DNA from: a virus
Taxonomy: Duplodnaviria > Caudoviricetes
IMG/VR virus record: IMGVR_UViG_3300032893_000043
Location: 1 to 63,405 of that record
Direction: 5' to 3' (one strand)
Length of the DNA stretch: 63,405 nucleotides
The position numbers and the translations under genes were made by a program. This document shows, piece by piece, positions 1 to 63,405 of this stretch. The notes beneath the pieces are model-generated. The model did no database searches, had not been told where the DNA came from, and saw nothing but the letters and a program-made list of their open reading frames with translations. Position 1 is the first letter of the stretch, and the number at the start of each line of letters is the position of its first letter.

Positions 1-127
1 CGCGCGACGCTAACGTAGGAGGCTCTATTGCCACTTCCTGGTATCGGCGTCGCGCCGGCAGCCGGCGCACTCTACACCGAACTGGCGTCAGCGACGCGCC
101 GCGCTTTTGTGCCGCGGCTCTTTGTGC
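1..127. repeat. Terminal direct repeat, copy 1 (circular assembly overlap)
   Basis: 1..127 is identical to 63279..63405; 127 is a common assembler k-mer length; the overlap splits the scaffold/MCP junction. Confidence 0.95.
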
Positions 128-1068
128 AGATTTATTTCGGTTCGCCGACCCTGTTTTACATGACTGGCAACGCGCAACGCGCGGCCGGCGGCTTGAACCA
201 AATTACGGTTCCGGCGCAAGGCCAGAGCATGGTGCAGGGCCAGTTCACCGGTTATGGCGGCGGTTTCAACTCGCCGGTCATCACGCCCGGTATTCAAAAC
301 CTGCAGTTCAATCTCGCGTACTGGGTGGTGCCGATCCCGCTGCCCTTCGGCGAAACGGTGATCCAGGCGACCGATCGCGAGATTTCGATTCTCAAGGCGC
401 GCATGAACGACGTGTACGCCGTGACTCGCCAGAACATGGCGCGGCTGATTTTCACCAACAACTCCGGCAACCCGCTGCTGCCGAACAGCTATCAGGATGC
501 GTTCGACAACGGGACGAATTTTCCGACCTATGGCGGCATCAACCGCAACGCAGCTGGCTACTCGGCTTTCAAGGGTCAGTACATCAACTTGAATTCTGGT
601 ACGTTCTCGCTTGGGACGACCGGCTTCACGCGCAAGTCGATGTCGACGCTGCTGTCCTACGTCACCGACCAGGCAGGCGGTGAGGCGCCGACATACGTTG
701 TGATGAATCCCGGCGACTATGCGACCCTGAACAACGACTTTATCGGGATCGAACAGATCAACCCGCCGCCGGGTTCGCAGTTCACGATGGATACCGCGGT
801 GCGGTCGAGCTTCCCGAACCTTTTCGTGTCGGGCGTTCCGATCTTCGCCGACCACTTCGTGCCGCAGGGCAACGTCTACGGTGTCAACGTCAAGTACACC
901 TCGATGTATCTTAGCGAGGACGCGGCGTTCGACTTCTCGGGTTTCTACTCCTTGGTGCCGCTCGGTCAGATTGGGCAGCAGGGCGTGGTCGTCGTCGGCT
1001 ATGATATCATCACGGCAAAACCGTCCTCGGGTTTCTGGGGATACAATTTGCTCGGCAACCAGTACTAA
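28..1068 (+). CDS. Major capsid protein
   Basis: 346 aa, TTG start after AGGAGG, directly downstream of the scaffold-like gene on the circle; YGGINR motif and HK97-type MCP character. Confidence 0.85.
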   Translation: MPLPGIGVAPAAGALYTELASATRRAFVPRLFVQIYFGSPTLFYMTGNAQRAAGGLNQITVPAQGQSMVQGQFTGYGGGFNSPVITPGIQNLQFNLAYWVVPIPLPFGETVIQATDREISILKARMNDVYAVTRQNMARLIFTNNSGNPLLPNSYQDAFDNGTNFPTYGGINRNAAGYSAFKGQYINLNSGTFSLGTTGFTRKSMSTLLSYVTDQAGGEAPTYVVMNPGDYATLNNDFIGIEQINPPPGSQFTMDTAVRSSFPNLFVSGVPIFADHFVPQGNVYGVNVKYTSMYLSEDAAFDFSGFYSLVPLGQIGQQGVVVVGYDIITAKPSSGFWGYNLLGNQY

Positions 1069-1080
1069 GGAGATCGCACG

Positions 1081-2262
1081 ATGCCGGCTCCCCTCTCAGG
1101 TCCGGGCCTTGGGCTTCAAATCCCACAGAACCTCTATCCGACCGAGCTCACGAATGCGCCGCCGGATGCGGGCACGAATCGTGTCGCTCTTGCGCCTGGC
1201 GAGCAGCTGCCGATCCCGGCCGGCGACTGGTACATCTCGCTGGGGATGTACTGCGTGCTGCAATTTCTGGATCCGGTCACGGGCGTCTGGGTCACTACTT
1301 CGAGCGCGGCGTATGATCGTGGCATTCAGTTCGTCAAAAGCGATGGCTTCACTCTGCGCATTGCGAACTTGACGGGGTGTCCGACCGGCGCCGCGGTCAC
1401 GAACCAAGGCTCGAACTACGTTCAGGCTTCGACCACGATCGCCGTGACTGGCGGCGGTGGGTCGCTGTGGACGCCGCTCGTCGGCGGCGCGCTCGGTTTC
1501 TCGTCGGTGGTAACGGCGAACGCTGGTGCCGGCTACGGTGTTGCCCCGATCGTCTTTATCCCGCCACCTCCTCCGGCGTCCAACAACCCGAACGGCGTCG
1601 GCGGCATCCAAGCGTCCGGTTATTGCGGCATTTCGAGCGGCACGGTGAGCGGCTTCACGTTCACCAACCCTGGCGCCGGCTATCCGACAGCGCCGACTCC
1701 GGTAATTTTGCCGAATCCGACCGATCCGAACATCAATACCGGCATCACCGCGGCGACGCTGGCGTTCTCGCTGATTACCGGCGGCGGTATTACCGGTGCG
1801 CTTTGCACGAACAATGGGGCGCCGTTGTCGAACCCAAACAACATCACGCTGACCGTCAGCGGTGCGGGTACGAACGCGACGCTGACGCCGTTCTCGATGC
1901 AGACCGTCACAACGGCATCGGTTTCGACCGGTGCTGCGGCCGGCTTTGGCACGATTTCGGCGCTGCTCACCACCATCGGCGGCGTCCCGCCGCAAGGCAC
2001 GATCACCAACGCGCCGGATTATCTCCGGCTTGGCTGGCTCCCGCGCCCGGCGCAGATTGGCTTGGCCGTGACCGGCGCGGGTTCGCTGGCGCCGCAGGTC
2101 GGCACCATCTACGACGGCGGCTTGTTCAACACCAACGCCGTGCCGAACTTCGTGGTTGCGACGACGCCGGGCCTTGCCGGCACCGGTACGATCAACATCT
2201 CGACAATCGCGCTCACGATGGGCAGCGCCGCAGATATCGTGGTCATGCAACCGGCTCCGTAA
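1081..2262 (+). CDS. Virion structural protein (Gly/Thr/Pro-rich; possible capsid decoration)
   Basis: 393 aa right after MCP with AGGAG RBS; beta-rich with TNxGxGY repeats. Confidence 0.6.
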   Translation: MPAPLSGPGLGLQIPQNLYPTELTNAPPDAGTNRVALAPGEQLPIPAGDWYISLGMYCVLQFLDPVTGVWVTTSSAAYDRGIQFVKSDGFTLRIANLTGCPTGAAVTNQGSNYVQASTTIAVTGGGGSLWTPLVGGALGFSSVVTANAGAGYGVAPIVFIPPPPPASNNPNGVGGIQASGYCGISSGTVSGFTFTNPGAGYPTAPTPVILPNPTDPNINTGITAATLAFSLITGGGITGALCTNNGAPLSNPNNITLTVSGAGTNATLTPFSMQTVTTASVSTGAAAGFGTISALLTTIGGVPPQGTITNAPDYLRLGWLPRPAQIGLAVTGAGSLAPQVGTIYDGGLFNTNAVPNFVVATTPGLAGTGTINISTIALTMGSAADIVVMQPAP

Positions 2263-2496
2263 ATGGCCGAGACGTTCAGCATTGGTGTAACAGGGGTGGA
2301 AGCGGATAGCCGCTTCCAACTGGCCAAGCAGTTGACCATCGGCGATTCCGTTTGCGCGAGCGCAGGCGACGAACAGAATGCCATGCAGACCAATACGCAA
2401 TTTTTGGTCAAGATGCCGGATGGCAGCAAGGTGTGGCATACCTACGACGCAGAACGGTCAATTCCCGGTGTCTCTCTGGTGCTCAAGCGCGTATAA
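2263..2496 (+). CDS. Hypothetical virion-module protein
   Basis: 77 aa, abuts the previous stop codon. Confidence 0.6.
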   Translation: MAETFSIGVTGVEADSRFQLAKQLTIGDSVCASAGDEQNAMQTNTQFLVKMPDGSKVWHTYDAERSIPGVSLVLKRV

Positions 2497-2520
2497 CGAT
2501 GGCAGAAAGGTCTTTCTGCC

Positions 2521-3291
2521 GTGCTGACATCTTACGAAACCGATCTCCAAAATCTACTACAGCTTCCGCAAGCGCCGACGACGCTTTATCCAACGGCATC
2601 ACTCGACCGTTGGATCAACATCGCTCGCGGACAGCTCTCTGGCGAAGCTGAATGTATCCGCGCAATCGGAACCATACCAACTGTTGTCGGGCAGCGCGCT
2701 TACAACTTTTCGAGCATCACTTTCGGAACGCCGAGCGCGACGGGCATCCAGGGTGCGATCAACGTTCGACGAATCAGTTACAACGTCGGTGCGGGGACGC
2801 AATGGATGACGCCGCGCGAGTGGGAGTATTACGATCTCTACCATCTCAATAACGTGGTCCCGGTCAACGGGCCGCCGACCGTATGGGCACAGTATGCGCA
2901 GGGTGCCGCCACTCCGGCAAGCGGCTCCGCGGCCTCGGGGTCATTCTATATCGATCCGCCCCCGGACGCGGTCTATACACTAAATTGCGACTGCACCTGT
3001 TACCCGATCACGCTGACGAACGATTCGACGGTCGAGGCAATTCCCTATTTGTGGACCGACGCCGTGCCGTTCTTTGCCGCGTATTATGCGTTTCTGACGG
3101 CGCAGACTGGAGCGCGCACCGCTGACGCCGAGCGGATGTACGGGTATTACAAAGAGTTTGTGAACCGAGCTCGTCAGGCGTCAAACCCGAGCGTCAACCG
3201 TACGCAATACGAACAGGCGGCCGATCCCGCGTCGATCAATAAGCTTGGCGTGCAGCGCTCGATGCAAGGCGGCGGGGGCGGTGCGCAATGA
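2521..3291 (+). CDS. Head-tail adaptor-like protein (paralog 1)
   Basis: WINIAR N-terminal helix and IPYLWTDAVPFFAAY C-terminal motif typical of podovirus adaptor proteins; position. Confidence 0.65.
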   Translation: MLTSYETDLQNLLQLPQAPTTLYPTASLDRWINIARGQLSGEAECIRAIGTIPTVVGQRAYNFSSITFGTPSATGIQGAINVRRISYNVGAGTQWMTPREWEYYDLYHLNNVVPVNGPPTVWAQYAQGAATPASGSAASGSFYIDPPPDAVYTLNCDCTCYPITLTNDSTVEAIPYLWTDAVPFFAAYYAFLTAQTGARTADAERMYGYYKEFVNRARQASNPSVNRTQYEQAADPASINKLGVQRSMQGGGGGAQ

Positions 3292-4217
3292 CCACGCTGT
3301 TCGACTACCAGCAACAGGCGCAGCGCTTCCTTCGCGAGAAGAAGCAGGATCTGATCAACCCACAAGACTTGGTTGTTTACATCAACCGGGCGCGTCGCGA
3401 AGTCGCGATGCGAACGCAGTGCATTCGCGTTCTGACGCAGGTCAGCGCACCGATCGTCAGCGCAACTGTCATCACGCCAGGCTCGGGTTATAGCAATCTT
3501 CCGGTGATCGCGATCACGCCGCCGGATTTTCCGAGCGGCACGGGAGCGTTTCCGAATGGCGCGCAAGCGACGGCGCAGGCCATCGTGCAGAATGGGACGA
3601 TCGCCGCGGTCGACATCGTCAATGGCGGCTCGGGGTATTTTCAGCCGCTGGCGACGGTGACGGATTCGACGGGGACTGGTGCGTCGATATCGCTTTATAC
3701 GGGGCCGGTGAATCAGCTCAACGTGGCCCAAGAAGTCTACCCGTTTTCCGGCGTGTATCTTGGTGCAAATCCCGGCGTCAAATCAGTATTTGCGGTGCAG
3801 GGCATCAGTGTTATCTATCAAAATTACCGGTATTCGCTGCCAGTGTATAGCTTTACCGACTATCAAGCGATGATTCGGCAGTATCCGTTCCAATATCAAT
3901 ACGTTCCTACATTTGCTTCGCAGTACGGGCAAGGCACTTCCGGCTCTTTTTACGTCTATCCGTTACCGAGCCAAGTGTATCAATACGAGCTTGATTGTTA
4001 TTGTTTGCCTTCTGATCTCGCAACTAATAACGATTTTGAAGTAATACCTGACCCTTGGACCGACTCGGTTTCGTATTTCTCAGCGCATCTGGGAATGCTC
4101 GACATTCAGAATATGAACGCGGCAAAAATGTACTTGGAGTTGTTTGAAAAGCAGCTTGGCATTTACTCGCATTCCGCGCGTATCGGCCGGCGGGTCAACA
4201 TCTATGGAAGATATTAA
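3288..4217 (+). CDS. Head-tail adaptor-like protein (paralog 2) with inserted GSGY beta domain
   Basis: YINRAR and IPDPWTDSVSYFSA align with paralog 1; ATGA overlap. Confidence 0.65.
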   Translation: MTTLFDYQQQAQRFLREKKQDLINPQDLVVYINRARREVAMRTQCIRVLTQVSAPIVSATVITPGSGYSNLPVIAITPPDFPSGTGAFPNGAQATAQAIVQNGTIAAVDIVNGGSGYFQPLATVTDSTGTGASISLYTGPVNQLNVAQEVYPFSGVYLGANPGVKSVFAVQGISVIYQNYRYSLPVYSFTDYQAMIRQYPFQYQYVPTFASQYGQGTSGSFYVYPLPSQVYQYELDCYCLPSDLATNNDFEVIPDPWTDSVSYFSAHLGMLDIQNMNAAKMYLELFEKQLGIYSHSARIGRRVNIYGRY

Positions 4218-4429
4218 TGAGTTTTTGCCCACGTACCGTGAAACTTACGCGCGGCTTGACAGTAAGCGGCGTAGGCTTCTTTAGCGCTGTTGAACGAGCC
4301 GAGATTATGCCTGTATCCGTTCAGCTTAATGCCGGCGATGTAGACTCCGCGGCGCCGATCAAAACAAACGCCCTTGTACCCAGTGGCTGTCAGATCGCAA
4401 AGCGCGTTTTTGTGCCCGCGTTTCATCAC
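4214..4429 (-). CDS. Stand-alone AP2 DNA-binding domain (HNH-AP2 endonuclease remnant?)
   Basis: TGYKGV..YIAGIKLNG..NLGSFNSAKEAYAAYCQAARKFHG is the AP2 signature of phage HNH-AP2 proteins; no HNH domain present. Confidence 0.75.
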   Translation of the reverse strand: MMKRGHKNALCDLTATGYKGVCFDRRRGVYIAGIKLNGYRHNLGSFNSAKEAYAAYCQAARKFHGTWAKTH

Positions 4430-4461
4430 ACTTTGTTAATCTCAGGGGGAGGTACTGTCAA

Positions 4462-6777
4462 GTGACCCTCTCCAACCCTCCCCGCGCCCAAGAGCCGCAA
4501 GAAAACGCTTATGCGCCTCCGCTCCCAGCGCCGCAGATCATGGAACAGTTCGGCGGGGTCAACACCTCGACGACGCGAGCGGGCGTGCCCGACGCGATGT
4601 GTTACTGGATCGACGGCTTCATGCCGGTCGCTCCGCGCAATCTCCGGACGCTCCCAGGCGCGGGCGCGCAGCTCCGTGGCGCGTTCGGCATCCTGACCAT
4701 CGTGATGTTTGGCTTCTACAATATCGGCTCGACGCCCTACGCCGTTTATTTTTTGTCGGACGGCTCGGTGCAGACCGTCAACACCACGGGCACGCCAGTC
4801 ACGACGCAGATTCTCCCGCCGCAAACTATTATCTTGGCTTCTATCACCAACATGGGTTTTGCGCAGTGGGGGCAAAATTATTTGCTCATTGCTGCCAATC
4901 AGCCAAACGGCTATTGGATATGGGACGGCACGAATGTCTACAGCGCGGGCTCGTTGTCGCCGATCGTCACGCTGACAAGCCCTGGTTCAGGTTACCAGAC
5001 GGTCCCGTCCGTCACTGCCTCAGGCGGTTCTGGTATGGGCGCGACGTTTGCTGCGCAGATTGCCAACGGTGTCGTGACGAGCGTTTCCATCACCAACCCC
5101 GGTTCGGGATATCTTGCCGGACAATCTGTCAGTCTCGTGTTTCTTGGCGGCACCGCCTCGGGCAGAAACGCGACCTTGACGGCCAATATGGCGCACGCTT
5201 CTGGGAGCGGGGCATCAATATCATTGACCGTTCAATCATTTCGTTTTCAAGCAGGCGGTGAACTTTTTTACAACATAGTCGCTGCCGCAATCACAGCTGT
5301 CGGGTCTAATTATTCGCCCTTTACGACCGCTGGTGTTAACGAATCAGGCCAACCTTGTAATATAAATCTAACCATAAACCAGGGTACGATAGCTGGTCTT
5401 GCGCTTAGTGGAGTAGTTTACTCCGGTGGATATGGGCTATACGCAAATCCACCCCCGACTGCCGCAATTATTACCGACAATGGCGAGTATTATGTTTCGT
5501 CGGTGTCGATCAATGCCCCCGGCAGCGGTTATAGCAACTCGGCTTCGATCACCTCGACCGGTGGCGGCGCGAGCATCGTCGCGCAAGCTTCTTTTTCGCC
5601 GATCATAGCTGGTGGCACGATATCGTCCGTTGTCGTGACCAACCCCGGTATTTTCGGCAGCAACGTTGCGCCGACGTTGGCAGTTGTCGACACAACGGCA
5701 AACGCTGCAGCGACAGTATCGCTCATGCCTTTCGGCGTTTCTGGCACTGCGATCGAAACCTACCAAGGTCGCGCCTGGGTCGCCAACGGTCCAACGGTGT
5801 ATTTCGCTGCCCCTGGCTCTTTTACAAATTTTGCCACGTCGAGCGGCGGCGGCAATTTCACTTCCGGCGATAATTTTTTGAAAGTGAACTACGTCCGACT
5901 CGTCAATACCAATGGTTTCCTTTATTTGGTTGCCGACTCATCGATGAATTACATTTCCGGTGTGACAACATCGGGCACGCCACCGGTTACGACGTTCACC
6001 AATCAGAACGCCGATCCCGAGGCTGGTACGCCATATCCGGCATCTGTGCTCACACGCGGACGCGACATCGTGCTCGCAAATTCGTTCGGCGTGCATATGA
6101 GCCGCGGCGCTGGGCTCGACAAAGTCAGCGAAGCGCTCGACGGCGTTTGGAATAGCGTTGCTAATTTCGGTAGTTTGTCGCAGCTGTCGTCGGCGAAAGC
6201 GACGGTGTTCGGTAAAAAAATCTGGATGGTGCTCGCGCAAATTGTCGACCCGGTCAGCAATGCGACGGCCAACAAGCTTTTAATCTGGAACGGCAAGGAA
6301 TGGTACGCCTCGGTTCAAGACTTCGGCCCGCTGACGTTTATTGCCACTCAGGAAATCAACTCGGTGCTCACGGCGTGGGGCACGGACGGCAACGTGATCC
6401 GGCCGCTGTTTCAATCGGCGTCGACCGGCTTTCAAAAAACCGTGCAATCGCGTTATTGGGATGAGCCGGGCGGTTATCAGTTCAGCAAAGCAACCGGCCG
6501 CTTCTGGTCGGTATGGAATTACAATGTCGCAGGCAGCTTGAATATTATCGCTAACATTGATGCGGTCGGCATTCAAGGAACCAACGGGATGACGTTTACC
6601 AACACGGCGTCGTATACGATCCCGTCACCGTCCGGCGCCGGTTATTTCGTGACCCCGCCGCAAGCGGTGGGGCAGCAAGGCGTGCTGACCGGCATGACAA
6701 TCCAAACCAATGAGGCTGACGTGTCGCTCGTGAGCGCGATGATCCAGGGTGACCCGCGCATTTCGTATCGAGGTTAA
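4462..6777 (+). CDS. Tail nozzle / DNA stabilization protein (P22 gp10-like) with GSGY-repeat insertion
   Basis: 771 aa, FGGVNT N-terminal motif, beta-propeller-like composition, position after adaptors. Confidence 0.65.
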   Translation: MTLSNPPRAQEPQENAYAPPLPAPQIMEQFGGVNTSTTRAGVPDAMCYWIDGFMPVAPRNLRTLPGAGAQLRGAFGILTIVMFGFYNIGSTPYAVYFLSDGSVQTVNTTGTPVTTQILPPQTIILASITNMGFAQWGQNYLLIAANQPNGYWIWDGTNVYSAGSLSPIVTLTSPGSGYQTVPSVTASGGSGMGATFAAQIANGVVTSVSITNPGSGYLAGQSVSLVFLGGTASGRNATLTANMAHASGSGASISLTVQSFRFQAGGELFYNIVAAAITAVGSNYSPFTTAGVNESGQPCNINLTINQGTIAGLALSGVVYSGGYGLYANPPPTAAIITDNGEYYVSSVSINAPGSGYSNSASITSTGGGASIVAQASFSPIIAGGTISSVVVTNPGIFGSNVAPTLAVVDTTANAAATVSLMPFGVSGTAIETYQGRAWVANGPTVYFAAPGSFTNFATSSGGGNFTSGDNFLKVNYVRLVNTNGFLYLVADSSMNYISGVTTSGTPPVTTFTNQNADPEAGTPYPASVLTRGRDIVLANSFGVHMSRGAGLDKVSEALDGVWNSVANFGSLSQLSSAKATVFGKKIWMVLAQIVDPVSNATANKLLIWNGKEWYASVQDFGPLTFIATQEINSVLTAWGTDGNVIRPLFQSASTGFQKTVQSRYWDEPGGYQFSKATGRFWSVWNYNVAGSLNIIANIDAVGIQGTNGMTFTNTASYTIPSPSGAGYFVTPPQAVGQQGVLTGMTIQTNEADVSLVSAMIQGDPRISYRG

Positions 6778-6778
6778 A

Positions 6779-6973
6779 ATGAGTGAGTATGAAACTATGC
6801 GTCGTTTCGACGCTGAAACCAAAAAATGGAATTACATTATTTGTCGGGTTGACCAAAAGACTGCTTCCGGAATGAGCATAACAATGGTTGCCGGGGAGGA
6901 ATTTAATACTGAGGCAGCCGGTGAAAAATGGGCAAAAGAAACCTTAGCAGCCAGACCGTGGGTCACGCACTGA
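6779..6973 (+). CDS. Hypothetical protein
   Basis: ATG 6779 just after the nozzle stop; 64 aa, low GC. Confidence 0.5.
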   Translation: MSEYETMRRFDAETKKWNYIICRVDQKTASGMSITMVAGEEFNTEAAGEKWAKETLAARPWVTH

Positions 6974-7311
6974 TGGCGCTTGCGCAGCTGAGCGAGATCC
7001 CGCTGACGCACGAGGATGTGCAACGCTGGTCATTTGCGCATATGGCGAACCATCTCGATATAATCCGGCGTGTGCAGGAGACCAAGCAGATTACCCTGAA
7101 CGCCTTTCCGCTCGATCCGTTCGACCCCAACAATCTGGGACAGTGGCTTTACCAGCATTCGGTCATGCACGCCCAAATGGACCTCGTTTTAGGCATTGCC
7201 GGATATGACCTTTTGAGCCTAGACTGGCGAGACGAGGACCAACTGATCCAGTGGATCGGTTTCAACGTCGATGAGCACATCCAAGCTGGTCGAATTCTAG
7301 GGATCGCATGA
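6973..7311 (+). CDS. Hypothetical virion-module protein (His-rich)
   Basis: TGATG coupling; 112 aa. Confidence 0.6.
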   Translation: MALAQLSEIPLTHEDVQRWSFAHMANHLDIIRRVQETKQITLNAFPLDPFDPNNLGQWLYQHSVMHAQMDLVLGIAGYDLLSLDWRDEDQLIQWIGFNVDEHIQAGRILGIA

Positions 7312-7769
7312 TGACAGCTGCAGCGCAACGCGTCGGTATCGAGCTTCCCGCAATCAGCCGTTTCGATCTCGGCGACCTGTCGCGACACGGCGCCTGGCTG
7401 ATCCCCCGGCTGACGACTGCGCTTGAGCTTCCCGAGCAGCGTTTGGGTGCGTGGCTTCGCAGCATGATCGACACCAACGAGCATCTGTTCTTGCAGCAGG
7501 AGCACTCGGTTGCGCTCGCCGAAGTGCAGCGCGCCAACGGGCTTGGCGACAAGCCGATCGTGCGCGAGCGGTTCGTGCTGTGCGAGGACATCGACAATCC
7601 CGATCACGTCAAGGAAGCCGCCGGCTTTTATGACGAGTTCGCGCGCTGGGCAAAAAATCTCGGCGCCGAGATCATTCTGGTCGAGGAACTGAGCAACGTT
7701 CCGCACGAGGTGATCAAGGAAAAGCTCGGGCGCATTTTTGTTCGTGAGCAGAAATTCGCGAGGGTCTAA
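7308..7769 (+). CDS. GNAT-like / internal virion protein A-like protein
   Basis: 153 aa preceding ejection proteins; FARWAKNLGAE motif resembles a GNAT C-terminus. Confidence 0.45.
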   Translation: MMTAAAQRVGIELPAISRFDLGDLSRHGAWLIPRLTTALELPEQRLGAWLRSMIDTNEHLFLQQEHSVALAEVQRANGLGDKPIVRERFVLCEDIDNPDHVKEAAGFYDEFARWAKNLGAEIILVEELSNVPHEVIKEKLGRIFVREQKFARV

Positions 7770-8911
7770 TGAGCTGGCTTTCGAGTCTCGGGCATGACAT
7801 CGCCAATGTCTGGAACGATCAGCCGAATTGGGCTAAAGGACTTGAGATCGGTGCGGGTGCGCTTCTCGGTGGCGGCGCTATTGCCGGGCTCGCGGGTTTG
7901 GGCGGCGGTGCAGCCGTTGCCGGCGGGGCGGCCGACGTCGCCGCAACCGGCGGCGGTTTCGATCTAGCGACGATCGGCCCTGGCGTGACGGAAGCGGGTG
8001 GGGCGCTAACCGGTGCGGATGCTGCCGGCGGGGTGGCGCTGGGATTTGCTGGCGACGCAGCTGCAGGGGGCTCTGGAATCGACACCATCAACGCGGCGCT
8101 CGGCATTACCGGCGGTGCCGGAGGCAGTGACGCAGGCTCGGCGCTCGCCTTGGCTGCGCCCGATGCTGCCCCCCTTGGGACGACCGCAGGGGCCGCCGCG
8201 GGGTCGGCACCGCTGAGTCTTTCCGCCGACGCCGGCTACGATCTGAGCACGATCGGCCCTGGCGTGAGCTCGACCGGCGGTGCAGTGACCGGCGCGACGC
8301 CCGCTGCAAGCACTCCCAGCTTTTGGGACTCGCTTGTCAGCGGCGCGAAAGGGTCGCTGACCAAGAACCCGCTTGGCATCGCCGCGGCGGGCGCTGGACT
8401 GGGGCTGAGTTTCCTGCGAGGCAATAAGACGGATCCTAACCAACAAGCGCTGCAGGCCGAGGCGCCGCAGTTGCTGGCGCAAGGCCAGGCGCTGACCGCG
8501 TCGGGGCAGCAGTTGCAGACCTATCTCACGAGCGGCACGCTGCCGCCGGCCTTGCAGAGTCAGGTCACATCGGCGGTGGAGGCCGAGAAGGCACGCATCA
8601 TCCAGAATCACGCCTCGAACGGGGAGAATACCAACCCGGCACAGAACAGTGCGCTCGCCGCCGAGTTGTCGCAAGCCGACATCAACGGGATCAATCTTGG
8701 CGGCCAATTGGAGCAGCAACTGTTCACCGCCGGCAATCAGCTTCTGCAGACTGGCGTCCATGAGACGGGTTTGTCCACGCAGCTCTACGAGACGTTGACC
8801 AAGATGGACGAAGCGAATACCACGCAACTGATGTCGGCCATTGCAAGCATGGCGGCGGCGCTTGGTGGCGGAACTAAGATTCAGATCGGCGGCGCGACCG
8901 CCACGGCATAA
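7769..8911 (+). CDS. DNA ejection (internal virion) protein
   Basis: 380 aa, Gly/Ala-rich with hydrophobic segments and Gln-rich helices; internal repeat G[FY]DLxTIGPGV. Confidence 0.6.
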   Translation: MSWLSSLGHDIANVWNDQPNWAKGLEIGAGALLGGGAIAGLAGLGGGAAVAGGAADVAATGGGFDLATIGPGVTEAGGALTGADAAGGVALGFAGDAAAGGSGIDTINAALGITGGAGGSDAGSALALAAPDAAPLGTTAGAAAGSAPLSLSADAGYDLSTIGPGVSSTGGAVTGATPAASTPSFWDSLVSGAKGSLTKNPLGIAAAGAGLGLSFLRGNKTDPNQQALQAEAPQLLAQGQALTASGQQLQTYLTSGTLPPALQSQVTSAVEAEKARIIQNHASNGENTNPAQNSALAAELSQADINGINLGGQLEQQLFTAGNQLLQTGVHETGLSTQLYETLTKMDEANTTQLMSAIASMAAALGGGTKIQIGGATATA

Positions 8912-10603
8912 ATGGCACCTGAACCGATCATTGAACCGGATGATCAGGACCAGACGGTCACGACGCCGTCCGGCAAAAAAGCCGTCTTGCCCCCGCCGCC
9001 GGGCAAGTCGAGCCCGATGTATAATGCCGAGCCTGATAAGGACAGCGACTCGCCTTACACGTCGGATTTCCTCAAGCGCTTCGACCCGGATGCGACCAAG
9101 GGCCTGACCACGGAGCTTGCCGGCATCGAGCGCGAGCGCGGCGCCGCTGAGCAAAAGCAATTCAGCTCGATCGACGCCCGGTTGGACCGCGACCGTGCAC
9201 AGATGGAGCGCGCATTTCACGCCGAGGCGCAGTCCGCCAACTCGATCCCGCCTGAATGGAACGCCGACAGGGAACGGCAGAATCGCATCGCCGATCCGAT
9301 CCAAAATTTCGGCTCGCTGGCGTCGATCTTCGGCATTCTTGCCAGCCAGTTCACGCGCAAACCGTTGACGTCGGCGCTCAATGCGTCGGCCGCGGCGATG
9401 ACCGCGATTCGTGCACATGACGAGGAAGGCTATAAGTCGGCTTATCAGGCGTGGAAAGACAACACCGAGCTCGCACTGAAGCGCTTCGGCATGGAGCGCG
9501 AGATGTTCGAGGACGCTAACAAGCTGATCTCGACCGATCTGGCACAGTGGAAGGTCAAGCAACTCGCCATTGCTTCCCAATTTGACAACAAGAAGACGAT
9601 CGCCATGCTCGACGCCGGCATGGACGACAAGGTGCTGGAGATGCAGGCGGCGCAAATCCGCGCGGCCGAGGGTATTCAGAAGGCGCGAGAGGATTTCGAG
9701 ACTTATGACATCCGGCGCAGCATTTTCAGTTCCGAGGTGAAAGCGTGGGATGCCGATCATCCCGATGCCAAGCCGAACCAGCGCGCCGCGGCTCGATTGC
9801 AGATTCTGCAAGGCATTGCCGAAGGTGGGCGCAATCTGCAGGTCGACTTGCTTCGGCAGTACCGCTTGGAGCACCCCGAGGCGACCGCCGAGCAGGAAGC
9901 GACGTTCCTGATGCAGCATCCGGTTGGCCTTGGAACTCGCGGAGCGATCGGTGGGGCGCCGACCAAGCAGCGCGAGATTCAGCGGCGTATGGACTCGTGG
10001 GTTGCTGCGCAAAAGGCGGCGGGGCACGAACCGACCGAGGATGAGTACGACGAGCATTATGATCAAGTTTCGCGCGAGATCGCGAACGCCAGCCAGCCAT
10101 CTATGTCGCCAAACAAGCGGGTCGATATCGAGCGCAACATTACGCAGTACGAGGAAGCCGACAAGACGCTCGACAAGGCGATTCACGTGCTGGAAACCTA
10201 CGTGGGAGCTGCGGGTCTTGCCGGACGGGTAACGCGGTTGGGTGAGCGCCTGCAAGATGTTTTCAGCAAAAGCAAGACTGGTCCGACCGATCGCGTTCAG
10301 TTCATGCGCGATATCGAGTATCTGCAGACGGCGGCGCAGAAGCTTCTGTTTGATCGCACTGGTCGCCCGTTGGCAGCGGATGCCGATCGCATCAGTGGCA
10401 TCATTGCCGGCTTAAGTCTCGGTGATACAACGGCCAACACGTTGCGCGATCTCCGCGACGTCAAGGAACGCTTGCAGCGCTTGAAGAAAAGCCAGGAGGA
10501 TCAGCTGTCAGGCAAATGGACGCCTGGGACGTCGGAGCCTGACGCAAAGCCCAAGAGCGGCAAGCCGGCGTGGGAAGAAGCACCGATCGTAGGTGGTCCG
10601 TAA
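8912..10603 (+). CDS. Internal virion / ejection protein
   Basis: 563 aa helical protein, coupled to its neighbours. Confidence 0.55.
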   Translation: MAPEPIIEPDDQDQTVTTPSGKKAVLPPPPGKSSPMYNAEPDKDSDSPYTSDFLKRFDPDATKGLTTELAGIERERGAAEQKQFSSIDARLDRDRAQMERAFHAEAQSANSIPPEWNADRERQNRIADPIQNFGSLASIFGILASQFTRKPLTSALNASAAAMTAIRAHDEEGYKSAYQAWKDNTELALKRFGMEREMFEDANKLISTDLAQWKVKQLAIASQFDNKKTIAMLDAGMDDKVLEMQAAQIRAAEGIQKAREDFETYDIRRSIFSSEVKAWDADHPDAKPNQRAAARLQILQGIAEGGRNLQVDLLRQYRLEHPEATAEQEATFLMQHPVGLGTRGAIGGAPTKQREIQRRMDSWVAAQKAAGHEPTEDEYDEHYDQVSREIANASQPSMSPNKRVDIERNITQYEEADKTLDKAIHVLETYVGAAGLAGRVTRLGERLQDVFSKSKTGPTDRVQFMRDIEYLQTAAQKLLFDRTGRPLAADADRISGIIAGLSLGDTTANTLRDLRDVKERLQRLKKSQEDQLSGKWTPGTSEPDAKPKSGKPAWEEAPIVGGP

Positions 10604-13594
10604 ATGGCCGACATTGCTACGCTCGAAGACACAACCGATGCTCGCGTGCTCAAGCGTGACGGCGACAAAGCGTTCTGGCAACCGATCGGTGCCGACGAGC
10701 CCGCTATGGTGCGTGAGGCCGACGAGAAGGCTGCAGCCAAGCTCGCGCGCGGCAATCTCGGCGGACGCGACCCGATCACGGTACCGTCGATCAAGAGCGA
10801 TGAGGATTACCAGGCGCTGATGCCCGGCATGAAATTCAAGGACCCGCAGGGCAACGTCCGCACCAAGCCGTACACAGTCAAGAGCGACGACGATTATGAG
10901 GAAATCCCCGAGGGCTCTCAGTTCCTCGACCCCGAGGGCAAGCTTCGCACCAAGCCAAAATACGAAGGCATCGATTTTACAGCGCAGACGCTTTATGACA
11001 TGGCGGTCAACGACAAAGAGCGCCGCAAGGCGCTGGAGCGTTCCTACCCCGGCAAAGTCAAGGAGCGTGCCGGTAAGCTTTACGTCGACGATGACGGGGT
11101 ACTACGGCGCCCTAAAGGCTTTATGGATGCGCCCGGTGCCGGGCTGGCGGCTGCAGCCGCTCCGACCATCGGTGCGATCGGCGGCGAGATCGCAGGCGGC
11201 ATCGGTGGGACGTTCATGGCGCCTGGCCCCGGCACGTTCATTGGCGCGGTCGGGGGCGGCGTGGCCGGCGGCGTGGCCGGGCAGGGCTTTAACGACCTGA
11301 TCATGGGCCTGGCCGGCGTCTATGACCGCTCCGGCGGCGAGGAGGCGGCCGAACTGACTTTGGCGGGTGCCACAGGCGGCGTTGGGACGGCGGCTGGGCG
11401 GGGTTTGGCAGCCGTTGCGCCAGCCATCAAGGGGGCCGTCACCCAGGCGGCTCCCAAGGCCGCTGCGTCGTTCCTGGGGGCGGACGAAGGGGCGCTTGAA
11501 ACGGCCCTGAAGCTCCGCGATCAAGGTATTCTGGTGCCGCCGTCAACTTGGGCCAAGGAATCGCCGCATTTGGCCAACGTCGCCGAGGTGTTCGACCCGG
11601 CGTTCCGCATGCAGAAGCCGCTGCTTCAGTCGGCGACCGAGCATTACGAAACGTCGGCCGGAAAAATCCTTGAAGACATAGGGGTTAAGCCTGAAGGCAA
11701 GATTAGCGACCCGGCTGCCGCGCCGTCGACCCAGAAAGCGGGAGAGGCGGTCCTTGCCAAGCGCCTTGAAGCCCAGACCATCGCCGACAAGAAGCTCGAT
11801 GACGCCATCGCCGAAGCCCAGCTCACGGCCGCGGTCGGAACGGTGCAGCAGGCAACGCAGCGCGGCGCCGTCGAGCAGACGGCGGCCGAGTCACGGCGCG
11901 CTGCGCAGTCCCTGATCGACGCCGGTTTTCAGGACATTCAGAAAGACGTCGACACGGCGATGCGGACGGCGCAGGCGGGGCACAACAGCGGCGATCTGTG
12001 GGCCGCGGTGGGCGAGAAGCTGGTCAAGATCCGCCAGGGCATCGCCGAGCGCGCCAAGGTCTGGTACGCGCAAGCCGATCGCGCGGCCGAGGGGCATTTA
12101 CCGGAGACGGGCGACCTGCCGGCAACGGCGCGACAGTTCTTGGAGCAATTGCCCGAGCCGTTCCGGGCGAAATACCCGGATGCGGTCAAGAAGCTCGAAG
12201 ACCTAGCCGGCAAGGTTGGCGAAAACGGTGAGGTGATCAAGGAGCCAGTGCACCCGACGTTCGGGCAGCTTCACGAGCTGCGTACCTGGTTCCGATCCAA
12301 TGTCGACTATCATGACTTGACACCGGGCATCCGTGACGGCGTCTATAAATTCTTTGCCAAGCAGGTCGACGACGCGCTGCATGACGTCAACGCCGTGCCG
12401 GAGCTCAAGATCGCGGCGCAGTTGCTGGACGCGACCGACAAATGGTACGGCGAGCAGATACGCCCGCTGCAGGATGCGCGTATCCAGGCCGTGGTGCGCG
12501 GGCTGGAGTCGGGCTTGCCGGCCGATCCGAAGGTGCTGTTCGACACGCTGGTCAAGGAAGGCCGCACCGACCTGACGCGCAAGGTTGCCAATCTCATCGG
12601 TCCCAACCTTTGGGCCGGCGTCAAGGCTGCCGACGTGCAGCAGATGCTCGAAGCGTCTAAGACACTGGTGCCCGACGTGATCGACGGCAACGCGTTCACG
12701 CGCGAGGTGCTGTCGCGATCGCGGTCGGGGATGCTTGAAGCCGTGCACGGCAAGGAAGCTTCGGCGAAGCTGCTGCAGCAGGCGCAGAACGTGGCAATGC
12801 TCAACGGCAAGCTCGACGTTGCGGTGCGGCCGGGCGACACCATGACCGACATCATTGCCAAGGCGCGCACGGCGGCCGAGGCGGCAAAGGCGGTGGCCGA
12901 GAAAGACCCGTTGGCTATGCTGGCGCGCGAGATGAAAAAAATCCGCGCTGATCACGCGCGGCAATTGGCGCAGGGACGGCGCACCGACCCGCTCGGGTTC
13001 ATTTATGACCCAACCGTGGGAGCGGCGCAGGCGGTTGATCGCATCCTCAATAGCGAGGATCTGATCTTGGCAGCCGGTGGACGGTTCGGCGAGAACTCGC
13101 CCGAGTTCAACATGCTGCGCCAGGTGTGGGCGCAACGCATTCTGATGGGAACGCTGGAGCCGTCTGCGCGGCTCGCGAAATTCTCGCCTGAAGTGCAGAA
13201 TATCATGTTCCCTGGCGTTTCCGGCGAACAGATGCGCCAGCTGGCGAAGGAAATGGATTTCCTGTTGTCGTCGAAGGCTGGCAAGGATACGGCCAAGTCG
13301 ATGGCCGCGGTCAGCAAGGTCGAGCACCCATGGGGCTCGATCCCGCTTGGCAAGGCGTTCGGCAAGATCGTCCCCGGCGCCGATGCCGCGGGGCGCGCAA
13401 TGCTCGGGAAGTATTACAAGATGATCACCGAGCTCACGAACAGCCCGTCGCTGATGCGCTTTGTGCAACGCGGGCTCAAGGGCGATGAACAAGGTCGACA
13501 AATAGCGCGGCAGGCGGTACAGGCTTGGATGCGGCGCGGCGGCGCGGTCGGAGCCGGCGTCGGCGAAGCGGAATTTCAGGCACCGAACCAATGA
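10604..13594 (+). CDS. Large internal virion / ejection protein
   Basis: 996 aa with a Gly-rich membrane-like segment (GGEIAGGIGG...); largest gene of the ejection trio. Confidence 0.6.
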   Translation: MADIATLEDTTDARVLKRDGDKAFWQPIGADEPAMVREADEKAAAKLARGNLGGRDPITVPSIKSDEDYQALMPGMKFKDPQGNVRTKPYTVKSDDDYEEIPEGSQFLDPEGKLRTKPKYEGIDFTAQTLYDMAVNDKERRKALERSYPGKVKERAGKLYVDDDGVLRRPKGFMDAPGAGLAAAAAPTIGAIGGEIAGGIGGTFMAPGPGTFIGAVGGGVAGGVAGQGFNDLIMGLAGVYDRSGGEEAAELTLAGATGGVGTAAGRGLAAVAPAIKGAVTQAAPKAAASFLGADEGALETALKLRDQGILVPPSTWAKESPHLANVAEVFDPAFRMQKPLLQSATEHYETSAGKILEDIGVKPEGKISDPAAAPSTQKAGEAVLAKRLEAQTIADKKLDDAIAEAQLTAAVGTVQQATQRGAVEQTAAESRRAAQSLIDAGFQDIQKDVDTAMRTAQAGHNSGDLWAAVGEKLVKIRQGIAERAKVWYAQADRAAEGHLPETGDLPATARQFLEQLPEPFRAKYPDAVKKLEDLAGKVGENGEVIKEPVHPTFGQLHELRTWFRSNVDYHDLTPGIRDGVYKFFAKQVDDALHDVNAVPELKIAAQLLDATDKWYGEQIRPLQDARIQAVVRGLESGLPADPKVLFDTLVKEGRTDLTRKVANLIGPNLWAGVKAADVQQMLEASKTLVPDVIDGNAFTREVLSRSRSGMLEAVHGKEASAKLLQQAQNVAMLNGKLDVAVRPGDTMTDIIAKARTAAEAAKAVAEKDPLAMLAREMKKIRADHARQLAQGRRTDPLGFIYDPTVGAAQAVDRILNSEDLILAAGGRFGENSPEFNMLRQVWAQRILMGTLEPSARLAKFSPEVQNIMFPGVSGEQMRQLAKEMDFLLSSKAGKDTAKSMAAVSKVEHPWGSIPLGKAFGKIVPGADAAGRAMLGKYYKMITELTNSPSLMRFVQRGLKGDEQGRQIARQAVQAWMRRGGAVGAGVGEAEFQAPNQ

Positions 13595-13845
13595 CGCTGC
13601 GACAGACTCTCGAACAATTGGCTCAGGATATTTCCAAGCGGGCGGGCGAGGCGGCGACACCATTTGCCGAATCTGTTGACGCACTAAAGGCGCTCACGGC
13701 ACTTTACGGTACTCTGGCCAAGGACAAGAGCAAGGACCCCGACGAGCCGAACGGCTTCACCATGGCCGATGCGCGCTCTAGCATCGAGGAAGCGGAACAT
13801 GACGAGAGCGCAGTTCGAAGTCGTCGAAGACGAGCAACCCAATAG
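13591..13845 (+). CDS. Hypothetical protein
   Basis: ATGA overlap, 84 aa. Confidence 0.55.
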   Translation: MTLRQTLEQLAQDISKRAGEAATPFAESVDALKALTALYGTLAKDKSKDPDEPNGFTMADARSSIEEAEHDESAVRSRRRRATQ

Positions 13846-14074
13846 CGCGCCAGCCGAGTCCGATACAAGCGGAGCGCTGGATGTCTTGCTTGCGATCTTT
13901 TCGCAGAAGACCGCCGCGGCGCTCAACGGATTCTATTCATTGCTCACCGTCGCGTCGGTGTTCTGGCTAGCATTTGTCATCATCCCGCACGACCCATCGG
14001 TGCAACAACTCATCGGGCTCGGCGGGTATGCGGCGTTCGTGATCGCGGTCAACATCATCGTGAGGCGCAAATGA
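13799..14074 (+). CDS. Small two-TM membrane protein
   Basis: Two hydrophobic segments and a basic C-terminus (RRK). Confidence 0.55.
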   Translation: MTRAQFEVVEDEQPNSAPAESDTSGALDVLLAIFSQKTAAALNGFYSLLTVASVFWLAFVIIPHDPSVQQLIGLGGYAAFVIAVNIIVRRK

Positions 14075-14214
14075 TTCAAGGTAAGCTCGGCGCAGCGGCG
14101 CATGTGATTCCTCCAAAGAAAGAAGACAAGGCGCCTGCGAAAGATCAAGCCGACAAGACGCCGGTCGAGCAGCAAGCGGGCGGCGACAAAAAATAACGCC
14201 GTTGAGATCGTCGT

Positions 14215-15720
14215 ATGGGCAACTCGCTCATCTTCACTTCAGCCTCGTCGCAAAATTTAACTGCGACGGGTAAGACCAGCATAAACCAACAAAAATTTAC
14301 TATATCATTCTGGTTCAAACAGTCTTCCACAGGCGCTACTAGAGTACTTTTTGATTTCAGCGACGGCACGAATAACAACAAAGTACTGTTCGAACTCGAC
14401 AGTACGAATCGCGCGCAGCTTATCGGAAACGTGTCCGGCTCGACGGTCATGCAGATCGTGCCGTCCGCGACTTACACGGACACTGCAAGTTGGCATCATT
14501 GGTGCGTTGCGGTAGACACGACGCAGGTTACAGCAGCGAACCGTATAAAACTGTACTTCGACGGTACGTTGATAACCGCGTTCACCACGAACACAATACC
14601 GGCGCAGAATACCAACCTCGGCAACAACTTTGCGAGCACGTACTATATCGGATCCGCACACACCGGAGTTCAGTTTTACAATGGAAACTTGGCTCAAGTT
14701 TATTATATCGACGGACAGCAACTAACTCCTGCATCCTTTATTAGTGGTACACCGGGAATTCCAATCACTTATTCTGGCTCTTATACTGGTACTTTTGATT
14801 TTTTTCTGTCGTTCAGCGACGCTACGTCCACGACAACGCTCGGATTGGACAGTTCTGGCGAAAATAATAACTGGACGCTAAACAACATGACGACGGCGAA
14901 CCAATCGCCGGATTATCCTTCGAGCACCATAGCGAATTTTGCCGGCGTCGGGCTTCTAAACGCGAATGGTTTTGTGACGCGCGTTGCTGGATATACAAGC
15001 TTTTCCGGTGCCGGGCTTTTTGGCGCAAATGGGTTTGCAACTCTCATATTGGATTCTGCAAACCTAACGGGCGCAGGACTGCTATCGGCCAACGCTACGT
15101 TGCTCATTCCGATCAACGCGTTTTTTTCTGGTGCTGGACTCCTCAATGCCCGCGCCGGCCTGCTCATTCCTACCGGTGCAAATTTTGCCGGCTCCGGCTT
15201 GCTTGGCGCGACTCTTTTCAGCGGCGGTATTGGCGGCGCGGCTTTTACTGGTAATGGCCTTTTAAACGCGAACGGATATGCGACCCTTGTTTTGGACGCA
15301 GCTAATTTGTCCGGCGCCGGAGCGCTGCTTGCCAATTCAGCGTTGTTCATCCCGCCATTGGTGCCCCAGCAAGTCCTTTATGTTTTTCGCGGCAGTCTGT
15401 TTGCCGATCCCCTTTTTGTGGCGCAGTCGTTTGCGCTTATTTTTGGCGGCATCGACTCGATCATCGCGGCCCAGGTCAATCACCCTCAACTACTCGTCAC
15501 CAAGCCGGACGGCAGCCAGTTGTCGATCGGATTCCCGCTATGTTTTGTGGGGGAAGTCGATATCCCATTTCGCTATTTCCCACCGTTTTTGGCCGGCACC
15601 TATTGCGTCGGCCAGGTCTACGGCAGCGTGATCAACGAGGCTGGAAACTGGGTATTTCAGGTACTTAATGGCGGGGTCCCGCTGACCGACCCCGTCACAA
15701 TTTTTGTCAACCCCCAATAA
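14215..15720 (+). CDS. Fibre / receptor-binding protein with LamG (ConA-like) domain
   Basis: FTISFWFK, WHHWCVAVDTT and RIKLYFDG LamG motifs; FxGxGLLNA repeats; C-terminal module shared with 17201..18739. Confidence 0.75.
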   Translation: MGNSLIFTSASSQNLTATGKTSINQQKFTISFWFKQSSTGATRVLFDFSDGTNNNKVLFELDSTNRAQLIGNVSGSTVMQIVPSATYTDTASWHHWCVAVDTTQVTAANRIKLYFDGTLITAFTTNTIPAQNTNLGNNFASTYYIGSAHTGVQFYNGNLAQVYYIDGQQLTPASFISGTPGIPITYSGSYTGTFDFFLSFSDATSTTTLGLDSSGENNNWTLNNMTTANQSPDYPSSTIANFAGVGLLNANGFVTRVAGYTSFSGAGLFGANGFATLILDSANLTGAGLLSANATLLIPINAFFSGAGLLNARAGLLIPTGANFAGSGLLGATLFSGGIGGAAFTGNGLLNANGYATLVLDAANLSGAGALLANSALFIPPLVPQQVLYVFRGSLFADPLFVAQSFALIFGGIDSIIAAQVNHPQLLVTKPDGSQLSIGFPLCFVGEVDIPFRYFPPFLAGTYCVGQVYGSVINEAGNWVFQVLNGGVPLTDPVTIFVNPQ

Positions 15721-15731
15721 GACGTGCTAGG

Positions 15732-16901
15732 ATGACAGTCATGGACAAACCGCGACGATCAAACGGCTGGGCAGGGCTTGCTCGTTTTGGAGGCGTAGGC
15801 GACAATTTGATTGTCGCCGTCGCGCTTCCCGGCTTGCGTAAAAAGTACGGCCGCGTCGAGGTCATTTCCGGCGGCGACCAAGCTGTCGTGTTCGAGAACA
15901 ATCCCTATATCGACAAGCTCAGCGTCGTTGGCAAAGACTCGATCCCGAATCCGAACCCCGACGAGTGGCAGGGCTGGTTTCGTCGCCGCGCTGCCGAGTA
16001 CGATTTCTTCATCCATCTTTCGCATTCCTGCGAGACACTGCGCGCACTGCTGCCGAGTCAGACCCAGTTCTGGTGGCCCAAGGAATGGCGCCGCAATTTC
16101 TGCAATCACAACTATCTCGAATCCGTGCTTGACATCTGCGGACTGCCGCACGAATTCGGTCCGCTGTTTTTTCCAACCACCGCCGAAAAAGAACAGGCGC
16201 AGGAAACCAAAAGCAAGGTTGGCGACAAGGCGATCGGCTGGGTGATCAGCGGCACGCGCGTCGACAAGTTTCATCCCTACGCGCCTCTCGTCATTGCCCG
16301 ACTACTTCGCGAAGTTGGACCAGTTGTCATGCTCGGAGCGCCCATGGCGCGCAATTTCGAAACCGCGCAGGCCATCCAGAACGACGTCATCAAGCAGAAT
16401 GGCAGCGATGCTGGGCTGCATCTCGCGCTGTCGGCGGACGAAAACAATCCGAACTGGCCGGTGCGCCGGATCCTGACGTTCGCGCAAGCCTGCGAGGTGG
16501 TCGTCAGTCCCGATACCGGCCCTGCCTGGGGCGTGGCATTCGAGCAGAACGCGAAAGTGCTTTTGCTGTCGCACGCCAGCCCTGAAAATATCACCAAGCA
16601 CTGGGTCAACACGACCACGCTTCATGCTGATCAGAAACGCGTGCCGTGCTGGCCGTGTCACCAGCTCCACAACTCGGGCGAGACCTGCACCCCGAACAAG
16701 GAGGGTAACGCTTCGGCGTGTATCTCGGACATCAGCGTGCAGGCGATCGTCGAAGCAGTGAAGCAATCAATGGAGAACGCCAGCCATGGCAAACGTCGGC
16801 TCATACGCAGAGAACCTGCTGCTGAACTTCTGTCTGAACGCCCAAGCGGCCACGCGACCAACGGTGTGGGGCATCGGCCTGTCGATCGGCCCCCCATCTA
16901 G
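15732..16901 (+). CDS. Glycosyltransferase family 9-like (heptosyltransferase fold)
   Basis: RFGGVGD, ENNPYIDK, VVSPDTGP and CWPC motifs. Confidence 0.8.
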   Translation: MTVMDKPRRSNGWAGLARFGGVGDNLIVAVALPGLRKKYGRVEVISGGDQAVVFENNPYIDKLSVVGKDSIPNPNPDEWQGWFRRRAAEYDFFIHLSHSCETLRALLPSQTQFWWPKEWRRNFCNHNYLESVLDICGLPHEFGPLFFPTTAEKEQAQETKSKVGDKAIGWVISGTRVDKFHPYAPLVIARLLREVGPVVMLGAPMARNFETAQAIQNDVIKQNGSDAGLHLALSADENNPNWPVRRILTFAQACEVVVSPDTGPAWGVAFEQNAKVLLLSHASPENITKHWVNTTTLHADQKRVPCWPCHQLHNSGETCTPNKEGNASACISDISVQAIVEAVKQSMENASHGKRRLIRREPAAELLSERPSGHATNGVGHRPVDRPPI

Positions 16902-17181
16902 CGTCTCGGGATCGGAGATCGGCACTGCGTCGGGCTACGCCCGGCAATCGGCGTTTTTTAACGCTGCGGCGCAGGGATCGATCATCAACTCGCAGGGCGT
17001 GACGTTCGGGCCGTTCTCGACCCAGGCAACGATTTCCGGCATCCAGGTGTGGGACACCGTGACGACCGCGGCGAACGGCGGTAACATGCTGTGGTATGGC
17101 ACGTTGGCGACCGCGCAGACTGTCGTCGTCGGCGCCTCGCTCGTAATCAACTCGGCCGGGCTGACAATCTCGTTGTCGTAA
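16786..17181 (+). CDS. Small tail/fibre-associated structural protein
   Basis: GGAG RBS; YAENLLL..GYARQ..GGNMLWYGTL motif common in phage minor tail proteins. Confidence 0.7.
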   Translation: MANVGSYAENLLLNFCLNAQAATRPTVWGIGLSIGPPSSVSGSEIGTASGYARQSAFFNAAAQGSIINSQGVTFGPFSTQATISGIQVWDTVTTAANGGNMLWYGTLATAQTVVVGASLVINSAGLTISLS

Positions 17182-17200
17182 ACATCGGAGCGACGATGCC

Positions 17201-18739
17201 ATGGCCGTCGCTCTCGACGCAACTGGCACATCGGTTGTCACCAGTGGCAGCAGCCCTGTAAGTTTCAATAACTTAACGGTAGGTTCAGGCGCCAATCGCG
17301 CGCTTTTGGTTTTTTTAACGTGGAATGGCAGCCCGGGCACGGTTGCGGTTGCCTGGGATAGCAGTGGCACAAATCAGTCTTGTGCGGCTATCGGTTCCTC
17401 GCCGTACAACATAACAACAACAGACGGCGTTGTTTATAACGGACTGTGGGGATTAGTTGCTCCGACCAGCGGCAACAAGACACTACAAATCACGTTTTCA
17501 TCCGGCACTCTGCTGGCCGTCGATGCAATGTCGTTCACTGGCGCGAACCAAGCGGGCGGTTCGACGACATTCGCCAATGTCAACACGGCTTCTGGCCTTA
17601 GCAGCACGCTGACCTTAACGGTAACCGCTACGGCTTCCGACGCGGCAGCGACCAATTGGGTTACGGATAACGCCGTTACTAGCATGACTCAGACGGCTTT
17701 ATTCGGCCCGACCGCTTCAAGTTCGTGGAGCGTTGGCGGTGCATACGCAATCAATCTCAGCAACCCGGCATTTCAAAACACGACTGCCGGGGGCAGCGAC
17801 GGCATGCTTGGCGTTGGCTGCACTATTAAAGCCGCCGTAACTCCAAATACGGGCGTCGCGAGTCTTTCGGGTGCAGGGGCGCTTAACGCCAGCGCTTTCG
17901 AAGCGTTTTTTGCCGGCGCTAATCTTTCAGGCGCAGGACTTCTGAAAGCCAGCGATTTTATACGCAATTTCACTGGAGCGAATTTCGCAGGTGTCGGGCT
18001 TCTCAACGTAAACAGCCATACCAATCCCGTGTTAGGCTCTGCCAATTTCAACGGCGCAGGTGCGCTCAACGCCAACGGCTATATTGGCATCGTGACTGGT
18101 GCCGCGCTTTTCAACGGCGCAGGTGCACTCAACGCCAACGGTTACATCGGCGTCGTTACAGGAGCAGCGTTTTTCGGCGGTGCCGGTGCGCTCAATGCCA
18201 ATGGTTATATTGGTAGTGTAACTGGTGCCGCGAGCTTTAACGGTGCCGGGCTATTGAACGGGATCAGCACGCTGCTGTTCGACGGCAGCGCTGCGTTTTT
18301 TGGTGCCGGTACACTTCTGGCAAGTACGTACGTTTCAATTCCAGAACTGACCCTTCAGCAGCTCGTGTACGTGCCGCCGACTGCGACGTTTATCAACAGC
18401 AACGTCGCACCGGTTTTTGTCGGGCAGAATATCGCGCTCTTTTTCGGTAATTCCAGCGGTCCTATCCCGCCCGACGAGACCCAGCTTCAAATGCTCGTCA
18501 CGAAGCCGGATGGCAGCCAGCTCTCAATCGGATTCCCGCTTTGCTTTATCGGCGAAGTCGACATCCCCTTCAAAACGACGAGCAACTTTCTCTATTATCC
18601 AGCGCTCATCGCGGGCAATTATTGCGTCGGGCAGGTCTACGGCAGCGAGATCAGCCAATCCGGAAATTGGACATTCCAGCTATTCAGCGGAACCAACAAG
18701 CTATCGCAACCTGTGTCTGTCTTCGTCAATCCGCGCTGA
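17201..18739 (+). CDS. Second fibre-like virion protein
   Basis: 512 aa, Ser/Thr-rich N-terminal domain, 21-aa FNGAGALNANGYIG repeats, shared C-terminal module. Confidence 0.7.
   Translation: MAVALDATGTSVVTSGSSPVSFNNLTVGSGANRALLVFLTWNGSPGTVAVAWDSSGTNQSCAAIGSSPYNITTTDGVVYNGLWGLVAPTSGNKTLQITFSSGTLLAVDAMSFTGANQAGGSTTFANVNTASGLSSTLTLTVTATASDAAATNWVTDNAVTSMTQTALFGPTASSSWSVGGAYAINLSNPAFQNTTAGGSDGMLGVGCTIKAAVTPNTGVASLSGAGALNASAFEAFFAGANLSGAGLLKASDFIRNFTGANFAGVGLLNVNSHTNPVLGSANFNGAGALNANGYIGIVTGAALFNGAGALNANGYIGVVTGAAFFGGAGALNANGYIGSVTGAASFNGAGLLNGISTLLFDGSAAFFGAGTLLASTYVSIPELTLQQLVYVPPTATFINSNVAPVFVGQNIALFFGNSSGPIPPDETQLQMLVTKPDGSQLSIGFPLCFIGEVDIPFKTTSNFLYYPALIAGNYCVGQVYGSEISQSGNWTFQLFSGTNKLSQPVSVFVNPR
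18040..18260 (+). repeat. 63-bp tandem coding repeat (about 3.5 copies)
   Basis: Recurring ttcaacggcgcaggtgc.ctcaacgccaacgg.ta encoding FNGAGALNANGYIG. Confidence 0.75.
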
Positions 18740-18820
18740 TTTGTAAGCGTTTTCACCGGCTTTTCAAACGGTTCTGCGTCCTGTATGCTTGGCGCTCGGT
18801 TTCGAGGGAATGAGTATCAG

Positions 18821-19486
18821 ATGCGGAAACGCTTCACGCTTTTTGCACTTGCATTGCTGATCACGCCGGCCGGCGCACAGGTGCAGCAATCCGGCGCCGT
18901 CACCCCGAACCATCTCACGATGTGGGTTGCTCCCGGCGTGGTTGGCGATGCTGGCACCGCGGCTGCCGGCGGCCCTTCTAGCTTCGGCGTCACTGCTTCT
19001 GGACCCGCCCTGTGTCAAAACAGCGGTCCCAACAGCGGGCCATATAACCAACTCTGTTTTGCTCCGACTGTAACCGGCGGCGGATTTACATTCACGAGCT
19101 ATGGCGGTGCAACCGGCACGCCGACGTTCAACGTCAACGGCACGGTCTACACGTTTCCGTTCACGACCAGCGGGATCGTCGGTCCAGGCTCGACGACATC
19201 CGGCGATCTCGTGTGCTGGAACAATCTTGTCGGCACACTGGTCAAGGATTGCGGCTCAACGCTGCCGTCCGGGCTTACGATCCCGTCTCCGACGCTTACA
19301 GGCACGCTGACCGCAGCCGATTCTGGAACTTGGGGAGCGAGCGGTATTGCCACGGGTGTTATTAACGCGACGACTGGCTTCAAGGCAAACGGCACGAGCG
19401 GCGTGTCGCAAACCTGTACCGTTAATCAGGCCAAAACTTTGATTTTTTCCGAAGGTATCCTGACAGGCGGCACATGCAACAGCTAA
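18821..19486 (+). CDS. Signal-peptide protein, Gly/Thr-rich (fibre-like)
   Basis: MRKRFTLFALALLITPAGA signal peptide. Confidence 0.6.
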   Translation: MRKRFTLFALALLITPAGAQVQQSGAVTPNHLTMWVAPGVVGDAGTAAAGGPSSFGVTASGPALCQNSGPNSGPYNQLCFAPTVTGGGFTFTSYGGATGTPTFNVNGTVYTFPFTTSGIVGPGSTTSGDLVCWNNLVGTLVKDCGSTLPSGLTIPSPTLTGTLTAADSGTWGASGIATGVINATTGFKANGTSGVSQTCTVNQAKTLIFSEGILTGGTCNS

Positions 19487-19695
19487 GATTGCTGCCGATC
19501 GCGCTTCTGCTGGGCGCGACGCCGGTTGCTGCGCAAGATCGTATTCAAGGCGCGGTGGATCCTCAGATCGTAATTTATCGACAGCTGCTGGATCAAGCCA
19601 ACGCCAATCTCGTCGCGGTCGCGGCGCAGCTCACTCAGACGCAAGCGCGCATCAAAGAATTGGAAGACAAGTGCGGAGATAAGTGCAAAAAGTAA
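19474..19695 (+). CDS. Small secreted coiled-coil protein
   Basis: Signal peptide plus coiled coil ending in CGDKC. Confidence 0.55.
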   Translation: MQQLRLLPIALLLGATPVAAQDRIQGAVDPQIVIYRQLLDQANANLVAVAAQLTQTQARIKELEDKCGDKCKK

Positions 19696-19715
19696 ATTAA
19701 CCGAGGAGAACTGAC

Positions 19716-20201
19716 ATGCGTTGCGGCATCATCGCATTTCTGGTTGTGACTTTCATCGGGACGTGCGGCGCACAGGCGCATGCCCGCTATCATCACGGCT
19801 ATCATCATAGTTATCATCACCGGCAGCACACCCACGTCATCCGCGTTGCTAATATGGCGCACGGTTTGGGCTACGGCCTCAAACACATGCTGGAAAGCAT
19901 GGAGCCGCATCCGGCTGGTTGTCCGGCGACGGCTTTTTGTGGCTGCGGCGTAAGTGTGCGCGTATTTGGACATTCGATTCGTGATTTGTGGCTGGCCGCG
20001 AATTGGTTTCGGTTTCCTCGTACCACGCCTCATGCTGGTGCTGTAGCTGTGCGCGCGCACCACGTCTTTTACATCGAGGAAGCGTATGGAGACGGTACTG
20101 TGCTGGCATACGACCCGAACAGCGGCGGGCACTTGACTCGCCGACACCGCGTTTCGCTGGCGGGATATACCATCGTAGAACCTCGTGGCGCGAGTATGTG
20201 A
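19716..20201 (+). CDS. Secreted CHAP/NlpC-like protein
   Basis: GAGGAG RBS; signal peptide, His-rich linker, FCGC...LAANW...VAVRAHHVF...DPNSGG motif. Confidence 0.6.
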   Translation: MRCGIIAFLVVTFIGTCGAQAHARYHHGYHHSYHHRQHTHVIRVANMAHGLGYGLKHMLESMEPHPAGCPATAFCGCGVSVRVFGHSIRDLWLAANWFRFPRTTPHAGAVAVRAHHVFYIEEAYGDGTVLAYDPNSGGHLTRRHRVSLAGYTIVEPRGASM

Positions 20202-20363
20202 TGATCGGCGCGTGGTTTTGCCCCAAGCATTCGCACACGCTTTTGGAGAATTACGCGTGCGAGCCGGAATACAACCGCAAATGGGGCAGGACCGGATCGA
20301 GGAAATTGCGTAAACCGAAATGCCCGCGCTGCGTTGCCAAGAGCAAAATGAGGAGGGTGCGTC

Positions 20364-21029
20364 ATGACAGACATGCTCACAGCCTTGCAGAAATTGTGGC
20401 CTCGCGGTGATCAGCATGTTCCAGGTTTGATTGAAGGGATCGCCGCCGCGGCTCCTACTGTCTTTCCAAAATACTTTCCGACCTCGACCGAGCTCGTCAC
20501 GGCGATCTTCATGGCGCAGTGCAGTGAAGAATGCGCGGCCGGTCTGGAAATGTCGGAAAACATGAACTACACGGCACAACGGCTGCTGCAAGTTTTTCCG
20601 TCGCATTTCACGCCAAGTCTTGCGGCGCGCGCCGCGCACAACCCGCAGATGATCGCCGAGATCGCTTACGGCGGGCGCATGGGCAACAAGCCGCCGCCGT
20701 CGACCGATGGCTGGATTTACCGCGGCCAGGGTTTGACGAATTGCACCGGACACGACGGGTTCGCGGCACTCCAGGCGTGGCTCGACAAGGAAGGGATCGC
20801 GCTCGATCTGATGAGCAACCCCCAGCTGATCTGTGCTCCTGAGCACGCACTTCTATGCGGTGTTGGCGATTTCATTCTCTGCGGCTGTTTGCCCTACGCC
20901 GAGAAGAATGAGGTTGTGAACGTATCGGCTATGCTGAACGTTGGCCATATCGTTCCTGCCAGCAGGATCAACGGTTTGGCTGATCGCGAGCATTGGACGG
21001 CTCTCTGGAAGCGTGAGCTCGGAATTTGA
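20364..21029 (+). CDS. Endolysin, glycoside hydrolase family 19-like
   Basis: FMAQCSEE, ENMNYT, AYGGRMGN, DGWIYRGQG and INGLADR motifs. Confidence 0.85.
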   Translation: MTDMLTALQKLWPRGDQHVPGLIEGIAAAAPTVFPKYFPTSTELVTAIFMAQCSEECAAGLEMSENMNYTAQRLLQVFPSHFTPSLAARAAHNPQMIAEIAYGGRMGNKPPPSTDGWIYRGQGLTNCTGHDGFAALQAWLDKEGIALDLMSNPQLICAPEHALLCGVGDFILCGCLPYAEKNEVVNVSAMLNVGHIVPASRINGLADREHWTALWKRELGI

Positions 21030-21068
21030 TGGGTTGCTAACTCCCGCCACAATTGCTAGGGTTGCATC

Positions 21069-21653
21069 ATGACCAAGCAGGTTCACGGCTTCGAGATCTA
21101 CGGAATGTGGGGGCCTGTGACGGATCCCGGCGCGCGCGCCATGACGCAGCGAATGGGTGCCGAATTGCCGGGCATCAATATGCACGACAGCCCGTACCGC
21201 GATTACTACGTTAACGAAATCTGCGGGATCATCCGCGAATTGCCTGCCGATGCGATCATCCTCGTGTGCGGCACGTCGCTCGGTGCAAACAACACGCCGG
21301 TTGTCGGGGCTTACGCCTATCTGAACAATCATTCGCGCATTATCCACGGTCTCTGGGGCTTCCAAGCTTCGATCTGGGGAGCGCAAGCCGGTCAGAGCGA
21401 GTATTATCCCGGCATCACAAAAAACGTTCAGTACGCGCACCTGATCAGTTCGGACTTTCCGCTCAATGCCGGACTTGGTGCTTATCGATGGGTACTGGCG
21501 CCGGGCAATACAATCACGAACGGCGGGCATTTTGGTCCAGGCAATGGTTTAACCACGCACAACTATCCGCATCCCGGCGACGGCGTCGTTGCCGACCAAG
21601 ACATGTTTCTGTCGGAAATGAAACGAGTCATAGCGAGCGAGCAAAATGCCTAG
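21069..21653 (+). CDS. Alpha/beta-hydrolase-like protein
   Basis: GTSLGA nucleophile elbow and a C-terminal His. Confidence 0.5.
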   Translation: MTKQVHGFEIYGMWGPVTDPGARAMTQRMGAELPGINMHDSPYRDYYVNEICGIIRELPADAIILVCGTSLGANNTPVVGAYAYLNNHSRIIHGLWGFQASIWGAQAGQSEYYPGITKNVQYAHLISSDFPLNAGLGAYRWVLAPGNTITNGGHFGPGNGLTTHNYPHPGDGVVADQDMFLSEMKRVIASEQNA

Positions 21654-21906
21654 ATTTACAATCGATCCCAGATGGGCAACGTTTATGGTCATTGCCATTG
21701 CTCTCGGCAACTTTCTTGCGGGAGCGACGGCGCAGTGGACCGATCTTGGGCTTACTGCGGATCAGATCAAGCACGGCGTTGCTGCTTGGAATCTTGGCGG
21801 TGGTGCACTTGGCATAATCGCCGGTTTTCTTGCCGGCGTGCCGTCGAAAGACAGCCAAACCGGATTTATCATCAAAGCGCCGCCTAAACCGCCAGGTGCA
21901 GCATGA
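21646..21906 (+). CDS. Holin candidate
   Basis: 86 aa with two TM segments, next to the endolysin. Confidence 0.5.
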   Translation: MPRFTIDPRWATFMVIAIALGNFLAGATAQWTDLGLTADQIKHGVAAWNLGGGALGIIAGFLAGVPSKDSQTGFIIKAPPKPPGAA

Positions 21907-22121
21907 ATTTTTTTGATCTTATCGGGCTCGCTTCCAAGATCCCTTACGAGTTGATTCAGAAGCTGCAAGGCGATGCCCCGAAATTCGAACGCCTGCTGGA
22001 GCTTGAAAAGCAGGCCGCCCCTCACGTCGAAGCTCTCATGCCGATCGTCAAGGAAGGCGAGAGTATCGTCAATTCGATCAGTCCCGACGTCCTCGCTCTC
22101 CTCAAAACACTAGGAACCTGA
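21903..22121 (+). CDS. Hypothetical lysis-module protein
   Basis: 72 aa, coupled. Confidence 0.55.
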   Translation: MNFFDLIGLASKIPYELIQKLQGDAPKFERLLELEKQAAPHVEALMPIVKEGESIVNSISPDVLALLKTLGT

Positions 22122-22122
22122 C

Positions 22123-22509
22123 ATGAAAAAGCTTTTGCCGCTTTTCATTGTTTTGGCGCTCGGCGGTTGCGCCGAGTTTCAAAAAATCTATGGCGTTGTG
22201 ACCGGCACGACCGTTACGCCCCAGCAGGCCGTCGTCGCGATCAATGCTTTTGACGCGGTTGAACAATCAGGGACGAATTATCTCCGGCTCCCGACCTGTG
22301 GCCCGAATGTCTCGAAACTCTGCAAAACGCAGGCCGGCGTCGTTGCGGTGGTCAAGGCAATTCGCACAGCACGCGTGGCGCGTAACCAGCTTCAGGCAGC
22401 GGTGACGGGTTCCAACGGTGCCCCGATCAGCGCATCGCTTCTGCAGGCGTTGCAGTCGCAATACGTCACCATCCAAGCCCTCTATGCCAACTACGGGATA
22501 GGTCAATAG
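22123..22509 (+). CDS. Lipoprotein (spanin-like candidate)
   Basis: MKKLL...LGGC lipobox. Confidence 0.65.
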   Translation: MKKLLPLFIVLALGGCAEFQKIYGVVTGTTVTPQQAVVAINAFDAVEQSGTNYLRLPTCGPNVSKLCKTQAGVVAVVKAIRTARVARNQLQAAVTGSNGAPISASLLQALQSQYVTIQALYANYGIGQ

Positions 22510-22511
22510 CC

Positions 22512-22808
22512 ATGTCCATCGCATCAATCCTTGCTTTTCTCGGGCAGATCATCAGCCAGATTACCGGATCGTCATCGGCAATCAGCTCGACAATTTCGCT
22601 GCTGACGCAGATCATCGGGCTGATTGATACGGAGATCACCACGCTGGCGCCCGAGATCAAGAACATCATCGCGGCGCTGTCCAACAGCAGCACCGTGACC
22701 GCCGACCAGCTGGCGCAGCTCTCGGCTCTCAACGCGCAGGTCGACGCAGCTTTCGATGCCGCGGCAGCGGATGCAGGCGTTCCTCCCGACACTACGGCTG
22801 GCAGCTAA
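22512..22808 (+). CDS. Hypothetical lysis-module protein
   Basis: 98 aa amphipathic helices following the lipoprotein. Confidence 0.55.
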   Translation: MSIASILAFLGQIISQITGSSSAISSTISLLTQIIGLIDTEITTLAPEIKNIIAALSNSSTVTADQLAQLSALNAQVDAAFDAAAADAGVPPDTTAGS

Positions 22809-22874
22809 AACCACGCAAGGGACCGCCCGGAACGTAAAAGCGCGCCAGGGGTTTTACTAACCAGTTGCGGTCTC

Positions 22875-23072
22875 ATGAAGCTCGAAGATTTCGAACCAAG
22901 AGTTCCGACCGCAAGAGATGGACAGAAACTCGATTTTCTTTGGGCAAAGCACATTTTCATTGAAGCCCAGAAAGGCGCGTGGGCATTTTGGATAAAAATC
23001 GGATCTTCGGGGCTGGTAGGTTTGGCGGCAGCAGTGTCGCTGTGGACGATCACGCATGGAACGGGGAAATGA
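22875..23072 (+). CDS. Small membrane protein
   Basis: 65 aa with a C-terminal TM segment. Confidence 0.45.
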   Translation: MKLEDFEPRVPTARDGQKLDFLWAKHIFIEAQKGAWAFWIKIGSSGLVGLAAAVSLWTITHGTGK

Positions 23073-23584
23073 AAACAACCCCGGTTGAAATCCCGTTTAC
23101 CGGAATCAAGATGGCAGCCTGCCACGGCATACCAATGATCGTCGTTGGTACGGTTGTAGCTGTGCTCGGATTTCTGATTTTGGCAACGGCCAGCCGCCTT
23201 GTCCCGCCGGTAACGCTCACGGCAATCTGGCTTGAGCCGCACCAAATCACGTCGGCTGAAATCAGAGCTCAGATCCCGGTCATGATGTCCAAAACAGGTT
23301 CGTGGGCGAGGCTCTGCCCGAGCTACGCAGTCGAGACATTTTTTGACGAGCGCGGTAACCGGCTATTGCAAAGCGACGAGCACCGGATCGATGTACCGAA
23401 CGTCACCGGACCAATATCGCACACGCCGCGTCCGGTACTGATCCCGTCGCTTCTTGCCGGCACGCCGGGACGCTACAAGCTGCATCTTGATGATTACTCG
23501 GCATGTTGGCCTTGGGAGAATTGGTGGCCGATATACAGCAGCTCGGTCGAAGCGCCGTTTGAGATTGTTGGTGATGAGCGCTAA
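23069..23584 (+). CDS. Membrane-anchored protein
   Basis: ATGA overlap; N-terminal TM segment and a Cys pair. Confidence 0.55.
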   Translation: MKTTPVEIPFTGIKMAACHGIPMIVVGTVVAVLGFLILATASRLVPPVTLTAIWLEPHQITSAEIRAQIPVMMSKTGSWARLCPSYAVETFFDERGNRLLQSDEHRIDVPNVTGPISHTPRPVLIPSLLAGTPGRYKLHLDDYSACWPWENWWPIYSSSVEAPFEIVGDER

Positions 23585-23586
23585 TT

Positions 23587-23700
23587 AGGCAAGAGTGGGG
23601 ACCTTCCATCCCCTGGGCGGACTTCGCCACGCGGCTATCCGCTCTAGTGGCCCGATCGTAACCGGACCAAACTCACAAATCTCTTGAGAGTGGGTTGCCT
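23587..23700 (-). ncRNA. Candidate structured RNA (multi-branch) at the convergence of the two arms
   Basis: Closing stem AGGCAA/TTGCCT encloses four hairpins, one with a UACG tetraloop; G-U pairs form only on the minus strand. Confidence 0.4.
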
Positions 23701-24014
23701 TAATCGGCAACTGCTGCCGGGAAGCGATATCCCGTCTCGCGATTTCTAGCCTGCTTATCCCACCATATACGTATGGAGCCATTTTTCTTCACGACCTCGA
23801 TCAGATCGTCCAGCGGACGACCGCCACCGGCCGTCTGCATGGCCTCCAGCACCTTTATATCTTCGCGCCGTATAGTGATCGGGAAGTCGCCAAAATATCC
23901 CTCAAGGGCAACAAGGGACTTCTTATCATAGCAGAAGTTGATAAATTTTGCGGGCGTTTCTGGCTCCCAAAATAGGGCAAGTCCCTTATCAACGTAATCG
24001 CCAGCATGTCCCAT
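23700..24014 (-). CDS. Hypothetical protein
   Basis: 104 aa with GAGGAG RBS. Confidence 0.55.
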   Translation of the reverse strand: MGHAGDYVDKGLALFWEPETPAKFINFCYDKKSLVALEGYFGDFPITIRREDIKVLEAMQTAGGGRPLDDLIEVVKKNGSIRIWWDKQARNRETGYRFPAAVAD

Positions 24015-24015
24015 T

Positions 24016-24267
24016 TCATTTCTCCTCTGTTAATTGCCCAAGAGTAAGTCTCGCAATCTCATACATTTTCCAAACAAGCTCAGTCGTAGGTTCTGGGTTC
24101 TCCCACCCCGGGGCGTCAACGTAGGCCCGTTTAATGGCTTCTAGCCCGGCACGTAGTCGTGCCACCTCGCTTTCGAGGTATTTAATCTGATTTTCGTTTG
24201 TCGCGATCCTAGCGCGGTAGGCTACCGCTGCCTCTAGGCCTGGCGTGAAATCAGTATCTATAGGCAC
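24016..24267 (-). CDS. Hypothetical coiled-coil protein
   Basis: 83 aa with GGGG RBS. Confidence 0.5.
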   Translation of the reverse strand: MPIDTDFTPGLEAAVAYRARIATNENQIKYLESEVARLRAGLEAIKRAYVDAPGWENPEPTTELVWKMYEIARLTLGQLTEEK

Positions 24268-25243
24268 ATCGTTTCCCCTTCAAAGTGAGAGAAAATATCT
24301 GCTCGTATGTAGTCGGCAATTCCGGCCGAAGCCATGGACATGGACACATTTCAAAGTCACCTGTTAATCGCTTAAGAGCGGCGGCGCTTGCGCGGACTGC
24401 AGTCGCGGATATAGAGCGGGATCAGTCCAAACAAATACCAGCCCTCCATTGGCCACTCGCGCAAACCACCCGCGGCAGTCTGTAGCCATTTCCTCTTGAT
24501 TATCATTTGTACCCCGCTCGCTGCTCATCAACCACCTTAACGCGCGACCAGTCGATAACAAATCGGCTTCGGGTGCGACGCGCCTTTCGGTTGTCGGCCT
24601 CTAAGAGCATCTCTAGTTCTTCCTGCGTGACGGCTATCATGACGTTAACACTTTCCGGACGCGGCGAAGATCTCCGAGCGTGATGTCATATTCCATGCCG
24701 CCTTCGCAGTGCTCGATAATCATCGGATCGCCGTCATGCTCTGGTCCCCACACGTCATGTTCGATTGCCGGCTTCTTGAATGGCTCAAGCGCAGCACGGA
24801 GCAATTCCGTGGTTTTGGCGGCCTCTCGTAATTTCTCGATTTCGGTAAGCGCGTCCCGCAGCTCCCTCTCGTAGGCTGTGGGGCGATCGTTTATGATCCG
24901 CTGTAACCGATCCGCGATGTCTGTCATGTTCTCCGCTCTCTGACGCTTAGTCATTTCAAATCTAGAATATGTCTCGCTCAGCAGCCCCACAGAACAGGCA
25001 TTTGTTCCGAAACGGATCGTCACCGTCCACGAACACACAGCACAGATCGGCAGGCGCTTTCCGGCAATAGATATTGCTAAGCTTGATTTGGCTCGGGGAT
25101 ACCTTTTTCCATGCGGCAAGGCCCGCCATGAGTCGCTTATGGGCGTCGTTTTCTTCTTCGGCTATCTGTTCCTTTTTCCACCGGATCGCCCTACGGTTTA
25201 TCGCAAGTTCTTTGATGTCCAACGGCACCATATGCTTAACTCC

Positions 25244-25453
25244 CTATTTGTCATTTGCTGGCTGCGGGGTGATCTTGTTCAGCAGCCCTTGCGCATAGGT
25301 GATTGCGGTTCCGAGATTGCGCTGGATTTCGGTTTCATCCGAAAATTCCGGGCCGCGCTCACCGAATATTTCCGCGAAACGCTTCTCGTCTTGACGCCAG
25401 CGCGCGAGCATGGCCCGGAGCGTTCGTCTTTTCAGCGGATTGCCCATCACCAA
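25244..25453 (-). CDS. Hypothetical protein
   Basis: 69 aa in a run of small leftward genes. Confidence 0.4.
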   Translation of the reverse strand: MVMGNPLKRRTLRAMLARWRQDEKRFAEIFGERGPEFSDETEIQRNLGTAITYAQGLLNKITPQPANDK

Positions 25454-25827
25454 AGTCCTATCGCCGCGTTAGTGGGTGTTCTCAAAATTGGTTTCACGCT
25501 TGATCGAGTTCACCACCTGAATGACGGCAAAAATTAGCAGTGGCACAGCAAGTCCGAAGGTAATGACGGAAAGCACCGCCCATCGTTTTAGATCGTCGAG
25601 TTCTTGTTCGCGGACGGGATAGACCTTCACTGGCCGATCTCCGTATGCCGTCAGCATTAGCGTTCCCATCTGGTTCTCTCTGTTAACGGCGCAAAAGTGC
25701 GATCAATTCCAACCCAGTCTTGCGCATCGGCGCGGGCAACGGTCCCGGATTCATTTTGACGCTAGTGAGCCACAACAACGCGTACTCCCGCAACTCCTCT
25801 TGCGACAAGCTATCTAGCGTTCGACGC

Positions 25828-26115
25828 TCAGTCGAGACTGGCTGATCGTAAAGCATCAAGATGTTCGATCCGTTTTGCCCGCGTCATGCGCGGCACCGGC
25901 AAACCGCGCTTGCGCTTCAACAATTTTTCCAACCTGACTAGCTGCGCCTCGACAAACGCGACGTCGAGCTGCGCGCCACCAAGATCGTGGTCGCCGCTGA
26001 TCCAGCCTCGAACGGTCGGATCCGGCCTATCGAACCAGCGGGCGAGGTCGGCACCCGTTAGGTTGCCGTCCCGCATGATAGCCTGGAGCCGGTGCGAAAA
26101 AGAGCCGTTCTTCAT
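25828..26115 (-). CDS. HTH transcriptional regulator
   Basis: LTGADLARWFDRPDPTVRGW helix-turn-helix. Confidence 0.7.
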   Translation of the reverse strand: MKNGSFSHRLQAIMRDGNLTGADLARWFDRPDPTVRGWISGDHDLGGAQLDVAFVEAQLVRLEKLLKRKRGLPVPRMTRAKRIEHLDALRSASLD

Positions 26116-26118
26116 CGC

Positions 26119-27240
26119 CTACTTCCCGAACAGGTTATCGAGCATGTTTGTGACCTCGGCGTTCGGCGGCACGCCAGGCGCCATGCCGAAGGTCTGGGCC
26201 GGGCTGTTGGGCTGAGCGGACGGCTGGGTAAACGTCGGCTGTGGCGCGACCTGAGGCTGCGGTTCCATGAAAGGAGCTTGCAGCTGTTGCGGCTGCGCCG
26301 GAGGTGCCGCGGCAGCCGTATTGCGACGCCGGCCGCGCCCGCCAGGGGCGGAACTAGAAGGGGATGCGGTCGCAGGCGTCGCAGTAGGTGGCGCGGCCGG
26401 CGGCGTCGGTTGGGAGGCCGCAGGCTGGGCACCAAAAAGCTGCTGTGGTGTGGTCTGCGGCGGTATAAACCCCACCGGCTGTGTCTGGGGCGGCGTCTGT
26501 GGCGCCGGCAGCATGCCCTGGATCGGCACATCGAGGCGTCCGATCATCGCATCCGTCGCCTTGGCGGCATAAAGCTTGTCGCTCAGCGCGATCATCTGCT
26601 GCGGCGGCCAGCCGGACGGGATGAAAACCAGCGTGCCCTGACTGACGAACGACAGACGCGTCAGCACGGTGTCCATGTCAAAATCCCGACCGCGGAACTG
26701 CTCGGCATAGGCCCGGTAATTCTTCAGGCTGTTCGGCGGAATACGCAACAGGAACGGCATGTCGTGACCAGCGACCAGCACCGCGACGAGCTGGTACTGC
26801 GCACAGGCCGGAATGCCCTTGCCGCTGACGTTGGACGTCGCCGAGCCCCACGCGGCGTTCGGGCAAGCAGCACAGGTTGGCGACTGCGGCGACGACGCGA
26901 GCTTCGACGGCCCGACGCCATTATGCGAGAAGCAAGCTGGCGGCTGATATGACTGCGCAGTCGGGTCGTAATCCTGATCGTAAAAAATACGCGAAACGTG
27001 ATTGTTCACGTCGATGATCACGATGTCGGCGTAAGGGCCAGGCGCTTGGCCGCGCAAGAGCTTGTTGGGATCCATCTCGTAGGTCGGGATGATCTGCTCG
27101 TTGCCGGCAGCATCGACCAGGGTGAAACGGTTGTCTTTAAGTGACAAATACGGCGGGCTCGACGTGCCGAGGTTCTGACTGACGCGCTCGGCAAGGCCGC
27201 GAGACTGGCGATTCTGCAGATAGTCGGGAAGTTGATTCAC
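26119..27240 (-). CDS. Putative ssDNA-binding/annealing protein
   Basis: CxSxNG..PQS..CAACPN..GS..G..AC motif with a Pro/Gln-rich tail; replication module; AGGAG RBS. Confidence 0.5.
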   Translation of the reverse strand: MNQLPDYLQNRQSRGLAERVSQNLGTSSPPYLSLKDNRFTLVDAAGNEQIIPTYEMDPNKLLRGQAPGPYADIVIIDVNNHVSRIFYDQDYDPTAQSYQPPACFSHNGVGPSKLASSPQSPTCAACPNAAWGSATSNVSGKGIPACAQYQLVAVLVAGHDMPFLLRIPPNSLKNYRAYAEQFRGRDFDMDTVLTRLSFVSQGTLVFIPSGWPPQQMIALSDKLYAAKATDAMIGRLDVPIQGMLPAPQTPPQTQPVGFIPPQTTPQQLFGAQPAASQPTPPAAPPTATPATASPSSSAPGGRGRRRNTAAAAPPAQPQQLQAPFMEPQPQVAPQPTFTQPSAQPNSPAQTFGMAPGVPPNAEVTNMLDNLFGK

Positions 27241-27255
27241 TTGATTCTCTCCTGG

Positions 27256-27738
27256 TTAAGATCGACGCACATTTATTCGGGTGAAGAATGAAATTGTGAC
27301 GCCAGGCGGCGGCTTGCCCTCGTGGCTCTCGATATATTTTTTGACTGCATCTTTCTGCGGCGAGATGAGCAGTAGATCGTTACCGATGTCATCCCAATGG
27401 TCGAGCGCGAAATCAAGCAAAGCTTCGCGGCCGATCGACGTGCCTTTGTCCGTCTCATAAGGCAGCCCTTCCGGAGACACTGACACATTGAGCAACGTCG
27501 AGCGATAAGCTGTGCCGGCGTCGGTTCTGATGTTCTCCCACTTCTGAAGATTCGACAAAGCCAAGAGTTCGTTGCCGATCGCTTCCAGGCGCTCCTTGTG
27601 CGGCTTCATGAACTCACCGAAGCGCTTGGTCTCGGCTTTGATAAAATCGTCGAGCTTGTTATGTTCCTCGATCAGCTGCTCGGCGGTACGTTCGACCTTG
27701 ACGGGCTCGACAGGAACTGTTTGTTTTTTACGAGGCAC
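27256..27738 (-). CDS. Conserved phage replication-module protein
   Basis: GTG start after GGAG; IRTDAGTAY and PPPGV motifs. Confidence 0.6.
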   Translation of the reverse strand: MPRKKQTVPVEPVKVERTAEQLIEEHNKLDDFIKAETKRFGEFMKPHKERLEAIGNELLALSNLQKWENIRTDAGTAYRSTLLNVSVSPEGLPYETDKGTSIGREALLDFALDHWDDIGNDLLLISPQKDAVKKYIESHEGKPPPGVTISFFTRINVRRS

Positions 27739-27787
27739 GAGCAAATTCTCCGAAATATTTTTTGCCACTGATCTGGAATTGGACGTT

Positions 27788-29383
27788 TCATATATCCCCC
27801 CGCTGGATTGCTTGTAACAGCGCGCCTTGCATCGAGGTGTTGGTCTCAAGTCGTCGGTACATTTCTTTCTCAAGCGGGTTGGACTGAACCTGCCAAACCG
27901 TTACCGGATTTTTTTGTCCTGGGCGATACACGCGCGCATTTCCTTGAATCCATAACCGCGTCTTGTCAACCGGAGCGGCGTGAATTACCGTATCTGCCAC
28001 GACGAACTCATTAATGCCGTGCGCAACTGACTGCGGGTCAAGTATCATGAGTTTGAAATCGTCCTCGCTCTCGAATGCCCGGATGATCTCTGGCCGATCT
28101 TTAACTTTCACATGGCCGTTGATGTAGCCGCACCGCCATTTCTTGTTAAATCGCTTATATAGTAAGTTTACGACACTTGTCAACCCCGCGAATATGACGA
28201 CTTTCCGGGGGGTGCCACCGATCAATTTTTCAAACATTTGCCAGCGCGGCGTAGCGTCGATCTCATGTACCAAATGCTCGTCATCGTAGACCGCTCCAAG
28301 CGACAGTTGTAGAAACTTGTTACGCGCGGAAGCCTCGTTGACGGCTGATATTTTTTTGCCGCTACGCATCGTGATTTGCATCGTGCGCTTAAGCAGCGCC
28401 ATCTGCTTTTTTTGATCTTCAGTCAACTCGACAACAGCCGGCAAAATTTGAATCCCCGGCGCGTCTTTCCAAGTTTCTGCGAGAGAAAAACGAACCACAG
28501 GAACGAGAAGCCGCCGCGCAAGGTCGTAGCCTTCCTTTTTCGGTATCCACTTGAAATTTGTCACTTGAATCATCGTCTCGCGCCGGAAACCGGTGAAGCT
28601 CTTACCCATGGCGTTGTTGACGAGTTTTGCCAAGCCGTAAGCATCGGTTGGTACTTGCGCTACAGGTGTCCCGGATAATTCCCAAAGATAAGGACGTTTG
28701 TTAAAAATTAGCTGCGCAATGCGATGCCGCTTGGTACTAGCGTCGATATAGGCATCGGCTTCGTCAGCAATGATGATTTTAATGCCATCATCCTCGTAAA
28801 GCGCTTTAGAGAAACCGTCGAGTGACAGACCTTTTCGTGTGTGAGCCCCGACACCAAGACCGTCCTGATTGATGATCGAGAAGTCAGCTTTTTTGTTGAG
28901 AAGATTGATTCGCTTCTCAGCCGAACCATGAAGTATTTCGAATGACCGATGCCCGAGGAAACTCGAAAAAATATTTTTTGCCCACACGACCTCCAGAACG
29001 TTGAGCGGTGCGACGATAAGCGCCCGGTAACCGGGAAACGTTCGCATTAGCCATTCGGCGGCCCACAGAGCTGGTAAAGTCTTTTTGGTGCCGGCGTCAG
29101 ATAGGTTGAAACATCGCGGGTGCATGACCTGGAAATTGGTCATTACCTTTTGATGCCATTCCGGCGTCTTACCTGGCTCGATCGGCCAATCGTAATTGGC
29201 GTCGGTGATAATAGGCATCACCGGATAATTCAACCAACGCAAGACCTGACTGTTTCGCAGCGTGCGCGGCACCGCGACGTAATTGCCGTTGAGCTGTTTG
29301 GCCTCGGGGATGTGCTGCAGGACCAACGACGACGGCTGGTCGTAAATCAGAAGGTTGCGCGGCTGGTCGTAGAAAAAGTTCAT
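27788..29383 (-). CDS. SNF2-like superfamily 2 helicase
   Basis: DAGTKKT (variant Walker A), LIVAP, IIADEA, LSGTP and HGIN..QGNARVYRPGQ motifs. Confidence 0.85.
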   Translation of the reverse strand: MNFFYDQPRNLLIYDQPSSLVLQHIPEAKQLNGNYVAVPRTLRNSQVLRWLNYPVMPIITDANYDWPIEPGKTPEWHQKVMTNFQVMHPRCFNLSDAGTKKTLPALWAAEWLMRTFPGYRALIVAPLNVLEVVWAKNIFSSFLGHRSFEILHGSAEKRINLLNKKADFSIINQDGLGVGAHTRKGLSLDGFSKALYEDDGIKIIIADEADAYIDASTKRHRIAQLIFNKRPYLWELSGTPVAQVPTDAYGLAKLVNNAMGKSFTGFRRETMIQVTNFKWIPKKEGYDLARRLLVPVVRFSLAETWKDAPGIQILPAVVELTEDQKKQMALLKRTMQITMRSGKKISAVNEASARNKFLQLSLGAVYDDEHLVHEIDATPRWQMFEKLIGGTPRKVVIFAGLTSVVNLLYKRFNKKWRCGYINGHVKVKDRPEIIRAFESEDDFKLMILDPQSVAHGINEFVVADTVIHAAPVDKTRLWIQGNARVYRPGQKNPVTVWQVQSNPLEKEMYRRLETNTSMQGALLQAIQRGDI

Positions 29384-29449
29384 GGGAACTAAAAAACCCC
29401 TCGCGCGTTATCGCACTAGCCCGCTATCAGGTGGGCAGCGAGGCGTCCC

Positions 29450-29674
29450 ATGACCGGCCTAGTCGTCCAAATCATCATAGCCCTGCTTGTCGCCGGCTTC
29501 CTGTTCTGGGCTGCACGCCAGCTGCTCGGGCTCATTCCCCTCGAACCGATTTTCACCCAAGCGATCAACGTGCTGCTAATCATCGTGGTCGTCGCTATTA
29601 TCCTGTTTTACGTCGTCATCCCGGTGCTGCACGTCCTGGCCGGCGTCACCGTGAACATCGGCGGGATACACTAA
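29450..29674 (+). CDS. Small two-TM membrane protein (moron-like, opposite strand)
   Basis: 74 aa highly hydrophobic, GAGG RBS. Confidence 0.65.
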   Translation: MTGLVVQIIIALLVAGFLFWAARQLLGLIPLEPIFTQAINVLLIIVVVAIILFYVVIPVLHVLAGVTVNIGGIH

Positions 29675-29958
29675 ATCCCCAGCGCGGTCTTCAGCTCATC
29701 GATTACCTTCTCGGCCGAGTCGCCCCACACCGCGATGCCGCCAGCGCGCTTGATCTCCTGCATGGTCAGGAGCTGGCGCGGCGTCGGTGCCTTGCCTGGC
29801 GCCTTGTACTCGATACCGATAAACCGCCCGCCGACGCAGCACAGATCGTCCAGCGTCGGTGCGCCCATACCCATCTGCACCGGACTGAAACGGTATGCGC
29901 CGATCGACTTGAGGAATTTGCGAACGGGATCGCGCGTATAAGATTCTGGGGTCTTCAT
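29671..29958 (-). CDS. VRR-NUC nuclease
   Basis: GRFIGIEYKAPGKAPTPRQ...IKRAGGIA motif. Confidence 0.85.
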   Translation of the reverse strand: MKTPESYTRDPVRKFLKSIGAYRFSPVQMGMGAPTLDDLCCVGGRFIGIEYKAPGKAPTPRQLLTMQEIKRAGGIAVWGDSAEKVIDELKTALGI

Positions 29959-30659
29959 TTTTTCTTCGCCACAAACCAGTTTTCGCAATCCTGAATATCG
30001 CACCAACCACAGAGACCGGTCTTGTTCTTTGCAAACTCGCCGGTCCTGCGATCGGCCTCGATCTTGTCGACAAGGCGGTTGATCTCTTTCCACGTATCCT
30101 GAAAGCGCGAGAGATCGTAAAGCTGGCCGACGCGGTTTTCCTTGAGCCAGGTATAGTGGCCTTTGACCAGCGTCAGCTCGGGATAGCGCGCCTTGAGCAG
30201 CAGCGCGCCGACTTCGAGCTCGAACGGATCTTCATACTTCGATCCGCCGGTTTTCCAGTCGTTGATGTAACCTTTGTCTCCGCTCAACAGCGACAAATCG
30301 ACCTTGCCCCGGAACCAGCAATCGGCATCCCAATATCCGGTCGGCTGGCCTTTAACGGTGATGCCCAGCTTCTGCTCGACGATGGCGCCGCGGTTGGTGA
30401 ACGGTGAGGCGAACGATTCCCATTGCTGCATCGTCGTCGGCAACGGTTTGCCTGAGCCGACGCGGTGCTCGAAAGCGACGTGCACATCGTCGCCCCACTT
30501 CGCTTCCGGGCTTTGGACATATGGAATGTCTTTCTTGATATAGCGCCGGAACATTGCATGACCGCAGTTCCGATACTGATTGAGTATCGTGAACGTATAG
30601 ACCAGCCGGCGTCGATCTAAAAACGGCGGGATCGTATTTAAGTCGACTTGCGCGTTCAA
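29955..30659 (-). CDS. PD-(D/E)XK Cas4-like exonuclease
   Basis: FRGKVD..NDWKTG motif and C-terminal CGWC..C. Confidence 0.8.
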   Translation of the reverse strand: MNAQVDLNTIPPFLDRRRLVYTFTILNQYRNCGHAMFRRYIKKDIPYVQSPEAKWGDDVHVAFEHRVGSGKPLPTTMQQWESFASPFTNRGAIVEQKLGITVKGQPTGYWDADCWFRGKVDLSLLSGDKGYINDWKTGGSKYEDPFELEVGALLLKARYPELTLVKGHYTWLKENRVGQLYDLSRFQDTWKEINRLVDKIEADRRTGEFAKNKTGLCGWCDIQDCENWFVAKKK

Positions 30660-30663
30660 ATGC

Positions 30664-30679
30664 TTAAGTCCTTGTTAAC
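30664..30679. promoter_or_regulatory. CtrA-box-like site TTAA-N7-TTAAC
   Basis: TTAAgtccttgTTAAC immediately upstream of the exonuclease. Confidence 0.45.
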
Positions 30680-30714
30680 AGGGGCGCACCCATTTCCGAG
30701 CGCGCCCCGCTCGA

Positions 30715-31467
30715 CTATTTCACCATCCGATCGATGCCGAATCCCGGTTCATCCCACACGTCGATGATGAAGCGTCCCTTGCCGTGCGCAACTGCGCTGT
30801 TCGGGATGACTGCCATCAAAAACGGGTCGGGATTGACGACGATGTGAGGCGATGTGGTGTATTCCGTCACCAAAAAGACCGGCTTGCCAGCAGTGAAATT
30901 CTTTTCCACCAAGGCGATCTTCTTGAGGGCGTGCAGCGGCAGAGTACGCGAATAGGCAGGGGACCGCTGAGTGCGCCAGTCAATTGGCGTCGGCGTATGC
31001 TGGCGCATTTGATTATAGTTGCGGAAAGCATGGCTCTCGTAAAAATCGGACGACGTGACCTGCTTTTCGTTGCGGCCATAATGGCGGACAGAGGGGCGCC
31101 CAAACGTCATTTCGACATCGGCATCTTTCGGACGAACTGGGCACCAGTGCCAGCCGAGGCCGGTGGGATTGTCCTTAGCGGCGATGTTGTCCATGTACGC
31201 GACAACCTCTTGGAGATTGAAGGTGGGAATATCGTGCTTCATCAGAAAAACACGAAATTCCTCCACCAGCATATCTTGGTCTGAAATGCCGATTTCCTTC
31301 GCCACTTTTCGATATTCGGCAATGGCAGTCTCCGCCATCTCGTCAGTATCAATGCGCGGCGTAAGTTTCTTCGGTGCCGATTCCATGCGCTGAGCGGGTT
31401 GGTCGTAGACGACAACGCCGCCGTTATCCTTTGCTCCAGTCCATGATGCTAAGTTGAAAAGTGCCAT
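30715..31467 (-). CDS. Hypothetical protein
   Basis: 250 aa, AGGAGG RBS; PDPFL..WDEPGF C-terminus. Confidence 0.7.
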   Translation of the reverse strand: MALFNLASWTGAKDNGGVVVYDQPAQRMESAPKKLTPRIDTDEMAETAIAEYRKVAKEIGISDQDMLVEEFRVFLMKHDIPTFNLQEVVAYMDNIAAKDNPTGLGWHWCPVRPKDADVEMTFGRPSVRHYGRNEKQVTSSDFYESHAFRNYNQMRQHTPTPIDWRTQRSPAYSRTLPLHALKKIALVEKNFTAGKPVFLVTEYTTSPHIVVNPDPFLMAVIPNSAVAHGKGRFIIDVWDEPGFGIDRMVK

Positions 31468-31701
31468 TGTTAGACCCTCCTTCCGGGCCATTGTGGTTGC
31501 AGAACGAACCATTCAACGTAAGTAAGATAGATGTTGACGGCGGCCAGAATGGCGTTGACCACCGCCCACGCGCTTCGTCCCTGGGAATAGGCCCAGGCTC
31601 CGTTCGCTATTGCCGCCAGCATGACCAGTGGGCAGGCGATTCGCATAAACCAAAGCTTGATGATCCAGTTTCTAGGCATCATGTCACCCACTAAGCAGAA
31701 G

Positions 31702-31947
31702 TTAAGCGTTTATCGCTTCCCAAATTTCCAGCGCCGCCTTGTCATCGTCGCTCGTCATGCGGCAGACATCAGCTGCAGTTTTCGCGCCGGCATCTCTGTG
31801 CAAGTTGGCTCGCACGACAGCGATAGCCGCCGCGGCATGACGGGGCGTCGCGAGCGCCCGGAGGATTTTCATGATATCGACCGCCGCCTGATTGGTAGCG
31901 TCGAGTTTCCTTCCCGGCGGATCGCGATCAGAAGCGTGGAATCCCAT
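31702..31947 (-). CDS. Hypothetical protein
   Basis: 81 aa. Confidence 0.5.
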   Translation of the reverse strand: MGFHASDRDPPGRKLDATNQAAVDIMKILRALATPRHAAAAIAVVRANLHRDAGAKTAADVCRMTSDDDKAALEIWEAINA

Positions 31948-32313
31948 AACTTTCTAATCCCCAGTTAACAGATCACACGACGTTGTTTTCGGCTGGATTC
32001 GCCAAAATCTGTTCGGTTTCCCGGATGCGCTTGTCGAGCGTCGAGACCAAATCTTCGCCCATGCCGATGCCCTGGCGCGGTAGCAGATTCAGCACCTGAG
32101 AAATTTTCTCATAAGCCTCGGCTCGCGGCTGCAGATAATCGATCTGTTTTCGCAGCGACACGATTTCCTGCTTACAACGCTGCATCATATCGATAGCTTC
32201 TTTGTCGTGCATGGTGGCTCCTAGTTGTCCGGCGCGCGAGTAGATGTCGGTTTTAACATTTGAAACTATCGCTCTGGCGATAGCGTTCGCGGCAATCTCA
32301 GACGCGCTTTTGG

Positions 32314-32565
32314 TCATGGATTGGCCTTTGCAATTTCTGACCCGTGATGCAGCCCTTCGAGATAGGCCACTGTAATGACCTGCCACAGCTCTAAACACTG
32401 GCCCTTGAAGTTGCGGCGCATATTCTTCTCAACGCTGGGACCAACGATTGACCAAGCAGCCTCGAACTGCTCAATGGTTAAACCCATCTTTGAAAAGTCG
32501 GGGATCGGAACGACCGGCACCGGAGGTCCGAATGCGACAAAGTTGGGCTTCTTGAAATTTGTCAT
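32314..32565 (-). CDS. Hypothetical protein
   Basis: 83 aa, coupled to the downstream ORF. Confidence 0.5.
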   Translation of the reverse strand: MTNFKKPNFVAFGPPVPVVPIPDFSKMGLTIEQFEAAWSIVGPSVEKNMRRNFKGQCLELWQVITVAYLEGLHHGSEIAKANP

Positions 32566-32587
32566 CCGTTAATCTGTGGTTAGTCAG

Positions 32588-32812
32588 TTAGAGTTTTTGA
32601 GCGTCGTGAAGAACCGAAACATGCTTGCCCTCAAAATAATCCGCCCCATCCAATTTGCCCTCAATGACAAACCGGCGCGCCGCGCCGATAACCGGGCTTT
32701 GATAGGCTAGGATTGCATCCTCGGGCAGCTTGCCCTCGCGAATTGACGTATGCAGCCCACAGATGCAGCGGTAGGCGCGCTCAAGTTCTTTCCGAAGATC
32801 AATGTCAGACAT
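32588..32812 (-). CDS. Hypothetical protein
   Basis: 74 aa with GGGG RBS. Confidence 0.5.
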   Translation of the reverse strand: MSDIDLRKELERAYRCICGLHTSIREGKLPEDAILAYQSPVIGAARRFVIEGKLDGADYFEGKHVSVLHDAQKL

Positions 32813-33203
32813 GATTATGTCCCTTTGCGCTCATGGCATCATTTCCTCAATCGCATCCTTGGCCTGCTCAAACGTCCATTCGCCCTCAATCGCTCGTGTA
32901 AGATACCGCAGGGCCTGCTGTGCGTAGGCCGTCTCTATCCTCTCGGCGCGAGCCCATAGACATTCATCTTCGGCCTGTATCGCGGTAAGCTTTCTCAGCT
33001 GCTCCAATGTCATCTGTTAATTTCCAATCAAGCTTTTGGCGGCTCAGATACCAGCGACATTCGTTTGATCGCTTCGATCAAGCAGAGTCGGTCGGTTTCG
33101 TCGTTTGCCGTTTCAAGACGGCGCACGATAAGCTTCACAGCAAAATTGAAGCCCTCGTTCCAGGCTGATGTTTCTTCGGCCGTGCGTGGTTTCAGTTCCA
33201 TGA

Positions 33204-33473
33204 CTAAACTTCCGTGAGTGGAAGTTCTGGCAATGGCATCCAGTGTGTGGTGCCATACAGGGAACGTCCGTTACTGACGTTTTCTTTCCAGCATGCCGGC
33301 CGTGTACCGCCCCACGCTCCGATTGCAATGCTGTACTTTCCAGCGAGCAGAATCCGAGAACCGTCCTTTGGAGCCGTCTCAATCGGCTGCCACTTAAGCC
33401 GTGCCTGCAACTCCTCGATCTCCTTCATCGCATCCGGGAACGCGAAGCTTGTGTGCTCTGTGATCTGTCTCAT
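33204..33473 (-). CDS. DUF551-like small phage protein
   Basis: WQPIETAPKDG...THWMPLPE motif. Confidence 0.7.
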   Translation of the reverse strand: MRQITEHTSFAFPDAMKEIEELQARLKWQPIETAPKDGSRILLAGKYSIAIGAWGGTRPACWKENVSNGRSLYGTTHWMPLPELPLTEV

Positions 33474-33695
33474 GTGGGCTCCGTTAGTGGCCGGTTGCGG
33501 ATGCGTAAGCGTAGAGCGCCACGGCCGTCGCATAGAACGATATGCCGATAGCATCAATCCAGAGACACGCCCGAGGATTGGTATGGAACGTGAGGGATCG
33601 ATAAACCCCCCAGGCTGTGGCGCTCGCAACAAAAGCGGTAAAGAACCAAATCCAAACTGCGAACGTGAGCGGATGTGTCATCTGTTGATCTCGCG

Positions 33696-33929
33696 TTAGG
33701 CATTTCGCTTTGCAGCACGCCGGATGCGGTCGGCGATCTCTTGAGCGAGGCTGGCCTGACATTCCAATTCCTCGTATCGGTCGTAGTGGTCGGGATCGTC
33801 ATCATCGTCGTGAACACGTTTGGCATTGCGCATGATCGAATTAGCCACGCGCTCTGCGATTTTGGCGGCTTCTTCCATCGCCTCGCTACGGGCCAGTTTC
33901 GCCATCTGTCCAGCGGTTTGAATGCTCAT
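33696..33929 (-). CDS. Hypothetical protein
   Basis: 77 aa, EEAAKIAE motif. Confidence 0.5.
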   Translation of the reverse strand: MSIQTAGQMAKLARSEAMEEAAKIAERVANSIMRNAKRVHDDDDDPDHYDRYEELECQASLAQEIADRIRRAAKRNA

Positions 33930-34722
33930 GTGATCTGCTAAATCCTCGTTAAGCGTTTGGTGGGCGCCTACGCAAAGATCTTCGAAAGCGCGGCGGCAAT
34001 CCGTCGACGCGATTTCTTAGGCGCGTCGCTGAGCATGTCAGCGACCGTTTCCAGCAAACTCGCGTCGCTTTCGCTAAGGCCGACAAGCGCGGTCAACGCC
34101 AAACCAACATCGACCTTGTATGCGCGCGATGCCCCGATTTTCTTGGTCTTGCGCGGCTTTTTGATGCGCGCGCCCCCGGCCGGCTTTGCCGGTTCGGCAG
34201 CGGAGCCTGCTACGGCCTTTTTCGGCTTGGTGCCGCGGTTCTTGCCTTTCTTGCTCGTCGAGCCCTTGGCCGGCGTTTCCGGAGGCACAGGCGGCGCGTC
34301 GGGCGACGGCTGGAACGAAGCGAACGGGGCTTGTTGTTCATTGTCCACTGGACTTCTCCTCTTTGCGTTTAAAATCCTGACAACGAAATCGGGCGTCGGT
34401 CTTTTCACCGTAATTGAGCGAAGCGGCATTGCCGCATGTACCGTTCCAATCACCCTCCTTGATCCAAGGGCCTGCGCAACTCTCGCAGCAATTCGGCGGC
34501 CAACGCAACCACGAGGGCCTTACCGCCTCGGCCATGTCTTGCCCTTCCGGCACTCGCTCAGGATCTCGGGTTCCTTGCCGTCCTGGATCTCAACCTCGTA
34601 ATTGCACGAGAACTGAACGTGGCCGGCAACGCGCTGCCGCGTCTTCGGATCAACGACCACTGCCATGTCATTGCGCACGACGTCGCCGCACAAAGGGCAA
34701 GTGTCGGGGAGGGGGTGTTCGA

Positions 34723-36570
34723 TCACTTGACATACCTTTCTGACATCACAGCGTCCGCGTCGAGAGGAATTCCGGGGAGCCAAACAGGTACGCGCTTCAA
34801 CTCGGCTTTGCAAACCTCAAGATGGCGTTCTTCGTTGCCGTCTTTCTTGATCAGCACTACGAGCTCGTCATGCGTCGTCGTCACGATCCGATAACCCATT
34901 GCGATCAAGCGTAGCATACAGTCGGACATGACGACGCGCGCGAGAGCTTGAATTAAATTTTCAACAAGCTTTGCGCCGTAGAGCTTAGACCAGCCTTTGC
35001 GCGTCTTGATACGCCAGTAGGAATCGTCAGTTTCGTTATCTCGATAATACTCAATAGAACCGAATTGTAAAGGGCAACCGTTCGGCAGCCAGATTTTTCC
35101 GTCCTTGATGACGGTTGGCCCCCACTCGATCGGCGGCCCACCGGCAAGACGCGCCAGCATACGCCCGCCAGTTCCCCACAGGTCGACAACGTTTGGATGC
35201 GTATCGCGGTAGGCGCCACGAGCTTTCAAGCCTTCAGCCGACGTCAGAATAATCTTTGCTTTAGTTCGCAGCGTCGCACGAATCTTCTCGCCACCCGATC
35301 CGTAGCCGGCCTGCAGCTCCAGCACCTTGCCGACATTTCTCTCGGTCGGGTGCTTTTCCTTGGTGACAGGAAAACCATAAAATTCGCTGGCGACGTTCAC
35401 ATAAGGATCGCGACCATCGCGGAAATTCTCGATCACGTCCCACTGACCGGCAACGAAATTGAGCAAGCGACACTCGATTTGCGAAGCGTCGATCGCACCT
35501 AGCAAATATCCTTCCGGCGCCAGAATGGCTTCGCGAATATTCAGCCCGCCATCATCCGCGGGAAAGTCCGGGTCGCTCTTTTTAAGATTCTGAAAGTTAC
35601 TTCCGTCTCCACCGGACCACCGTGTTGTATGAGCGCCATACATGCGCAGATAGACGCACAAAGGTCCTCGACGAGCCATCCAGCCCAAGGTCTCGGCGCG
35701 CGTTTGCAGCAGTGTCGACTTGATCCCAAGCCGCGCCTCGGCAAGTGTCCTGATTCGCTCATCTTCGTCCTCCAACAAATCCTGCATGAACGGGTCGGTC
35801 TTGGCGAAAGCCCATATTTGCTTGTCGGGGTTGGTCGGCGACGACTTTTTGCCAGGCTCAATTCCCTCGGCGCGCAGCAGTTCGGCAAACTTGTCGCTCG
35901 ACGACAATTCTTTGGGATCTACACCGAGACTAGCGACGCGCTGCTGCTTGGCATCGTTCTCACTTTTCCAGATGCGCCCCAGCAAGTCCATGTCAGCACG
36001 CAAACACGGCTCGCTGAACATCTTGATGGTCATGTCGATGATCGGCAGCTCGCTGCGCGGAAAGCCTGCCTGGAGCAACATGCCGAATAGCTTCCAAATG
36101 CTCTCGACTTCGTCGCACGCTCCCTCGGCAATTTGTTGCTGCACGTCGTTTGACAACTCGTTCCAATGCTTGCCGTCAAAGGCGCTGTATGGAGTTTTCT
36201 TCGCCGGCAAACCAAACTGTGCGCGTACCGAGTCGAGGCTGACGCCGATGTGATTGCCAAGCAGCAGCCGCGCCATGGCAAGCGTGCAACCAATCATTTT
36301 GGGATGCACGTCGTAATGAAAACTTTCTATGCCGGCGTCAAACTGCGCATGATGGTGCACCATGAAGGTGTCGGACCAATCCTCTTGCGCGAGGATATAA
36401 CGTGCCTGGCGCTCGTCGTACCAGCGTGCGGGCGTGTCGGCGGACCACTTGATGGCGACGCCGTGCGCTTCGAAGCGCTTGTCGCGTAAGTACGCTTCGG
36501 TCGATAATTTCGACAGCGTGAAATCTTTGGAGCTGAAGAACGTCTCCCAGTCGGCAACAACCAATCTCAT
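34723..36570 (-). CDS. DNA polymerase family A with 3'-5' exonuclease
   Basis: DWET and HHAQFD exonuclease motifs; TTRWSG; motif A DASQIECR; motif B RNVGKVLELQAGYG; motif C HDE. Confidence 0.9.
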   Translation of the reverse strand: MRLVVADWETFFSSKDFTLSKLSTEAYLRDKRFEAHGVAIKWSADTPARWYDERQARYILAQEDWSDTFMVHHHAQFDAGIESFHYDVHPKMIGCTLAMARLLLGNHIGVSLDSVRAQFGLPAKKTPYSAFDGKHWNELSNDVQQQIAEGACDEVESIWKLFGMLLQAGFPRSELPIIDMTIKMFSEPCLRADMDLLGRIWKSENDAKQQRVASLGVDPKELSSSDKFAELLRAEGIEPGKKSSPTNPDKQIWAFAKTDPFMQDLLEDEDERIRTLAEARLGIKSTLLQTRAETLGWMARRGPLCVYLRMYGAHTTRWSGGDGSNFQNLKKSDPDFPADDGGLNIREAILAPEGYLLGAIDASQIECRLLNFVAGQWDVIENFRDGRDPYVNVASEFYGFPVTKEKHPTERNVGKVLELQAGYGSGGEKIRATLRTKAKIILTSAEGLKARGAYRDTHPNVVDLWGTGGRMLARLAGGPPIEWGPTVIKDGKIWLPNGCPLQFGSIEYYRDNETDDSYWRIKTRKGWSKLYGAKLVENLIQALARVVMSDCMLRLIAMGYRIVTTTHDELVVLIKKDGNEERHLEVCKAELKRVPVWLPGIPLDADAVMSERYVK

Positions 36571-36917
36571 AGCTCTTGTATCCGCCAAGTTGAGCCCGGT
36601 CCCGGATGGCTGGCCTGGACACGCAGCTGCACATGCGCAATGATTTTGTTGAGACAGCGAATCATGACGTGGACGCTCTGGTTGGCGCATAAGGGCGCCG
36701 CGCCGCCGCGGTAGACCTCCTGCACGATCTCGTTGAGTGTCAGCGGCATGCGCTTTCTATAGAGCGCGCGGAACACGGCGTATTGCCCGAACGACAGCGC
36801 AACCGCCTTGCCGTGACGCATGATGACGCGAAACGAGTCGTCGACCGTGAATGTCAGCGGCGGAAGTTTTTGGCCGCAGCACGGACAATCCGTCGAGGCA
36901 CGCGTTTTGCGGCTCAC
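36567..36917 (-). CDS. Winged-helix (OmpR C-terminal type) regulator with CPCCG
   Basis: VALSFGQYAVFRAL..SVHVMIRCLNK. Confidence 0.65.
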   Translation of the reverse strand: MSRKTRASTDCPCCGQKLPPLTFTVDDSFRVIMRHGKAVALSFGQYAVFRALYRKRMPLTLNEIVQEVYRGGAAPLCANQSVHVMIRCLNKIIAHVQLRVQASHPGPGSTWRIQEL

Positions 36918-37145
36918 AGGTCAAACTTCCCTTGCCGTAGCACGCCGAGCAGCAGGACCGCATACATGATCGCGGCGAGCGCGCAGACGGAGTGCGAGGC
37001 GATGAAATTGAAAATCATAGCCCCACCCCCAAAGCATCGGCCCACACCAGGATCATCGCGACGAAGGCGCCGACCGCCAACAGCGCGAGCACGTCACACG
37101 ACGCGTAGGCAACGAACGCCACGATCTCGTTTTCCTTGGGTATTG

Positions 37146-37409
37146 TCATCTCCAATCCCAATCCTCCACATCCTTGCCGGCGCGCTTGAGCATGTCGACC
37201 GCCAGGCAGATCATCTTGTACCGGCGCCACGCTTTGGGCGTCACCGGGTGCTCGCCCATGGTCTGGCTCGCCGGCACGGTGCCGAGTTCGAAGCGGCAAA
37301 TCGCGGATGGCGAGTAGCCGGTCAGCGCGGCGAGCTGATCCATGGTGATGCCGTGGGCAGCCCGCCACTTTTGCGCGCGCTCGATCTCGGCTTTGCTGAC
37401 TCGGGTCAT
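37146..37409 (-). CDS. XRE-family HTH regulator
   Basis: WRAAHGITMDQLAALTGYSPSAICRFE. Confidence 0.8.
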   Translation of the reverse strand: MTRVSKAEIERAQKWRAAHGITMDQLAALTGYSPSAICRFELGTVPASQTMGEHPVTPKAWRRYKMICLAVDMLKRAGKDVEDWDWR

Positions 37410-37429
37410 TCTTCGTTCACTTCTGGTTC

Positions 37430-37719
37430 GAAATCCCAACAAGGTCAGTTTGCTGGCAACGGACTCTTGGCGCGGCTACAGCGACTATCTGCGCCGCTTC
37501 CCGCACGAGAAAGTTGACCACAGCAAGCACCAGTACGTTGTCGGTGCCGTGCATACGAACACGATTGAAGGCTTCTGGAGCATCTTTAAGCGCGGTGTGG
37601 TTGGCACGTTCCACAAAGTCAGCGCCAAATATCTCCCGCTCTATGCCGCTGAATTTCAGTTCCGCTACAACAACCGCACGAACCCCGATATGTTCGGAAC
37701 GGCGATAGCAGGCTGCTGA
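37430..37719 (+). pseudogene. IS1595-family transposase, C-terminal fragment
   Basis: TDSWRGY..VDHS..YV.GAVHTNTIEGFWSIFKRG..GTFHKVS.KYL..Y..EF.FRYN.R; N-terminal zinc finger, HTH and first Asp are missing. Confidence 0.85.
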
Positions 37720-37796
37720 GGCGAGGTCACTGGTCACCGTCTCAGCTAGAGACGAAAGAGGCCAGCAAACTGGAGCAATTGAAATTGCCTTTTGGA

Positions 37797-37976
37797 TCAT
37801 GGCCATTTCCCCGCAAGGTGAAGAGAAATGCAGATAATAAGGGCAAAAAGTGATGTGACTGCGTAAACAGCAGCCGCTTTTTCCAACTCAAGGCGCAGGG
37901 TCATGACAAACACAGGGACAAGCGCAATGAGCGAGCCTATTGCGACCCTCAAATCAAAGTACGACAACAAGCTCAT
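37797..37976 (-). CDS. Small two-TM protein (possible IS passenger)
   Basis: 59 aa MSLLSYFDLRVAIG...LAGKWP with GGAGG RBS; not in the ORF track. Confidence 0.5.
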   Translation of the reverse strand: MSLLSYFDLRVAIGSLIALVPVFVMTLRLELEKAAAVYAVTSLFALIICISLHLAGKWP

Positions 37977-38266
37977 TCCCGCCTCCCGTTGATGTCGTGA
38001 ACCTTATGACACGCCGTGACGCGCTTGTAAAGAGTAAAATGCAAAACCGGCTAAGTCCCGGATTCCGCTTGACGAAAATATGAAATGGGAACAGTCTGCC
38101 CCACCCGGTTGATGGCGCGCGCACGGCGCCGCGGGCAAAAAGGAAAGCCCCCCGCCAAGCGAATGGCGAGGGGCTGATTGAGGTCCGGCGGACGGACCTA
38201 CGAGCGACAGAGCGACTGCCGCTTGTAGCCTCCCACGACCGGTTCGTCAAGTGGTAGAGGATCGGC

Positions 38267-40579
38267 ATGTCCCTCATTGAATACGCTCTGCAATACGCCG
38301 GCCGTGGCTGGCATGTGTTCCCGCTCCGTCCTCGCGCCAAGCTTCCGTTACTCTCCAAAAAGTCCGGCGGTAAGGGTTTTCACGACGCCACGTCGGATCC
38401 CGGCCAAGTCACCGCCTGGTGGTCGCGGGCGCCCCAAGCCAATATCGGGCTCGCAACCGGCGCGTCCGGCCTCGTGGTGCTCGACGCCGATGGACCAGCG
38501 GGGTTAGCGCAGCTTAAAGAGCTCGCGGCGCCGCACGGCGGCTTACTTCGCACGCTGACGGCGCGCACCGGGCGCGAAGGCGGGTTCCACCTGTACTACC
38601 GCGGAACGGGTATAGCCAGCTGGCAGGACAACCGCAAAGGCGACACCAAGCAATGGCATTTCGACATCCGCGGCTCCACCGGTTATGTGATCCTGCCGCC
38701 CTCGATCCACCCCAGCGGCGCGCAGTACGCGTGGGTCGACGCGGCGCAGCCGATCGCCGAGGCGCCGGCCTGGCTCGGCCCCCTCCTTGCCTCGCTCCGC
38801 GGTTCCGTGCACACTGCGGCCGCGGGCAATCCCGCCCGTGACACTGAAACGCTTGCGGCCTTGAGCCCGTCTGCCCCGTCGTCCCGGACGGTGCCGGCGG
38901 GCTCTTTTGCGTCCGGACGCGGGCTTGCGGCCCGCTCGGTCGCGAACCTCAGTTCCGGGCCTGCTTTCAGCGAATCCGAGGCCGATCGTCTGTTTTCGGC
39001 ACTATCGGCGATAGACGCCGCAACCGATGGCGCGACCTGGGCCAGCTACGGCGCGGCGCTGCACGATCTGAAGTGGATTGTGAACGGTGTCGACGAAGGC
39101 TTTGAAATTTTTGATGAATGGTCTAGCACCTCGACAGGTAAGGGTCCGGGTAATGGGGAGTACAAAGGTCGCGCGGACCTAGAGAAGCGCTGGGTCAGTT
39201 TTGATAAGGAATACAACGGAGTACGCAAGACAATTGCGTCAATTTATAAGGACGCAATGGATCGCGGGTGGCAATACGATCCAACACCGCCGCAAGAGCA
39301 AAAAGTCAACGGCAACCATAGCTTAGAAGTCTTACCTCCCACATTTCAACAAGCGGCGTTCGCAAGCCCGATCATCTGGCCCGATCGCGACCAGTGGGGG
39401 CGGCCCAAAGCGACCTGCCGCAATGCCCGCGCCGCCATTCGGCACATGGGCCTGACATGCGAGCACGACCGGTTTCACGACAAGTTGATCATCGGCGGAC
39501 AGGCGATCGAGCAATGGGCCGGCGAACTCACGGACAACACGACGCACATGCTCCGGGTCACCATCGCCCAGCGATACAATCTCGATCCGGGCAACACCAA
39601 CACTTTCGACGCCGCGGTCCAGGAATGCCTGCAGGACAGCTTTGATCCGGTTGCCGACTATCTCGACGGGTTGACTTGGGATGGCGTGCCAAGGCTCCGC
39701 ACTTGGCTTGCGACCTACATGGGCGCCGCGGACACGCCGTTAAATGCCGCCATTGGGGGCCTGATCCTGATTGCGGCCGTGCGCCGCGTGCGGCAACCCG
39801 GATGCAAATTCGACCAGATCCTCGTGCTTGAAGGCCCGGAAGGGCGCGGCAAGTCGTCGGCGATCGAGATTTTGGCGGGCCAAGAGAACTTTTCGGACCA
39901 GACGATATTGACCGCCGACGACAAGGGCCAGCAAGAAGCAATCAGCGGCGTGTGGCTTTACGAGATCGCGGACCTGGCCGGCATGTCAAAGGCCGACACC
40001 GAGAAGGTCAAGGCGTTTTGTTCCAGGACCGTGGATCGCGCGCGGCCGGCTTACGGGCGCACCAGGCAGGACAAGCCGCGGCGCTGTGTCTTCATTGCGA
40101 CGACGAACCACGCGACGTTCCTCAAATCGCAAACCGGCAATCGGCGGTTCTGGCCGGTCCAAACGGGCAGGGTTGACCTGGAAGCGTTGCGGCGAGACCG
40201 GGACCAGCTTTGGGCGGAAGCCAACGCGATCGAGCGGCGCGGCGTGTCGCTGTTCTTGCCGGAAGGGCTTTGGCAAGAGGCCGCGGCGATACAGGACGCG
40301 CGGCGCGACGCGGACCCGTGGGAAGACATTCTAGCAGACGTCGAAACGCATAAAGCGACGTCGAAAAAACCGGCGGCAGACGGGCACGGAATGGAGTACC
40401 GGATCACAAGCCGGGACGTGCTGGAAACCGTGCTTAGACTGCCTTTGGACAAGCTGAATGATGTAACTGCGAAACGGGCCGCGCTGGCACTTCGAAGGCT
40501 CGGATGGGACGGACCAAAGCCATTGCGAAGCGAAAAAATTGTGGCGAAAGGTTTTACAAAAAAAGCAGAAGACGTGTAA
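38267..40579 (+). CDS. Primase-polymerase / PriCT-2 / VirE-type helicase fusion
   Basis: GWHVFPL, ANIGLATG..LVVLDAD, GFHLYY; PGCKFD, LEGPEGRGKS Walker A, TGNRRFWPV. Confidence 0.9.
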   Translation: MSLIEYALQYAGRGWHVFPLRPRAKLPLLSKKSGGKGFHDATSDPGQVTAWWSRAPQANIGLATGASGLVVLDADGPAGLAQLKELAAPHGGLLRTLTARTGREGGFHLYYRGTGIASWQDNRKGDTKQWHFDIRGSTGYVILPPSIHPSGAQYAWVDAAQPIAEAPAWLGPLLASLRGSVHTAAAGNPARDTETLAALSPSAPSSRTVPAGSFASGRGLAARSVANLSSGPAFSESEADRLFSALSAIDAATDGATWASYGAALHDLKWIVNGVDEGFEIFDEWSSTSTGKGPGNGEYKGRADLEKRWVSFDKEYNGVRKTIASIYKDAMDRGWQYDPTPPQEQKVNGNHSLEVLPPTFQQAAFASPIIWPDRDQWGRPKATCRNARAAIRHMGLTCEHDRFHDKLIIGGQAIEQWAGELTDNTTHMLRVTIAQRYNLDPGNTNTFDAAVQECLQDSFDPVADYLDGLTWDGVPRLRTWLATYMGAADTPLNAAIGGLILIAAVRRVRQPGCKFDQILVLEGPEGRGKSSAIEILAGQENFSDQTILTADDKGQQEAISGVWLYEIADLAGMSKADTEKVKAFCSRTVDRARPAYGRTRQDKPRRCVFIATTNHATFLKSQTGNRRFWPVQTGRVDLEALRRDRDQLWAEANAIERRGVSLFLPEGLWQEAAAIQDARRDADPWEDILADVETHKATSKKPAADGHGMEYRITSRDVLETVLRLPLDKLNDVTAKRAALALRRLGWDGPKPLRSEKIVAKGFTKKAEDV

Positions 40580-40763
40580 CCGGTAACACCGAAATGAGAG
40601 GTTACGCGCAAACGCTTGATTTTTATAAGGTGTTACTGGTGTAACCTCTGTAACTTCTAATAACTCTATAGCTAATGGAATATGGGTTATAGTAAGGTAG
40701 CTTATATAAACTTAGATTCTATAGAGTCTTAGGAAAAGGGGGGTTACGGCGTTACGGGGTTAC
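40576..40763. other. Putative replication origin
   Basis: Nine GTAAC/GTTAC pentamers flanking an AT-rich core right after the primase-helicase gene. Confidence 0.55.
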
Positions 40764-40797
40764 ACAGCTCGCGCCAGCCTTTTTGGGGGAACCGGCC

Positions 40798-40826
40798 TTG
40801 ACAGGCACAAATTGAAAGAGTATATA
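40798..40826 (+). promoter_or_regulatory. Early sigma70-like promoter 1
   Basis: TTGACA-N17-TATATA containing TTGAAAGAGTA. Confidence 0.7.
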
Positions 40827-40857
40827 AACGAGACGGTGACCAAGGGAGACTTTAGTA

Positions 40858-41051
40858 TGACCAAAGCCAAGCGCATCACACTCGCACTGCGGAACCTGGA
40901 AGCGGAGTATCGCGCATCGAGCGATCAAGCGGAGAACGCTTGCGCCGAGACAGTGCGGCGGATCAACGTGGATCTGCCGGACTACTCCAAAGAGCGCCTG
41001 TTCGACATCCTGATGTCGAATTCCTACCGTGTGTCGAGTACGACTTTATAA
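40858..41051 (+). CDS. Hypothetical early protein
   Basis: GGGAG RBS, downstream of promoter 1. Confidence 0.5.
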
Positions 41052-41208
41052 GGGGAACGGCTATGGGCGGCGTTCCTTACTACTACCAACTCGGCTATAA
41101 CGACTTTATCGCTGGCCGCAAAGCGCGACGACGCGTTCCGTACAATTTCAAGCTTGCGTATCTTTGTGGCCGTTCAGACGCGCGCGAGGGAAAGCCAAAC
41201 CGACACGC

Positions 41209-41236
41209 TTGACTTCCCCACTTGAAAGAGTAAACC
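41209..41236 (+). promoter_or_regulatory. Early promoter 2
   Basis: TTGACT-N16-TAAACC containing TTGAAAGAGTA. Confidence 0.55.
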
Positions 41237-41288
41237 AACGCATGCCCGCGCCGATCCAGGTCGCGGGGTTAGGGAAAGGGGAAAGATC

Positions 41289-41669
41289 ATGCCCGAATTT
41301 GTTTTAGAAGGCCGCGACAACGTTGCGTTCCAACGTTGCAGTGAGCTGGAACAAGCTTACATCGAAGCCATGTTTTTCGCGGATGAGCCGCAAAACGAAT
41401 CGTGGTCGTTTGACGAATTGAGCGAATCGGCGTTGCGTAAGATCAAGGAAGATTGCGCGGCGTTTTGCGCGGACCAAAAGACGCTCGATCTAATCGACGG
41501 CGAGGAAAAGCAGGCGGGCCACGATCTATGGCTTACGCGCCAAGGACACGGTACCGGCTTTTGGGATGGTAACTGGCCAAAGGATGCTGGCGAGTACTTG
41601 ACAAAGCGCGCCAAGGATCTCGGCGAGTGCTGGCCGTATAAAGGCGATGACGGCCGGATTTATTTTTGA
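41289..41669 (+). CDS. Conserved acidic early phage protein
   Basis: AGHDLWLTRQGHGTGFWD motif. Confidence 0.7.
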   Translation: MPEFVLEGRDNVAFQRCSELEQAYIEAMFFADEPQNESWSFDELSESALRKIKEDCAAFCADQKTLDLIDGEEKQAGHDLWLTRQGHGTGFWDGNWPKDAGEYLTKRAKDLGECWPYKGDDGRIYF

Positions 41670-41698
41670 TTTGTTGCAACGCGGTACGCGACTAACTG

Positions 41699-41730
41699 GG
41701 CGCTGTCTTGGACGGCGCCTTTTTCTTTTT
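41699..41730 (+). terminator. Rho-independent terminator
   Basis: GGCGCTGTC-ttg-GACGGCGCC followed by a T tract. Confidence 0.7.
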
Positions 41731-41737
41731 GGACGGG

Positions 41738-41766
41738 TTGACATTTGGGAATTGAAAGAGTAGATA
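41738..41766 (+). promoter_or_regulatory. Early promoter 3
   Basis: TTGACA-N17-TAGATA containing TTGAAAGAGTA. Confidence 0.7.
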
Positions 41767-41963
41767 TTGGGAATAGGGTTCAAACGAGGATCGACGATCA
41801 TGGTTTTCACTTCGATTCGCCAAGCACTCAAAGCCGCCCGCCGCTTTCATCGCGAATACGGTTGCCAAGGCTATCGCTATAAGGCGACGTCGGGCTACTC
41901 ATATCATGCTGGCCGCTTTTGTGTCGCGGTCTATGCTCACAATGGCGCGTTTGTGACGCTGAT

Positions 41964-42344
41964 CTAAAGCGGCGTATCAGCGCTGGAATGGGGAAGGCCG
42001 CTTAACCCGCGGCCTTTTCTTTTTGGGCGCCGGCCATGCGCCTCTAGCCAATTTATCAGCGTGTGGCCGAGACCAGGACTAGGGCGCAAATCAAATACGG
42101 GTGCCACACGTTCGCGTAAACAATCTATGGCCCATTGAGGGATATGGCGTCGGCCAGCTCGCCAGTGTTGAATTGCAGGCCAAGTGACGCGATTCTGGAA
42201 CAGAGCGCAGATGTCGGCGGGAGCACCACTCGGCGCCAGCGTGCGAATCAGCTTGTCCAGCGCGGCCGCGCTACCACTATCGGGGATCAAACGCCGAGGC
42301 ACCCTTTTGGGACTGCGCTCGATCGGCTGTGTTGCATCGTTCAT
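41964..42344 (-). CDS. Putative Cro-like HTH protein
   Basis: VTWPAIQHWRAGRRHIP helix. Confidence 0.45.
   Translation of the reverse strand: MNDATQPIERSPKRVPRRLIPDSGSAAALDKLIRTLAPSGAPADICALFQNRVTWPAIQHWRAGRRHIPQWAIDCLRERVAPVFDLRPSPGLGHTLINWLEAHGRRPKRKGRGLSGLPHSSADTPL
41994..42024 (+). terminator. Rho-independent terminator
   Basis: AAGGCCGC...GCGGCCTT followed by TTCTTTTT. Confidence 0.6.
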
Positions 42345-42639
42345 GCCGCATTTTACCGGCCGCGGCGCTGCGCAGTAGCTTTTGACGGCTACCACTGGGG
42401 GTTCGCAGGCGATTTTTCTCCTCGCTACTTTCAGTCTTACAAGACCGATAGCGAGCTTAGTGCCTTGTATTGCTTAGGCTTTCGGCGACCTGGCGAGCTC
42501 ACGCGGGAACTTTGCATGCGGCGATCGGTCGCAGCTACCGAGAGGTATTTAGACACCCGAAGGCCCGCGCGAAGAACGGAATCGAGGGCACCCCACCCTG
42601 CGCCACCCCAAAAACTTCCAAAAATTTTTTCTGAAAATT

Positions 42640-42656
42640 GTAGTAGCCGCGACTAC
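42640..42656. promoter_or_regulatory. Operator GTAGT-N7-ACTAC (copy 1)
   Basis: GTAGTagccgcgACTAC upstream of the RAMP-like gene. Confidence 0.75.
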
Positions 42657-42703
42657 GCGAGCCGTGCTACATCGCTTCGACGCACTCAAAAAGGAGACGC
42701 ATC

Positions 42704-43333
42704 GTGGCCGAGCGCACAATCGAAATTCCCGAAATCAAACTTGATCGCATGACCGTGAACGTCGTTGGTACGTCTCCGCTGCTAACCAATCGCTTCGGCG
42801 AGAACGCGATTGCTTCGATCGAGAACAAACAGCAGAAAAAAGCGAAGGGTGTGAAGGAGGCGCGCGATCCCGAGGCGGAATTTCTTGAGAAGCTGCACGT
42901 CATAAAGGCTGGCAAGACACCGTTGGAAGGTACGTTCGGTTATCCGTCGATCGGTATCAAAAAATGCCTGGTGGTTGCCGGCGGCCGTTTTGCCGACGAA
43001 AAAATGACGCATCTACGCGGCGCCATCAACATTCTTGGAAGCTTGATCGAGATTCGATCGCCGGCTCCGACGATGCGTACCGACACTGTTCGTTTGCAGG
43101 GTGGCGTCACTAGCATCGCCTATCGCCCGCAGTTTTGGCCGTGGGAGATGGAAATACCGGTCGTGTTTAACGCCGGCATTATCGGCCCTGCGCAGATTCT
43201 CAACCTTTTCCAGATTGCTGGATTTGCTGTAGGCTTCGGCGCGTGGCGTCCCGAGCTGAACGGCGTGTTCGGTCAATTTGTTTTGAAGAATTCCGGCGAG
43301 GTCTCGACGAAAGAGAAGACCAAGGCGGGATAA
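42704..43333 (+). CDS. RAMP/Cas7-like RNA-binding protein (Vipr-like effector)
   Basis: N-terminal VxGTSPLLxNRF strand, YPSIGIKKC, and C-terminal Gly-rich loop AGFAVGFGAWRPELNGVFGQF; AGGAG RBS; directly followed by the periodic array. Confidence 0.7.
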   Translation: MAERTIEIPEIKLDRMTVNVVGTSPLLTNRFGENAIASIENKQQKKAKGVKEARDPEAEFLEKLHVIKAGKTPLEGTFGYPSIGIKKCLVVAGGRFADEKMTHLRGAINILGSLIEIRSPAPTMRTDTVRLQGGVTSIAYRPQFWPWEMEIPVVFNAGIIGPAQILNLFQIAGFAVGFGAWRPELNGVFGQFVLKNSGEVSTKEKTKAG

Positions 43334-43336
43334 AAA

Positions 43337-43792
43337 GCCAAGAGCAGAGTCGATTTGATAGGCGTTGCACAGACCATAAGACCGCAGACGCGATGCAGAA
43401 AAGTACGGCAAACACCAGATGTGCTTTGCAAGGACGTGAGGTCAACTGAAGCGAAAAGTTTATTTTGTTGGTTTGCCAAAAGAGGAGTGCAGCACGGAAT
43501 AGTCAGGACAAGTCCTGCAGCGATGTTAGTTGAAATGAAAAGTTTAATCCATTTGCCATGTGAAAAGAGCAGCCGCGTGAACATGTGACACGACGACACC
43601 AGATGTTACCGGAATAGAAATGAAAAGTTTGTTTGATCCATTTGCCAGAAGAGAACACTCGATGTGCGGCGCTTTGCGTTGAGGCGATAGGAAAACACAA
43701 CAAATGAAAAGTTTCATTTTTGATTTGGCAGAAGAGAACAATAGCTGTGCAGCGTTTTGAGTCGATAGCAGTTGCAAACAAATGAAGTGAAA
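43337..43792 (+). ncRNA. Array of six pentamer-periodic tracts (xG[A/C/T]-NN); putative guide RNAs
   Basis: Tracts at 43341, 43397, 43481, 43561, 43650 and 43733, each of 11-14 pentamers; tracts 2-5 end in GAAAAGTTT and are followed by a T-rich..TTTG[C/G]CA linker. Confidence 0.8.
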
Positions 43793-44850
43793 TGTCTATT
43801 TCTCTCAAAGAGTATTTCGCGCTCGCCGGCTCTAATTTCACAAACGACGATGCTAGGGTCATTGGGCCGGTACTGCAAGAATTGGTGCACGCCGGGCAGT
43901 CGCGACCAAACGAGATTGTCGACGCCGCGCGCTCGACGAATTCCCCGCTGCACGAATATTTCGAGTGGAATGACCAGCGCGCTGGGCAGCTGTATCGCGA
44001 AGGCCAGGCCCGCGACATGGTGCAGGCTATTCGCGTCCGCGTCGTTCCGCGCGAGCAACCCAAAGAACCGCGGCAGTATAAAGTTACGGTTCAGAAGACA
44101 GAGTGGAACACCCTGAGCGACGTCACCGTTCGTAACGAGATCGATGTTCTTGATGGCGCGAGTCTGGCGCTACGCGCGCTTGACGAATGGATACGAGTAT
44201 TCGGTACGCTGGCACAAGCCAAGGAAGTTGCTGATATCTTGCAGCCGATCCTTAATCAGATTTCTGAATTTAAAGAGGAATGTCGCGGCGAGATCCCACC
44301 GAATGACGTGGTTGCGGTTTTTCAAGATTTGCAGCAGATCGAGCAAGCTTGTCAGAAGCTGATCGGGCTACGTGACTATGGCGAGCAGACACAGTATCTG
44401 ATTGAAGCGATCGACGATGCGTGGAAGGCGTATGGGCAGCTGGTTGAAGATAAGAAAGCGCGCTTGACGGTTGTCGAACAGGAGAACGAGGAGCTACGCG
44501 AGAAGATCGATTTTTTGGAGCGCTTGTTTATTGGCGACCAGCTTATGCCTCGGCAATTGCGGCTGACGAAGCAGGAAGGCAAAGTTGTTGGTGCGTTGCT
44601 AAACAACAAGACGGTGAACCGTGAAGCCATCCACTATATTTTGTATTCGGACAAACCGGATGCTGACGAGGCGGACATTAAGATTGTTGACGTTCTGGTT
44701 TGTAAAATTCGTCCGAAGCTAGACCGGTTCGGCATCAAGATCGAAAGCCTTTGGGGCGTAGGTTACCAGATGCCTGATGACTCGCGTAAGCGGCTGCAAG
44801 GTTTGATCGAGGCTGACAAATCGCACCCGCTTGAGGAAGGGATGATCTAA
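43792..44850 (+). CDS. Array-associated protein fused to a CtrA/OmpR-like winged-helix domain
   Basis: N-terminal IVDAAR..SPLHEYFEWND..YR..QAR domain; C-terminal LTKQE..KIVDVLVCKIRPKL..IESLWGVGY. Confidence 0.7.
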   Translation: MSISLKEYFALAGSNFTNDDARVIGPVLQELVHAGQSRPNEIVDAARSTNSPLHEYFEWNDQRAGQLYREGQARDMVQAIRVRVVPREQPKEPRQYKVTVQKTEWNTLSDVTVRNEIDVLDGASLALRALDEWIRVFGTLAQAKEVADILQPILNQISEFKEECRGEIPPNDVVAVFQDLQQIEQACQKLIGLRDYGEQTQYLIEAIDDAWKAYGQLVEDKKARLTVVEQENEELREKIDFLERLFIGDQLMPRQLRLTKQEGKVVGALLNNKTVNREAIHYILYSDKPDADEADIKIVDVLVCKIRPKLDRFGIKIESLWGVGYQMPDDSRKRLQGLIEADKSHPLEEGMI

Positions 44851-44884
44851 AATAATATCTCCCCGGTAGTTGCCACCACTACAA
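44851..44884 (+). repeat. 34-bp direct repeat copy 1 (contains operator copy 2, 44866-44882)
   Basis: 33/34 identical to 45943..45976. Confidence 0.9.
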
Positions 44885-44905
44885 ACAGTCTGGTACTCTC
44901 GTAAA

Positions 44906-45943
44906 ATGTCGCTGGCTTACTACAACGAGATCGACCCATACTGTGCGCAGTGGCTGCGAAATCTCATCGCAAAAAATCTGATCGCGCCCGGTGTGGTCGA
45001 TGAAAGGTCGATCCTTGATGTCAAACCTTACGAGCTCGAACCCTACACCCAGTGCCACTTCTTCGCCGGTATCGGCGGATGGTCTTACGCATTGCGACTC
45101 GCGGGTGTTGCCGATCATCGAGAAATTTGGACTGGAAGTTGTCCTTGCCAGCCTTTCTCCACGGCAGGCCGCCGCCGCGGGTTTGATGACGAGCGACACT
45201 TGTGGCCATACTGGAGATATCTCATTGCGCAGCGACGTCCTCCAACAATCTTTGGAGAGCAGGTTGCGTCGGCAGCTGACTGGCTCCGACTTGTGCGAAG
45301 TGACCTGGAAGCCCTGGACTACGCCGTGGGGGCAGTCCCTATCGAAGCCGCGAGCGCGGGTGCGGACCACCTTAGAGATCGGTTCTGGTTTATGGCCTAC
45401 CATACGCGCCAACAAGTGGGGGCCGCCGGACAGTCACGGGAACGTAGCGATGTGGCCCACAGCAGCAGCAGCACGCGATTACAGGAGCGAGAGCGCGACG
45501 GAGGAATTCAACGAGAAACACTGGGCGCACAGCCGCGGCAAGACGTTGCCAATGCAGGCGCTGCACGCGACATGGGCGACGCCAACTTCTTTGAGCGGTG
45601 GTTCGGAAACCAGCAATCCGCCTGGCAACAGCCGGAACAACAACGAGATCAGACGCCACGCTTTGTGGGCAACGGCAGCTGCCCAGGAGGCGGGCGGAAC
45701 GGCGGAACAGTTTTTGGAACGCAAGCGCAAGGCAGTGGCGAACGGCTCGACATTGGGCGTCAGTCTGACGAGCCTGAACCTTCAGGCTGGATCATCGGTG
45801 CCGACGGAAAAGCGCGGCGCGTTAAATCCGGAATTCGTTTGCTGGTTGATGGGTTTCCCAATCGCGTGGGTCTCCTGCGGGGTTTCGGTAACGCGATTGA
45901 CCCGCGGCCGGCGGCGCAATTCATCAAAGCCGCGCTCGACTGA
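44906..45943 (+). CDS. DNA cytosine-C5 methyltransferase
   Basis: FFAGIGG (I), SCPCQPFS (IV), GEQV (VI), HLRDR (VIII), GFGNAI (X). Confidence 0.9.
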   Translation: MSLAYYNEIDPYCAQWLRNLIAKNLIAPGVVDERSILDVKPYELEPYTQCHFFAGIGGWSYALRLAGVADHREIWTGSCPCQPFSTAGRRRGFDDERHLWPYWRYLIAQRRPPTIFGEQVASAADWLRLVRSDLEALDYAVGAVPIEAASAGADHLRDRFWFMAYHTRQQVGAAGQSRERSDVAHSSSSTRLQERERDGGIQRETLGAQPRQDVANAGAARDMGDANFFERWFGNQQSAWQQPEQQRDQTPRFVGNGSCPGGGRNGGTVFGTQAQGSGERLDIGRQSDEPEPSGWIIGADGKARRVKSGIRLLVDGFPNRVGLLRGFGNAIDPRPAAQFIKAALD

Positions 45944-45976
45944 ATAATATCTCCCCGGTAGTTGCCCCCACTACAA
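45943..45976 (+). repeat. 34-bp direct repeat copy 2 (contains operator copy 3, 45958-45974)
   Basis: aataatatctccccggtagttgcccccactacaa. Confidence 0.9.
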
Positions 45977-45998
45977 GAACCGTGTTATAGCAAAGCGC

Positions 45999-46208
45999 AT
46001 GACCGAATGCCCTCCAGCAGTAGTTAATAAATACCGCTGGTATTCGAAGCGCGCGTCGCCGTATCGTGAAAGCCGTCAAGAAATGAATGCGATGTGGCGC
46101 AAGCTTCGAAAGACCGAGCGCTTCGAGCTACGCCGGCTTCTGTGGCGCCGGTACGTGCTCGCTCAAAGTTTGTTTTATAAGGCGGTAGCAAAAGCGATTT
46201 TGAATTAA
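45999..46208 (+). CDS. Small basic hypothetical protein
   Basis: 69 aa directly after a promoter. Confidence 0.45.
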   Translation: MTECPPAVVNKYRWYSKRASPYRESRQEMNAMWRKLRKTERFELRRLLWRRYVLAQSLFYKAVAKAILN

Positions 46209-46841
46209 ATGTCCCTTTACGAAACTCTCGATCTCACTAGCGACCCGCCGCCCGACGCCGCAGCCATTAAGCGCGCTTACAAGCGCAAGGCCAAAATGAC
46301 CCATCCCGACCGCGGTGGCAAAGTCGAAGATTTCCAGAAAGTCTCGCGCGCTTATCTCGTGCTTAGCGATCCCGTGCGTCGCGCCAAGTACGACGCGACG
46401 GGAGACATCCCCGAGATCACGCCGGAAACGGCCCCGCTGAATTTGCTGGTGCAGTTCTTCGTGACCGTGGTGCAGATGCATTGCGCCGGTCAGGGGCCGG
46501 ATCCGCTGACCACCGATCTGATCAAGCTGGCGCGCGACCAGTTCAAGACCGACATTGCCAACGCCGAGAAGGAGATCGTCAAGATCAAGCGCAGCATCAA
46601 GGTGTGGCAGAAGGTCGAAGCGAAGTTTGGCAAGGCCAAGAAGGGCGCGATGCCGGTGACGATCAAGCGCGCGATGTTGGCGCAAGTGGCGCCGCTCGAA
46701 GCGCATTTGCAGACCATGCAGAGCCAGATCGAGCTGCGCAACGACGCGATGAAGTTGCTTGACGGCTACACGTTCGATTTCGATGCGTCTCCGGCCACGC
46801 CTACGAATTTGTCGGGAAGCTGGATACGCTTCACGAGTTAA
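46209..46841 (+). CDS. DnaJ-domain protein
   Basis: LYETL..IKRAYKRKAKMTHPDRGG..AYLVLSDP..R..YD. Confidence 0.9.
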   Translation: MSLYETLDLTSDPPPDAAAIKRAYKRKAKMTHPDRGGKVEDFQKVSRAYLVLSDPVRRAKYDATGDIPEITPETAPLNLLVQFFVTVVQMHCAGQGPDPLTTDLIKLARDQFKTDIANAEKEIVKIKRSIKVWQKVEAKFGKAKKGAMPVTIKRAMLAQVAPLEAHLQTMQSQIELRNDAMKLLDGYTFDFDASPATPTNLSGSWIRFTS

Positions 46842-46850
46842 AAATTCTTC

Positions 46851-46882
46851 TTGCATCCCCCTTCTGTAGTTGCTATGACTAC
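46851..46882 (+). promoter_or_regulatory. Promoter with operator copy 4 (46866-46882)
   Basis: TTGCAT-N17-TATGAC overlapped by GTAGTtgctatgACTAC. Confidence 0.7.
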
Positions 46883-46886
46883 CAAC

Positions 46887-46999
46887 GCTGATGGCTGGGC
46901 CAGCCCCCGTCCCCTCAACCCCAGGCCCCGCTTTCAGCAGGTTGTGTGTAGCAACCAAGCCCGGCTCCTCGCCATCCTCCCTGATCAGGGGAGCCGGGC
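46887..46999 (+). ncRNA. Candidate sRNA/leader with C-rich loops (alpha-r14/cuckoo-like)
   Basis: Three hairpins; loops contain CCCCCGTCCCCTC and CCATCCTCCC (anti-SD-like). Confidence 0.4.
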
Positions 47000-47020
47000 C
47001 GTTGCACAAGAGGACTGGAA

Positions 47021-47179
47021 TTGTCTGACGACTATCCGACGTCCGTAAGATTTTCGAAGCAGCTCAAGGCCGACCTGAAAAGGTTTGCCAAGGAGCAAGG
47101 CTGCTCGGTGACGTGGCTCTTGAACCACATCGCCGAGGAATGGGTGGAGCATAAAAAACAAGAGGGTAAGGGCAAATGA
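47021..47179 (+). CDS. Ribbon-helix-helix (Arc/CopG-like) regulator
   Basis: 52 aa MSDDYPTSVRFSKQLKADLKRFAKEQGCSVTWLLNHIAEEWV; TTG start after GAGG; not in the ORF track. Confidence 0.7.
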   Translation: MSDDYPTSVRFSKQLKADLKRFAKEQGCSVTWLLNHIAEEWVEHKKQEGKGK

Positions 47180-48231
47180 AAACCGCGCTGGTCACCACCA
47201 CTATCAACGTTCCGACCGTCCTCGCGCTGTATCGCAAGCTCGACCCAAGCGTGAAATTTTTTGTCGCCGCCGACGAGAAGACGCCGCTCGATGCCTACAG
47301 CTTCTGCGCCGACATCCCCGATTGCGAGATGTATTCGCCCGATCGGCAGAAGGAGCTTGGTTACGAGTGCTCCCCGCTGCTTGGTTGGAACAACGACAGT
47401 CGGCGGAACATCGCGCTGCTCGAAGCGCTGAAGTGGGGCGCTGAACTGATCATCTCGATTGATGACGATATGATCCCGATGAACGCGGACTACTTTGCGA
47501 CATTCAAAAAGCTGTTTTTTGGCCGGCGCCAGGATTTCCACGATCCAGGAATTTTTCATAGCTATACGCCAGCTTATTCTGGCCTTCAACTCGGCACGCC
47601 TCTCTACTGGCTTGACGCCGGGCAGCTCACGGTACCGATCGCCAAGCAGCGCGGCCTCCCGCTCGATCACCTCGCCGTCGCGAGTGCCGGCGCCGCGGTC
47701 GGCGTCAATATCGGCATCGCGCAAGGCGTCATTCTCGGCGTGCCGGATACCGACGCCGCGACTGCCGCGACAAGCCAACCGATGGTGCATAGCGCAAGCG
47801 ACATCCTGCGCAACGGGTTCGTGGCGCATCCGCAAGCGCGCGCCGTGGTGAACTCGCAATTCACCGCGTTCCGCCGCGAGCTCGCCCCGGCCTTCGCCCA
47901 GTTTTACGAGCACCAGGGGCGCAACACCGATATCCTCGCCAGTCTTTTGATGCGCCGCATCGCCGCCGAGCGCGGGCTGTTCACCTATTTCGGTCCTCCA
48001 TTTGGATTCCATAATCGCCGGCCGCGGCGGATCCTGCCGGATTTGCGCGCCGAGATGTACGGGCTGGAGCGTATCGAGGCGTGGGCCGACTATCTGGAGC
48101 GCGCACCGCTGTCTTCGGCGGCATCCGTCGCTGTCCAATGTCACTCGTTGATGCGCGGCTTTGCCGGTTTCGACGGCGATCTCAAGGCGTGCGCGGACGC
48201 GTTCTATTCGGATGTGGAGAAGGTGCTGTGA
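47176..48231 (+). CDS. GT-A glycosyltransferase / UDP-sugar mutase-like (RGP/STELLO-like)
   Basis: VTTTI, DEKTP, RRNIALLEA..IISIDDD. Confidence 0.65.
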   Translation: MKTALVTTTINVPTVLALYRKLDPSVKFFVAADEKTPLDAYSFCADIPDCEMYSPDRQKELGYECSPLLGWNNDSRRNIALLEALKWGAELIISIDDDMIPMNADYFATFKKLFFGRRQDFHDPGIFHSYTPAYSGLQLGTPLYWLDAGQLTVPIAKQRGLPLDHLAVASAGAAVGVNIGIAQGVILGVPDTDAATAATSQPMVHSASDILRNGFVAHPQARAVVNSQFTAFRRELAPAFAQFYEHQGRNTDILASLLMRRIAAERGLFTYFGPPFGFHNRRPRRILPDLRAEMYGLERIEAWADYLERAPLSSAASVAVQCHSLMRGFAGFDGDLKACADAFYSDVEKVL

Positions 48232-48641
48232 CCTTGTTCAGCATCGACATGGTGGTGCAGACCTGTGTCAATAAGGATTGCGGCATCAGTTTTGCGGTCC
48301 CATCGTGGTGGGACAAAGGGAAACGAGAAACGCGTACAACATTCTATTGCCCGAACGGGCATCCGCAGTCGTATTGCGCTGAGAGCGACCTTGATAAAGC
48401 GCGGCGCGAACGTGACATTGCGCGCCAGCAGGTTGCTCGCGCCGAGCAGGAAGCCGCCGAAGCGCTTGCTCGCGCGCAAAAGGCCGAGCGCGCCGAAAAG
48501 CGTTTGAAGAAGCGAGCTTCGGCCGGCACCTGTCCGTGTTGTCAACGCACATTTTCAAACATGGCGACGCATATGAAGAACCAGCATCCCAATTTTGTTG
48601 CAGAAGGCGGCGCCAAGGTCGTGCCGATCAAGCGCGCATGA
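48228..48641 (+). CDS. Zinc-finger protein with coiled coil
   Basis: C..C, FYCPNGH, CPCC..H....HP. Confidence 0.65.
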   Translation: MTLFSIDMVVQTCVNKDCGISFAVPSWWDKGKRETRTTFYCPNGHPQSYCAESDLDKARRERDIARQQVARAEQEAAEALARAQKAERAEKRLKKRASAGTCPCCQRTFSNMATHMKNQHPNFVAEGGAKVVPIKRA

Positions 48642-49927
48642 ACCGCGTCGCTATCGCTTTCCTCACTTGTGACCGTGTCGAGCTGACCAAGCGCTCGATC
48701 GAGCCGCTGCTGCAGCCCAACAAGTTCGACTTGCACTGGGTCGATGGCAGTAAGACTGGCGAAGGCATTGATCTGCCGCGCGAGTACAGCCAGCACAAGT
48801 TCTCGACGCATTACGGCGTGGTCGGCGGCTCGGGCGTGGCGATCGTCTACGCCCTGACGACGTTGCTGAAGAAGGGTCTCGGCGAGGGCACCGCCTACGA
48901 TTACATCGGCCTCGTCGAGAACGACGTGCTGCTCGATCCCGACTTCTTCGAGCCGATGATGGCGCTGTTCGAGCAGGGCCGGGCTGAAGGGATGGAAGTC
49001 GGCGCCGTATCCGCGCGGGCTTATGAGGACCGCATCCTGATCCAGCGCGACGGTTATGGCGTCATGCACAATCTCGGCGCCGGCATGATCGTGTTCTCGC
49101 GCAACGCCGCAAAACTGGTGCTGCAGCATTATCGCACCGTGTGGACCACCGAGAACCGGCTGCTGTTCGCCCAGCTGTCGGGAATCGACATCGGCAAGTA
49201 TTGGGCGTTCCGCGGCAACGAGAATTTTTTGGTCGCTGACTGGAATTTTGACCGGGTGTTGGCGTCGTATGGCTATGCTTCGCTGGCACTGACGCCGAAC
49301 AAGGCAACCATGCTCGATCAGGATATTGCCCCGCTCGGTTTGAAATATGCAGACGGCAATTTCGCGCTCGCGAGGAATCCGGAAGCGTTCAATATCTACC
49401 GGCGCAATCTCAAGCGTGTCCAGATCGGTGAGTGGCAGCCGGGGGTTCACGAGCCGTTTTTTCGCGACGATCAGGGCCAGATGATTTTTGCCCATCAGAT
49501 CCCGCAGATTGGCGGCGTGTATAGCGGCAACTGGCGCATCCGCGATTTTCTTCCCTTCGGCCCCTTCGTGTGGAAGGCGGGCGCCGCGGTGCAGGATGAA
49601 GCGTGTTCGACGCAGATGCCTGGTGAGTATCCGACGCTGACGGTGCCCATCTCGGGGCCGTGCTCGTTGATGATCTCCGGCGGCGAGCGGGGCGGCGTGA
49701 TGCGGATCGAGGACGAGCAGTCGGGCTTCGTCGCTGAGCCGGCGCTGCCTGCCGAGTCTGTCAATGGACAACTGATGCAGATCAGCGTGCCGTCCGGCGC
49801 CGGATACCGGGAGATCAAGTTGACGGCGCTGGGCCGGGGCTTATGTTTCTTCGGCGTCAAGACGCGCGATCCGCAGCCGGTGCTGCCGCATGTCCGTTTT
49901 GATTTTGATACGTTACCGCCGCCATGA
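48638..49927 (+). CDS. GT2-like glycosyltransferase
   Basis: IAFLTCDR, WVDGS, LVENDV (DxD-like). Confidence 0.6.
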   Translation: MNRVAIAFLTCDRVELTKRSIEPLLQPNKFDLHWVDGSKTGEGIDLPREYSQHKFSTHYGVVGGSGVAIVYALTTLLKKGLGEGTAYDYIGLVENDVLLDPDFFEPMMALFEQGRAEGMEVGAVSARAYEDRILIQRDGYGVMHNLGAGMIVFSRNAAKLVLQHYRTVWTTENRLLFAQLSGIDIGKYWAFRGNENFLVADWNFDRVLASYGYASLALTPNKATMLDQDIAPLGLKYADGNFALARNPEAFNIYRRNLKRVQIGEWQPGVHEPFFRDDQGQMIFAHQIPQIGGVYSGNWRIRDFLPFGPFVWKAGAAVQDEACSTQMPGEYPTLTVPISGPCSLMISGGERGGVMRIEDEQSGFVAEPALPAESVNGQLMQISVPSGAGYREIKLTALGRGLCFFGVKTRDPQPVLPHVRFDFDTLPPP

Positions 49928-50907
49928 GAGTTTTGATCACAGGCGGGGCTGGCTTCGTAGGTCGAGCATTCACACGCCGATTGGTCGACGACGGTCATCG
50001 CGTGACGGTTGTTGACAACCTCTGTGCCGGGCAGATGCGCGAGAGCTGGTCGTTCAAGCCGAAGTCGCTTTATGCGTTCGAGTTCGCGGTGATGAACATT
50101 CGCGACTATTTCGAGAACCATTCCTGTGACCAGTTCGACTTGATCATCCACTGCGCCGCGATCGTCGGCGGCCGTCTGAAGATCGATGGCGACCCGCTGG
50201 CGGTAGCGACCGATCTCGCGATTGACGCGGATTTTTTCAACTGGTGCGCACGGGGTAAGAAGGAAAAGCAGATCATCTATTTCTCGTCGAGCGCCGTGTA
50301 CCCGCTGGAGCTGCAGACGCGCGACAAGAACATGGATCTCAACGAGCGTCTGGTGTCGTTCGCCGGTACACGCGTCTCTTTACCAGACCAAAGTTACGGT
50401 TGGAGCAAGTTGTCGGGCGAATATCTGGCGAAGATCGCGGTTGAGAAATACAAGCTCGATGTGAAAATTTTTCGCCCGTTCGGCGGCTACGGTCCCGACC
50501 AGGCGTTCGATTATCCGTTCCCGAGCATCATCGCCCGGATTCTGGAGAAGCGCGATCCGGTGGTGGTCTGGGGCTCCGGTGAGCAGGTCCGCGATTTCGT
50601 CTATGTCGACGACGTGATCGAGTGCGTGCTGTCGACCAAGGACAAGCTCAAGCCTGGCGAGGTGTTGAATATCGGCACCGGCCGCGGCGTGTCGTTCCGC
50701 GAGCTCGCCGAGATGGCGTGCAACATCCTGGGGCACAAGGCCGAGATCGTCAGCAATCCGGATCGGCCGGAGGGCGTGTTCCGCCGAGTATCGGACACCT
50801 ACAAGATGCTGCCGCTGTTCAAGCCAAAAACGAAGCTGGAGCAGGGCATTATGAAAGTGGCGCACCACGTCAAAAAGCATCTTGACAGATTTAAGAAGCC
50901 GGTGTAG
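49924..50907 (+). CDS. NAD-dependent nucleotide-sugar epimerase/dehydratase
   Basis: ITGGAGFVG, FSSSAVY, YGWSK, RDFVYVDD. Confidence 0.92.
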   Translation: MRVLITGGAGFVGRAFTRRLVDDGHRVTVVDNLCAGQMRESWSFKPKSLYAFEFAVMNIRDYFENHSCDQFDLIIHCAAIVGGRLKIDGDPLAVATDLAIDADFFNWCARGKKEKQIIYFSSSAVYPLELQTRDKNMDLNERLVSFAGTRVSLPDQSYGWSKLSGEYLAKIAVEKYKLDVKIFRPFGGYGPDQAFDYPFPSIIARILEKRDPVVVWGSGEQVRDFVYVDDVIECVLSTKDKLKPGEVLNIGTGRGVSFRELAEMACNILGHKAEIVSNPDRPEGVFRRVSDTYKMLPLFKPKTKLEQGIMKVAHHVKKHLDRFKKPV

Positions 50908-50920
50908 TTACGGTGACTAC
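50882..50920 (+). promoter_or_regulatory. Promoter with operator copy 5 (50904-50920)
   Basis: TTGACA-N17-TAGTTA overlapped by GTAGTtacggtgACTAC. Confidence 0.75.
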
Positions 50921-50934
50921 ATCGGGAGGATATC

Positions 50935-51642
50935 ATGATTCTAGCCTATGCACGGGTTTCCACGGTAGAGCAGGCAGCGGACGGCACCACGTCGATTGAG
51001 GAGCAACTGCGCAAGGGCAAGGCTATCGCCGATCTCCGCGGCGCCTCGTCGTTTGATTTCATGACCTTCAAGGACGAGGGCGTGTCGGGTTCGATCCCGC
51101 TCAACGAGCGCCCCGCTGGCAAGGACATGCTGGAGACCGCCAAGAAGGGCGACGTCATCGTGGCCGCCAAGATGGATCGCCTGTTCCGTTCGGCGGCAGA
51201 TGCGCTCAACACCGCGGAAGCGCTCAAGGAGCGCGGCATCAATCTGATTCTGGTCGACATGGGTACGAGCCCGGTAACCGAGAACGGCACCGCAAAAATG
51301 TTTTTCGGCATGCTCGCGTTGGTCGCCGAGTTCGAGCGTGAGCGCATCCATGAGCGCATGCAGGACGGCCGCAAGGGCAAGAAGCTCCGTAACGGTCATA
51401 TCGGCGGCGAGGCGCCCTACGGTTTCAAGGTCGTCGGCAAGAAGCGCGAGTCGCGGTTGGAGCCGGTCGCGGCCGAGCAGGCCGTGGTCAAGGAAGTGCA
51501 GCAGCTTGCCGAGCAAAAAATGTCGTCGTGGAAGATCACCAAACAGCTCAACGCCGCTGGCCGGCGCAACCGGGTCGGTCAGCCGTTCGAGTGCTTCCAG
51601 ATCAAGCGCATTATGGAACGAGCACAGGGAGTAACGCCATGA
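50935..51642 (+). CDS. Serine recombinase (resolvase family)
   Basis: YARVST..Q, DEGVSG, KMDRLFRS, AEFERE, GGEAPYGF. Confidence 0.92.
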   Translation: MILAYARVSTVEQAADGTTSIEEQLRKGKAIADLRGASSFDFMTFKDEGVSGSIPLNERPAGKDMLETAKKGDVIVAAKMDRLFRSAADALNTAEALKERGINLILVDMGTSPVTENGTAKMFFGMLALVAEFERERIHERMQDGRKGKKLRNGHIGGEAPYGFKVVGKKRESRLEPVAAEQAVVKEVQQLAEQKMSSWKITKQLNAAGRRNRVGQPFECFQIKRIMERAQGVTP

Positions 51643-51977
51643 AGATCCTGACTCAAATCGCCATGCTGACGCTCGTAGCAGTCCTGGTTGTCAGCGGCCG
51701 GCATCCCAAGCATCCGCCGAAGCACGCTGTGATGCTGCATCAGTCGGGATACAGCGGCCCGAGCATTGCCAACCTGCGCGGCGCGTGGACGTTACCCTGA
51801 TGCAGATCACCGCTGATTTCGACGAGCTCTGCCGGATTGTATGCCCACACTGCGAGAAGGGCATTGCGTACCGTTACCGCACTGACTCGCGCGAGTACGT
51901 CCACGATCAGGTCACCGGCACGAGTCATCTTGTGCATACGATTTGTTGGGCCAACGGCTTGAGGAAAAAGTATCAAG

Positions 51978-53351
51978 ATGGGAAATAGAAAATTCGCCGT
52001 CGATTTTTTCAACCAAGCAGTCGAGTCGGTCAACGATCACAACAACCCGACGCGGCTCAATCACGCTTATCAGCTTTTCAGCTCCGCATGTCTAACCGAC
52101 CCGACGTGGGGCGAGGCGTGGTACTGGAACGGCAACAACAACAATGATCTCAATCTGCATCCCGCGGCGATTGCGTGCTGGCGCCAGGCGGTCGAGAACC
52201 TGACTGACCCGACTGCCAAAGCCAAGGCAATGTGTAATCTGTCTTGGCGGCTGCACGGTCTCGGCCGGATCGACGAGGCGCATTCGTTTGCGATGAAGTC
52301 GATTGATCTCGACGATTCGCTCGACGCGACGTGGATCAACTTGTCGGTGATCAATACGACGCTCGATCAGACCGACACGGCGCTGTCGTGCGCGCTTCGC
52401 GGCTACAAGCTGGCCCCGGACAACGCGATGAATGAGTTCGCGCTTGGCATGGCCTATATGTTCAATCGTCAGTGGGCCAAGGGGCTGCATCACAACGAGG
52501 CGCGGTTTGCGTACCGGCTGCGCAATTATCTGCAGTATCCGTACCCGAAATGGCAGGGCGAGCCGGACAAGCAGGTCTATGTTGTGTCGGACCAGGGGCT
52601 TGGCGACACGCTGAGTTTTTCGCGGTTTTTGCCAGCAGCGTGCAAGCGCGCCAAGTACGTGCACGCGTCGGTGCAGCCGGAATTGTTCCTGCTGTTCCAG
52701 CGCGCGTTTTTTGACATTCCGAATTTGAATTTGATGCCGACTGGCAACCAGTTTCCGCCGGCCGACTCGTGGACGACGTTTGTCAGTCTGCCGGCGACGC
52801 TCGGCTTGGGCGATGAAGAAATCATCAACGCGCCGCCGATCCGCATTGATCGGTACGACTTCACGGCGAACTGGCGCATCCCCGATCGCAAGCTGCATAT
52901 CGGCATCGCCTGGGCGGGCTCGCCGCTCAACGACATCGACAAGCACCGCAATATCCCGGTGACGCAGTTCCTCGATCTCTACAAGGTGCCGGGCATTCAG
53001 CTTTATTCGCTGCAGAAGTCTGACCGCAACAAGGAGATGTACGACGCTGGCTGCATGTCACTGATCTGGGATCTGACGCCGTACATCGCCAGCGTCGTCG
53101 ACACCATGGCGTTATTGAGCAAGCTCGATCTGGTGATCTGCTGCGAGTCGGCGCTGTTGCACATGTGCAATATGCTCGGCGTCGAGTGCTGGGTGCCCTA
53201 TAGCTACCTCGGCCGCGACTATAGGATGGGGGTCGACGGCAAAAATGTGCTGTGGGGTCCGAAGGTCCGAACGTTCCGGCAGGGGCCGGATATGCGGTGG
53301 GACAAACCGTTTGACGAAATTGTCGAGGCGTTGCGCGAGCGGGTTGCTTGA
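51978..53351 (+). CDS. TPR protein with GT9-like glycosyltransferase domain
   Basis: N-terminal TPRs; DQGLGD, IGIAWAGSP, LDLVICCESALLH. Confidence 0.85.
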   Translation: MGNRKFAVDFFNQAVESVNDHNNPTRLNHAYQLFSSACLTDPTWGEAWYWNGNNNNDLNLHPAAIACWRQAVENLTDPTAKAKAMCNLSWRLHGLGRIDEAHSFAMKSIDLDDSLDATWINLSVINTTLDQTDTALSCALRGYKLAPDNAMNEFALGMAYMFNRQWAKGLHHNEARFAYRLRNYLQYPYPKWQGEPDKQVYVVSDQGLGDTLSFSRFLPAACKRAKYVHASVQPELFLLFQRAFFDIPNLNLMPTGNQFPPADSWTTFVSLPATLGLGDEEIINAPPIRIDRYDFTANWRIPDRKLHIGIAWAGSPLNDIDKHRNIPVTQFLDLYKVPGIQLYSLQKSDRNKEMYDAGCMSLIWDLTPYIASVVDTMALLSKLDLVICCESALLHMCNMLGVECWVPYSYLGRDYRMGVDGKNVLWGPKVRTFRQGPDMRWDKPFDEIVEALRERVA

Positions 53352-53566
53352 TGCGCCGTGAGTGGATGACATGACCAACAACGAAATTGCCGAATCATTG
53401 CTCTTAATGGCAGCGCGACGCTCAGCCGAGACACAATTCGGCTGGTCGCACCCAGACTGTGAAGCCCTGCAAGAGGCCGCCCGCATCTTGCGCGGGGAAC
53501 CGATACCTGAAATCGAGATGCCGGAAGTCGTTTTGTCTGATCCGTTAACGCGGCGATAGGAAGATA

Positions 53567-54379
53567 ATGAGCGGCGCAATCAAACTCGACTTCAAGCTCG
53601 CTGGCAAGCACGTCGGGTTCTCGATGTGGACTGACACTACGTGCGTCGCCGATCAGGCGATGCTGTTCGCACTGCGTCATGGCGGTTGCGTCGAGCCAGA
53701 AGTTTCGCACCTTTTGGCGCGCACCTTGCGGCCGGGCGATTATGCGATCGACGGCGGCGCCAATGTCGGGTTTTTTACCATCCTGATGTCGAAGCTTGTG
53801 GGGCCGGACGGTTTCGTGCTGGCGTTCGAGCCGGGACCGAACAATCTCTACAAGCTCAAGGAAAACATCAATCTGAACAAATGCAAGAACATCGAGATCG
53901 TCGCTAAGCCGTTGTCGGATAAGCACGAGACGCTGCAATTTTTCTTGTGCCAAGACGGCAGCAAGAACTCGCTGGCTCCGCATCTCGACACGCGCGGCAA
54001 CACTCTTTTGGAGGCTGCGGTTCTTGACGACTATGCGACCGAGGACATCTGCCGGAAGCTGCGGCTTATCAAGCTCGATATCGAGGGCGCTGAGCTCCTG
54101 GCGATGCAGGGCGGGATGCAGTTGCTGGGCGAGGAAGGCTGTCCTTATATCGTCATGGAACTGAACAACGAGGCGCTGCCGAAGTTCAAGGCCAGCTTCG
54201 AGAGCGTGCGGGACTTCATGCGCGAGCAGGGCTATGACATGTTTTTGCTCCACGAGAGCGGCGTGTTGCCGACCTACGTGCCGCGGCATACGAAGGTGCT
54301 TCCGAATCGATTGAACTGGAACGTGTTGTTTTCCACACTCGACATGGTTGGCGCGGCTTGGCCGGAGACGGAATTATGA
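53567..54379 (+). CDS. FkbM-family methyltransferase
   Basis: IDGGANVG, AFEP, IKLDIEGAE. Confidence 0.9.
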   Translation: MSGAIKLDFKLAGKHVGFSMWTDTTCVADQAMLFALRHGGCVEPEVSHLLARTLRPGDYAIDGGANVGFFTILMSKLVGPDGFVLAFEPGPNNLYKLKENINLNKCKNIEIVAKPLSDKHETLQFFLCQDGSKNSLAPHLDTRGNTLLEAAVLDDYATEDICRKLRLIKLDIEGAELLAMQGGMQLLGEEGCPYIVMELNNEALPKFKASFESVRDFMREQGYDMFLLHESGVLPTYVPRHTKVLPNRLNWNVLFSTLDMVGAAWPETEL

Positions 54380-54777
54380 GCATCACTGACGACGAACGAA
54401 CAGTTCTGATGATCGCCGACCGCGGCGAGTACATGCTGGCGATCGGGCGTTGGGAATTACCGATCAAAAGCCTTGCAAAGCGCGGGTTGCTGGCGAGCCA
54501 GATCCTCAACGGCGGGCCTCAGTACACAATCACCGAGGCTGGGCGCACCGAGCTCAACGCTGCCGAGCACGAGGAAGACCAGCAGTTAAGAGAAATCATT
54601 AACCGGTCCTCGGCGACGCTGGCGAGCATTCGCGGCAAGGCCGAGCAGTCGGCACAACTGCTGGCGCAGGCGGCGAAGGAATCAGAGCAGGCGACCGGCG
54701 ACTCGCCCAAGGTCGCGGCCGAGCGCTGGTCGGAAATGATCTTGAAGCGTGCGCTGGATATCATCGCCAATGGATGA
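54376..54777 (+). CDS. Hypothetical protein (possible winged helix)
   Basis: SLAKRGL..YTITEAGR. Confidence 0.5.
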   Translation: MSITDDERTVLMIADRGEYMLAIGRWELPIKSLAKRGLLASQILNGGPQYTITEAGRTELNAAEHEEDQQLREIINRSSATLASIRGKAEQSAQLLAQAAKESEQATGDSPKVAAERWSEMILKRALDIIANG

Positions 54778-55111
54778 AGACGCCCAGTTCTTCACGCAGC
54801 ACCCCGACCGCTACGCGCATATCCGCGAGCCGAGAATGGTGCTGACGAAGACGCCGCAGCGGGCGGTGCATTACCGACCCGAGATGGAAGGCGAGTTCTG
54901 GAGCCTCGGCGAGCACAACAAAGACCGTCGACGAATTCTGTTGTGGCGCGTGCCGGAGCATCATCCGGCGTATGATCCGAAATCGGTCAAGATCTTGCGT
55001 ATTCCGTTCTTGCTATTTTCTGACGAAAATATCGAGGACACGGATGCCAATCTTTTGCCGTTGATCCACCAGATCATGACGGACGCGGCGAGGAAGCAGG
55101 GAGTGCGATGA
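54770..55111 (+). CDS. Hypothetical protein
   Basis: 113 aa, coupled. Confidence 0.55.
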   Translation: MDEDAQFFTQHPDRYAHIREPRMVLTKTPQRAVHYRPEMEGEFWSLGEHNKDRRRILLWRVPEHHPAYDPKSVKILRIPFLLFSDENIEDTDANLLPLIHQIMTDAARKQGVR

Positions 55112-55304
55112 AAAAATTTGTTCAGCCTGATCCAGCGACCGGCTATCGAATTACTTCGTACCGCCTAGAAGGCTCAGGTCCATGGCCGTTTACGGAGACC
55201 GGTTATATTTATCACAAGATTGATCTCTCTGACTTGGAGGAGCCGTATTTGTCGGCGGTTAAGGAATCGCTGGCCAAGGACCTAACACCAAAAGAGCAAA
55301 AAGA

Positions 55305-55520
55305 ATGAGCTGGTCTCGCTCGGTTTTCAGTTCTAACGTGTCTGAGGTCGGTTACGACAGCGAAACGCAGGAGCTGCTTATCACATGGCTCAAGAGCGGC
55401 AAGACCAGCGCTTATGCAGGGGTGCCCGAGGATGTTGCTGAAGCTTGCTCGCGGGCGCCAAGCGTTGGGCAGTTCGTGAACGCGGAAGTGAAACCTTTTT
55501 ATTCGCATCGTTATAGGTAA
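55305..55520 (+). CDS. KTSC-domain protein
   Basis: SSNVSEVGYD..Y.GVP..APSVGQFVN. Confidence 0.85.
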   Translation: MSWSRSVFSSNVSEVGYDSETQELLITWLKSGKTSAYAGVPEDVAEACSRAPSVGQFVNAEVKPFYSHRYR

Positions 55521-55684
55521 CGCATGACAGAAGATGAGGCTTATGAAAGAGCAGTGGCAGCGTTGTCTCGTCCAAGAGTGACAACTCGGATGCACTTAAG
55601 CGGACCTATGTCGGAACCGCGGCGTCTCACCGTTGAAGACCTTGTCAAAATACTTAAAGATTTAGGTTTGTTGGAAATTCCAAA

Positions 55685-55948
55685 ATGAACGACGAAACCC
55701 AACCGCCGAGCAATGCCGATCGTTTCCGCAAGATGGCCGAGCGCATCGACCACAACGTAGATGCTGGTTTCGGCGGTGCCTGCGTCATTATCCCGCCGAC
55801 CGGCTCCGGCGACCCGATCGAGGTGCTGCTGCTCGACAACGCCGCAGATCCGGCAACCTTCTATTCGACGGTCTCGACCCGGCTGCAGTTGGCTTTGGAC
55901 AAGATCGCCGAGACGAAGGCGCAGCAAATGGGGTTTGGAAGACGTTGA
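55685..55948 (+). CDS. Hypothetical protein upstream of terminase
   Basis: 87 aa. Confidence 0.55.
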   Translation: MNDETQPPSNADRFRKMAERIDHNVDAGFGGACVIIPPTGSGDPIEVLLLDNAADPATFYSTVSTRLQLALDKIAETKAQQMGFGRR

Positions 55949-55979
55949 ATTTGCTGACGTAGTCGCGTAAACTTGCCCA

Positions 55980-58898
55980 ATGTCAGGCTGGTCCCGCGCA
56001 AAGCGCCTCAAGGTCGAGGCCGCGTTCTACAAATATTTGGATACGTGCTTCGTTAATTCGAAGGACGCCGGGCGTATCTGCCTCGGCAAAAATCTTTACC
56101 AAGGTCAGCGCGACTGTATCACCGGCATTTTCGACGCGCTCGAAGCCGGCATCCATAACATCTACATCCTGAAATCCCGCCAGCTCGGCATCTCGACCAT
56201 CATCCGCGCGCTGTCCATCTTCTGGCTCGGTGTTCACCAGGGTCTCAAAGGCGCTCTTGTATTTGACACCGCGCCGCACAAAGAGTCGGCGCGTAAAGAA
56301 CTCGTGGTAATGCTGCAGAATCTGCCCGCGAGTTTGAAATTCCCAAAGGTCAAGGGTACAGGGGCAGGCAATCGCGACAGCCTCGAACTGGTCAACGAGT
56401 CGTCGATGATCTTCATGTCGGCGGGCGTGAAGAAAAGCAAGTCGTCGGGCACTCTCGGCCGATCCGAAGGTCTGACAATGGCGCACCTGTCGGAATTGTG
56501 CTCCTACGACAATGACGAAGGTTTGAAGTCGTTCGAGCAGTCGCTGTCCGAAATTCATCCTGATCGGCTTTACATCTACGAGTCCACGGCTCGGGGATTC
56601 AATAGTTGGTACGTACTTTGGCGCCGCGCTAAAAAGGACGAGGCGCATTGCAAGTGCATCTTTCTCGGCTGGTGGTCGAAGCCGTCGCAGACAATCCAGC
56701 GCGACGAACTGGATTTCCAGACTTACGGCATCGCGCCGCCGACCGACAAGGAAATCGAAAAAATTAAAGCCGTCAGGGAACAGTATGGTCACGAGATCAC
56801 GCCGGAACAACTCGCTTGGGTTCGTCGAAAGTTTGATCCTAACTACAGCGATGAGGAAGACGCTGATGATGCAGACGGCGAAGACGATTCGGTTATGCTC
56901 GCCGAACAGGCGTGGACTGAAGAAGAAGCGTTCCAGCAAACGGGAGCGGTCTTTTTTGGATCGAAACAGCTCACCGATCAGACCAATGCTCACGTCAAGC
57001 ATAAAGCCAAGACCTACATGTATATCGCTGGCGACGATTTCACTGCTATGCGGGTATACCCTGCTCAGAACATGCGTTCGGTTGAGCTCAAGGTTTGGGA
57101 GGAGCCCGAGATTGGTGCGCAATACGTTATGGGCATCGACCCGGCTTTTGGCGAAAACGAGAACAACGATCGATCCTCGATCGAGATATGCCGGTGCTAC
57201 GCTGACGGGCTTGATCAGGTTGCAGAGTATGCTTGGCCGTTGATCACGACGCGTCAATTCGCGTGGGTGATTGCCAGTCTTCTTGGTTGGTATGGCCAAG
57301 GCGCCGAGATTAGCTACATCCTTGAGATCAATGGCCCTGGATCCGCGGTGTTCAACGAACTCAAGTCGCTGAAATTCCAGATCGACAATGATCGCTCTGC
57401 ACGCCGCGATCTGGAAGAACGCGGGCTGCTCAACGTCTTCAAGAACGTCAAGACCTACATCTACACGCGCCCGGATGCGATGGGTGCGGGATCCAATTGG
57501 CATTGGGAATGCTTGGCATTGGATACAAAACTTCCGACGCCCACTGGATGGACTACGATCGGTGGAGTTAAAGCAGGCGATAGGCTTTTGGGAACGGACG
57601 GTAGTCCTTGCGTCGTACTTGGCGTCTCGCCGGTTCATATAAACCGCAACTGTTATAAGCTTGTGTTCGACGACGGTTCGGAGATCGTTGCGGATGAAAA
57701 CCATTTGTGGAATGTCACGTACCGTCCTTTTCATAACGAGGTAAAAACGCTTCGGACGAAAGAATTAATTGCCGATTTTCATAATGTGACGGTTGCCAGA
57801 GCTTTTGATTTACCCGAAGCAAGTCTTCCTATTGATCCTTATGTTCTTGGTGTTTGGCTTGGAGATGGGAACGCCGGATCAGCTTCCTATTTTTCGTCGG
57901 CTTCAGATATAGAATCGATGGCCGCTAATCTGAAAGCCTGTGGTTACGACCTGGGACCAGTGCGGACTGATCGGACTGTTTGCAGGCAACTTATAAAAGG
58001 ACTCTATGAGCAGTTGTCAGCCATCGGTCTTTTAAAAAATAAGCACATTCCAGAACCATATTTGCGAGCTTCTTATTCGCAACGACTCGCGTTGCTGCAA
58101 GGCTTGATGGACACGGACGGTAACGCGGGTAGCGGTCGAAATAGCCAACAATGTGGATTTTCGACATCTAACGAGCGTCTCAAAAATCAGTTTTGTGAAT
58201 TGCTTCGCTCTTTCGGGATAAAAGCAAAATATTGTCGGCGAGAAGCTAAATTGTTGCGAGCGGCTAATGGAAAGCAGTACACCAGTGAAGCTTGGTATCA
58301 ATTTTGGTTCACGGCTGATCCTGGTGTTCGTGTTTTTAGGCTAGAGCGCAAACAAGCTGCGATAGATTCTGTAAGTCGGAAATTTCGTCAGCGCCGCATG
58401 CACAAAATACTTTCGGTTGTGCCGGTTAAGTCCGTCCCGGTTAAGTGTTTGGAAGTAGATAGTCCTGATCGGATGTTTCTGGTCGGCGAAGGAATGGTCC
58501 CGACGCACAACACAAACGTCAAGCGCAAAATTCTGATCCTGGAGCGCATGCGGGATTTCGTCTCGACCGGCAAGCTTCATATTCGCTCTGCCTCGCTGAT
58601 CGAGGAAATGAAGACGGTTGCGCGCGAGGGCGACTCCATTGGTGCACCACAGAGCATGCGCGACGACCGCGTGATCTCCATGGCTTTGGCCGCCTATTAC
58701 TGGGACACCAAGATTAAGAACAACCTGATTACCCAGCGCCGGACGCGAGAGGCGGAAGCGGCCCGGAAGCGGGCTTCTATCGTCGATCAGGTCGCCTTGT
58801 TCAATCGCAATCATCTTGATATGTTCTTTAAACAGAAGCAGGCGGTGCGGGCGGTTGCGCATCGTACCCAGATGCGGAATGCCTGGAGGTATCGATGA
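55980..58898 (+). CDS. terL: Terminase large subunit containing an intein
   Basis: ILKSRQLGIST Walker A, ESTARG coupling motif, GIDPA and DDRV nuclease motifs. Confidence 0.9.
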   Translation: MSGWSRAKRLKVEAAFYKYLDTCFVNSKDAGRICLGKNLYQGQRDCITGIFDALEAGIHNIYILKSRQLGISTIIRALSIFWLGVHQGLKGALVFDTAPHKESARKELVVMLQNLPASLKFPKVKGTGAGNRDSLELVNESSMIFMSAGVKKSKSSGTLGRSEGLTMAHLSELCSYDNDEGLKSFEQSLSEIHPDRLYIYESTARGFNSWYVLWRRAKKDEAHCKCIFLGWWSKPSQTIQRDELDFQTYGIAPPTDKEIEKIKAVREQYGHEITPEQLAWVRRKFDPNYSDEEDADDADGEDDSVMLAEQAWTEEEAFQQTGAVFFGSKQLTDQTNAHVKHKAKTYMYIAGDDFTAMRVYPAQNMRSVELKVWEEPEIGAQYVMGIDPAFGENENNDRSSIEICRCYADGLDQVAEYAWPLITTRQFAWVIASLLGWYGQGAEISYILEINGPGSAVFNELKSLKFQIDNDRSARRDLEERGLLNVFKNVKTYIYTRPDAMGAGSNWHWECLALDTKLPTPTGWTTIGGVKAGDRLLGTDGSPCVVLGVSPVHINRNCYKLVFDDGSEIVADENHLWNVTYRPFHNEVKTLRTKELIADFHNVTVARAFDLPEASLPIDPYVLGVWLGDGNAGSASYFSSASDIESMAANLKACGYDLGPVRTDRTVCRQLIKGLYEQLSAIGLLKNKHIPEPYLRASYSQRLALLQGLMDTDGNAGSGRNSQQCGFSTSNERLKNQFCELLRSFGIKAKYCRREAKLLRAANGKQYTSEAWYQFWFTADPGVRVFRLERKQAAIDSVSRKFRQRRMHKILSVVPVKSVPVKCLEVDSPDRMFLVGEGMVPTHNTNVKRKILILERMRDFVSTGKLHIRSASLIEEMKTVAREGDSIGAPQSMRDDRVISMALAAYYWDTKIKNNLITQRRTREAEAARKRASIVDQVALFNRNHLDMFFKQKQAVRAVAHRTQMRNAWRYR
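57510..58511 (+). mobile_element. Intein with LAGLIDADG homing endonuclease (334 aa)
   Basis: CLALDT...ADENHLW...LGVWLGDG...LQGLMDTDG...VPTHN followed by Thr; lower GC than its flanks. Confidence 0.92.
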
Positions 58899-59407
58899 AG
58901 CTGCGCTGCACATATTGCCGAGGCGCTTTTCCGTGGCAGGCCGACCTCCCCTGGCCCAAGTCCTGCCCGCTTTGCGCCGAAGATATCAGCATTCCGGACC
59001 GCGGCGATGGCGGCGTGGTCATGCCGTTTATCCGCAGCGCCAAAATGGCGGCGACGGACAAGACTTACCGCGATATCGAGAAAGGCTCGGAAATCCGGGT
59101 TGAGAAGGCAGCCGAACTGACCGGCGCAACCAAAGAAGACATGGCCGGGCTCAAGATCACCAACATGCACGACAATATGCGCCACGGTGACATCGCCTCG
59201 ATGGAAACGAGCCAAGCGGATGCGGCAATGGCGCGTTTGCAGGCGAGCACCAAGACGCCGATAGGTTTTCAGGCCAACGGGGCGGAATTCAGTTCCGGGA
59301 TTTCGACAGGTGCCGTCGCGGTTAATGGCAAGATCGTGACTGGGATCGAGCCCAATGCCGGCGCTCGTGCTGCCCAGCGTGTCGCTCGCAAGATGCAGAA
59401 CTGGTAA
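58895..59407 (+). CDS. Zinc-ribbon protein
   Basis: CTYC..CPLC. Confidence 0.6.
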   Translation: MKLRCTYCRGAFPWQADLPWPKSCPLCAEDISIPDRGDGGVVMPFIRSAKMAATDKTYRDIEKGSEIRVEKAAELTGATKEDMAGLKITNMHDNMRHGDIASMETSQADAAMARLQASTKTPIGFQANGAEFSSGISTGAVAVNGKIVTGIEPNAGARAAQRVARKMQNW

Positions 59408-61129
59408 ATGATCACTGTCCCCACAGACAAACGCGATCTTTTGGCATTTGCCAACGAGCACATCGAGATGTGCCGGATCAGTGTGGGGATGCGAGCCGCT
59501 TATTGCCGTCTGATGAACGCCATTGCCGAGACCGGACGATACGACGGCACCAAAGCACTCATCAACATGCTGACGACGCATCTCAATCGGACGACGTCGC
59601 ATCTTTTCAGCCCGGTGGAGCTTAAATTTTCGATCGACTTCGAGCGCAGCTACCCAAAGAACTATCTGCAGCGCGCCGCGGTCGTCGCCAAAATCCTGAC
59701 GCGTTCGTGGGAGCGCACCAACATCGATCATGTCTTTGCGCTTGGCGTATTTCAGGCGCTGAAGTACGGCGCATGCCTGCTTAAGCAGTGGGTGCAAGTC
59801 GAAGGGCCGGATCAAATCCCGCACTATTACAAGAAGCTGGTGATGCCGTGGCAGTTCGGCGTCTATAATGAATCCGAGAACGAGATCGACCGGCAGCCGG
59901 CGATGGTTGAGACCACGACGATGACGTTGCCCGAAGTGTGGCGGCGTATCTATCATCTGCCAAACGCTAAAGACCTGTTCAACCGCGTGCGCGGCCATTC
60001 CATGCGCGGACAGGCGATGTCGGACCCCCAATCGTACTTTCATCAGGTGCTGTCGACATCGGCGTTGCAGACCGGTGTTCAGGGAGCGACGCGTCCGTTG
60101 CCGGGCGGCATCGTGCAGCTCAACAACGATCCGAATTATGCGATCATGGGACCACAGGTCGGCGCCGACGTGGTCAATGTGCATGAACTGTGGGTGCAGG
60201 ATGACGAGGACTACACGACGATCATCATGATCGAGCCGGATATCATCATCGCGCCGTTTGGCAAGAAGATGAATCTGACCGGCGTTGATGGATTGCAGCC
60301 ATACACGTTGATCCAGCCGAACGAAGTCGCAAATTGGTTCTGGGGCCGTTCTGAGTTGGTCGACCTGATCGAGCCGCAAGCTTTGCTGTCGTCGTGGTGC
60401 GACGACGCCAAGCGGTTGTTTGGATTGCAGGTCGACAAAATTCTGGCATTCACGGGTGATAACGGGATCGACGACGAGAAGTACGGCCAGTTCCGCGGCG
60501 CCGGCTTTGTCAATCTTCAGCAGGGCTCGGACGTCAAGGATCTTACGCCGAAAATACCGCCTGAGATGATGCCGATGATCAAGTTTGTCATCGAGCAAAT
60601 CAACTGGCTGTCGGGTTTCCCCGACATCATGCAGGGCAAGGGCGAACCGGGTGTGCGCGCTGATTCGCACGCCAACACCTTGATGAAGACCGCATCGCCG
60701 TACTTGCGTGACCGTGCTTTGCTCGTGGAACGCCAAGTTGCGACGGCGGCCGACAAGACGCTGTCGCTCAAGGAAGCCAAGGACGGCAGTAAATACTGGA
60801 CCGATGGCAGCACGATCAAGTCCATGGAAGAAACGTCGTTTTTGCTGACCGATCTGCCGGATGACTGGCGGGTCAGCGTCGACTCGCACTCGTCGAGCCC
60901 GATCTTCTCCGACGAGAACACGCAGCTCATTATGGCGGGGCGCAAGCTCGGCATCGTCACCGACGATTACGTCATGGATAACCTGCCGTTTCCGAACAAA
61001 GAGGAAGGCAAGGCTCAGAAGAAGGAGCAGGACGAGAAAAAGCAGGCAATGCTGCAAAAGCTCGTCCAGGAAAATCCCGATCTTGGCGACTGGCTTGCGA
61101 AGAAGCAGCTCGGCGGGCCGAAGCGTTAG
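59408..61129 (+). CDS. Portal protein
   Basis: 573 aa after TerL; ALKYG, FWGRS..DLI..Q and MQG..EPGVR motifs. Confidence 0.8.
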   Translation: MITVPTDKRDLLAFANEHIEMCRISVGMRAAYCRLMNAIAETGRYDGTKALINMLTTHLNRTTSHLFSPVELKFSIDFERSYPKNYLQRAAVVAKILTRSWERTNIDHVFALGVFQALKYGACLLKQWVQVEGPDQIPHYYKKLVMPWQFGVYNESENEIDRQPAMVETTTMTLPEVWRRIYHLPNAKDLFNRVRGHSMRGQAMSDPQSYFHQVLSTSALQTGVQGATRPLPGGIVQLNNDPNYAIMGPQVGADVVNVHELWVQDDEDYTTIIMIEPDIIIAPFGKKMNLTGVDGLQPYTLIQPNEVANWFWGRSELVDLIEPQALLSSWCDDAKRLFGLQVDKILAFTGDNGIDDEKYGQFRGAGFVNLQQGSDVKDLTPKIPPEMMPMIKFVIEQINWLSGFPDIMQGKGEPGVRADSHANTLMKTASPYLRDRALLVERQVATAADKTLSLKEAKDGSKYWTDGSTIKSMEETSFLLTDLPDDWRVSVDSHSSSPIFSDENTQLIMAGRKLGIVTDDYVMDNLPFPNKEEGKAQKKEQDEKKQAMLQKLVQENPDLGDWLAKKQLGGPKR

Positions 61130-61473
61130 CTGTTGAACCGGCCGTTCATTGCCGGGACGGGAGACAGAACCGCCGGCCCGCGCATTGCGGCGCGAATGAT
61201 CGGATCGGCTTCCGCGGCTTTCTGATACTCGGTCTGGGTGCGCTGCTGATGCAGTGAGCGCTCGATGTGCGCGCGCTTGGATAGATCGCAGTCCTCGATG
61301 ACGCGGCAGGCAATCTGTTCAGCTTTGAAAATTCCGATCTGTCCAAAATCGTCGGTGACAGTCACTTCGCCGGCAGCGTTTGCGTAAGCATTCCACGCAG
61401 CGTCGGCGCTTTCCTTGGTCTTGAATACGAACTGGAGCGCAACGGGAGCGCAAGCGATGGTGATGATGTGCAT
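61126..61473 (-). CDS. Hypothetical protein
   Basis: 115 aa, coupled to the upstream HTH gene. Confidence 0.55.
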   Translation of the reverse strand: MHIITIACAPVALQFVFKTKESADAAWNAYANAAGEVTVTDDFGQIGIFKAEQIACRVIEDCDLSKRAHIERSLHQQRTQTEYQKAAEADPIIRAAMRGPAVLSPVPAMNGRFNS

Positions 61474-61721
61474 CAGTTTTGTCCTTCGTTGAAAGTGTCG
61501 GCCCACTTCTTGAATTCGGTGATCGGAAGCCGGATGCAGTTGGGACCGAAACGTCGAACCGGCGGTGGAGGCCCGATAAGTTTGCAGGGTCGCTCTTTGT
61601 TTTGATCGGTGATCCATCCGTAGACGGTGGCGACGTGGACGTTGAGATATCGGGCGGCGTCTTTGACCGTCCAGTATCTCTTTTCGGCGCGCGATGTTTC
61701 GGGATTTGCTCGGGTTTTCAT
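61473..61721 (-). CDS. Excisionase/MerR-like HTH protein
   Basis: WTVKDAARYLNVHVATVYGWI. Confidence 0.8.
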   Translation of the reverse strand: MKTRANPETSRAEKRYWTVKDAARYLNVHVATVYGWITDQNKERPCKLIGPPPPVRRFGPNCIRLPITEFKKWADTFNEGQN

Positions 61722-61871
61722 CGCGGAGCATCTTATTCCATGTGCGACACTAAAAGCAATAGCCCAATAGAACGGCACTAATGTCCCAGAATAGAGGCTT
61801 GGGAAAGTATTGCGTGGCCGCCTCGAAATTCGTCGGCGCGGTGGACTTCAACCCAACCTGAGGAGAGTCGC

Positions 61872-61916
61872 ATGACTCGCTTTAAGCGCAAGGGTCACCG
61901 CAAGGGTCGTCGGTAA
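61872..61916 (+). CDS. 14-aa basic peptide MTRFKRKGHRKGRR
   Basis: Strong AGGAG RBS at the head of the capsid operon. Confidence 0.45.
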   Translation: MTRFKRKGHRKGRR

Positions 61917-61921
61917 TACCG

Positions 61922-62323
61922 ATGCCAGGTCCCACCCCGCCCGCAGCTGCTCCGCAAGGAGCGCAACCGCAGCAAGCCCCGTTTGGATCGAGCCCGGCGA
62001 CGGGTCCGACTCCAAACAAAGGCTATGAGGCGGCGGCGATGCAGCGGGTGGGGGTTCTTGTTAAAGCGATGGCCGAGATTTTGCCGACGATCGGCGCGAC
62101 GTCGGACATCGGCAAAACGCTGCTGGAATGCATGACGAAGCTTGCGAAGCACGTTCCGCCGGGCACGACCAGCAACGCCGCCGAGAAGAACGCCATTGAA
62201 AAAATGGCAATCCAGAATCAGCAGAACGGCGCCATGCAGCAACAGCTCAAGCAGCCGGGCGCGCAACAGCCGCCGGCCGCCATGCCGCCCAAGCCCCCGC
62301 AACAGATGCCGCAGGCCGCGTGA
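61922..62323 (+). CDS. Pro/Gln-rich head-module protein
   Basis: 133 aa. Confidence 0.6.
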   Translation: MPGPTPPAAAPQGAQPQQAPFGSSPATGPTPNKGYEAAAMQRVGVLVKAMAEILPTIGATSDIGKTLLECMTKLAKHVPPGTTSNAAEKNAIEKMAIQNQQNGAMQQQLKQPGAQQPPAAMPPKPPQQMPQAA

Positions 62324-62490
62324 TGAACGTTTTCAAGACCAAGGAATCCGACATCCCCGAGCAGAAGCCGGTCAAAGTTGCGCAGGGCATGGATGAGAAG
62401 TCCGTTAATTTCGCGCCCGGTCAGATGGGCGATTTCGGCGCGCGTTCGATCCAGCATGCCGAGCGCCCGCGCTACGGCCACAAGGTTTAA
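62323..62490 (+). CDS. Hypothetical protein
   Basis: 55 aa, TGATG coupling. Confidence 0.5.
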   Translation: MNVFKTKESDIPEQKPVKVAQGMDEKSVNFAPGQMGDFGARSIQHAERPRYGHKV

Positions 62491-62502
62491 AAGGAGTCAG
62501 TC

Positions 62503-62688
62503 ATGTCTAACGTGAACATCTTCCAGAACGCCGCAAAGACGGTGCCGACGAGCGACGAGCAGATCGTCCGCGTCGACATGGAGCAGATCGACATTCAGGG
62601 CCGCAAAAGTCATCTGCCGCAGACCATGAAGTCGGGCGCGCTCGGCATCAATCATGTGCCGAACGCCGGCTCAACGGTGGGAAAGTAA
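62503..62688 (+). CDS. Hypothetical head-module protein
   Basis: 61 aa with AGGAG RBS. Confidence 0.6.
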   Translation: MSNVNIFQNAAKTVPTSDEQIVRVDMEQIDIQGRKSHLPQTMKSGALGINHVPNAGSTVGK

Positions 62689-62691
62689 ACC

Positions 62692-63291
62692 ATGCCGGAA
62701 GTCAGCGAGCTTGAGCTTCAGCAGAACAGCAAGTTGAAGCAGACGTTCGAAACCTGGCTGAAGAACCCCAAGGCTCGCCGCAAGGTGCTTGAGGCGCAAA
62801 AGATCGTCGACCCCAAGGCCGACATCCCCGAGCTCGACGAGCCGGATCCGCTTGAAGCGATCAAGAAAGAATCCGACGAGAAGATCGCTGCGCTGCAAAA
62901 GCAGATCGAGGATGACAAGGCGGCCCGCGAGCGCGACGGCCGCTTGGCGCAGCTTCAGGCGCTCAAAGACAACGGCATCGCGAAGCTGCGCGAAAAGCGC
63001 TACACCGATGACGGCATCAAGGCTGTTGAGAAGATCATGGAGGAAAAAGGCATCCTCGATCCGCTCGACGCCGCCGCGATTTTCGAACGTGATCATCCGC
63101 CGCAGGCGCCGATCCAGCAAACCGGTACGGGTGGCTGGAATTTCGGCGAATTGCCGTCCGCAACCGACGACGCCGATGACAAGTACGTCGACAGTCTTCT
63201 GAAGGCCGGCAAGAACGGCCTTTCGGACGGCGCTCTTTCGCAACGAATCGCTCAGACGATCAACGAAGTCCGCGGCAACGCGCGACGCTAA
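62692..63291 (+). CDS. Scaffolding protein candidate
   Basis: 199 aa charged coiled coil immediately upstream of MCP. Confidence 0.6.
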   Translation: MPEVSELELQQNSKLKQTFETWLKNPKARRKVLEAQKIVDPKADIPELDEPDPLEAIKKESDEKIAALQKQIEDDKAARERDGRLAQLQALKDNGIAKLREKRYTDDGIKAVEKIMEEKGILDPLDAAAIFERDHPPQAPIQQTGTGGWNFGELPSATDDADDKYVDSLLKAGKNGLSDGALSQRIAQTINEVRGNARR

Positions 63292-63405
63292 CGTAGGAGG
63301 CTCTATTGCCACTTCCTGGTATCGGCGTCGCGCCGGCAGCCGGCGCACTCTACACCGAACTGGCGTCAGCGACGCGCCGCGCTTTTGTGCCGCGGCTCTT
63401 TGTGC
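63279..63405. repeat. Terminal direct repeat, copy 2
   Basis: Identical to 1..127. Confidence 0.95.

What the first reader, a model, noticed from the sequence alone, without database searches (positions are those of the whole stretch)
43341..43395. Tract 1 dinucleotides decode to the IS1595 transposase HTH motif
Seen: NN = GC GT TT TA GT AC CC AG GC CG TG. With one skipped base between pairs, the reverse complement is CAn CGn GCn CTn GGn GTn ACn TAn AAn ACn GCn = [HQ]-R-A-L-G-V-T-Y-[KN]-T-A. Established: IS1595-family transposases carry QLxRxLGVTYKTAW. The skipped base falls on the wobble position, so synonymous escape would be largely blocked. Inference: a guide against IS1595 elements.
Basis: partly seen in the sequence, partly recalled or inferred. 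Interest (0 to 1): 0.95.

Follow-up and report, generated by a model that had tools for sequence, protein, structure and literature searches.

The report
Phage VIPR guide RNA against transposases
The tract is the variable part of a phage guide RNA of the recently described VIPR kind, whose two-letters-in-five code spells, wobble base skipped, a conserved motif of IS1595 transposase genes, so the phage most likely silences insertion-sequence genes.

Summary
Window 43341-43395 is 11 pentamers whose last two bases, read antisense with one target base skipped, spell [HQ]RALGVTYKTA. That pattern has 14 exact hits in genome contigs (about 0.07 expected), all in frame in IS1595-family transposases. 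In 201 genomes the 13-unit pattern hits 20 places; two rearranged controls hit 0.

The tract starts at the stop codon of a 209-aa protein (42704-43333). Its model matches Cas7/Csm3 RAMPs and its profile matches the Vipr protein of phage SUSP1 (hhalign 97.5%). The locus is therefore a VIPR system: Vipr, an accessory gene, and tandem-pentamer vrRNAs read by a 1-nt-skip rule. Three 2026 bioRxiv preprints describe this kind.

The last tract of two related phages spells MRRFTRLTNAF of IS1-like transposases (16 places in 15/201 genomes, control 0). The window's own last tract matches CDEIWSFVY of the same family on the other strand.

Possibly new features: transposases as targets, and an N-G-A/C scaffold in place of GGY, with both G1-reading residues replaced. 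Four inner tracts have no identified target.

The parts
42704..43333 (+). vipr gene: a 209-aa RAMP (Cas7-like) protein. Its stop codon TAA (43331-43333) lies inside the first pentamer of the guide tract.
   Evidence: The AF2 model has pLDDT 79.6 and pTM 0.74. Foldseek against PDB gave 58 hits at E<=1e-3, the top ones Csm3, Cmr4, Cas7-11 and type VII Cas7. hhalign of profile A2 against the SUSP1 Vipr ORF gave Prob 97.5, E 8.3e-12. The protein matches PHROG phrog_4652, of unknown function. There are at least 1552 unnamed relatives.
43331..43400 (+). Variable tract of vrRNA 1a: 14 pentamers of form [N G A/C N1 N2]. N1N2 are antisense to codon positions 1-2 of (L)HRALGVTYKTAWF in IS1595 transposases. 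The finding (43341-43395) is units 3-13.
   Evidence: In the mismatch-tolerant scan the tract scores 28/28 nt, z 13.3.
43397..43461 (+). Tract 1b: 13 pentamers, shifted by +1 nt relative to tract 1a and running into the first tail. No target identified.
   Evidence: Phase analysis is. The tract scores at null level against the transposase panel and has 0 exact 10-unit hits in viral contigs.
43448..43484 (+). Conserved element, copy 1 (GAAxxGAAAAGTTT..N..TTTGCCAnAAGAG). I read it as the 3' tail of the preceding vrRNA plus the first units of the next one.
   Evidence: The repeat families are. The alignment of 13 copies from 3 phages is A4. No conserved pairing is predicted.
43476..43535 (+). Tract 2: about 12 pentamers. 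No target identified.
   Evidence: 0/201 genomes at <=2 mismatches; 0 in viral contigs; null-level panel score.
43532..43569 (+). Conserved element, copy 2.
43561..43620 (+). Tract 3: about 12 pentamers. No target identified.
   Evidence: 0/101 genomes, with 1 control hit; 0 in viral contigs.
43617..43653 (+). Conserved element, copy 3.
43645..43704 (+). Tract 4: about 12 pentamers. No target identified.
   Evidence: 0/101 genomes; 0 in viral contigs.
43703..43737 (+). Conserved element, copy 4.
43723..43787 (+). Tract 5: 13 pentamers. N1N2 have the same sense as codon positions 1-2 of CDEIWSFVYAK in IS1-like transposases, so the guide would pair with the template DNA strand.
   Evidence: There is a 9-unit exact in-frame run with L156. 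7-10 of 13 units and 15-23 of 26 nt match in 7 of 7 IS1-like genes that hold the motif. The tract scores 23/26 nt, z 9.5, against a null maximum of 18. Against this, the 12-unit pattern at <=3 mismatches hit 0/101 genomes.
43792..44850 (+). vap-like accessory gene (352 aa): a conserved N-terminal 'YFEWND..AA..R..QAR' domain, a helical middle, and a C-terminal OmpR-type winged helix.
   Evidence: A homologue lies next to the vipr homologue in 11 of 11 related viral loci compared. Pfam Trans_reg_C matches at E 4.3e-6. In the AF2 model only the N-terminal 1-88 is confident. Foldseek found nothing at E<=1e-3. It is not similar to the ORF next to SUSP1 vipr (hhalign Prob 0.2).

Best explanation
Window 43331-43400 is the specificity-bearing part of a VIPR guide RNA (vrRNA). 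It is encoded on the + strand immediately after the vipr gene of a complete 63.4-kb phage genome with direct terminal repeats.

The mechanism is taken from the VIPR preprints and inferred for this locus. One Vipr protomer binds each pentamer. The first three bases (here N-G-A/C, published GGY) are sequestered by the protein. The last two bases (NN) are presented for pairing. The filament binds double-stranded DNA and pairs NN with two target bases, extruding every third target base, which gives an R-loop triplex that blocks transcription.

Shown here:
- The NN of 13-14 consecutive pentamers are the exact antisense of codon positions 1-2 of the helix-turn-helix motif (L)HRALGVTYKTAWF of IS1595-family transposases.
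- The skipped base falls on the wobble position and is not read.
- The last tract of the same array matches an IS1-like transposase motif on the opposite strand.

Inferred: the phage uses this array to silence insertion-sequence transposase genes, or elements that carry them, in its host. Wobble skipping gives it reach across diverged copies.
For: 1. Sequence and decode are verified.
2. There are 14 exact genome hits, all in-frame IS1595 transposases.
3. The match extends by 2-3 units that were not used in the selection.
4. The pattern hits 20 places in 17/201 genomes, against 0 for the backwards control and 0/201 for the reversed-order control.
5. A blind prediction held. I decoded the last tract of L015/L016 as [IM]RR[FL]TRLT[KN]A[FL]. 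It then hit 16 places in 15/201 genomes, 8 of them exact, with control 0. All 8 fetched hits read MRRFTRLTNAF in ORFs with DDE_Tnp_IS1.
6. Window tract 5 matches IS1-like CDEIWSFVY in sense orientation, z 9.5.
7. The adjacent protein has a RAMP/Cas7-like model and is homologous to SUSP1 Vipr. The SUSP1 ORF was identified by its residues H17, K33, R138, D177 and W178, which the cryo-EM preprint names.
8. G shows 5-nt periodicity in the window, L015 and L016. GG-type pentamer arrays lie next to 7 more distant vipr relatives.
9. Among homologous tracts, the NN positions vary least: 5/90 variable columns against 26/135 at positions 1-3, p=0.003.
10. There is no self-target in the phage.
11. The published rule and mechanism are in 10.64898/2026.04.26.720920 and 10.64898/2026.04.26.720927.
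Against: - Nothing here shows that the RNA is made, where its ends are, or that it binds Vipr. No RNA data were available.
- The scaffold is not the published GGY. Position 1 is G in only 9/69 units and position 3 is A in 45/69. Binding by this Vipr is therefore inferred from homology, not from a match to the characterised motif.
- Four of the six tracts of the window (1b, 2, 3, 4) have no identified target.
- Tracts 1a and 1b together make 26-27 units before the first tail, more than the published 9-16, so the transcript architecture is unresolved.
- The host is unknown, so it is not shown that the phage ever meets these transposase genes.
- The target genes are mostly single-copy in the genomes hit. 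I found no exact terminal inverted repeats of 14 nt or more around them. They may not all be active insertion sequences.
- The tract-5 pattern found nothing at <=3 mismatches in 101 genomes.
Confidence: 0.85

Rival explanations
1. It is the same VIPR guide, but the real target is not insertion sequences as such. It is a competing mobile element (satellite, prophage or island) that carries an IS1595-type or IS1-type transposase-like gene as its own integration or regulatory gene. That would fit the published role of VIPR in conflict between viral elements.
For: The preprint reports natural targets on satellites and prophages, often regulators. The target genes are mostly single-copy per genome. 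No exact inverted repeats were found. Neighbours of the target genes are mostly unknown proteins, one of them an HTH_3/Peptidase_M78 pair of the type found in mobile elements.
Against: The ORFs have the full IS1595 architecture: zinc ribbon and DDE domain in 9/10, and the NCBIfam equivalog domain above cut-off in 3/3. The motif-level match spans three diverged IS1595 subgroups and several bacterial classes. That fits a family-wide aim better than a single element. The tract-1 pattern has no hit in viral contigs.
Confidence: 0.25
2. The guide acts on RNA, as an antisense to the transposase mRNA in the manner of type III CRISPR, rather than on DNA.
For: Tract 1a and the last tract of L015/L016 are antisense to the mRNA. 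The protein's closest solved folds are RNA-targeting Csm3/Cmr4.
Against: Window tract 5 has the same sense as the mRNA and could pair only with the template DNA strand. The preprints report targets on both strands and dsDNA binding, and report that ssRNA substrates give mostly incomplete filaments.
Confidence: 0.07
3. The match is chance or a by-product. The array is a protein-binding or structural periodic RNA or DNA element with no guide function, for example a TRAP-like ring-binding site, a packaging site or an origin.
For: Four of six tracts have no target. No conserved tail structure is predicted. My first idea, on seeing an 11 x 5 nt period, was a TRAP-like ring-binding site.
Against: 28 of 28 informative bases match, the null maximum being 19. 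There are 14 exact hits where 0.07 are expected. Both controls give 0. The code replicated on two further tracts against a second transposase family. NN positions are the most conserved among orthologous tracts. The neighbouring gene is a Vipr homologue.
Confidence: 0.01

Closest known systems
VIPR (Viral Interference Programmable Repeat) systems, type II prototype of Escherichia phage SUSP1 (bioRxiv 10.64898/2026.04.26.720920; structures in 10.64898/2026.04.26.720927)
   Same: - The system is phage-encoded.
- It has a small (~20 kDa) RAMP protein homologous to SUSP1 Vipr (hhalign Prob 97.5). The G2-contacting residues are kept: R141 and W181 for SUSP1 R138 and W178.
- An accessory gene lies next to it.
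- Guide tracts of tandem pentamers lie in the flanking intergenic DNA on the strand of vipr.
- Specificity lies in the last two bases of each pentamer.
- The 1-nt skip falls on the wobble base, and targets lie on either strand.
- There is no self-target.
   Different: - The scaffold is N-G-A/C, not GGY.
- Both residues that read G1 in SUSP1 (H17, D177) are replaced, by N29 and A180. The same holds in 5/5 members of this clade, while 7/7 relatives with GG-type arrays keep H and D/E.
- The accessory protein is unrelated to the ORF beside SUSP1 vipr and carries an OmpR-type winged helix.
- The tail sequence differs and no structure is predicted for it.
- The identified targets are transposases of two IS families, not a satellite or a prophage regulator.
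- The first tract is followed by a second tract shifted by 1 nt before any tail.
Class 1 CRISPR-Cas effector backbones (Cas7/Csm3/Cmr4 filaments on crRNA)
   Same: The predicted fold is RAMP-like, with a C-terminal glycine-rich loop. A protein filament imposes a fixed period on guide-target pairing.
   Different: The period is 5 nt of guide to 3 nt of target with only 2 paired, instead of 6 to 6 with 5 paired. The guide itself carries a periodic sequence signature. There is no CRISPR repeat-spacer array. No other cas gene appeared among the 16 neighbouring ORFs scanned.
TRAP (trp RNA-binding attenuation protein) binding sites: 11 (G/U)AG triplets spaced by 2-3 nt (recalled, not from a call)
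   Same: An RNA signal with a 5-nt period and about 11 units.
   Different: There is no TRAP-like protein here. The information lies in the spacers rather than the triplets, and those spacers match coding sequences elsewhere. I rejected this as an explanation.

Membership tests
VIPR system | Vipr protein: a small RAMP homologue (RRM core, G-loop, thumb) | tested here: met
   The AF2 model plus Foldseek gave 58 PDB hits at E<=1e-3, led by Csm3, Cmr4 and Cas7. The profile matches the SUSP1 Vipr ORF with hhalign Prob 97.5, E 8.3e-12 over 168 columns, including GxGxWRP. That ORF holds H17, K33, R138, D177 and W178 as named in the structure preprint.
VIPR system | vrRNA variable region of 9-16 tandem pentanucleotide repeats in the intergenic DNA flanking vipr | tested here: met
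   G has 5-nt periodicity, chi2/df 5.0-6.7, in the window, L015 and L016. Tracts of 10-14 in-phase units were parsed. Caveat: tracts 1a and 1b together exceed 16 units.
VIPR system | Constant part of each repeat is GGY (the preprint allows 'or a related consensus'; its fig. S17 was not visible to me) | tested here: not met
   In 69 window units, position 1 is G in 9, position 2 is G in 50, and position 3 is A in 45, C in 16 and T in 7. Only the second G is kept. This is a related consensus, not GGY.
VIPR system | Specificity in NN, read with a 1-nt skip; the skip falls on the wobble base; targets on either strand | tested here: met
   The wobble base is not read. Other skip lengths were not searched.
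VIPR system | Invariable 3' tail with conserved structure after the repeat tract | tested here: inconclusive
   A conserved element of about 35 nt follows each tract, in 13 copies across 3 phages. RNAalifold predicts 0 pairs, and the RNA ends are unknown.
VIPR system | Adjacent vap accessory gene with a DNA-related function | tested here: met
   A conserved neighbour is present in 11/11 related viral loci compared. It has a C-terminal winged helix. It is unrelated to the SUSP1 neighbour. I could not establish which of vap1-6 it is, if any.
VIPR system | Mostly encoded by viruses or proviruses | tested here: met
   The window is a complete IMG/VR record with direct terminal repeats. Only 1 weak hit was found in 401 alphaproteobacterial genomes.
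VIPR system | vrRNA is expressed and co-purifies with Vipr, and the complex binds dsDNA and represses transcription | not testable with these tools
   No RNA run was listed.
CRISPR-Cas (type III-like) | CRISPR repeat-spacer array together with Cas10, Cas5 and Cas11 partners | tested here: not met
   The units are 84-85 nt apart and have periodic interiors, not spacers. No cas family was found in the neighbouring ORFs scanned.
IS1595 transposase (the target, not the window) | Zn-ribbon_IS1595 plus DDE_Tnp_IS1595 domains | tested here: met
   10/10 hit ORFs have the DDE domain and 9/10 the zinc ribbon. 3/3 are above the NCBIfam transpos_IS1595 cut-off.

The most novel reading that the evidence does not exclude
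This phage clade carries a VIPR variant that is new in two linked ways.

1. Its guides are aimed at the most conserved protein motifs of insertion-sequence transposases: the IS1595 helix-turn-helix, and the IS1-like catalytic D and C-terminal regions. They lie on both DNA strands. This would be a virus-encoded, wobble-blind, family-wide silencer of transposons, a target class not mentioned in the text I could read of the three VIPR preprints.

2. Its scaffold code has drifted from GGY to N-G-A/C, together with loss of both protein residues that read the first G (H17 to N, D177 to A). That would be a natural example of co-evolution between a guide scaffold and its reader.
Probability: 0.55. Interest if true: 0.6.

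Novelty: new member of a known kind. Interest (0 to 1): 0.5.

Why it matters
This is an independent confirmation, from raw sequence and public genomes only, of the noncontiguous 'two in five reads two in three' code reported for VIPR in 2026. The code predicted a second target motif before that motif was searched for.

If the targets are what they appear to be, phages use this code against insertion sequences as well as against rival phages and satellites. Aiming at invariant protein motifs with the wobble base ignored gives one guide reach over a whole transposase family.

The altered scaffold, with matching changes in the two G1-reading residues, marks which contacts can be changed. That is of use to anyone engineering Vipr-vrRNA pairs that do not cross-talk.

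Tried and rejected
- TRAP-like or ring-protein binding site, packaging site, origin iterons, or G-quadruplex (for the GG-type arrays). I considered these when I first saw the 5-nt period. I dropped them once the NN code matched coding sequences and the neighbour proved to be a RAMP.
- Derivation of the tract from a transposase gene by insertion of two bases per codon. Rejected: the remaining base gives CAG CGT GCT CTT GGT GTA ACC TAA..., with a stop at Tyr (my reading), and the wobble base is not matched.
- Self-regulation of a phage gene. There is no match in the window. The best 5/3 run against the whole window is 7 units, which is chance level.
- Rfam. Only one sub-threshold chance hit.
- Promoter and terminator scan. 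Nothing above shuffles.
- Loose repeat pattern scan of viral contigs. It returned only single chance matches, so that scan was wasted.
- Inner tracts 2, 3, 4 and 1b. No target was found in 101-201 genomes at <=2 mismatches (1b was not run there). There were none in viral contigs as exact 10-unit patterns and none on the 22-gene panel.
- The 80 metagenome loci and 8 viral loci with distant vipr relatives. They gave no run of 9 units or more against the IS1595/IS1-like panel, only six chance-level 8-unit runs.
- Accessory protein fold search. Nothing at E<=1e-3.
- Complex prediction of Vipr with the accessory protein's first 200 residues. The verdict was 'no answer', so this is no evidence either way.
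- The look-up of sequencing runs. No RNA holder was listed. Two DNA rows came back, one of them possibly the source sample.
- Supplementary data of the preprints (target tables, type logos) could not be seen. They may already list transposase targets or this scaffold.
- Context of the target genes. Neighbours were uninformative and no exact inverted repeat of 14 nt or more was found.

Full report
**The observation**

Window 43341-43395 reads AGAGC AGAGT CGATT TGATA GGCGT TGCAC AGACC ATAAG ACCGC AGACG CGATG. Their reverse complement, with one free base after each pair, is CAn CGn GCn CTn GGn GTn ACn TAn AAn ACn GCn.

- The pattern has 0 matches in the window at up to 3 mismatches and 0 in viral contigs.
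- It has 14 exact matches in genome contigs. My estimate of the chance number is 0.07 (596 Gb, two strands, 22 fixed bases).
- All 14 are in frame as [HQ]RALGVTYKTA[WY], inside W..GVS..E[IL][HQ]RALGVTYKTAW.M.HRIREAM.
- Of 10 of these ORFs tested, 10 carry Pfam DDE_Tnp_IS1595 and 9 carry Zn_ribbon_IS1595. Of 3 tested, 3 pass NCBIfam transpos_IS1595.
- The record titles name Tardiphaga, Bradyrhizobium, Afipia, Xanthobacteraceae, Hyphomicrobiaceae, Parvularcula and other mostly alphaproteobacterial genomes.

**The match is longer than reported, and it survives controls**

I wrote a script that steps 5 nt along the array and 3 nt along a target.
- Units TAAAA (43331-35) and AGCCA (43336-40) add F and W. 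Unit CAGAA (43396-43400) adds L.
- Of the 14 loci, 1 matches 14 units, 7 match 13, 5 match 12 and 1 matches 11.
- These extra units played no part in choosing the hits.

In 201 genomes drawn from the order of one hit genome, the 13-unit pattern at up to 3 mismatches hits 20 places in 17 genomes. The tool's backwards control hits none. The same dinucleotides in reversed unit order hit 0 of 201. On a panel of 22 transposase genes the tract scores 28 of 28 informative bases, against a maximum of 19 in 200 unit shuffles. That panel was itself chosen by pattern hits, so it is not independent for this tract.

**What surrounds it**

The window is a complete viral record of 63,405 bases with direct terminal repeats. 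The tract opens a 460-nt non-coding stretch (43331-43791) between two + strand genes. This stretch holds four copies of a conserved element of about 35 nt, 84-85 nt apart.

G shows a 5-nt periodicity through the whole stretch. Chi2/df is 5.0 at period 5, 3.1 at period 10 and 1.3 or less at every other period tested. The stretch parses into six tracts of pentamers of the form [N G A/C N N]. Over 69 units, position 2 is G in 50, position 3 is A in 45 and C in 16, position 1 is mixed, and positions 4-5 are even.

The upstream gene (42704-43333, 209 aa) has no Pfam or NCBIfam family.
- Its AlphaFold model (pLDDT 79.6) matches Csm3, Cmr4, Cas7-11 and type VII Cas7 chains, with 58 PDB hits at E<=1e-3.
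- It has a glycine-rich C-terminal loop.
- At least 1552 unnamed relatives exist in public data.

In 11 of 11 related viral loci compared, this gene lies beside a homologue of the downstream gene (43792-44850). In 7 more distant ones there are long GG-type pentamer arrays (GGCNN and the like).

**The code replicates**

Two related phages, L015 and L016, have a vipr product 91% identical to the window's. They carry a homologous first tract that spells LGVTYKTAWF (10 units) and LGVTYK (6 units).

I decoded their shared last tract before any search as [IM]RR[FL]TRLT[KN]A[FL]. The pattern then hit 16 places in 15 of 201 genomes at up to 2 mismatches, 8 of them exact, with control 0. I fetched 8 of these. 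All 8 read MRRFTRLTNAF inside ...VERxNLTxRMxMRRFTRLTNAFSKK... in ORFs that match Pfam DDE_Tnp_IS1 (8 of 8 at E<=5e-4, 4 of them above the gathering score).

The window's own last tract (43723-43787) matches the CDEIWSFVYAK motif of the same IS1-like family, but in the same sense as the mRNA.
- It has a 9-unit exact in-frame run with one gene.
- 7-10 of 13 units match in 7 of 7 genes that hold the motif.
- It scores 23 of 26 bases, against a null maximum of 18.
- Against this, its 12-unit pattern at up to 3 mismatches found nothing in 101 genomes.

Among homologous tracts of the three phages, the variable columns by pentamer position number 13, 4, 9, 3 and 2 of 45. The two informative positions therefore vary least (5/90 against 26/135, p=0.003). 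The skipped target base is complementary to guide position 3 in 56/182 cases and to position 1 in 43/182, which is close to chance.

**What it is**

[quoted passage not shown] I read its abstract, Results, Discussion, Methods section 27 and figure legends. It describes VIPR systems as follows.
- They have a small phage-encoded RAMP (Vipr), an accessory gene (vap) and vrRNAs of 9-16 YNNGG repeats followed by a 3' tail.
- The NN pair with DNA under a 1-nt skip rule, and the skip falls on the wobble base.
- Targets lie on either strand, there is no PAM, and the outcome is transcriptional repression.

Passages of 10.64898/2026.04.26.720927 describe a filament with one protomer per repeat. G1 is read by H17 and D177, and G2 by R138 and W178. 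The extruded skip base sits by K33, and the complex forms an R-loop triplex. ssRNA targets assemble poorly.

I fetched phage SUSP1. Its ORF 28474-29061 (-) has exactly those five residues and is flanked by GGTNN arrays on its own strand. The profile of the window protein and its relatives matches this ORF with hhalign probability 97.5% and E 8.3e-12, including the GxGxWRP loop. The locus is therefore a VIPR system and the finding is the variable region of one of its vrRNAs.

**How it most likely works**

Shown here:
- the periodic scaffold;
- the NN code and its targets;
- the homology of the protein;
- the absence of self-targets.

Inferred from the preprints:
- Vipr protomers coat the + strand RNA, one per pentamer, hiding N-G-A/C and presenting NN.
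- The filament invades duplex DNA of an IS1595 transposase gene at the helix-turn-helix coding stretch. It pairs 2 of every 3 bases and blocks transcription.
- Tract 5 would do the same on the template strand of IS1-like genes.

Why a phage would do this is open. It might protect its own genome from insertion, or it might silence a rival element that carries such a gene.

**Differences from the published prototype**

The scaffold keeps only the second G. The two residues that read the first G in SUSP1 are N29 and A180 in the window protein. All 5 members of its clade have N and A, while all 7 relatives with GG-type arrays keep H and D/E. R141 and W181, the G2 contacts, are kept.

The accessory protein is unrelated to the ORF beside SUSP1 vipr and ends in an OmpR-type winged helix. 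Tract 1a is followed by a second tract shifted by one base before the first tail. This recalls the 'staggered arrays' mentioned in the preprint, but it is unresolved here.

A word search of the three VIPR preprints found no mention of transposase targets, insertion sequences or IS1595.

**What remains unexplained**

Tracts 1b, 2, 3 and 4 have no target in the genomes and viral contigs searched. The host is unknown, and the vipr family is nearly absent from 401 alphaproteobacterial genomes (1 weak hit). No RNA data exist for this phage. The tail shows no predicted conserved structure.

**Verdict**

The system is of a kind described in 2026 preprints, so this is a new member of a known kind. Two features may be new: transposase targets, and an altered scaffold with matching residue changes.

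Noticed in passing
L142 3048-3451; L143 3127-3877; L145 3061-3446 and ~3950-4400; L146 3545-3668; L147 3570-3961; L149 1610-2068; L144 3702-4212: Distant relatives of the vipr gene (34-44% identity) lie beside long GG-type pentamer arrays punctuated by TTGGCAGT-like delimiters. In some loci the arrays lie on both sides of the accessory gene. None of their tracts matched the IS1595/IS1-like panel, so their targets are unknown.
   Followed up: partly
window 42704-43333, residues N29 and A180; alignment A2: The two SUSP1 Vipr residues said to read the first G of GGY (H17, D177) are N and A in the window clade (5/5). They are H and D/E in relatives with GG arrays (7/7). This parallels the loss of G at pentamer position 1.
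   Followed up: partly
search_dna_similar hits H1-H65: tblastn finds vipr-family genes annotated 'hypothetical protein' in about 35 named phage records: 27 Mycobacterium and 5 Gordonia phage records, Listonella phage phiHSIC, Cyanophage Cy-LDV1 and Pseudomonas phage vB_Pae_LESphi2. These cultured phages could serve as experimental models. I did not inspect their arrays.
   Followed up: no
L016 3773-3827 (b_2), L015 3938-3992 (a_4), L016 3693-3742 (b_1b): These inner tracts of the related phages give weak, above-null partial matches to the transposase panel: 18/22, 17/22 and 16/20 bases, z 3.3-4.2. They may point to diverged transposase targets or may be noise.
   Followed up: no
window 34723-36690 (-), 38267-40579 (+), 44870-45943 (+), 46209-46841 (+): Neighbouring phage genes are a family A DNA polymerase, a primase-polymerase/VapE-like helicase, a C-5 cytosine DNA methylase fragment-like ORF and a DnaJ-domain protein. 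Several large ORFs (47176-48231, 48536-49927) have no family in Pfam, PHROGs or NCBIfam.
   Followed up: no
L017 3585-3773 and L018 3597-3805: Two closer relatives (64-71% identical vipr product, of the same N/A residue type) have short intergenic regions with no clear 5-nt periodicity. L018 has two copies of a different repeat. Their guide RNAs, if any, were not located.
   Followed up: no
L150 3298-4407 (+), beside the IS1-like gene: An HTH_3 plus Peptidase_M78 (IrrE-like) protein, a pair typical of mobile-element regulators, lies next to one IS1-like target gene. This is a hint that some targets sit in larger mobile elements.
   Followed up: no

What the first reader, a model, noticed from the sequence alone, without database searches (positions are those of the whole stretch)
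43650..43792. Tracts 5 and 6 decode to two variants of the IS1-family catalytic motif
Seen: tract at 43650, NN = GA CT TG GG TT GT GG TA AA CA AA, compatible with E-L-W-G-F-V-G-Y-K-Q-K; tract at 43733, NN = GA AT TG AG TT GT TA GT AA AA, compatible with E-I-W-S-F-V-Y-V-K-K. Established: IS1-family transposases have DE[LIMQ]W[SG][FY]V[GY]xK at the first catalytic Asp. Two tracts hit the same motif in codon phase with family-typical substitutions, which supports the gapped code, although they may share an ancestor. Inference: the phage uses RNA-guided silencing against insertion sequences or transposase-bearing satellites, a target class I do not recall being described for such systems.
Basis: partly seen in the sequence, partly recalled or inferred. 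Interest (0 to 1): 0.96.

Follow-up and report, generated by a model that had tools for sequence, protein, structure and literature searches.

The report
Phage VIPR guides target IS1 transposases
Two guide RNAs in this phage's VIPR locus, a recently described CRISPR-like system that pairs two bases and skips one, spell the conserved catalytic motif of an IS1-family transposase gene, so the phage probably silences a jumping gene.

Summary
Window 42704-44850 is a VIPR locus, a kind of system first described in 2026 preprints. It holds a 209-aa Vipr RAMP protein, six tandem pentanucleotide tracts and a winged-helix accessory gene. The repeat unit is a non-canonical N-G-H scaffold plus two information-free NN bases.

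Under the published 1-nt-skip rule they match IS1-family transposase genes at the DE.W.FV motif, in codon phase.
- T6 matches 20/20 informative bases in 8 metagenome contigs, and 6 of those 8 sites are IS1-like genes encoding DEIWSFVYVK.
- T5 reaches only 19/22, with no perfect match in three collections.

Two related phages carry different guides, 20/20 and 19/20, against two other conserved motifs of the same gene.

The target is a real insertion sequence. One genome holds four copies of about 2.5 kb with inverted repeats and 7-bp target duplications. The family also occurs on 286 viral contig stretches.

Expression, binding and silencing are untested. The system is known; the target class appears new in the main texts I searched.

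The parts
42704..43333 (+). vipr: 209-aa RAMP (Cas7-like) protein, the vrRNA-binding filament subunit
   Evidence: phmmer hit to PDB 36pp_D 'SUSP1 Vipr protein', E 5.6e-4, residues 134-192. phrog_4652, E 8.8e-19. AF2 model pLDDT 78; Foldseek top hits are Csm3/Cmr4/Cas7-11, prob 1.00.
43334..43822 (+). vrRNA array: six pentanucleotide tracts separated by a conserved element of about 33 nt (consensus TGAAATGAAAAGTTT..CCATTTGCCA..AGAG)
   Evidence: No Rfam family and no tRNA.
43336..43400 (+). Tract 1 (13 units). Its NN are conserved in related phages L001 and L002. Target not found.
   Evidence: Exact scan of viral contigs gave 0 hits.
43417..43456 (+). Tract 2 (8 units, short). Target not found.
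43481..43535 (+). Tract 3 (11 units). Target not found.
43566..43620 (+). Tract 4 (11 units). Target not found.
43640..43709 (+). Tract 5 guide. NN = TG GA GA CT TG GG TT GT GG TA AA CA AA AA, compatible with C-D-E-L-W-G-F-V-G-Y-K-Q-K-N. Matches the G-type IS1-like motif.
   Evidence: Best 19/22 and 23/26. No perfect match in three collections.
43723..43792 (+). Tract 6 guide. NN = TG GA GA AT TG AG TT GT TA GT AA (AA AG AA), compatible with C-D-E-I-W-S-F-V-Y-V-K. Matches the Y-type IS1-like motif. Its 3' conserved element is degenerate and overlaps the vap start codon.
   Evidence: 20/20 exact in 8 metagenome contigs, 6 of them IS1-like genes. 22/22 over 11 units in L122. 19/20 in L061 and L027.
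43792..44850 (+). Likely vap (vipr accessory protein): 352 aa with a C-terminal winged helix
   Evidence: Pfam Trans_reg_C, E 4.3e-6, 27.1 bits against cut-off 26.2, residues 255-327. PDB 2m1b_A, E 9e-4. The same gene follows the array in L001, L002 and L004.

Best explanation
Window 42704-44850 is a VIPR (Viral Interference Programmable Repeat) locus in a complete 63.4-kb phage genome. It comprises vipr, an array of six vrRNAs and a winged-helix vap gene.

Each vrRNA tract is a run of 5-nt units. The N-G-H trinucleotide is held by Vipr protomers. The two free NN bases pair with DNA, skipping every third target base.

Tracts 5 and 6 are diverged duplicates. Their NN bases spell, in codon phase with the wobble base skipped, the C-D-E-x-W-x-F-V-[G/Y]-x-K stretch of an IS1-family DDE transposase gene. 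T5 fits the G variant and T6 the Y variant.

The target gene belongs to a cargo-carrying insertion sequence of about 2.5 kb. It is common in Alphaproteobacteria and also found on many viral contigs.

Inferred, not shown: the Vipr-vrRNA filament binds this site and blocks transcription of the transposase. This would limit the IS's activity, such as insertion into or hitch-hiking on the phage, in the infected cell. Skipping the wobble base and aiming at the most conserved motif would let one guide cover many diverged family members.
For: System identity:
- Vipr hit to the SUSP1 Vipr structure and a RAMP fold.
- Period-5 units with hypervariable NN.
- vap with a winged helix.
- A phage record with direct terminal repeats.
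- Published VIPR description, read in named sections of bioRxiv 10.64898/2026.04.26.720920 and 10.64898/2026.04.26.720927.

Target:
- An unbiased T5 scan with up to 3 mismatches in 401 genomes gave 5 hits against 2 for the reversed control. Two of the 5 were the DE.W site of IS1-family genes.
- T6 was scored on loci chosen without reference to it. It reached 18/20, and 0 of 200 and 0 of 100 shuffled guides reached that.
- The T6 exact scan gave 8 hits, 6 in IS1-like ORFs encoding DEIWSFVYVK.
- T6 is at least 80% identical to 45 of 107 family members and T5 to 7 of 107.
- Tracts 1-4 give no signal on the same loci.

Convergence: L001 and L002 (Vipr 91% identical) carry a guide matching 20/20 the antisense of RRFTRLTNAF (at least 16/20 in 98 and 91 hits). 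They carry another matching 19/20 FYNFCRIH (35 and 31 hits), also.

The target is an insertion sequence:
- Four copies in G381 with about 19-bp inverted repeats (17/19) and 7-bp target duplications.
- PGAP label 'IS1 family transposase'.

No self-target and no IS copy in the five VIPR phage records examined.
Against: - T5 has no perfect match in viral, genome or metagenome contigs. Its unit TA occurs in 0 of 107 family members, and its best score is 19/22.
- T6's unit GT occurs in 0 of 107 members of the first sample and was found only in the metagenome scan.
- Single-locus 18/20 hits arise by chance in an all-window scan, 7-9 per array. The case therefore rests on multiplicity, phase and the a-priori guides.
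- T5 and T6 share ancestry, so they are not two independent hits.
- No conserved secondary structure was found in the inter-tract element. Single-tract folds are no better than shuffles.
- T6's 3' element is degenerate.
- The host is unknown, and it is not shown that the host carries this IS.
- The mismatch tolerance of this Vipr is unknown.
- NCBIfam transpos_IS1 scores are below its cut-off: 67.8 and 62.4 against 100.
Confidence: 0.75

Rival explanations
1. The adversary is not the IS itself but a mobile element that carries it or uses its transposase. This could be a rival prophage, a plasmid or a satellite-like element whose mobility depends on this DDE enzyme. The case would parallel SUSP1 VIPR, which immobilises a satellite by targeting its recombinase.
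For: - 286 viral-contig stretches encode a relative of the gene. In 27 of the 80 kept loci the gene lies within 4 kb of a contig end (locus lengths).
- Neighbours include HTH+Peptidase_M78 regulators (33 loci), ParA-like genes (46 loci) and a P63C gene.
- Precedent: abstract and section list of bioRxiv 10.64898/2026.10.15.759431.
Against: - In G381 the mobile unit is a 2.5-kb IS with its own inverted repeats and target duplications, and the variable gene lies inside it.
- No phage structural genes were seen next to it in the one viral locus annotated, L061.
- Tracts 1-4 and the other guides of L001 and L002 do not hit the flanks of the 111 loci.
Confidence: 0.15
2. T5 and T6 are decaying duplicates of a once-functional guide and no longer act.
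For: - T5 has no perfect target.
- T6 lacks one unit relative to T5, and its 3' element is degenerate and overlaps vap.
Against: - T6 keeps 11 consecutive units perfectly matched to natural genes.
- The T5/T6 differences track two real subfamily variants, Y 71 and G 24 of 107.
- The last tract overlaps the vap start in L001 and L002 too, and there it matches its target 20/20.
Confidence: 0.07
3. Chance, or hindsight motif matching. Alternatively, the tracts are not guides at all but small ORFs, protein-binding pentamer repeats of the TRAP type, or DNA iterons.
For: - Each unit begins with ATGAAAAG and could encode peptides of about 18-20 aa.
- Periodic purine-rich pentamers recall TRAP sites (recalled, not tested).
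Against: - Indels between units shift the putative reading frames.
- The NN positions carry about 0 bits while G-H is fixed.
- Only one of 20 phase-by-skip combinations gives matches, and those fall on one site of one gene family.
- Shuffled guides do not reach the scores.
- 6 of 8 exact hits are in the same gene family.
Confidence: 0.03

Closest known systems
VIPR type II systems of Escherichia phage SUSP1 and a Pseudomonas fulva prophage (bioRxiv 10.64898/2026.04.26.720920 and 10.64898/2026.04.26.720927)
   Same: - Small RAMP protein, tandem 5-nt repeat RNA with variable NN, and a conserved element after each tract.
- A DNA-binding vap gene, and a phage carrier.
- The 1-nt skip rule, with the skipped base on the codon wobble position and targets on either DNA strand.
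   Different: - The scaffold is N-G-H instead of G-G-Y.
- The Asp that reads G1 in SUSP1 (D177) aligns to Ala180 here, while R138, W178 and R179 are kept (and the paper passage).
- Protein similarity is detectable only around the G-loop (E 5.6e-4).
- No predicted tail structure or pseudoknot.
- The predicted target is an IS transposase rather than a satellite or a prophage regulator.
Non-canonical VIPR arrays: NNNGG, YNNNG and NNNNG in 10.64898/2026.04.26.720920 (Methods section 20); WGT/NN and TGH/NN with about 10 repeats in 10.64898/2026.10.21.760802 (passages seen)
   Same: A degenerate fixed trinucleotide with one conserved G, about 10 units per tract, and a Vipr-like fold next door.
   Different: I could not see those papers' figures or supplements, so I cannot say whether this clade is among their clusters. 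No targets are given for them in the passages read.
SUSP1 vrRNA targeting of the F5 satellite excision recombinase (10.64898/2026.10.15.759431; abstract, section 17 and searched passages read)
   Same: A guide in codon register on the mobility enzyme of a competing mobile element, with conservation across variants defeating synonymous escape.
   Different: There the enzyme is a satellite recombinase and the effect was shown by experiment. Here it is a DDE transposase of an IS and the link is in silico only.
Class 1 CRISPR backbone proteins Cas7, Csm3 and Cmr4
   Same: RAMP fold: Foldseek prob 1.00, TM 0.38-0.53. Filament on a guide RNA with periodic base flipping (established knowledge).
   Different: - No CRISPR array and no other cas genes.
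- 5-nt rather than 6-nt period.
- Two of five guide bases pair, instead of five of six.

Membership tests
VIPR system | Vipr protein: small (about 20 kDa) single-RRM RAMP with G-loop and thumb | tested here: met
   209 aa. phmmer to SUSP1 Vipr, E 5.6e-4, over the thumb-to-G-loop region with R141, W181 and R182 aligned to R138, W178 and R179. AF2 pLDDT 78, top Foldseek hits Csm3/Cmr4/Cas7-11. The Foldseek PDB copy (entries to 2026-04-08) listed no Vipr chain, so a direct fold comparison with Vipr was not possible.
VIPR system | vrRNA of 9-16 tandem pentanucleotide units: fixed trinucleotide plus hypervariable NN | tested here: met
   Six tracts of 8-13 units. G in 50/64, H (A/C/T) in 63/64, NN 0.01 and 0.04 bit. 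Lag-5 identity 0.402. The scaffold is N-G-H, not canonical G-G-Y.
VIPR system | Canonical GGY scaffold | tested here: not met
   Position 1 of the trinucleotide is A 27, T 18, C 12, G 7. This fits the 'related consensus' variants that the papers report.
VIPR system | Targets obey the 1-nt skip rule, with the skip on the wobble position | tested here: met
   Only skip 1 in the NN phase gives matches, for 4 of 4 guides tested. All top matches are in codon phase.
VIPR system | Conserved, structured 3' tail after the tract | tested here: inconclusive
   A conserved element of about 33 nt follows each tract. RNAalifold finds 0 pairs, and single folds have z between 0.06 and 1.72.
VIPR system | Adjacent vap gene with a DNA-interaction domain | tested here: met
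   Trans_reg_C winged helix. The gene is conserved after the array in relatives. Homology to a named vap1-6 family was not testable.
VIPR system | vrRNAs expressed, bound by Vipr, and repressing their targets | not testable with these tools
   No RNA run is listed for this DNA.
IS1 family (the target gene) | DDE_Tnp_IS1 catalytic domain | tested here: met
   Pfam PF03400 scores 35.8 and 38.4 bits against cut-off 24.1 for L009 and L011. PGAP names relatives 'IS1 family transposase'.
IS1 family (the target gene) | NCBIfam transpos_IS1 equivalog score | tested here: not met
   67.8 and 62.4 bits against cut-off 100. It is still the best-scoring family. This is a distant branch of the family.
IS1 family (the target gene) | Mobile unit with terminal inverted repeats, target-site duplication and multiple copies | tested here: met
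   G381 holds 4 copies of about 2.52 kb, with inverted repeats 17/19 and 7-bp duplications. Two copies have exchanged flanks. Most genomes hold one match.

The most novel reading that the evidence does not exclude
A clade of wetland and soil phages uses VIPR as an anti-transposon defence. Its vap-proximal guides are aimed at three catalytic or conserved motifs of a cargo-carrying IS1-family element that habitually rides on phage genomes. The wobble-skipping code lets single guides cover a family whose members share only about 50% protein identity. This would be the first phage-encoded RNA-guided defence against insertion sequences.
Probability: 0.35. Interest if true: 0.75.

Novelty: new member of a known kind. 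Interest (0 to 1): 0.58.

Why it matters
VIPR was described only in 2026. Its known natural targets are phage satellites, prophage lysis-lysogeny regulators and other VIPR systems.

A phage clade that aims several guides at the conserved motifs of an insertion-sequence transposase would extend VIPR biology to conflict between phages and transposons. It would also give a natural example of how wobble-skipping buys family-wide coverage: T6 is at least 80% identical to 45 of 107 diverged members.

The case further provides an in-silico validation of the 1-nt skip rule in a non-canonical N-G-H clade. It offers a structural rationale as well, since the G1-reading Asp is replaced by Ala.

The claim is directly testable with a reporter and a transposition assay.

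Tried and rejected
- Rfam (gathering thresholds) and tRNA scans of the window: nothing.
- Tandem Repeats Finder: nothing, because the units are too diverged.
- Small-peptide coding for the units: rejected, because indels shift the frames.
- My first guess, that the IS1 match was chance and that the fixed and variable positions were the other way round, was wrong. It was dropped.
- Exact scans for tracts 1, 3 and 4 in viral contigs: 0 hits each.
- Tract 1 with up to 3 mismatches in five IS-bearing viral records: 0 hits.
- One 18/22 hit of tract 1 in L038 lies in no long ORF. I judged it chance, p about 0.015 before correction for six guides.
- Consensus structure of the inter-tract element: none found.
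- PHROG annotation of the L061 flanks: uninformative.
- Sequencing runs: no RNA holder listed. The only full holder is a wetland metagenome that may be the source.
- Tyrosine integrase in the phage: not found.
- Complex prediction, the protein atlas and the search of protein representatives were not used.
- Supplementary files of the VIPR preprints (data S3 target lists, fig. S10 and S17 logos) could not be seen. They may already list transposase targets or this clade.
- Searches for print precedent. In 10.64898/2026.04.26.720920, 'transposase' occurs once, in 'Cas1-like transposase', and 'insertion sequence' and 'IS1' occur 0 times. In 10.64898/2026.10.15.759431, 'transposase', 'insertion sequence', 'IS1' and 'transposon' all occur 0 times. 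In 10.64898/2026.10.21.760802, 'transposase' occurs only in IS110/bridge RNA context in the 12 of 17 matched passages shown. In a library search for vrRNA/Vipr with transposase or insertion sequence, the only VIPR papers among the 15 listed of 1,361 matching papers were two of those above.

Full report
**What is at the coordinates.** The stretch 43334-43791 is intergenic. It lies between a 209-aa gene (42704-43333, +) and a 352-aa gene (43792-44850, +). It holds diverged repeats of about 83 nt with a marked 5-nt periodicity. Lag-5 identity is 0.402, against 0.207-0.299 for lags 1-4 and 6-9.

Laid out as x-G-h-N-N units, the six tracts have 8-13 units each. Over 64 units, position 2 is G in 50. 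Position 3 is A 43, C 15, T 5, G 1. The last two positions carry 0.01 and 0.04 bit.

**What system it is.** The upstream protein has one hit in the PDB sequence set, 'SUSP1 Vipr protein' (36pp_D, E 5.6e-4). That led to four 2026 preprints on VIPR systems.

As read in the Results and Discussion of 10.64898/2026.04.26.720920, VIPR consists of three parts:
- a RAMP protein of about 20 kDa;
- vrRNAs of 9-16 YNNGG units followed by a conserved tail;
- usually a DNA-binding vap gene.

The NN bases pair with DNA under a '1 nt skip rule', with the skipped base mostly on the codon wobble position. Known natural targets are a satellite of phage SUSP1, Pseudomonas prophage regulators and other VIPR systems.

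The Methods mention variant repeats NNNGG, YNNNG and NNNNG. Another preprint mentions WGT/NN and TGH/NN with ten repeats. The N-G-H/NN unit here is of that kind.

The structural preprint says that G1 of GGY is read by H17 and D177, G2 by R138 and W178, and Y3 by a pocket that includes R179. In the alignment, R138, W178 and R179 align to R141, W181 and R182. D177 aligns to Ala180, which is nearly invariant in 39 relatives. That fits the loss of the first G here. This last step is an inference.

Other supporting points:
- An AF2 model (pLDDT 78) finds Csm3, Cmr4 and Cas7-11 as its best PDB matches (prob 1.00, TM 0.38-0.53).
- The downstream gene has a winged helix (Trans_reg_C), like the DNA-binding vaps described.
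- The window is a complete virus record with direct terminal repeats.
- Relatives of Vipr at 61-91% identity lie in four viral contigs and two Lichenihabitans MAGs, and 173 close homologues exist in metagenomes.
- In tract 1, which the window shares with L001, the NN differ at 2 of 24 bases but the scaffold at 9 of 36 (read). This is what selection on the NN would give.

**Testing the IS1 claim.** T5 (20 specified bases) had 0 exact matches in viral, genome (185,579 species) and metagenome contigs. T6 had 0 in viral contigs.

A mismatch-tolerant scan was more informative. T5 (22 specified bases, up to 3 mismatches) in 401 genomes of the order holding the Lichenihabitans MAG gave 5 hits, against 2 for the reversed control. 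Two of the five are GAGCTTTGGTCG... (ELWSFVGKKQK) and GAGATTTGGGGC... (EIWGFVGAKQK). They lie inside ORFs of 308 and 298 aa that score above the Pfam DDE_Tnp_IS1 cut-off. NCBIfam transpos_IS1 is the best-scoring family but falls below its cut-off.

I then collected the family without reference to T6:
- 46 of 401 genomes have it, and 30 loci were fetched.
- 286 viral-contig stretches encode a relative, and 80 were kept.

On these loci T6 reaches 18/20 at the same site and in phase; 0 of 200 and 0 of 100 shuffled guides reach that. T5 reaches 19/22, matched by 0 of 200 and 1 of 100 shuffles. For T5 the first set is partly circular, because two of its loci came from the T5 scan. Tracts 1-4 give nothing above the null.

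An all-phase seed-and-extend scan showed that both guides run one to two units further upstream, with NN TG, GA, GA reading C-D-E. T6 then reaches 19/20 in L061 and L027, and at least 16/20 in 20 hits on the 111 loci.

The shifted T6 pattern (20 specified bases) found 8 exact matches in metagenome contigs. Six are IS1-like ORFs reading DEIWSFVYVK, at least five of them distinct sequences. Two are in stop-filled frames, about what chance would give. In L122, eleven consecutive units match (22/22). The same pattern found 0 in viral contigs.

- T6: 20/20, with 39 sites at 85% or more. The 20/20 is by construction, since L122-L129 were in that target set.
- T5: 19/22, with 3 such sites.
- The other 19 combinations: 18 or fewer matches, with 0-2 sites.

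Over 107 family sites, T6 is at least 80% identical to 45 and T5 to 7. The family splits into a Y type (71) and a G type (24) at the residue where T6 has TA and T5 has GG.

**Convergent evidence from relatives.** The arrays of L001 and L002 (Vipr 91% identical) do not contain T5 or T6. Their last tract matches 20/20 the antisense strand of the family's RRFTRLTNAF motif, with at least 16/20 in 98 and 91 hits on the 111 loci. Their second-last tract matches 19/20 FYNFCRIH, with 35 and 31 hits. Both are positive only in the NN phase with skip 1.

Three phages thus aim their two vap-proximal guides at three different conserved motifs of one gene. None of the five VIPR phage records examined carries the gene, and the window has no self-target for either guide.

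**What the target is.** In genome G381, four copies share an element of about 2.52 kb. It has terminal inverted repeats of about 19 bp (17/19 identical) and 7-bp target duplications. Two copies have swapped flanks, the mark of an inversion between them.

The element holds a small ORF of about 94 aa (seen in 85 of 111 loci), a variable middle gene, and the transposase. The middle gene is ParA-like in 46 loci and an HTH+Peptidase_M78 regulator in 33; a P63C-domain gene occupies this position in 7 loci.

Relatives on plasmids of Mesorhizobium loti, Hoeflea, Acidiphilium multivorum and Sphingomonas are annotated 'IS1 family transposase'. The Acidiphilium copy matches T6 at 19/22.

The target is therefore a bona fide cargo-carrying insertion sequence from a distant branch of the IS1 family. 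It is common in Alphaproteobacteria and frequent on viral contigs. Nothing here shows that it is a satellite.

**Mechanism, and what is inferred.**
- Shown: the anatomy of the locus, the code, and the sequence relation to the transposase gene.
- Inferred from the published systems: the RNAs are made from the + strand, Vipr polymerises on them, and binding represses transcription.
- Inferred by me: the benefit to the phage is to curb an IS that tends to land on phage genomes. The phage has no tyrosine integrase, so protection during lysogeny is not the obvious setting.
- Open points: T5 has no perfect target, and its TA unit is seen in 0 of 107 members. The inter-tract element has no predicted structure. 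T6's 3' element overlaps the vap start, as the last tract also does in L001 and L002. The host is unknown, and no RNA data exist.

**Novelty.** The system is known, and this is a new member with a non-canonical scaffold of a kind already mentioned in print. I did not find an IS transposase as a natural VIPR target in the main texts searched.

Noticed in passing
L001:3935-3985 and 4009-4065; L002:4017-4067 and 4092-4150: Related phages carry guides matching two other conserved motifs of the same IS1-like gene. One matches FYNFCRIH on the sense strand (19/20). The other matches RRFTRLTNAF on the antisense strand (20/20).
   Followed up: yes
window 43336-43400; L001:3625-3690; L002:3625-3690: Tract 1 is shared by three phages. 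Between the window and L001 the NN are nearly unchanged (2 of 24 bases differ) while the scaffold bases vary (9 of 36). No target was found for it: 0 exact hits in viral contigs.
   Followed up: partly
L130:397-2925 (G381) and 110 further loci: The IS1-like element is an IS of about 2.5 kb with a conserved small ORF (annotated 'histone H1' in Mesorhizobium loti) and a variable middle gene. The middle gene is ParA-like or an HTH+Peptidase_M78 regulator, and a P63C-domain gene in some loci. What the cargo does is unknown.
   Followed up: partly
L132 and L133 (G381:C3): Two IS copies in inverted orientation have exchanged their 7-bp target duplications. This indicates a chromosomal inversion of about 360 kb by recombination between them.
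   Followed up: no
window 43783-43822; L001 about 4070-4100: The conserved element after the last tract overlaps the start codon and first codons of the vap gene, in the window and in L001 and L002. This could couple vrRNA processing and vap translation.
   Followed up: no
window 42704-43333 (protein P0001): Homologues at about 30% identity are annotated 'hypothetical protein' in 27 Mycobacterium, 5 Gordonia and 2 Listonella phage records and 1 cyanophage record (35 records). These are possible VIPR loci in cultured phages with tractable hosts.
   Followed up: no
window 42640-42700: Just upstream of vipr there is a short run that looks weakly pentamer-like (AGCCG CGACT ACGCG AGCCG TGCTA...). 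It could be an upstream vrRNA, as in SUSP1. Lag-5 identity there is only 0.31.
   Followed up: no
window 38267-40579, 44870-45943, 46209-46841: Neighbouring phage genes: a Prim-Pol/VapE-like primase-helicase, a C-5 cytosine DNA methyltransferase directly after vap, and a DnaJ-domain protein.
   Followed up: no

Follow-up and report, generated by a model that had tools for sequence, protein, structure and literature searches.

What is a CtrA-like DNA-binding module doing on a protein encoded beside a phage RNA-guided silencing effector? VIPR, a viral gene-silencing system that is RNA-guided and related to CRISPR, was first described in 2026 (10.64898/2026.04.26.720920), and the Discussion of the structure preprint states the role of its accessory proteins as open. 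The window, that is, the whole stretch of 63,405 nt (63.4 kb) analysed here, is the complete genome of an uncultivated phage whose host is probably to be found among the Alphaproteobacteria. Its replication region, with genes for a primase/helicase, a DNA polymerase and a helicase, includes three elements that follow one another on the plus strand: vipr (42704..43333), an array of vrRNAs with about five guides (43336..43797) and vap (43792..44850). A C5 DNA methyltransferase gene begins 19 nt after the last of these. The locus is a VIPR system in the sense of the 2026 bioRxiv preprints, and the gene at 43792..44850 is its vap (vipr-accessory) gene, since the upstream gene encodes a Vipr RAMP protein and the spacer between the two is a non-canonical HGM/NN vrRNA array.

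The vipr gene encodes a protein of 209 aa, the RAMP/Cas7-like effector of the system. It matches phrog_4652 (E 8.8e-19), the same PHROG to which Vipr of Escherichia phage SUSP1 belongs (1.4e-96), and hhalign returned a probability of 98.2%. A profile of 56 homologues also matches the PDB entry 36pp_D, 'SUSP1 Vipr protein' (E 3.8e-14, 20-197/4-189). The AF2 model of the window protein has a pLDDT of 91.7, and its comparison with the PDB by Foldseek gave 68 matches at E<=0.001, and every listed one is a chain from a CRISPR effector complex of type III/VII (Csm, Cmr, Cas7-11). By these matches, and by a model that Foldseek shows to be Cas7/Csm3-like, the protein qualifies as a Vipr, a class described as minimal RAMPs with a single RRM.

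The spacer between vipr and vap, about 460 nt long (43334-43795), has a period of 5 nt: the autocorrelation of G at lag 5 amounts to 0.29 vs 0.00 +/- 0.045, with a maximum of 0.17, in 2000 shuffles. The array that it holds, putatively transcribed into RNA, consists of six period-5 tracts (43336-43375, 43397-43461, 43481-43545, 43561-43630, 43650-43694 and 43733-43797) of about 8-14 pentamers each. Four tracts are followed by a conserved tail, GAAAAGTTT..TTTGCCA.AAGAG (43453-43484, 43537-43569, 43622-43653 and 43706-43736), and the direct repeats are spaced by 80-89 nt. In a logo of 231 pentamers from four loci, position 1 is not G (93%), position 2 is G (87%) and position 3 is A or C (91%), while positions 4-5 display no bias; in other words, the array is an HGM/NN repeat with three semi-fixed and two variable bases per pentamer. 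With its fixed and hypervariable positions and its tailed tracts it qualifies as a VIPR array, the consensus being non-canonical with respect to GGY/NN. Other non-canonical VIPR repeats (NNNNG, YNNNG, TGH/NN) are described in 10.64898/2026.04.26.720920 and 10.64898/2026.10.21.760802. A search of Rfam with 42400-44000 produced no match. The last tract ends ..TGAAG TGAAA TGTCT and covers the ATG of vap, which places the TG of the start codon inside the last pentamer, an overlap that a previous, sequence-only reading of this DNA had already noticed.

Targets of the putative vrRNAs were sought in the window and in all fetched loci by using the two variable bases of each pentamer and the published 1-nt-skip rule. 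No target was found: the best matches (13/16 to 21/28 bases) were no better than those from skips of 0 or 2 used as controls, and a skip of 3 recovered the array itself only. Two exact 18-base guide patterns gave 0 and 1 matches in IMG/VR. The single match (L246) was taken as chance because its flanks do not extend it and because the phage is unrelated and AT-richer.

The product of vap has 352 aa and starts at an ATG; the N-terminal stretch MSIS.KEYF is kept across 15 aligned homologues, which shows that this start is correct. Its first part (aa 1-166, 43792..44289) contains a VIPR-associated domain that we name VapN and that corresponds to phrog_15946 (E 5.8e-13, aa 27-103). The motif SPLHEYFEWND, of the form ..PLHxYFEWD/N.., by which the domain had been recognized from the sequence, lies at aa 51-61. 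VapN of the window can be aligned with 65 partner proteins (about 150-260 aa), and Y56, F57, E58 and W59 are invariant among all 66. At E<=1e-10 the family counts 13,002 representatives, and among 14,499 the best 150 all measure 142-213 aa. VapN is a very large phage family of proteins of about 160 aa. No Pfam family is common to any two of the 66 proteins, and the VapN profile has no match in the PDB below E 0.1. A scan of viral contigs with a single sequence found no relatives, these being recovered only with an alignment; the full-length alignment had no match among genome contigs.

Of 80 viral loci, 76 have VapN beside Vipr when the latter is detected by profile, a count that is partly so by construction, as the profile was built from 55 of the same loci; by tblastn, which is independent, the number is 65. 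The order is vipr followed by vap on one strand in 71 of the 76 VapN-Vipr loci, and in three of the four loci without a Vipr match the gene lies within about 720 nt of the contig end. The pair is also present in cultured phages, namely Gordonia phage UmaThurman (gp39/gp41) and Mycobacterium phage Saal (gp51/gp52). VapN is encoded by an accessory gene consistently linked to vipr, and the co-occurrence with the RAMP gene that the sequence-only reading had put forward as a check is thereby borne out. The same reading had proposed an accessory subunit of the RNA-guided complex. In terms of genomic association this proposal holds, with Vipr upstream, a vrRNA-type array, linkage in 76/80 loci and a position beside vipr and the array that matches that published for vap genes (10.64898/2026.04.26.720920). 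As for contact between the two proteins, complex prediction with Vipr (alignment A2) and VapN (alignment A3) scored 0.00, a 'no answer' that counts as evidence for neither side.

VapN is followed on the plus strand by a helical extension (aa 167-214, 44290..44433; AF2 helices 173-187 and 192-218 at low pLDDT) that is common to relatives of 226-284 aa without a winged helix. Next come a coiled-coil-like helix (aa 215-247, 44434..44532; AF2 helix 221-247), with which the acquired module starts and to which the N-terminal helix of standalone proteins of 117-140 aa aligns, and a winged helix of the OmpR/CtrA type (aa 255-345, 44554..44826) with the recognition helix KIVDVLVCKIRPKL. The helical or coiled-coil linker that had been proposed for the middle of the protein is seen in the AF2 model as helices across aa 114-247 (114-141, 144-165, 173-187, 192-218 and 221-247), although the confidence of these helices is low. 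The 17 shorter homologues, whose alignments span 61-80% of the query, are all without PF00486.

Pfam PF00486 (Trans_reg_C) matches aa 255-327 of the window protein with 27.1 bits, marginal against a cut-off of 26.2, and is precomputed on 13 other full-length homologues. The AF2 pLDDT over the winged helix is about 90, and its top Foldseek matches in the PDB are all OmpR/PhoB effector domains (ArlR, SaeR, RitR, PhoB), fitted with an rmsd of 2.0-2.6 A over about 75 columns. By both the profile match and the modelled fold, the winged helix is an effector domain of the OmpR/PhoB type. Full domains of this type have an N-terminal beta-sheet ahead of the helical core. This sheet is missing here, as the ~25 residues that precede the LT..E helix of CtrA have no counterpart in the window protein (alignment A5), and DSSP on the AF2 model assigns no strand between aa 248 and 273.

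Among the NCBIfam response-regulator models, CtrA scores best on the window protein (26.3 bits, next 17.7) and matches 14 of 15 family members, with a best E of 1.6e-13 vs 1.3e-7 for PhoB. A full-length CtrA is a different matter: the equivalog cut-off is 350 bits, and the true CtrA genes fetched for comparison reach 377-400 bits. In alignment A5 true CtrA reads KIVDVFICKLRKKL ... IETVWGRGY, close to the KIIDVFICKLR..IETVWGRGY from which the likeness of the winged helix to the CtrA C-terminus had been claimed, and the Vap, standalone and CtrA sequences share K, I, D, V, C, K, R and K of the recognition helix without exception. That likeness is confirmed, and so is the claimed lack of a receiver domain, since neither Pfam nor the NCBIfam response-regulator models detect one in the window protein, which consequently has no phosphorylation site. 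At the level of titles and abstracts, the literature yielded no receiver-less CtrA-like protein encoded by a phage; passages of PMC9437464 deal with host CtrA sites in phages and not with CtrA-like proteins encoded by phages.

Fused genes for VapN and the winged helix are rare, being found in four distinct phage loci (the window, L002, which equals L167, L003 and L166). Both vipr and the array accompany the fused gene in all four of these loci giving context, the neighbouring genes of vap differ among them, and the fusion persists where the aligned identity falls to 35-47% (36-48% by BLASTP). An assembly artefact, which had been named as a result that would overturn the earlier reading, is ruled out by these loci together with the 13 full-length homologues that bear PF00486. 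Homology for all three parts, association of the genes and repeated occurrence of the fusion are established. The C-terminal 138 aa of Vap match an entire standalone protein that is common in alphaproteobacterial prophage-like regions and made of the same coiled coil and winged helix. Such proteins, of 117-140 aa, are encoded in 12 of 80 genome loci. Their alignments with window aa ~215-340 show 35-44% identity and E values from 2e-17 to 2e-29, true CtrA giving a weaker match (about 5e-8). The closest relatives of the module are autonomous coiled-coil and winged-helix proteins, not CtrA itself; their best NCBIfam model is also CtrA. Some of them are labelled 'OmpR family regulator' or 'CtrA' by JGI. 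The three upstream ORFs tested at the standalone loci are all ParB-like.

We lean slightly towards a reading in which Vap is the accessory protein of a VIPR locus that has joined VapN to a captured coiled coil and CtrA-type winged helix, giving silencing an additional grip on DNA. By analogy with SUSP1, Vipr would polymerise on each vrRNA, and the resulting RNP would stop transcription of a rival element by binding its double-stranded DNA where the sequence matches. VapN would be the part of Vap specific to VIPR and, in one clade, would have captured a complete small regulator. The coiled coil would make Vap a constitutive dimer, and the winged helix would need no phosphorylation to bind duplex DNA, with a CtrA-like preference for half-sites. 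This might supply silencing with an extra sequence-reading hold, e.g., at promoters of the CtrA type in rival prophages or in the host. Counting against this reading are the marginal Pfam score of the window protein, the failure to find a vrRNA target, the dissimilarity of VapN and SUSP1 Vap1, and CtrA boxes that are not enriched in the phage.

The coiled-coil and winged-helix module is common in genomes without VIPR, and it could thus act independently in the window phage as well. Neither vipr nor VapN was found within 3 kb of genes for the C-terminal module in any of 80 genome loci, and 78 of 80 metagenome loci of the module are without vipr or VapN. The module might be an ordinary phage transcription factor, or a competitor or mimic of CtrA, fused to vap through gene neighbourhood and directed at phage genes, for instance that of the neighbouring C5 DNA methyltransferase, or at host genes under CtrA control. 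The abundance of the standalone proteins, nearer to the window than true CtrA, speaks in its favour, as do the DNA methyltransferase ORFs near the standalone genes (downstream in L085, L091 and L105, further upstream in L084) and after the fused gene of the window. Nevertheless, no methyltransferase follows the fused gene in L002 or L003, and its constant company of vipr and array, its retention in four loci with differing neighbours and its integrity at low identity argue against an independent module. The sequence-only reading had included a phosphorylation-independent CtrA mimic acting on TTAA-N7-TTAA sites, for which support is partial; the CtrA-like recognition helix and the missing receiver agree with it, but the nearest relatives are not CtrA and such boxes are not enriched in the phage, either as perfect copies (1 vs 0.21 expected, with at least one in 20 of 100 shuffles) or with up to one mismatch (10 vs 7.8 expected). 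We regard an independent module as rather unlikely, though it is the rival to be taken most seriously.

The preferred reading, in which Vap reinforces VIPR silencing, may be carried one step further. A dimeric reader of CtrA boxes welded to the VIPR accessory subunit would provide a two-key recognition by an RNA code together with a box read by protein, and VIPR silencing in Alphaproteobacteria would then target CtrA-type promoters, be gated by them or be reinforced there. We hold this extension to be improbable as it stands.

It is still less probable that Vap autoregulates the VIPR locus, its winged helix setting the levels of vrRNA, vipr and vap from the DNA of the array or promoter. Domains of the OmpR type bind direct repeats, and the array offers about 4-5 conserved tails at a spacing of 80-89 bp just upstream of vap, whose start codon is overlapped by the last guide. 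However, the tails are also conserved where Vap has no winged helix (e.g., L004) and can be explained as RNA features through Vipr binding. Moreover, no CtrA-type box is present upstream of vipr in the three distinct fused loci inspected, and a scan for promoters and terminators was of no help, showing no sigma-70-like promoter within 42300-45000. Finally, a replication initiator acting on iterons of a phage origin, suggested by the position of the gene inside the replication region and by a weak likeness of aa 5-112 to RepA-type WH1 domains in an Atlas structure search, is hardly credible, because its TM of 0.34 lies below any meaningful bar and because the repeats lie next to the gene of a Vipr whose homologue has a solved structure and, unlike iterons, follow an internal code of 5 nt in which dinucleotides are hypervariable; the reading of the array as an iteron-type origin was dropped once this code and Vipr had been found.

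The commonest Vipr partner found here is VapN, which is unrelated in sequence to the sole accessory protein studied so far. The presence of a DNA-reading module on VapN in one clade, with a specificity that can be guessed, offers a handle on how accessory proteins act at the target. Beyond VIPR, receiver-less CtrA-type DNA-binding proteins with a coiled coil are widespread in alphaproteobacterial mobile elements and could imitate, or interfere with, the master regulator of the cell cycle. If the two-key reading were true, warfare between phages would be tied to the host cell-cycle regulon; should the fusion prove incidental, what is left is a VIPR locus that is well annotated and has a non-canonical repeat.

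Escherichia phage SUSP1, whose VIPR system is of type II, provides the accessory protein available for comparison, Vap1 (10.64898/2026.04.26.720920, 10.64898/2026.10.15.759431). We take its gene to be the 146-aa ORF after vipr, according to our own reading of the record and the locus description in the preprints. It has been reported that vap1 boosts protection and that, once it is deleted, plaquing on a satellite lysogen falls by about 10^4 (10.64898/2026.04.26.720920). SUSP1 Vap1 resembles the Vap of the window in being encoded on the same strand as, and next to, vipr and the vrRNA array, and both are small helical phage proteins described or predicted to bind DNA. They differ in gene order, as vap1 directly follows vipr whereas in the window the array lies between vipr and vap, and in size, as the window Vap, to which a coiled coil and a CtrA-type winged helix have been added, reaches 352 aa. 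SUSP1 Vap1 and VapN are not detectably related in sequence (phrog_5926 vs phrog_15946, hhalign probability 0.14%; no match at E<=10 by hmmsearch), and no solved structure of SUSP1 Vap1 was found in the PDB. Given this lack of similarity, the results obtained with Vap1 can be transferred to the window only via the position in the locus.

On the side of the winged helix, CtrA (NCBIfam NF045991) shares with the window the recognition helix and wing, KIVDV[FL][VI]CK[IL]R.K ... W G. G Y, but the window protein lacks a receiver domain, and the identity over the aligned part is only 30-35%. The standalone proteins resemble the window C-terminus from end to end, coiled coil included, and differ in being autonomous, with no vipr or VapN nearby. 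On the side of VapN, the canonical members UmaThurman gp41 and Saal gp52, both annotated as hypothetical, have the YFEW motif and the N-terminal domain in common with the window protein (E 3e-43 and 1.4e-38). Their genes come after the Vipr gene as window vap does, and at 140-151 aa they represent the form of the protein without the C-terminal extension.

The gene at 43792..44850 (plus strand) is an ORF of 352 aa whose product has a single Pfam match, Trans_reg_C (PF00486; aa 255-327, 27.1 bits against a cut-off of 26.2). PHROGs annotation adds phrog_15946, of unknown function, at aa 27-103 and phrog_31800, a transcriptional regulator, at aa 261-330, and no receiver domain is detected. CtrA, the alphaproteobacterial cell-cycle response regulator, is the nearest named response regulator: its model scores highest for the window protein and is matched by 14 of the 15 family members, with a best E of 1.6e-13 versus 1.3e-7 for PhoB. 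The sequence-only reading, which described a real ORF encoding a winged helix close to that of CtrA and lacking a receiver domain, is confirmed. An AlphaFold2 model built from 15 homologues is confident in two parts only, aa ~20-80 (pLDDT ~70-80) and aa ~250-345 (~90), the middle being helical at low confidence. Against the PDB, Foldseek retrieves the OmpR/PhoB effector domains of ArlR, SaeR, RitR, CssR and PhoB (rmsd 2.0-2.6 Å over ~75 columns), with weak E-values (about 0.02-0.3) because the matched part is small within a poor whole-protein model.

The identity of the gene is settled by its neighbour, vipr, the RAMP-protein gene of the viral RNA-guided silencing system VIPR (Viral Interference Programmable Repeat), described in three 2026 preprints (10.64898/2026.04.26.720920 among them). 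In that description, the Vipr RAMP protein polymerises on vrRNAs, which consist of GGY/NN pentamers and a 3′ tail, and the resulting complex binds double-stranded DNA through a non-contiguous code, repressing rival mobile elements (10.64898/2026.04.26.720920). In the window, vipr occupies 42704..43333, on the plus strand; its product belongs to phrog_4652 and has no Pfam match, and homologues adjoin genes for VapN, our label for the N-terminal domain of the window protein (phrog_15946, YFEW motif), in many viral contigs. With 56 of these homologues combined in a profile, PDB chain 36pp_D ("SUSP1 Vipr protein", from an Escherichia phage) is matched over nearly its full length with E 3.8e-14; the window Vipr as a single sequence gives E 5.6e-4. 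The SUSP1 Vipr ORF also falls in phrog_4652 (E 1.4e-96) and aligns to the homologue profile with 98.2% probability. The predicted model of the window Vipr (pLDDT 91.7) is similar to chains from CRISPR effector complexes of types III and VII; it gives 68 PDB matches at E<=0.001 in a Foldseek search and, among the matches listed, all are from Csm, Cmr or Cas7-11 complexes.

The 460-nt spacer between vipr and vap displays a strong 5-nt period, with a G autocorrelation at lag 5 of 0.29 against 0 +/- 0.045 in 2000 shuffles. It contains six period-5 tracts, four of which are closed by the conserved element GAAAAGTTT..TTTGCCA.AAGAG. The final tract reads ..TGAAG TGAAA TGTCT, so that the vap ATG shares bases with the last pentamer, as had been claimed, and it is possible from their loose similarity that the opening codons of vap correspond to a fifth tail. 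The first guide region (43336-43461) is of double length, a degenerate stretch resembling a tail lying between its two period-5 tracts, and is the only guide kept across the window and two other fused loci, L002 and L003. Scans of the window and the fetched loci, and of IMG/VR with two exact 18-base patterns, turned up no natural target for the vrRNAs.

Viral contigs scanned with the family alignment yielded 150 relatives, and 80 of these were retained. In 65 of the 80 loci, tblastn searches using the window Vipr as query place a Vipr homologue next to the VapN gene, and the Vipr profile raises the number to 76; as 55 of these loci went into the profile, only the tblastn figure is independent. 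Of the 76, 71 have vipr followed by vap, both on one strand, and five have the reverse order; in three of the four loci without Vipr by profile the gene lies within ~720 nt of a contig end. The proposed co-occurrence of the N-terminal domain with the RAMP gene is borne out and, together with the adjacent Vipr and the vrRNA-type array, identifies the presumed array partner, by genomic association, as the vap (accessory) gene of a VIPR system. A typical partner is 147-206 aa long, and in many cases stop and start codons overlap. The family is very large: clustered at 50% identity, it has 14,499 representatives with E<=0.001 (13,002 at E<=1e-10), and the best 150 of the 14,499 are all 142-213 aa. 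It includes gp41 of Gordonia phage UmaThurman and gp52 of Mycobacterium phage Saal, which accompany the Vipr proteins gp39 and gp51, respectively; all four are annotated as hypothetical. Between gp39 and gp41, UmaThurman has an annotated 107-aa CDS, gp40 (L163 3140-3463), encoding a Gly/Arg-rich repetitive peptide; this CDS is probably a vrRNA array annotated as a gene by mistake. VapN has no Pfam family, its profile finds no relative in the PDB, and its structural neighbours in the Atlas are viral hypothetical proteins.

For the C-terminal module, its alignment was searched against genomes, one for each species, and yielded 121 relatives. The 80 kept, chiefly from Alphaproteobacteria, form three groups: true CtrA (L136, L148 and L142, which score 377-400 bits where the cut-off is 350), ~170-aa proteins with a different N-terminus, and 12 standalone coiled-coil/winged-helix proteins of 117-140 aa. 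The standalone proteins are 35-44% identical to window aa ~215-340 (E 2e-17 to 2e-29), and the window module is by far closer to them than to true CtrA (E ~5e-8). In alignment A5, which combines Vap winged helices, standalone proteins and true CtrA, all share the recognition helix KIVDV[FL][VI]CK[IL]R.K and a W-G-.-G-Y wing, whereas a stretch ahead of the helical core of CtrA is missing from the Vap/standalone module. Vap therefore comprises VapN at aa 1-166, followed by a helical extension as far as ~aa 214 and then an entire captured coiled-coil/winged-helix regulator. The receiver-less 117-140-aa family is encoded on alphaproteobacterial contigs L084-L105 by ORFs around 2900-3300, and our literature search found no paper on such a family. 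The ORF upstream was ParB-like in all three cases tested (phrog_1033 directly upstream in the scanned loci), and DNA-methyltransferase ORFs occur nearby, downstream in L085, L091 and L105 and farther upstream in L084.

The large protein database contains 13 other full-length homologues carrying PF00486 (36-48% identity) and one more without a Pfam call, besides 17 shorter relatives (226-284 aa) that end ahead of the winged helix. The same intermediate form, VapN plus a helical extension with neither winged helix nor Pfam domain, is found at L004 7992-8780, and may represent a state preceding the fusion or following its loss. A winged helix is present in only two of the 80 viral VapN loci, and only two of the 80 metagenome loci that carry the winged helix are fused. 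Four distinct fused loci have genomic context (the window, L002, L003 and L166; the L167 array is identical to that of L002). In all four, vipr and an array lie directly upstream of the fused gene, and the neighbours of the module vary from phage to phage. Between the window and L002/L003, otherwise unrelated phages, Vipr is 91% identical and Vap only 41-42%. DNA similarity of ~80% begins at the vipr start, spans the first guide tract (window 42705-43461, L002 6928-7684, L003 6090-6766) and breaks off inside the array. The locus is thus mosaic, which suggests modular exchange with a breakpoint within the array.

The window ends are direct terminal repeats, and the 63,405-bp IMG/VR record, all of which the window covers, is estimated to be complete. 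Its genes include those for a primase/helicase, a DNA polymerase and a helicase, as well as one resembling a large-terminase gene; a 972-aa ORF (55980-58898) matches large-terminase PHROGs over aa ~504-857 only, after a long N-terminal extension. The host would belong to the Alphaproteobacteria, perhaps to the Hyphomicrobiales, judging from the taxa carrying the winged-helix module, the closest cultured DNA polymerases (Rhizobium phages, 31.6% identity) and Rhizobium phage RHph_X2_30, the sole match in the phage collection. A C5 DNA methyltransferase gene (PF00145, phrog_363; 44870-45943) begins 19 nt past the vap stop codon, recalling those downstream of several standalone winged-helix genes.

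Homology of the three Vap parts, tight vipr-VapN linkage and recurrence of the fusion have been demonstrated here. VapN would act together with the Vipr-vrRNA complex, while the coiled coil would dimerise Vap in place of phosphorylation-driven receiver-domain dimerisation. The winged helix may, in line with the proposed CtrA-mimic idea, read a CtrA-like site, and in doing so could help to keep the silencing complex in place or guide it. As the main alternative, the captured coiled-coil/winged-helix regulator may act by itself: neither vipr nor VapN lies within 3 kb of its relatives in any of the 80 genome loci. CtrA boxes (TTAA-N7-TTAA) are not enriched in the window. Six of the ten matches with at most one mismatch lie at 30664-33952, in the short gaps that separate successive small ORFs of the minus strand; they include the only perfect match (30664), and in several a Shine-Dalgarno-like core is present on that strand. 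This cluster probably reflects the stop codon/ribosome-binding-site composition of the junctions, not regulation or CtrA boxes.

Compared with the VIPR systems on record, the window array follows the same 3+2 logic with a non-canonical trinucleotide, HGM rather than GGY: in the logo pooled from 231 pentamers of the window, L002, L003 and L166, the first three positions are semi-fixed, position 1 being not G in 93%, position 2 G in 87% and position 3 A or C in 91%, and positions 4 and 5 are unbiased (HGM/NN). The preprints report the variant repeats NNNNG, YNNNG and TGH/NN (10.64898/2026.04.26.720920, 10.64898/2026.10.21.760802). The preprints name six vap genes, vap1-6, and describe nucleases or helicases in types III-V and predicted DNA binders in types II, VI and VII; vap1, of another accessory family, boosts protection, its deletion causing a ~10^4 plaquing loss on a satellite lysogen (10.64898/2026.04.26.720920). 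Searches with hhalign, PHROGs and hmmsearch found no sequence relationship between VapN and SUSP1 Vap1. The VIPR system is already known, and the window protein is a new form of its accessory component.
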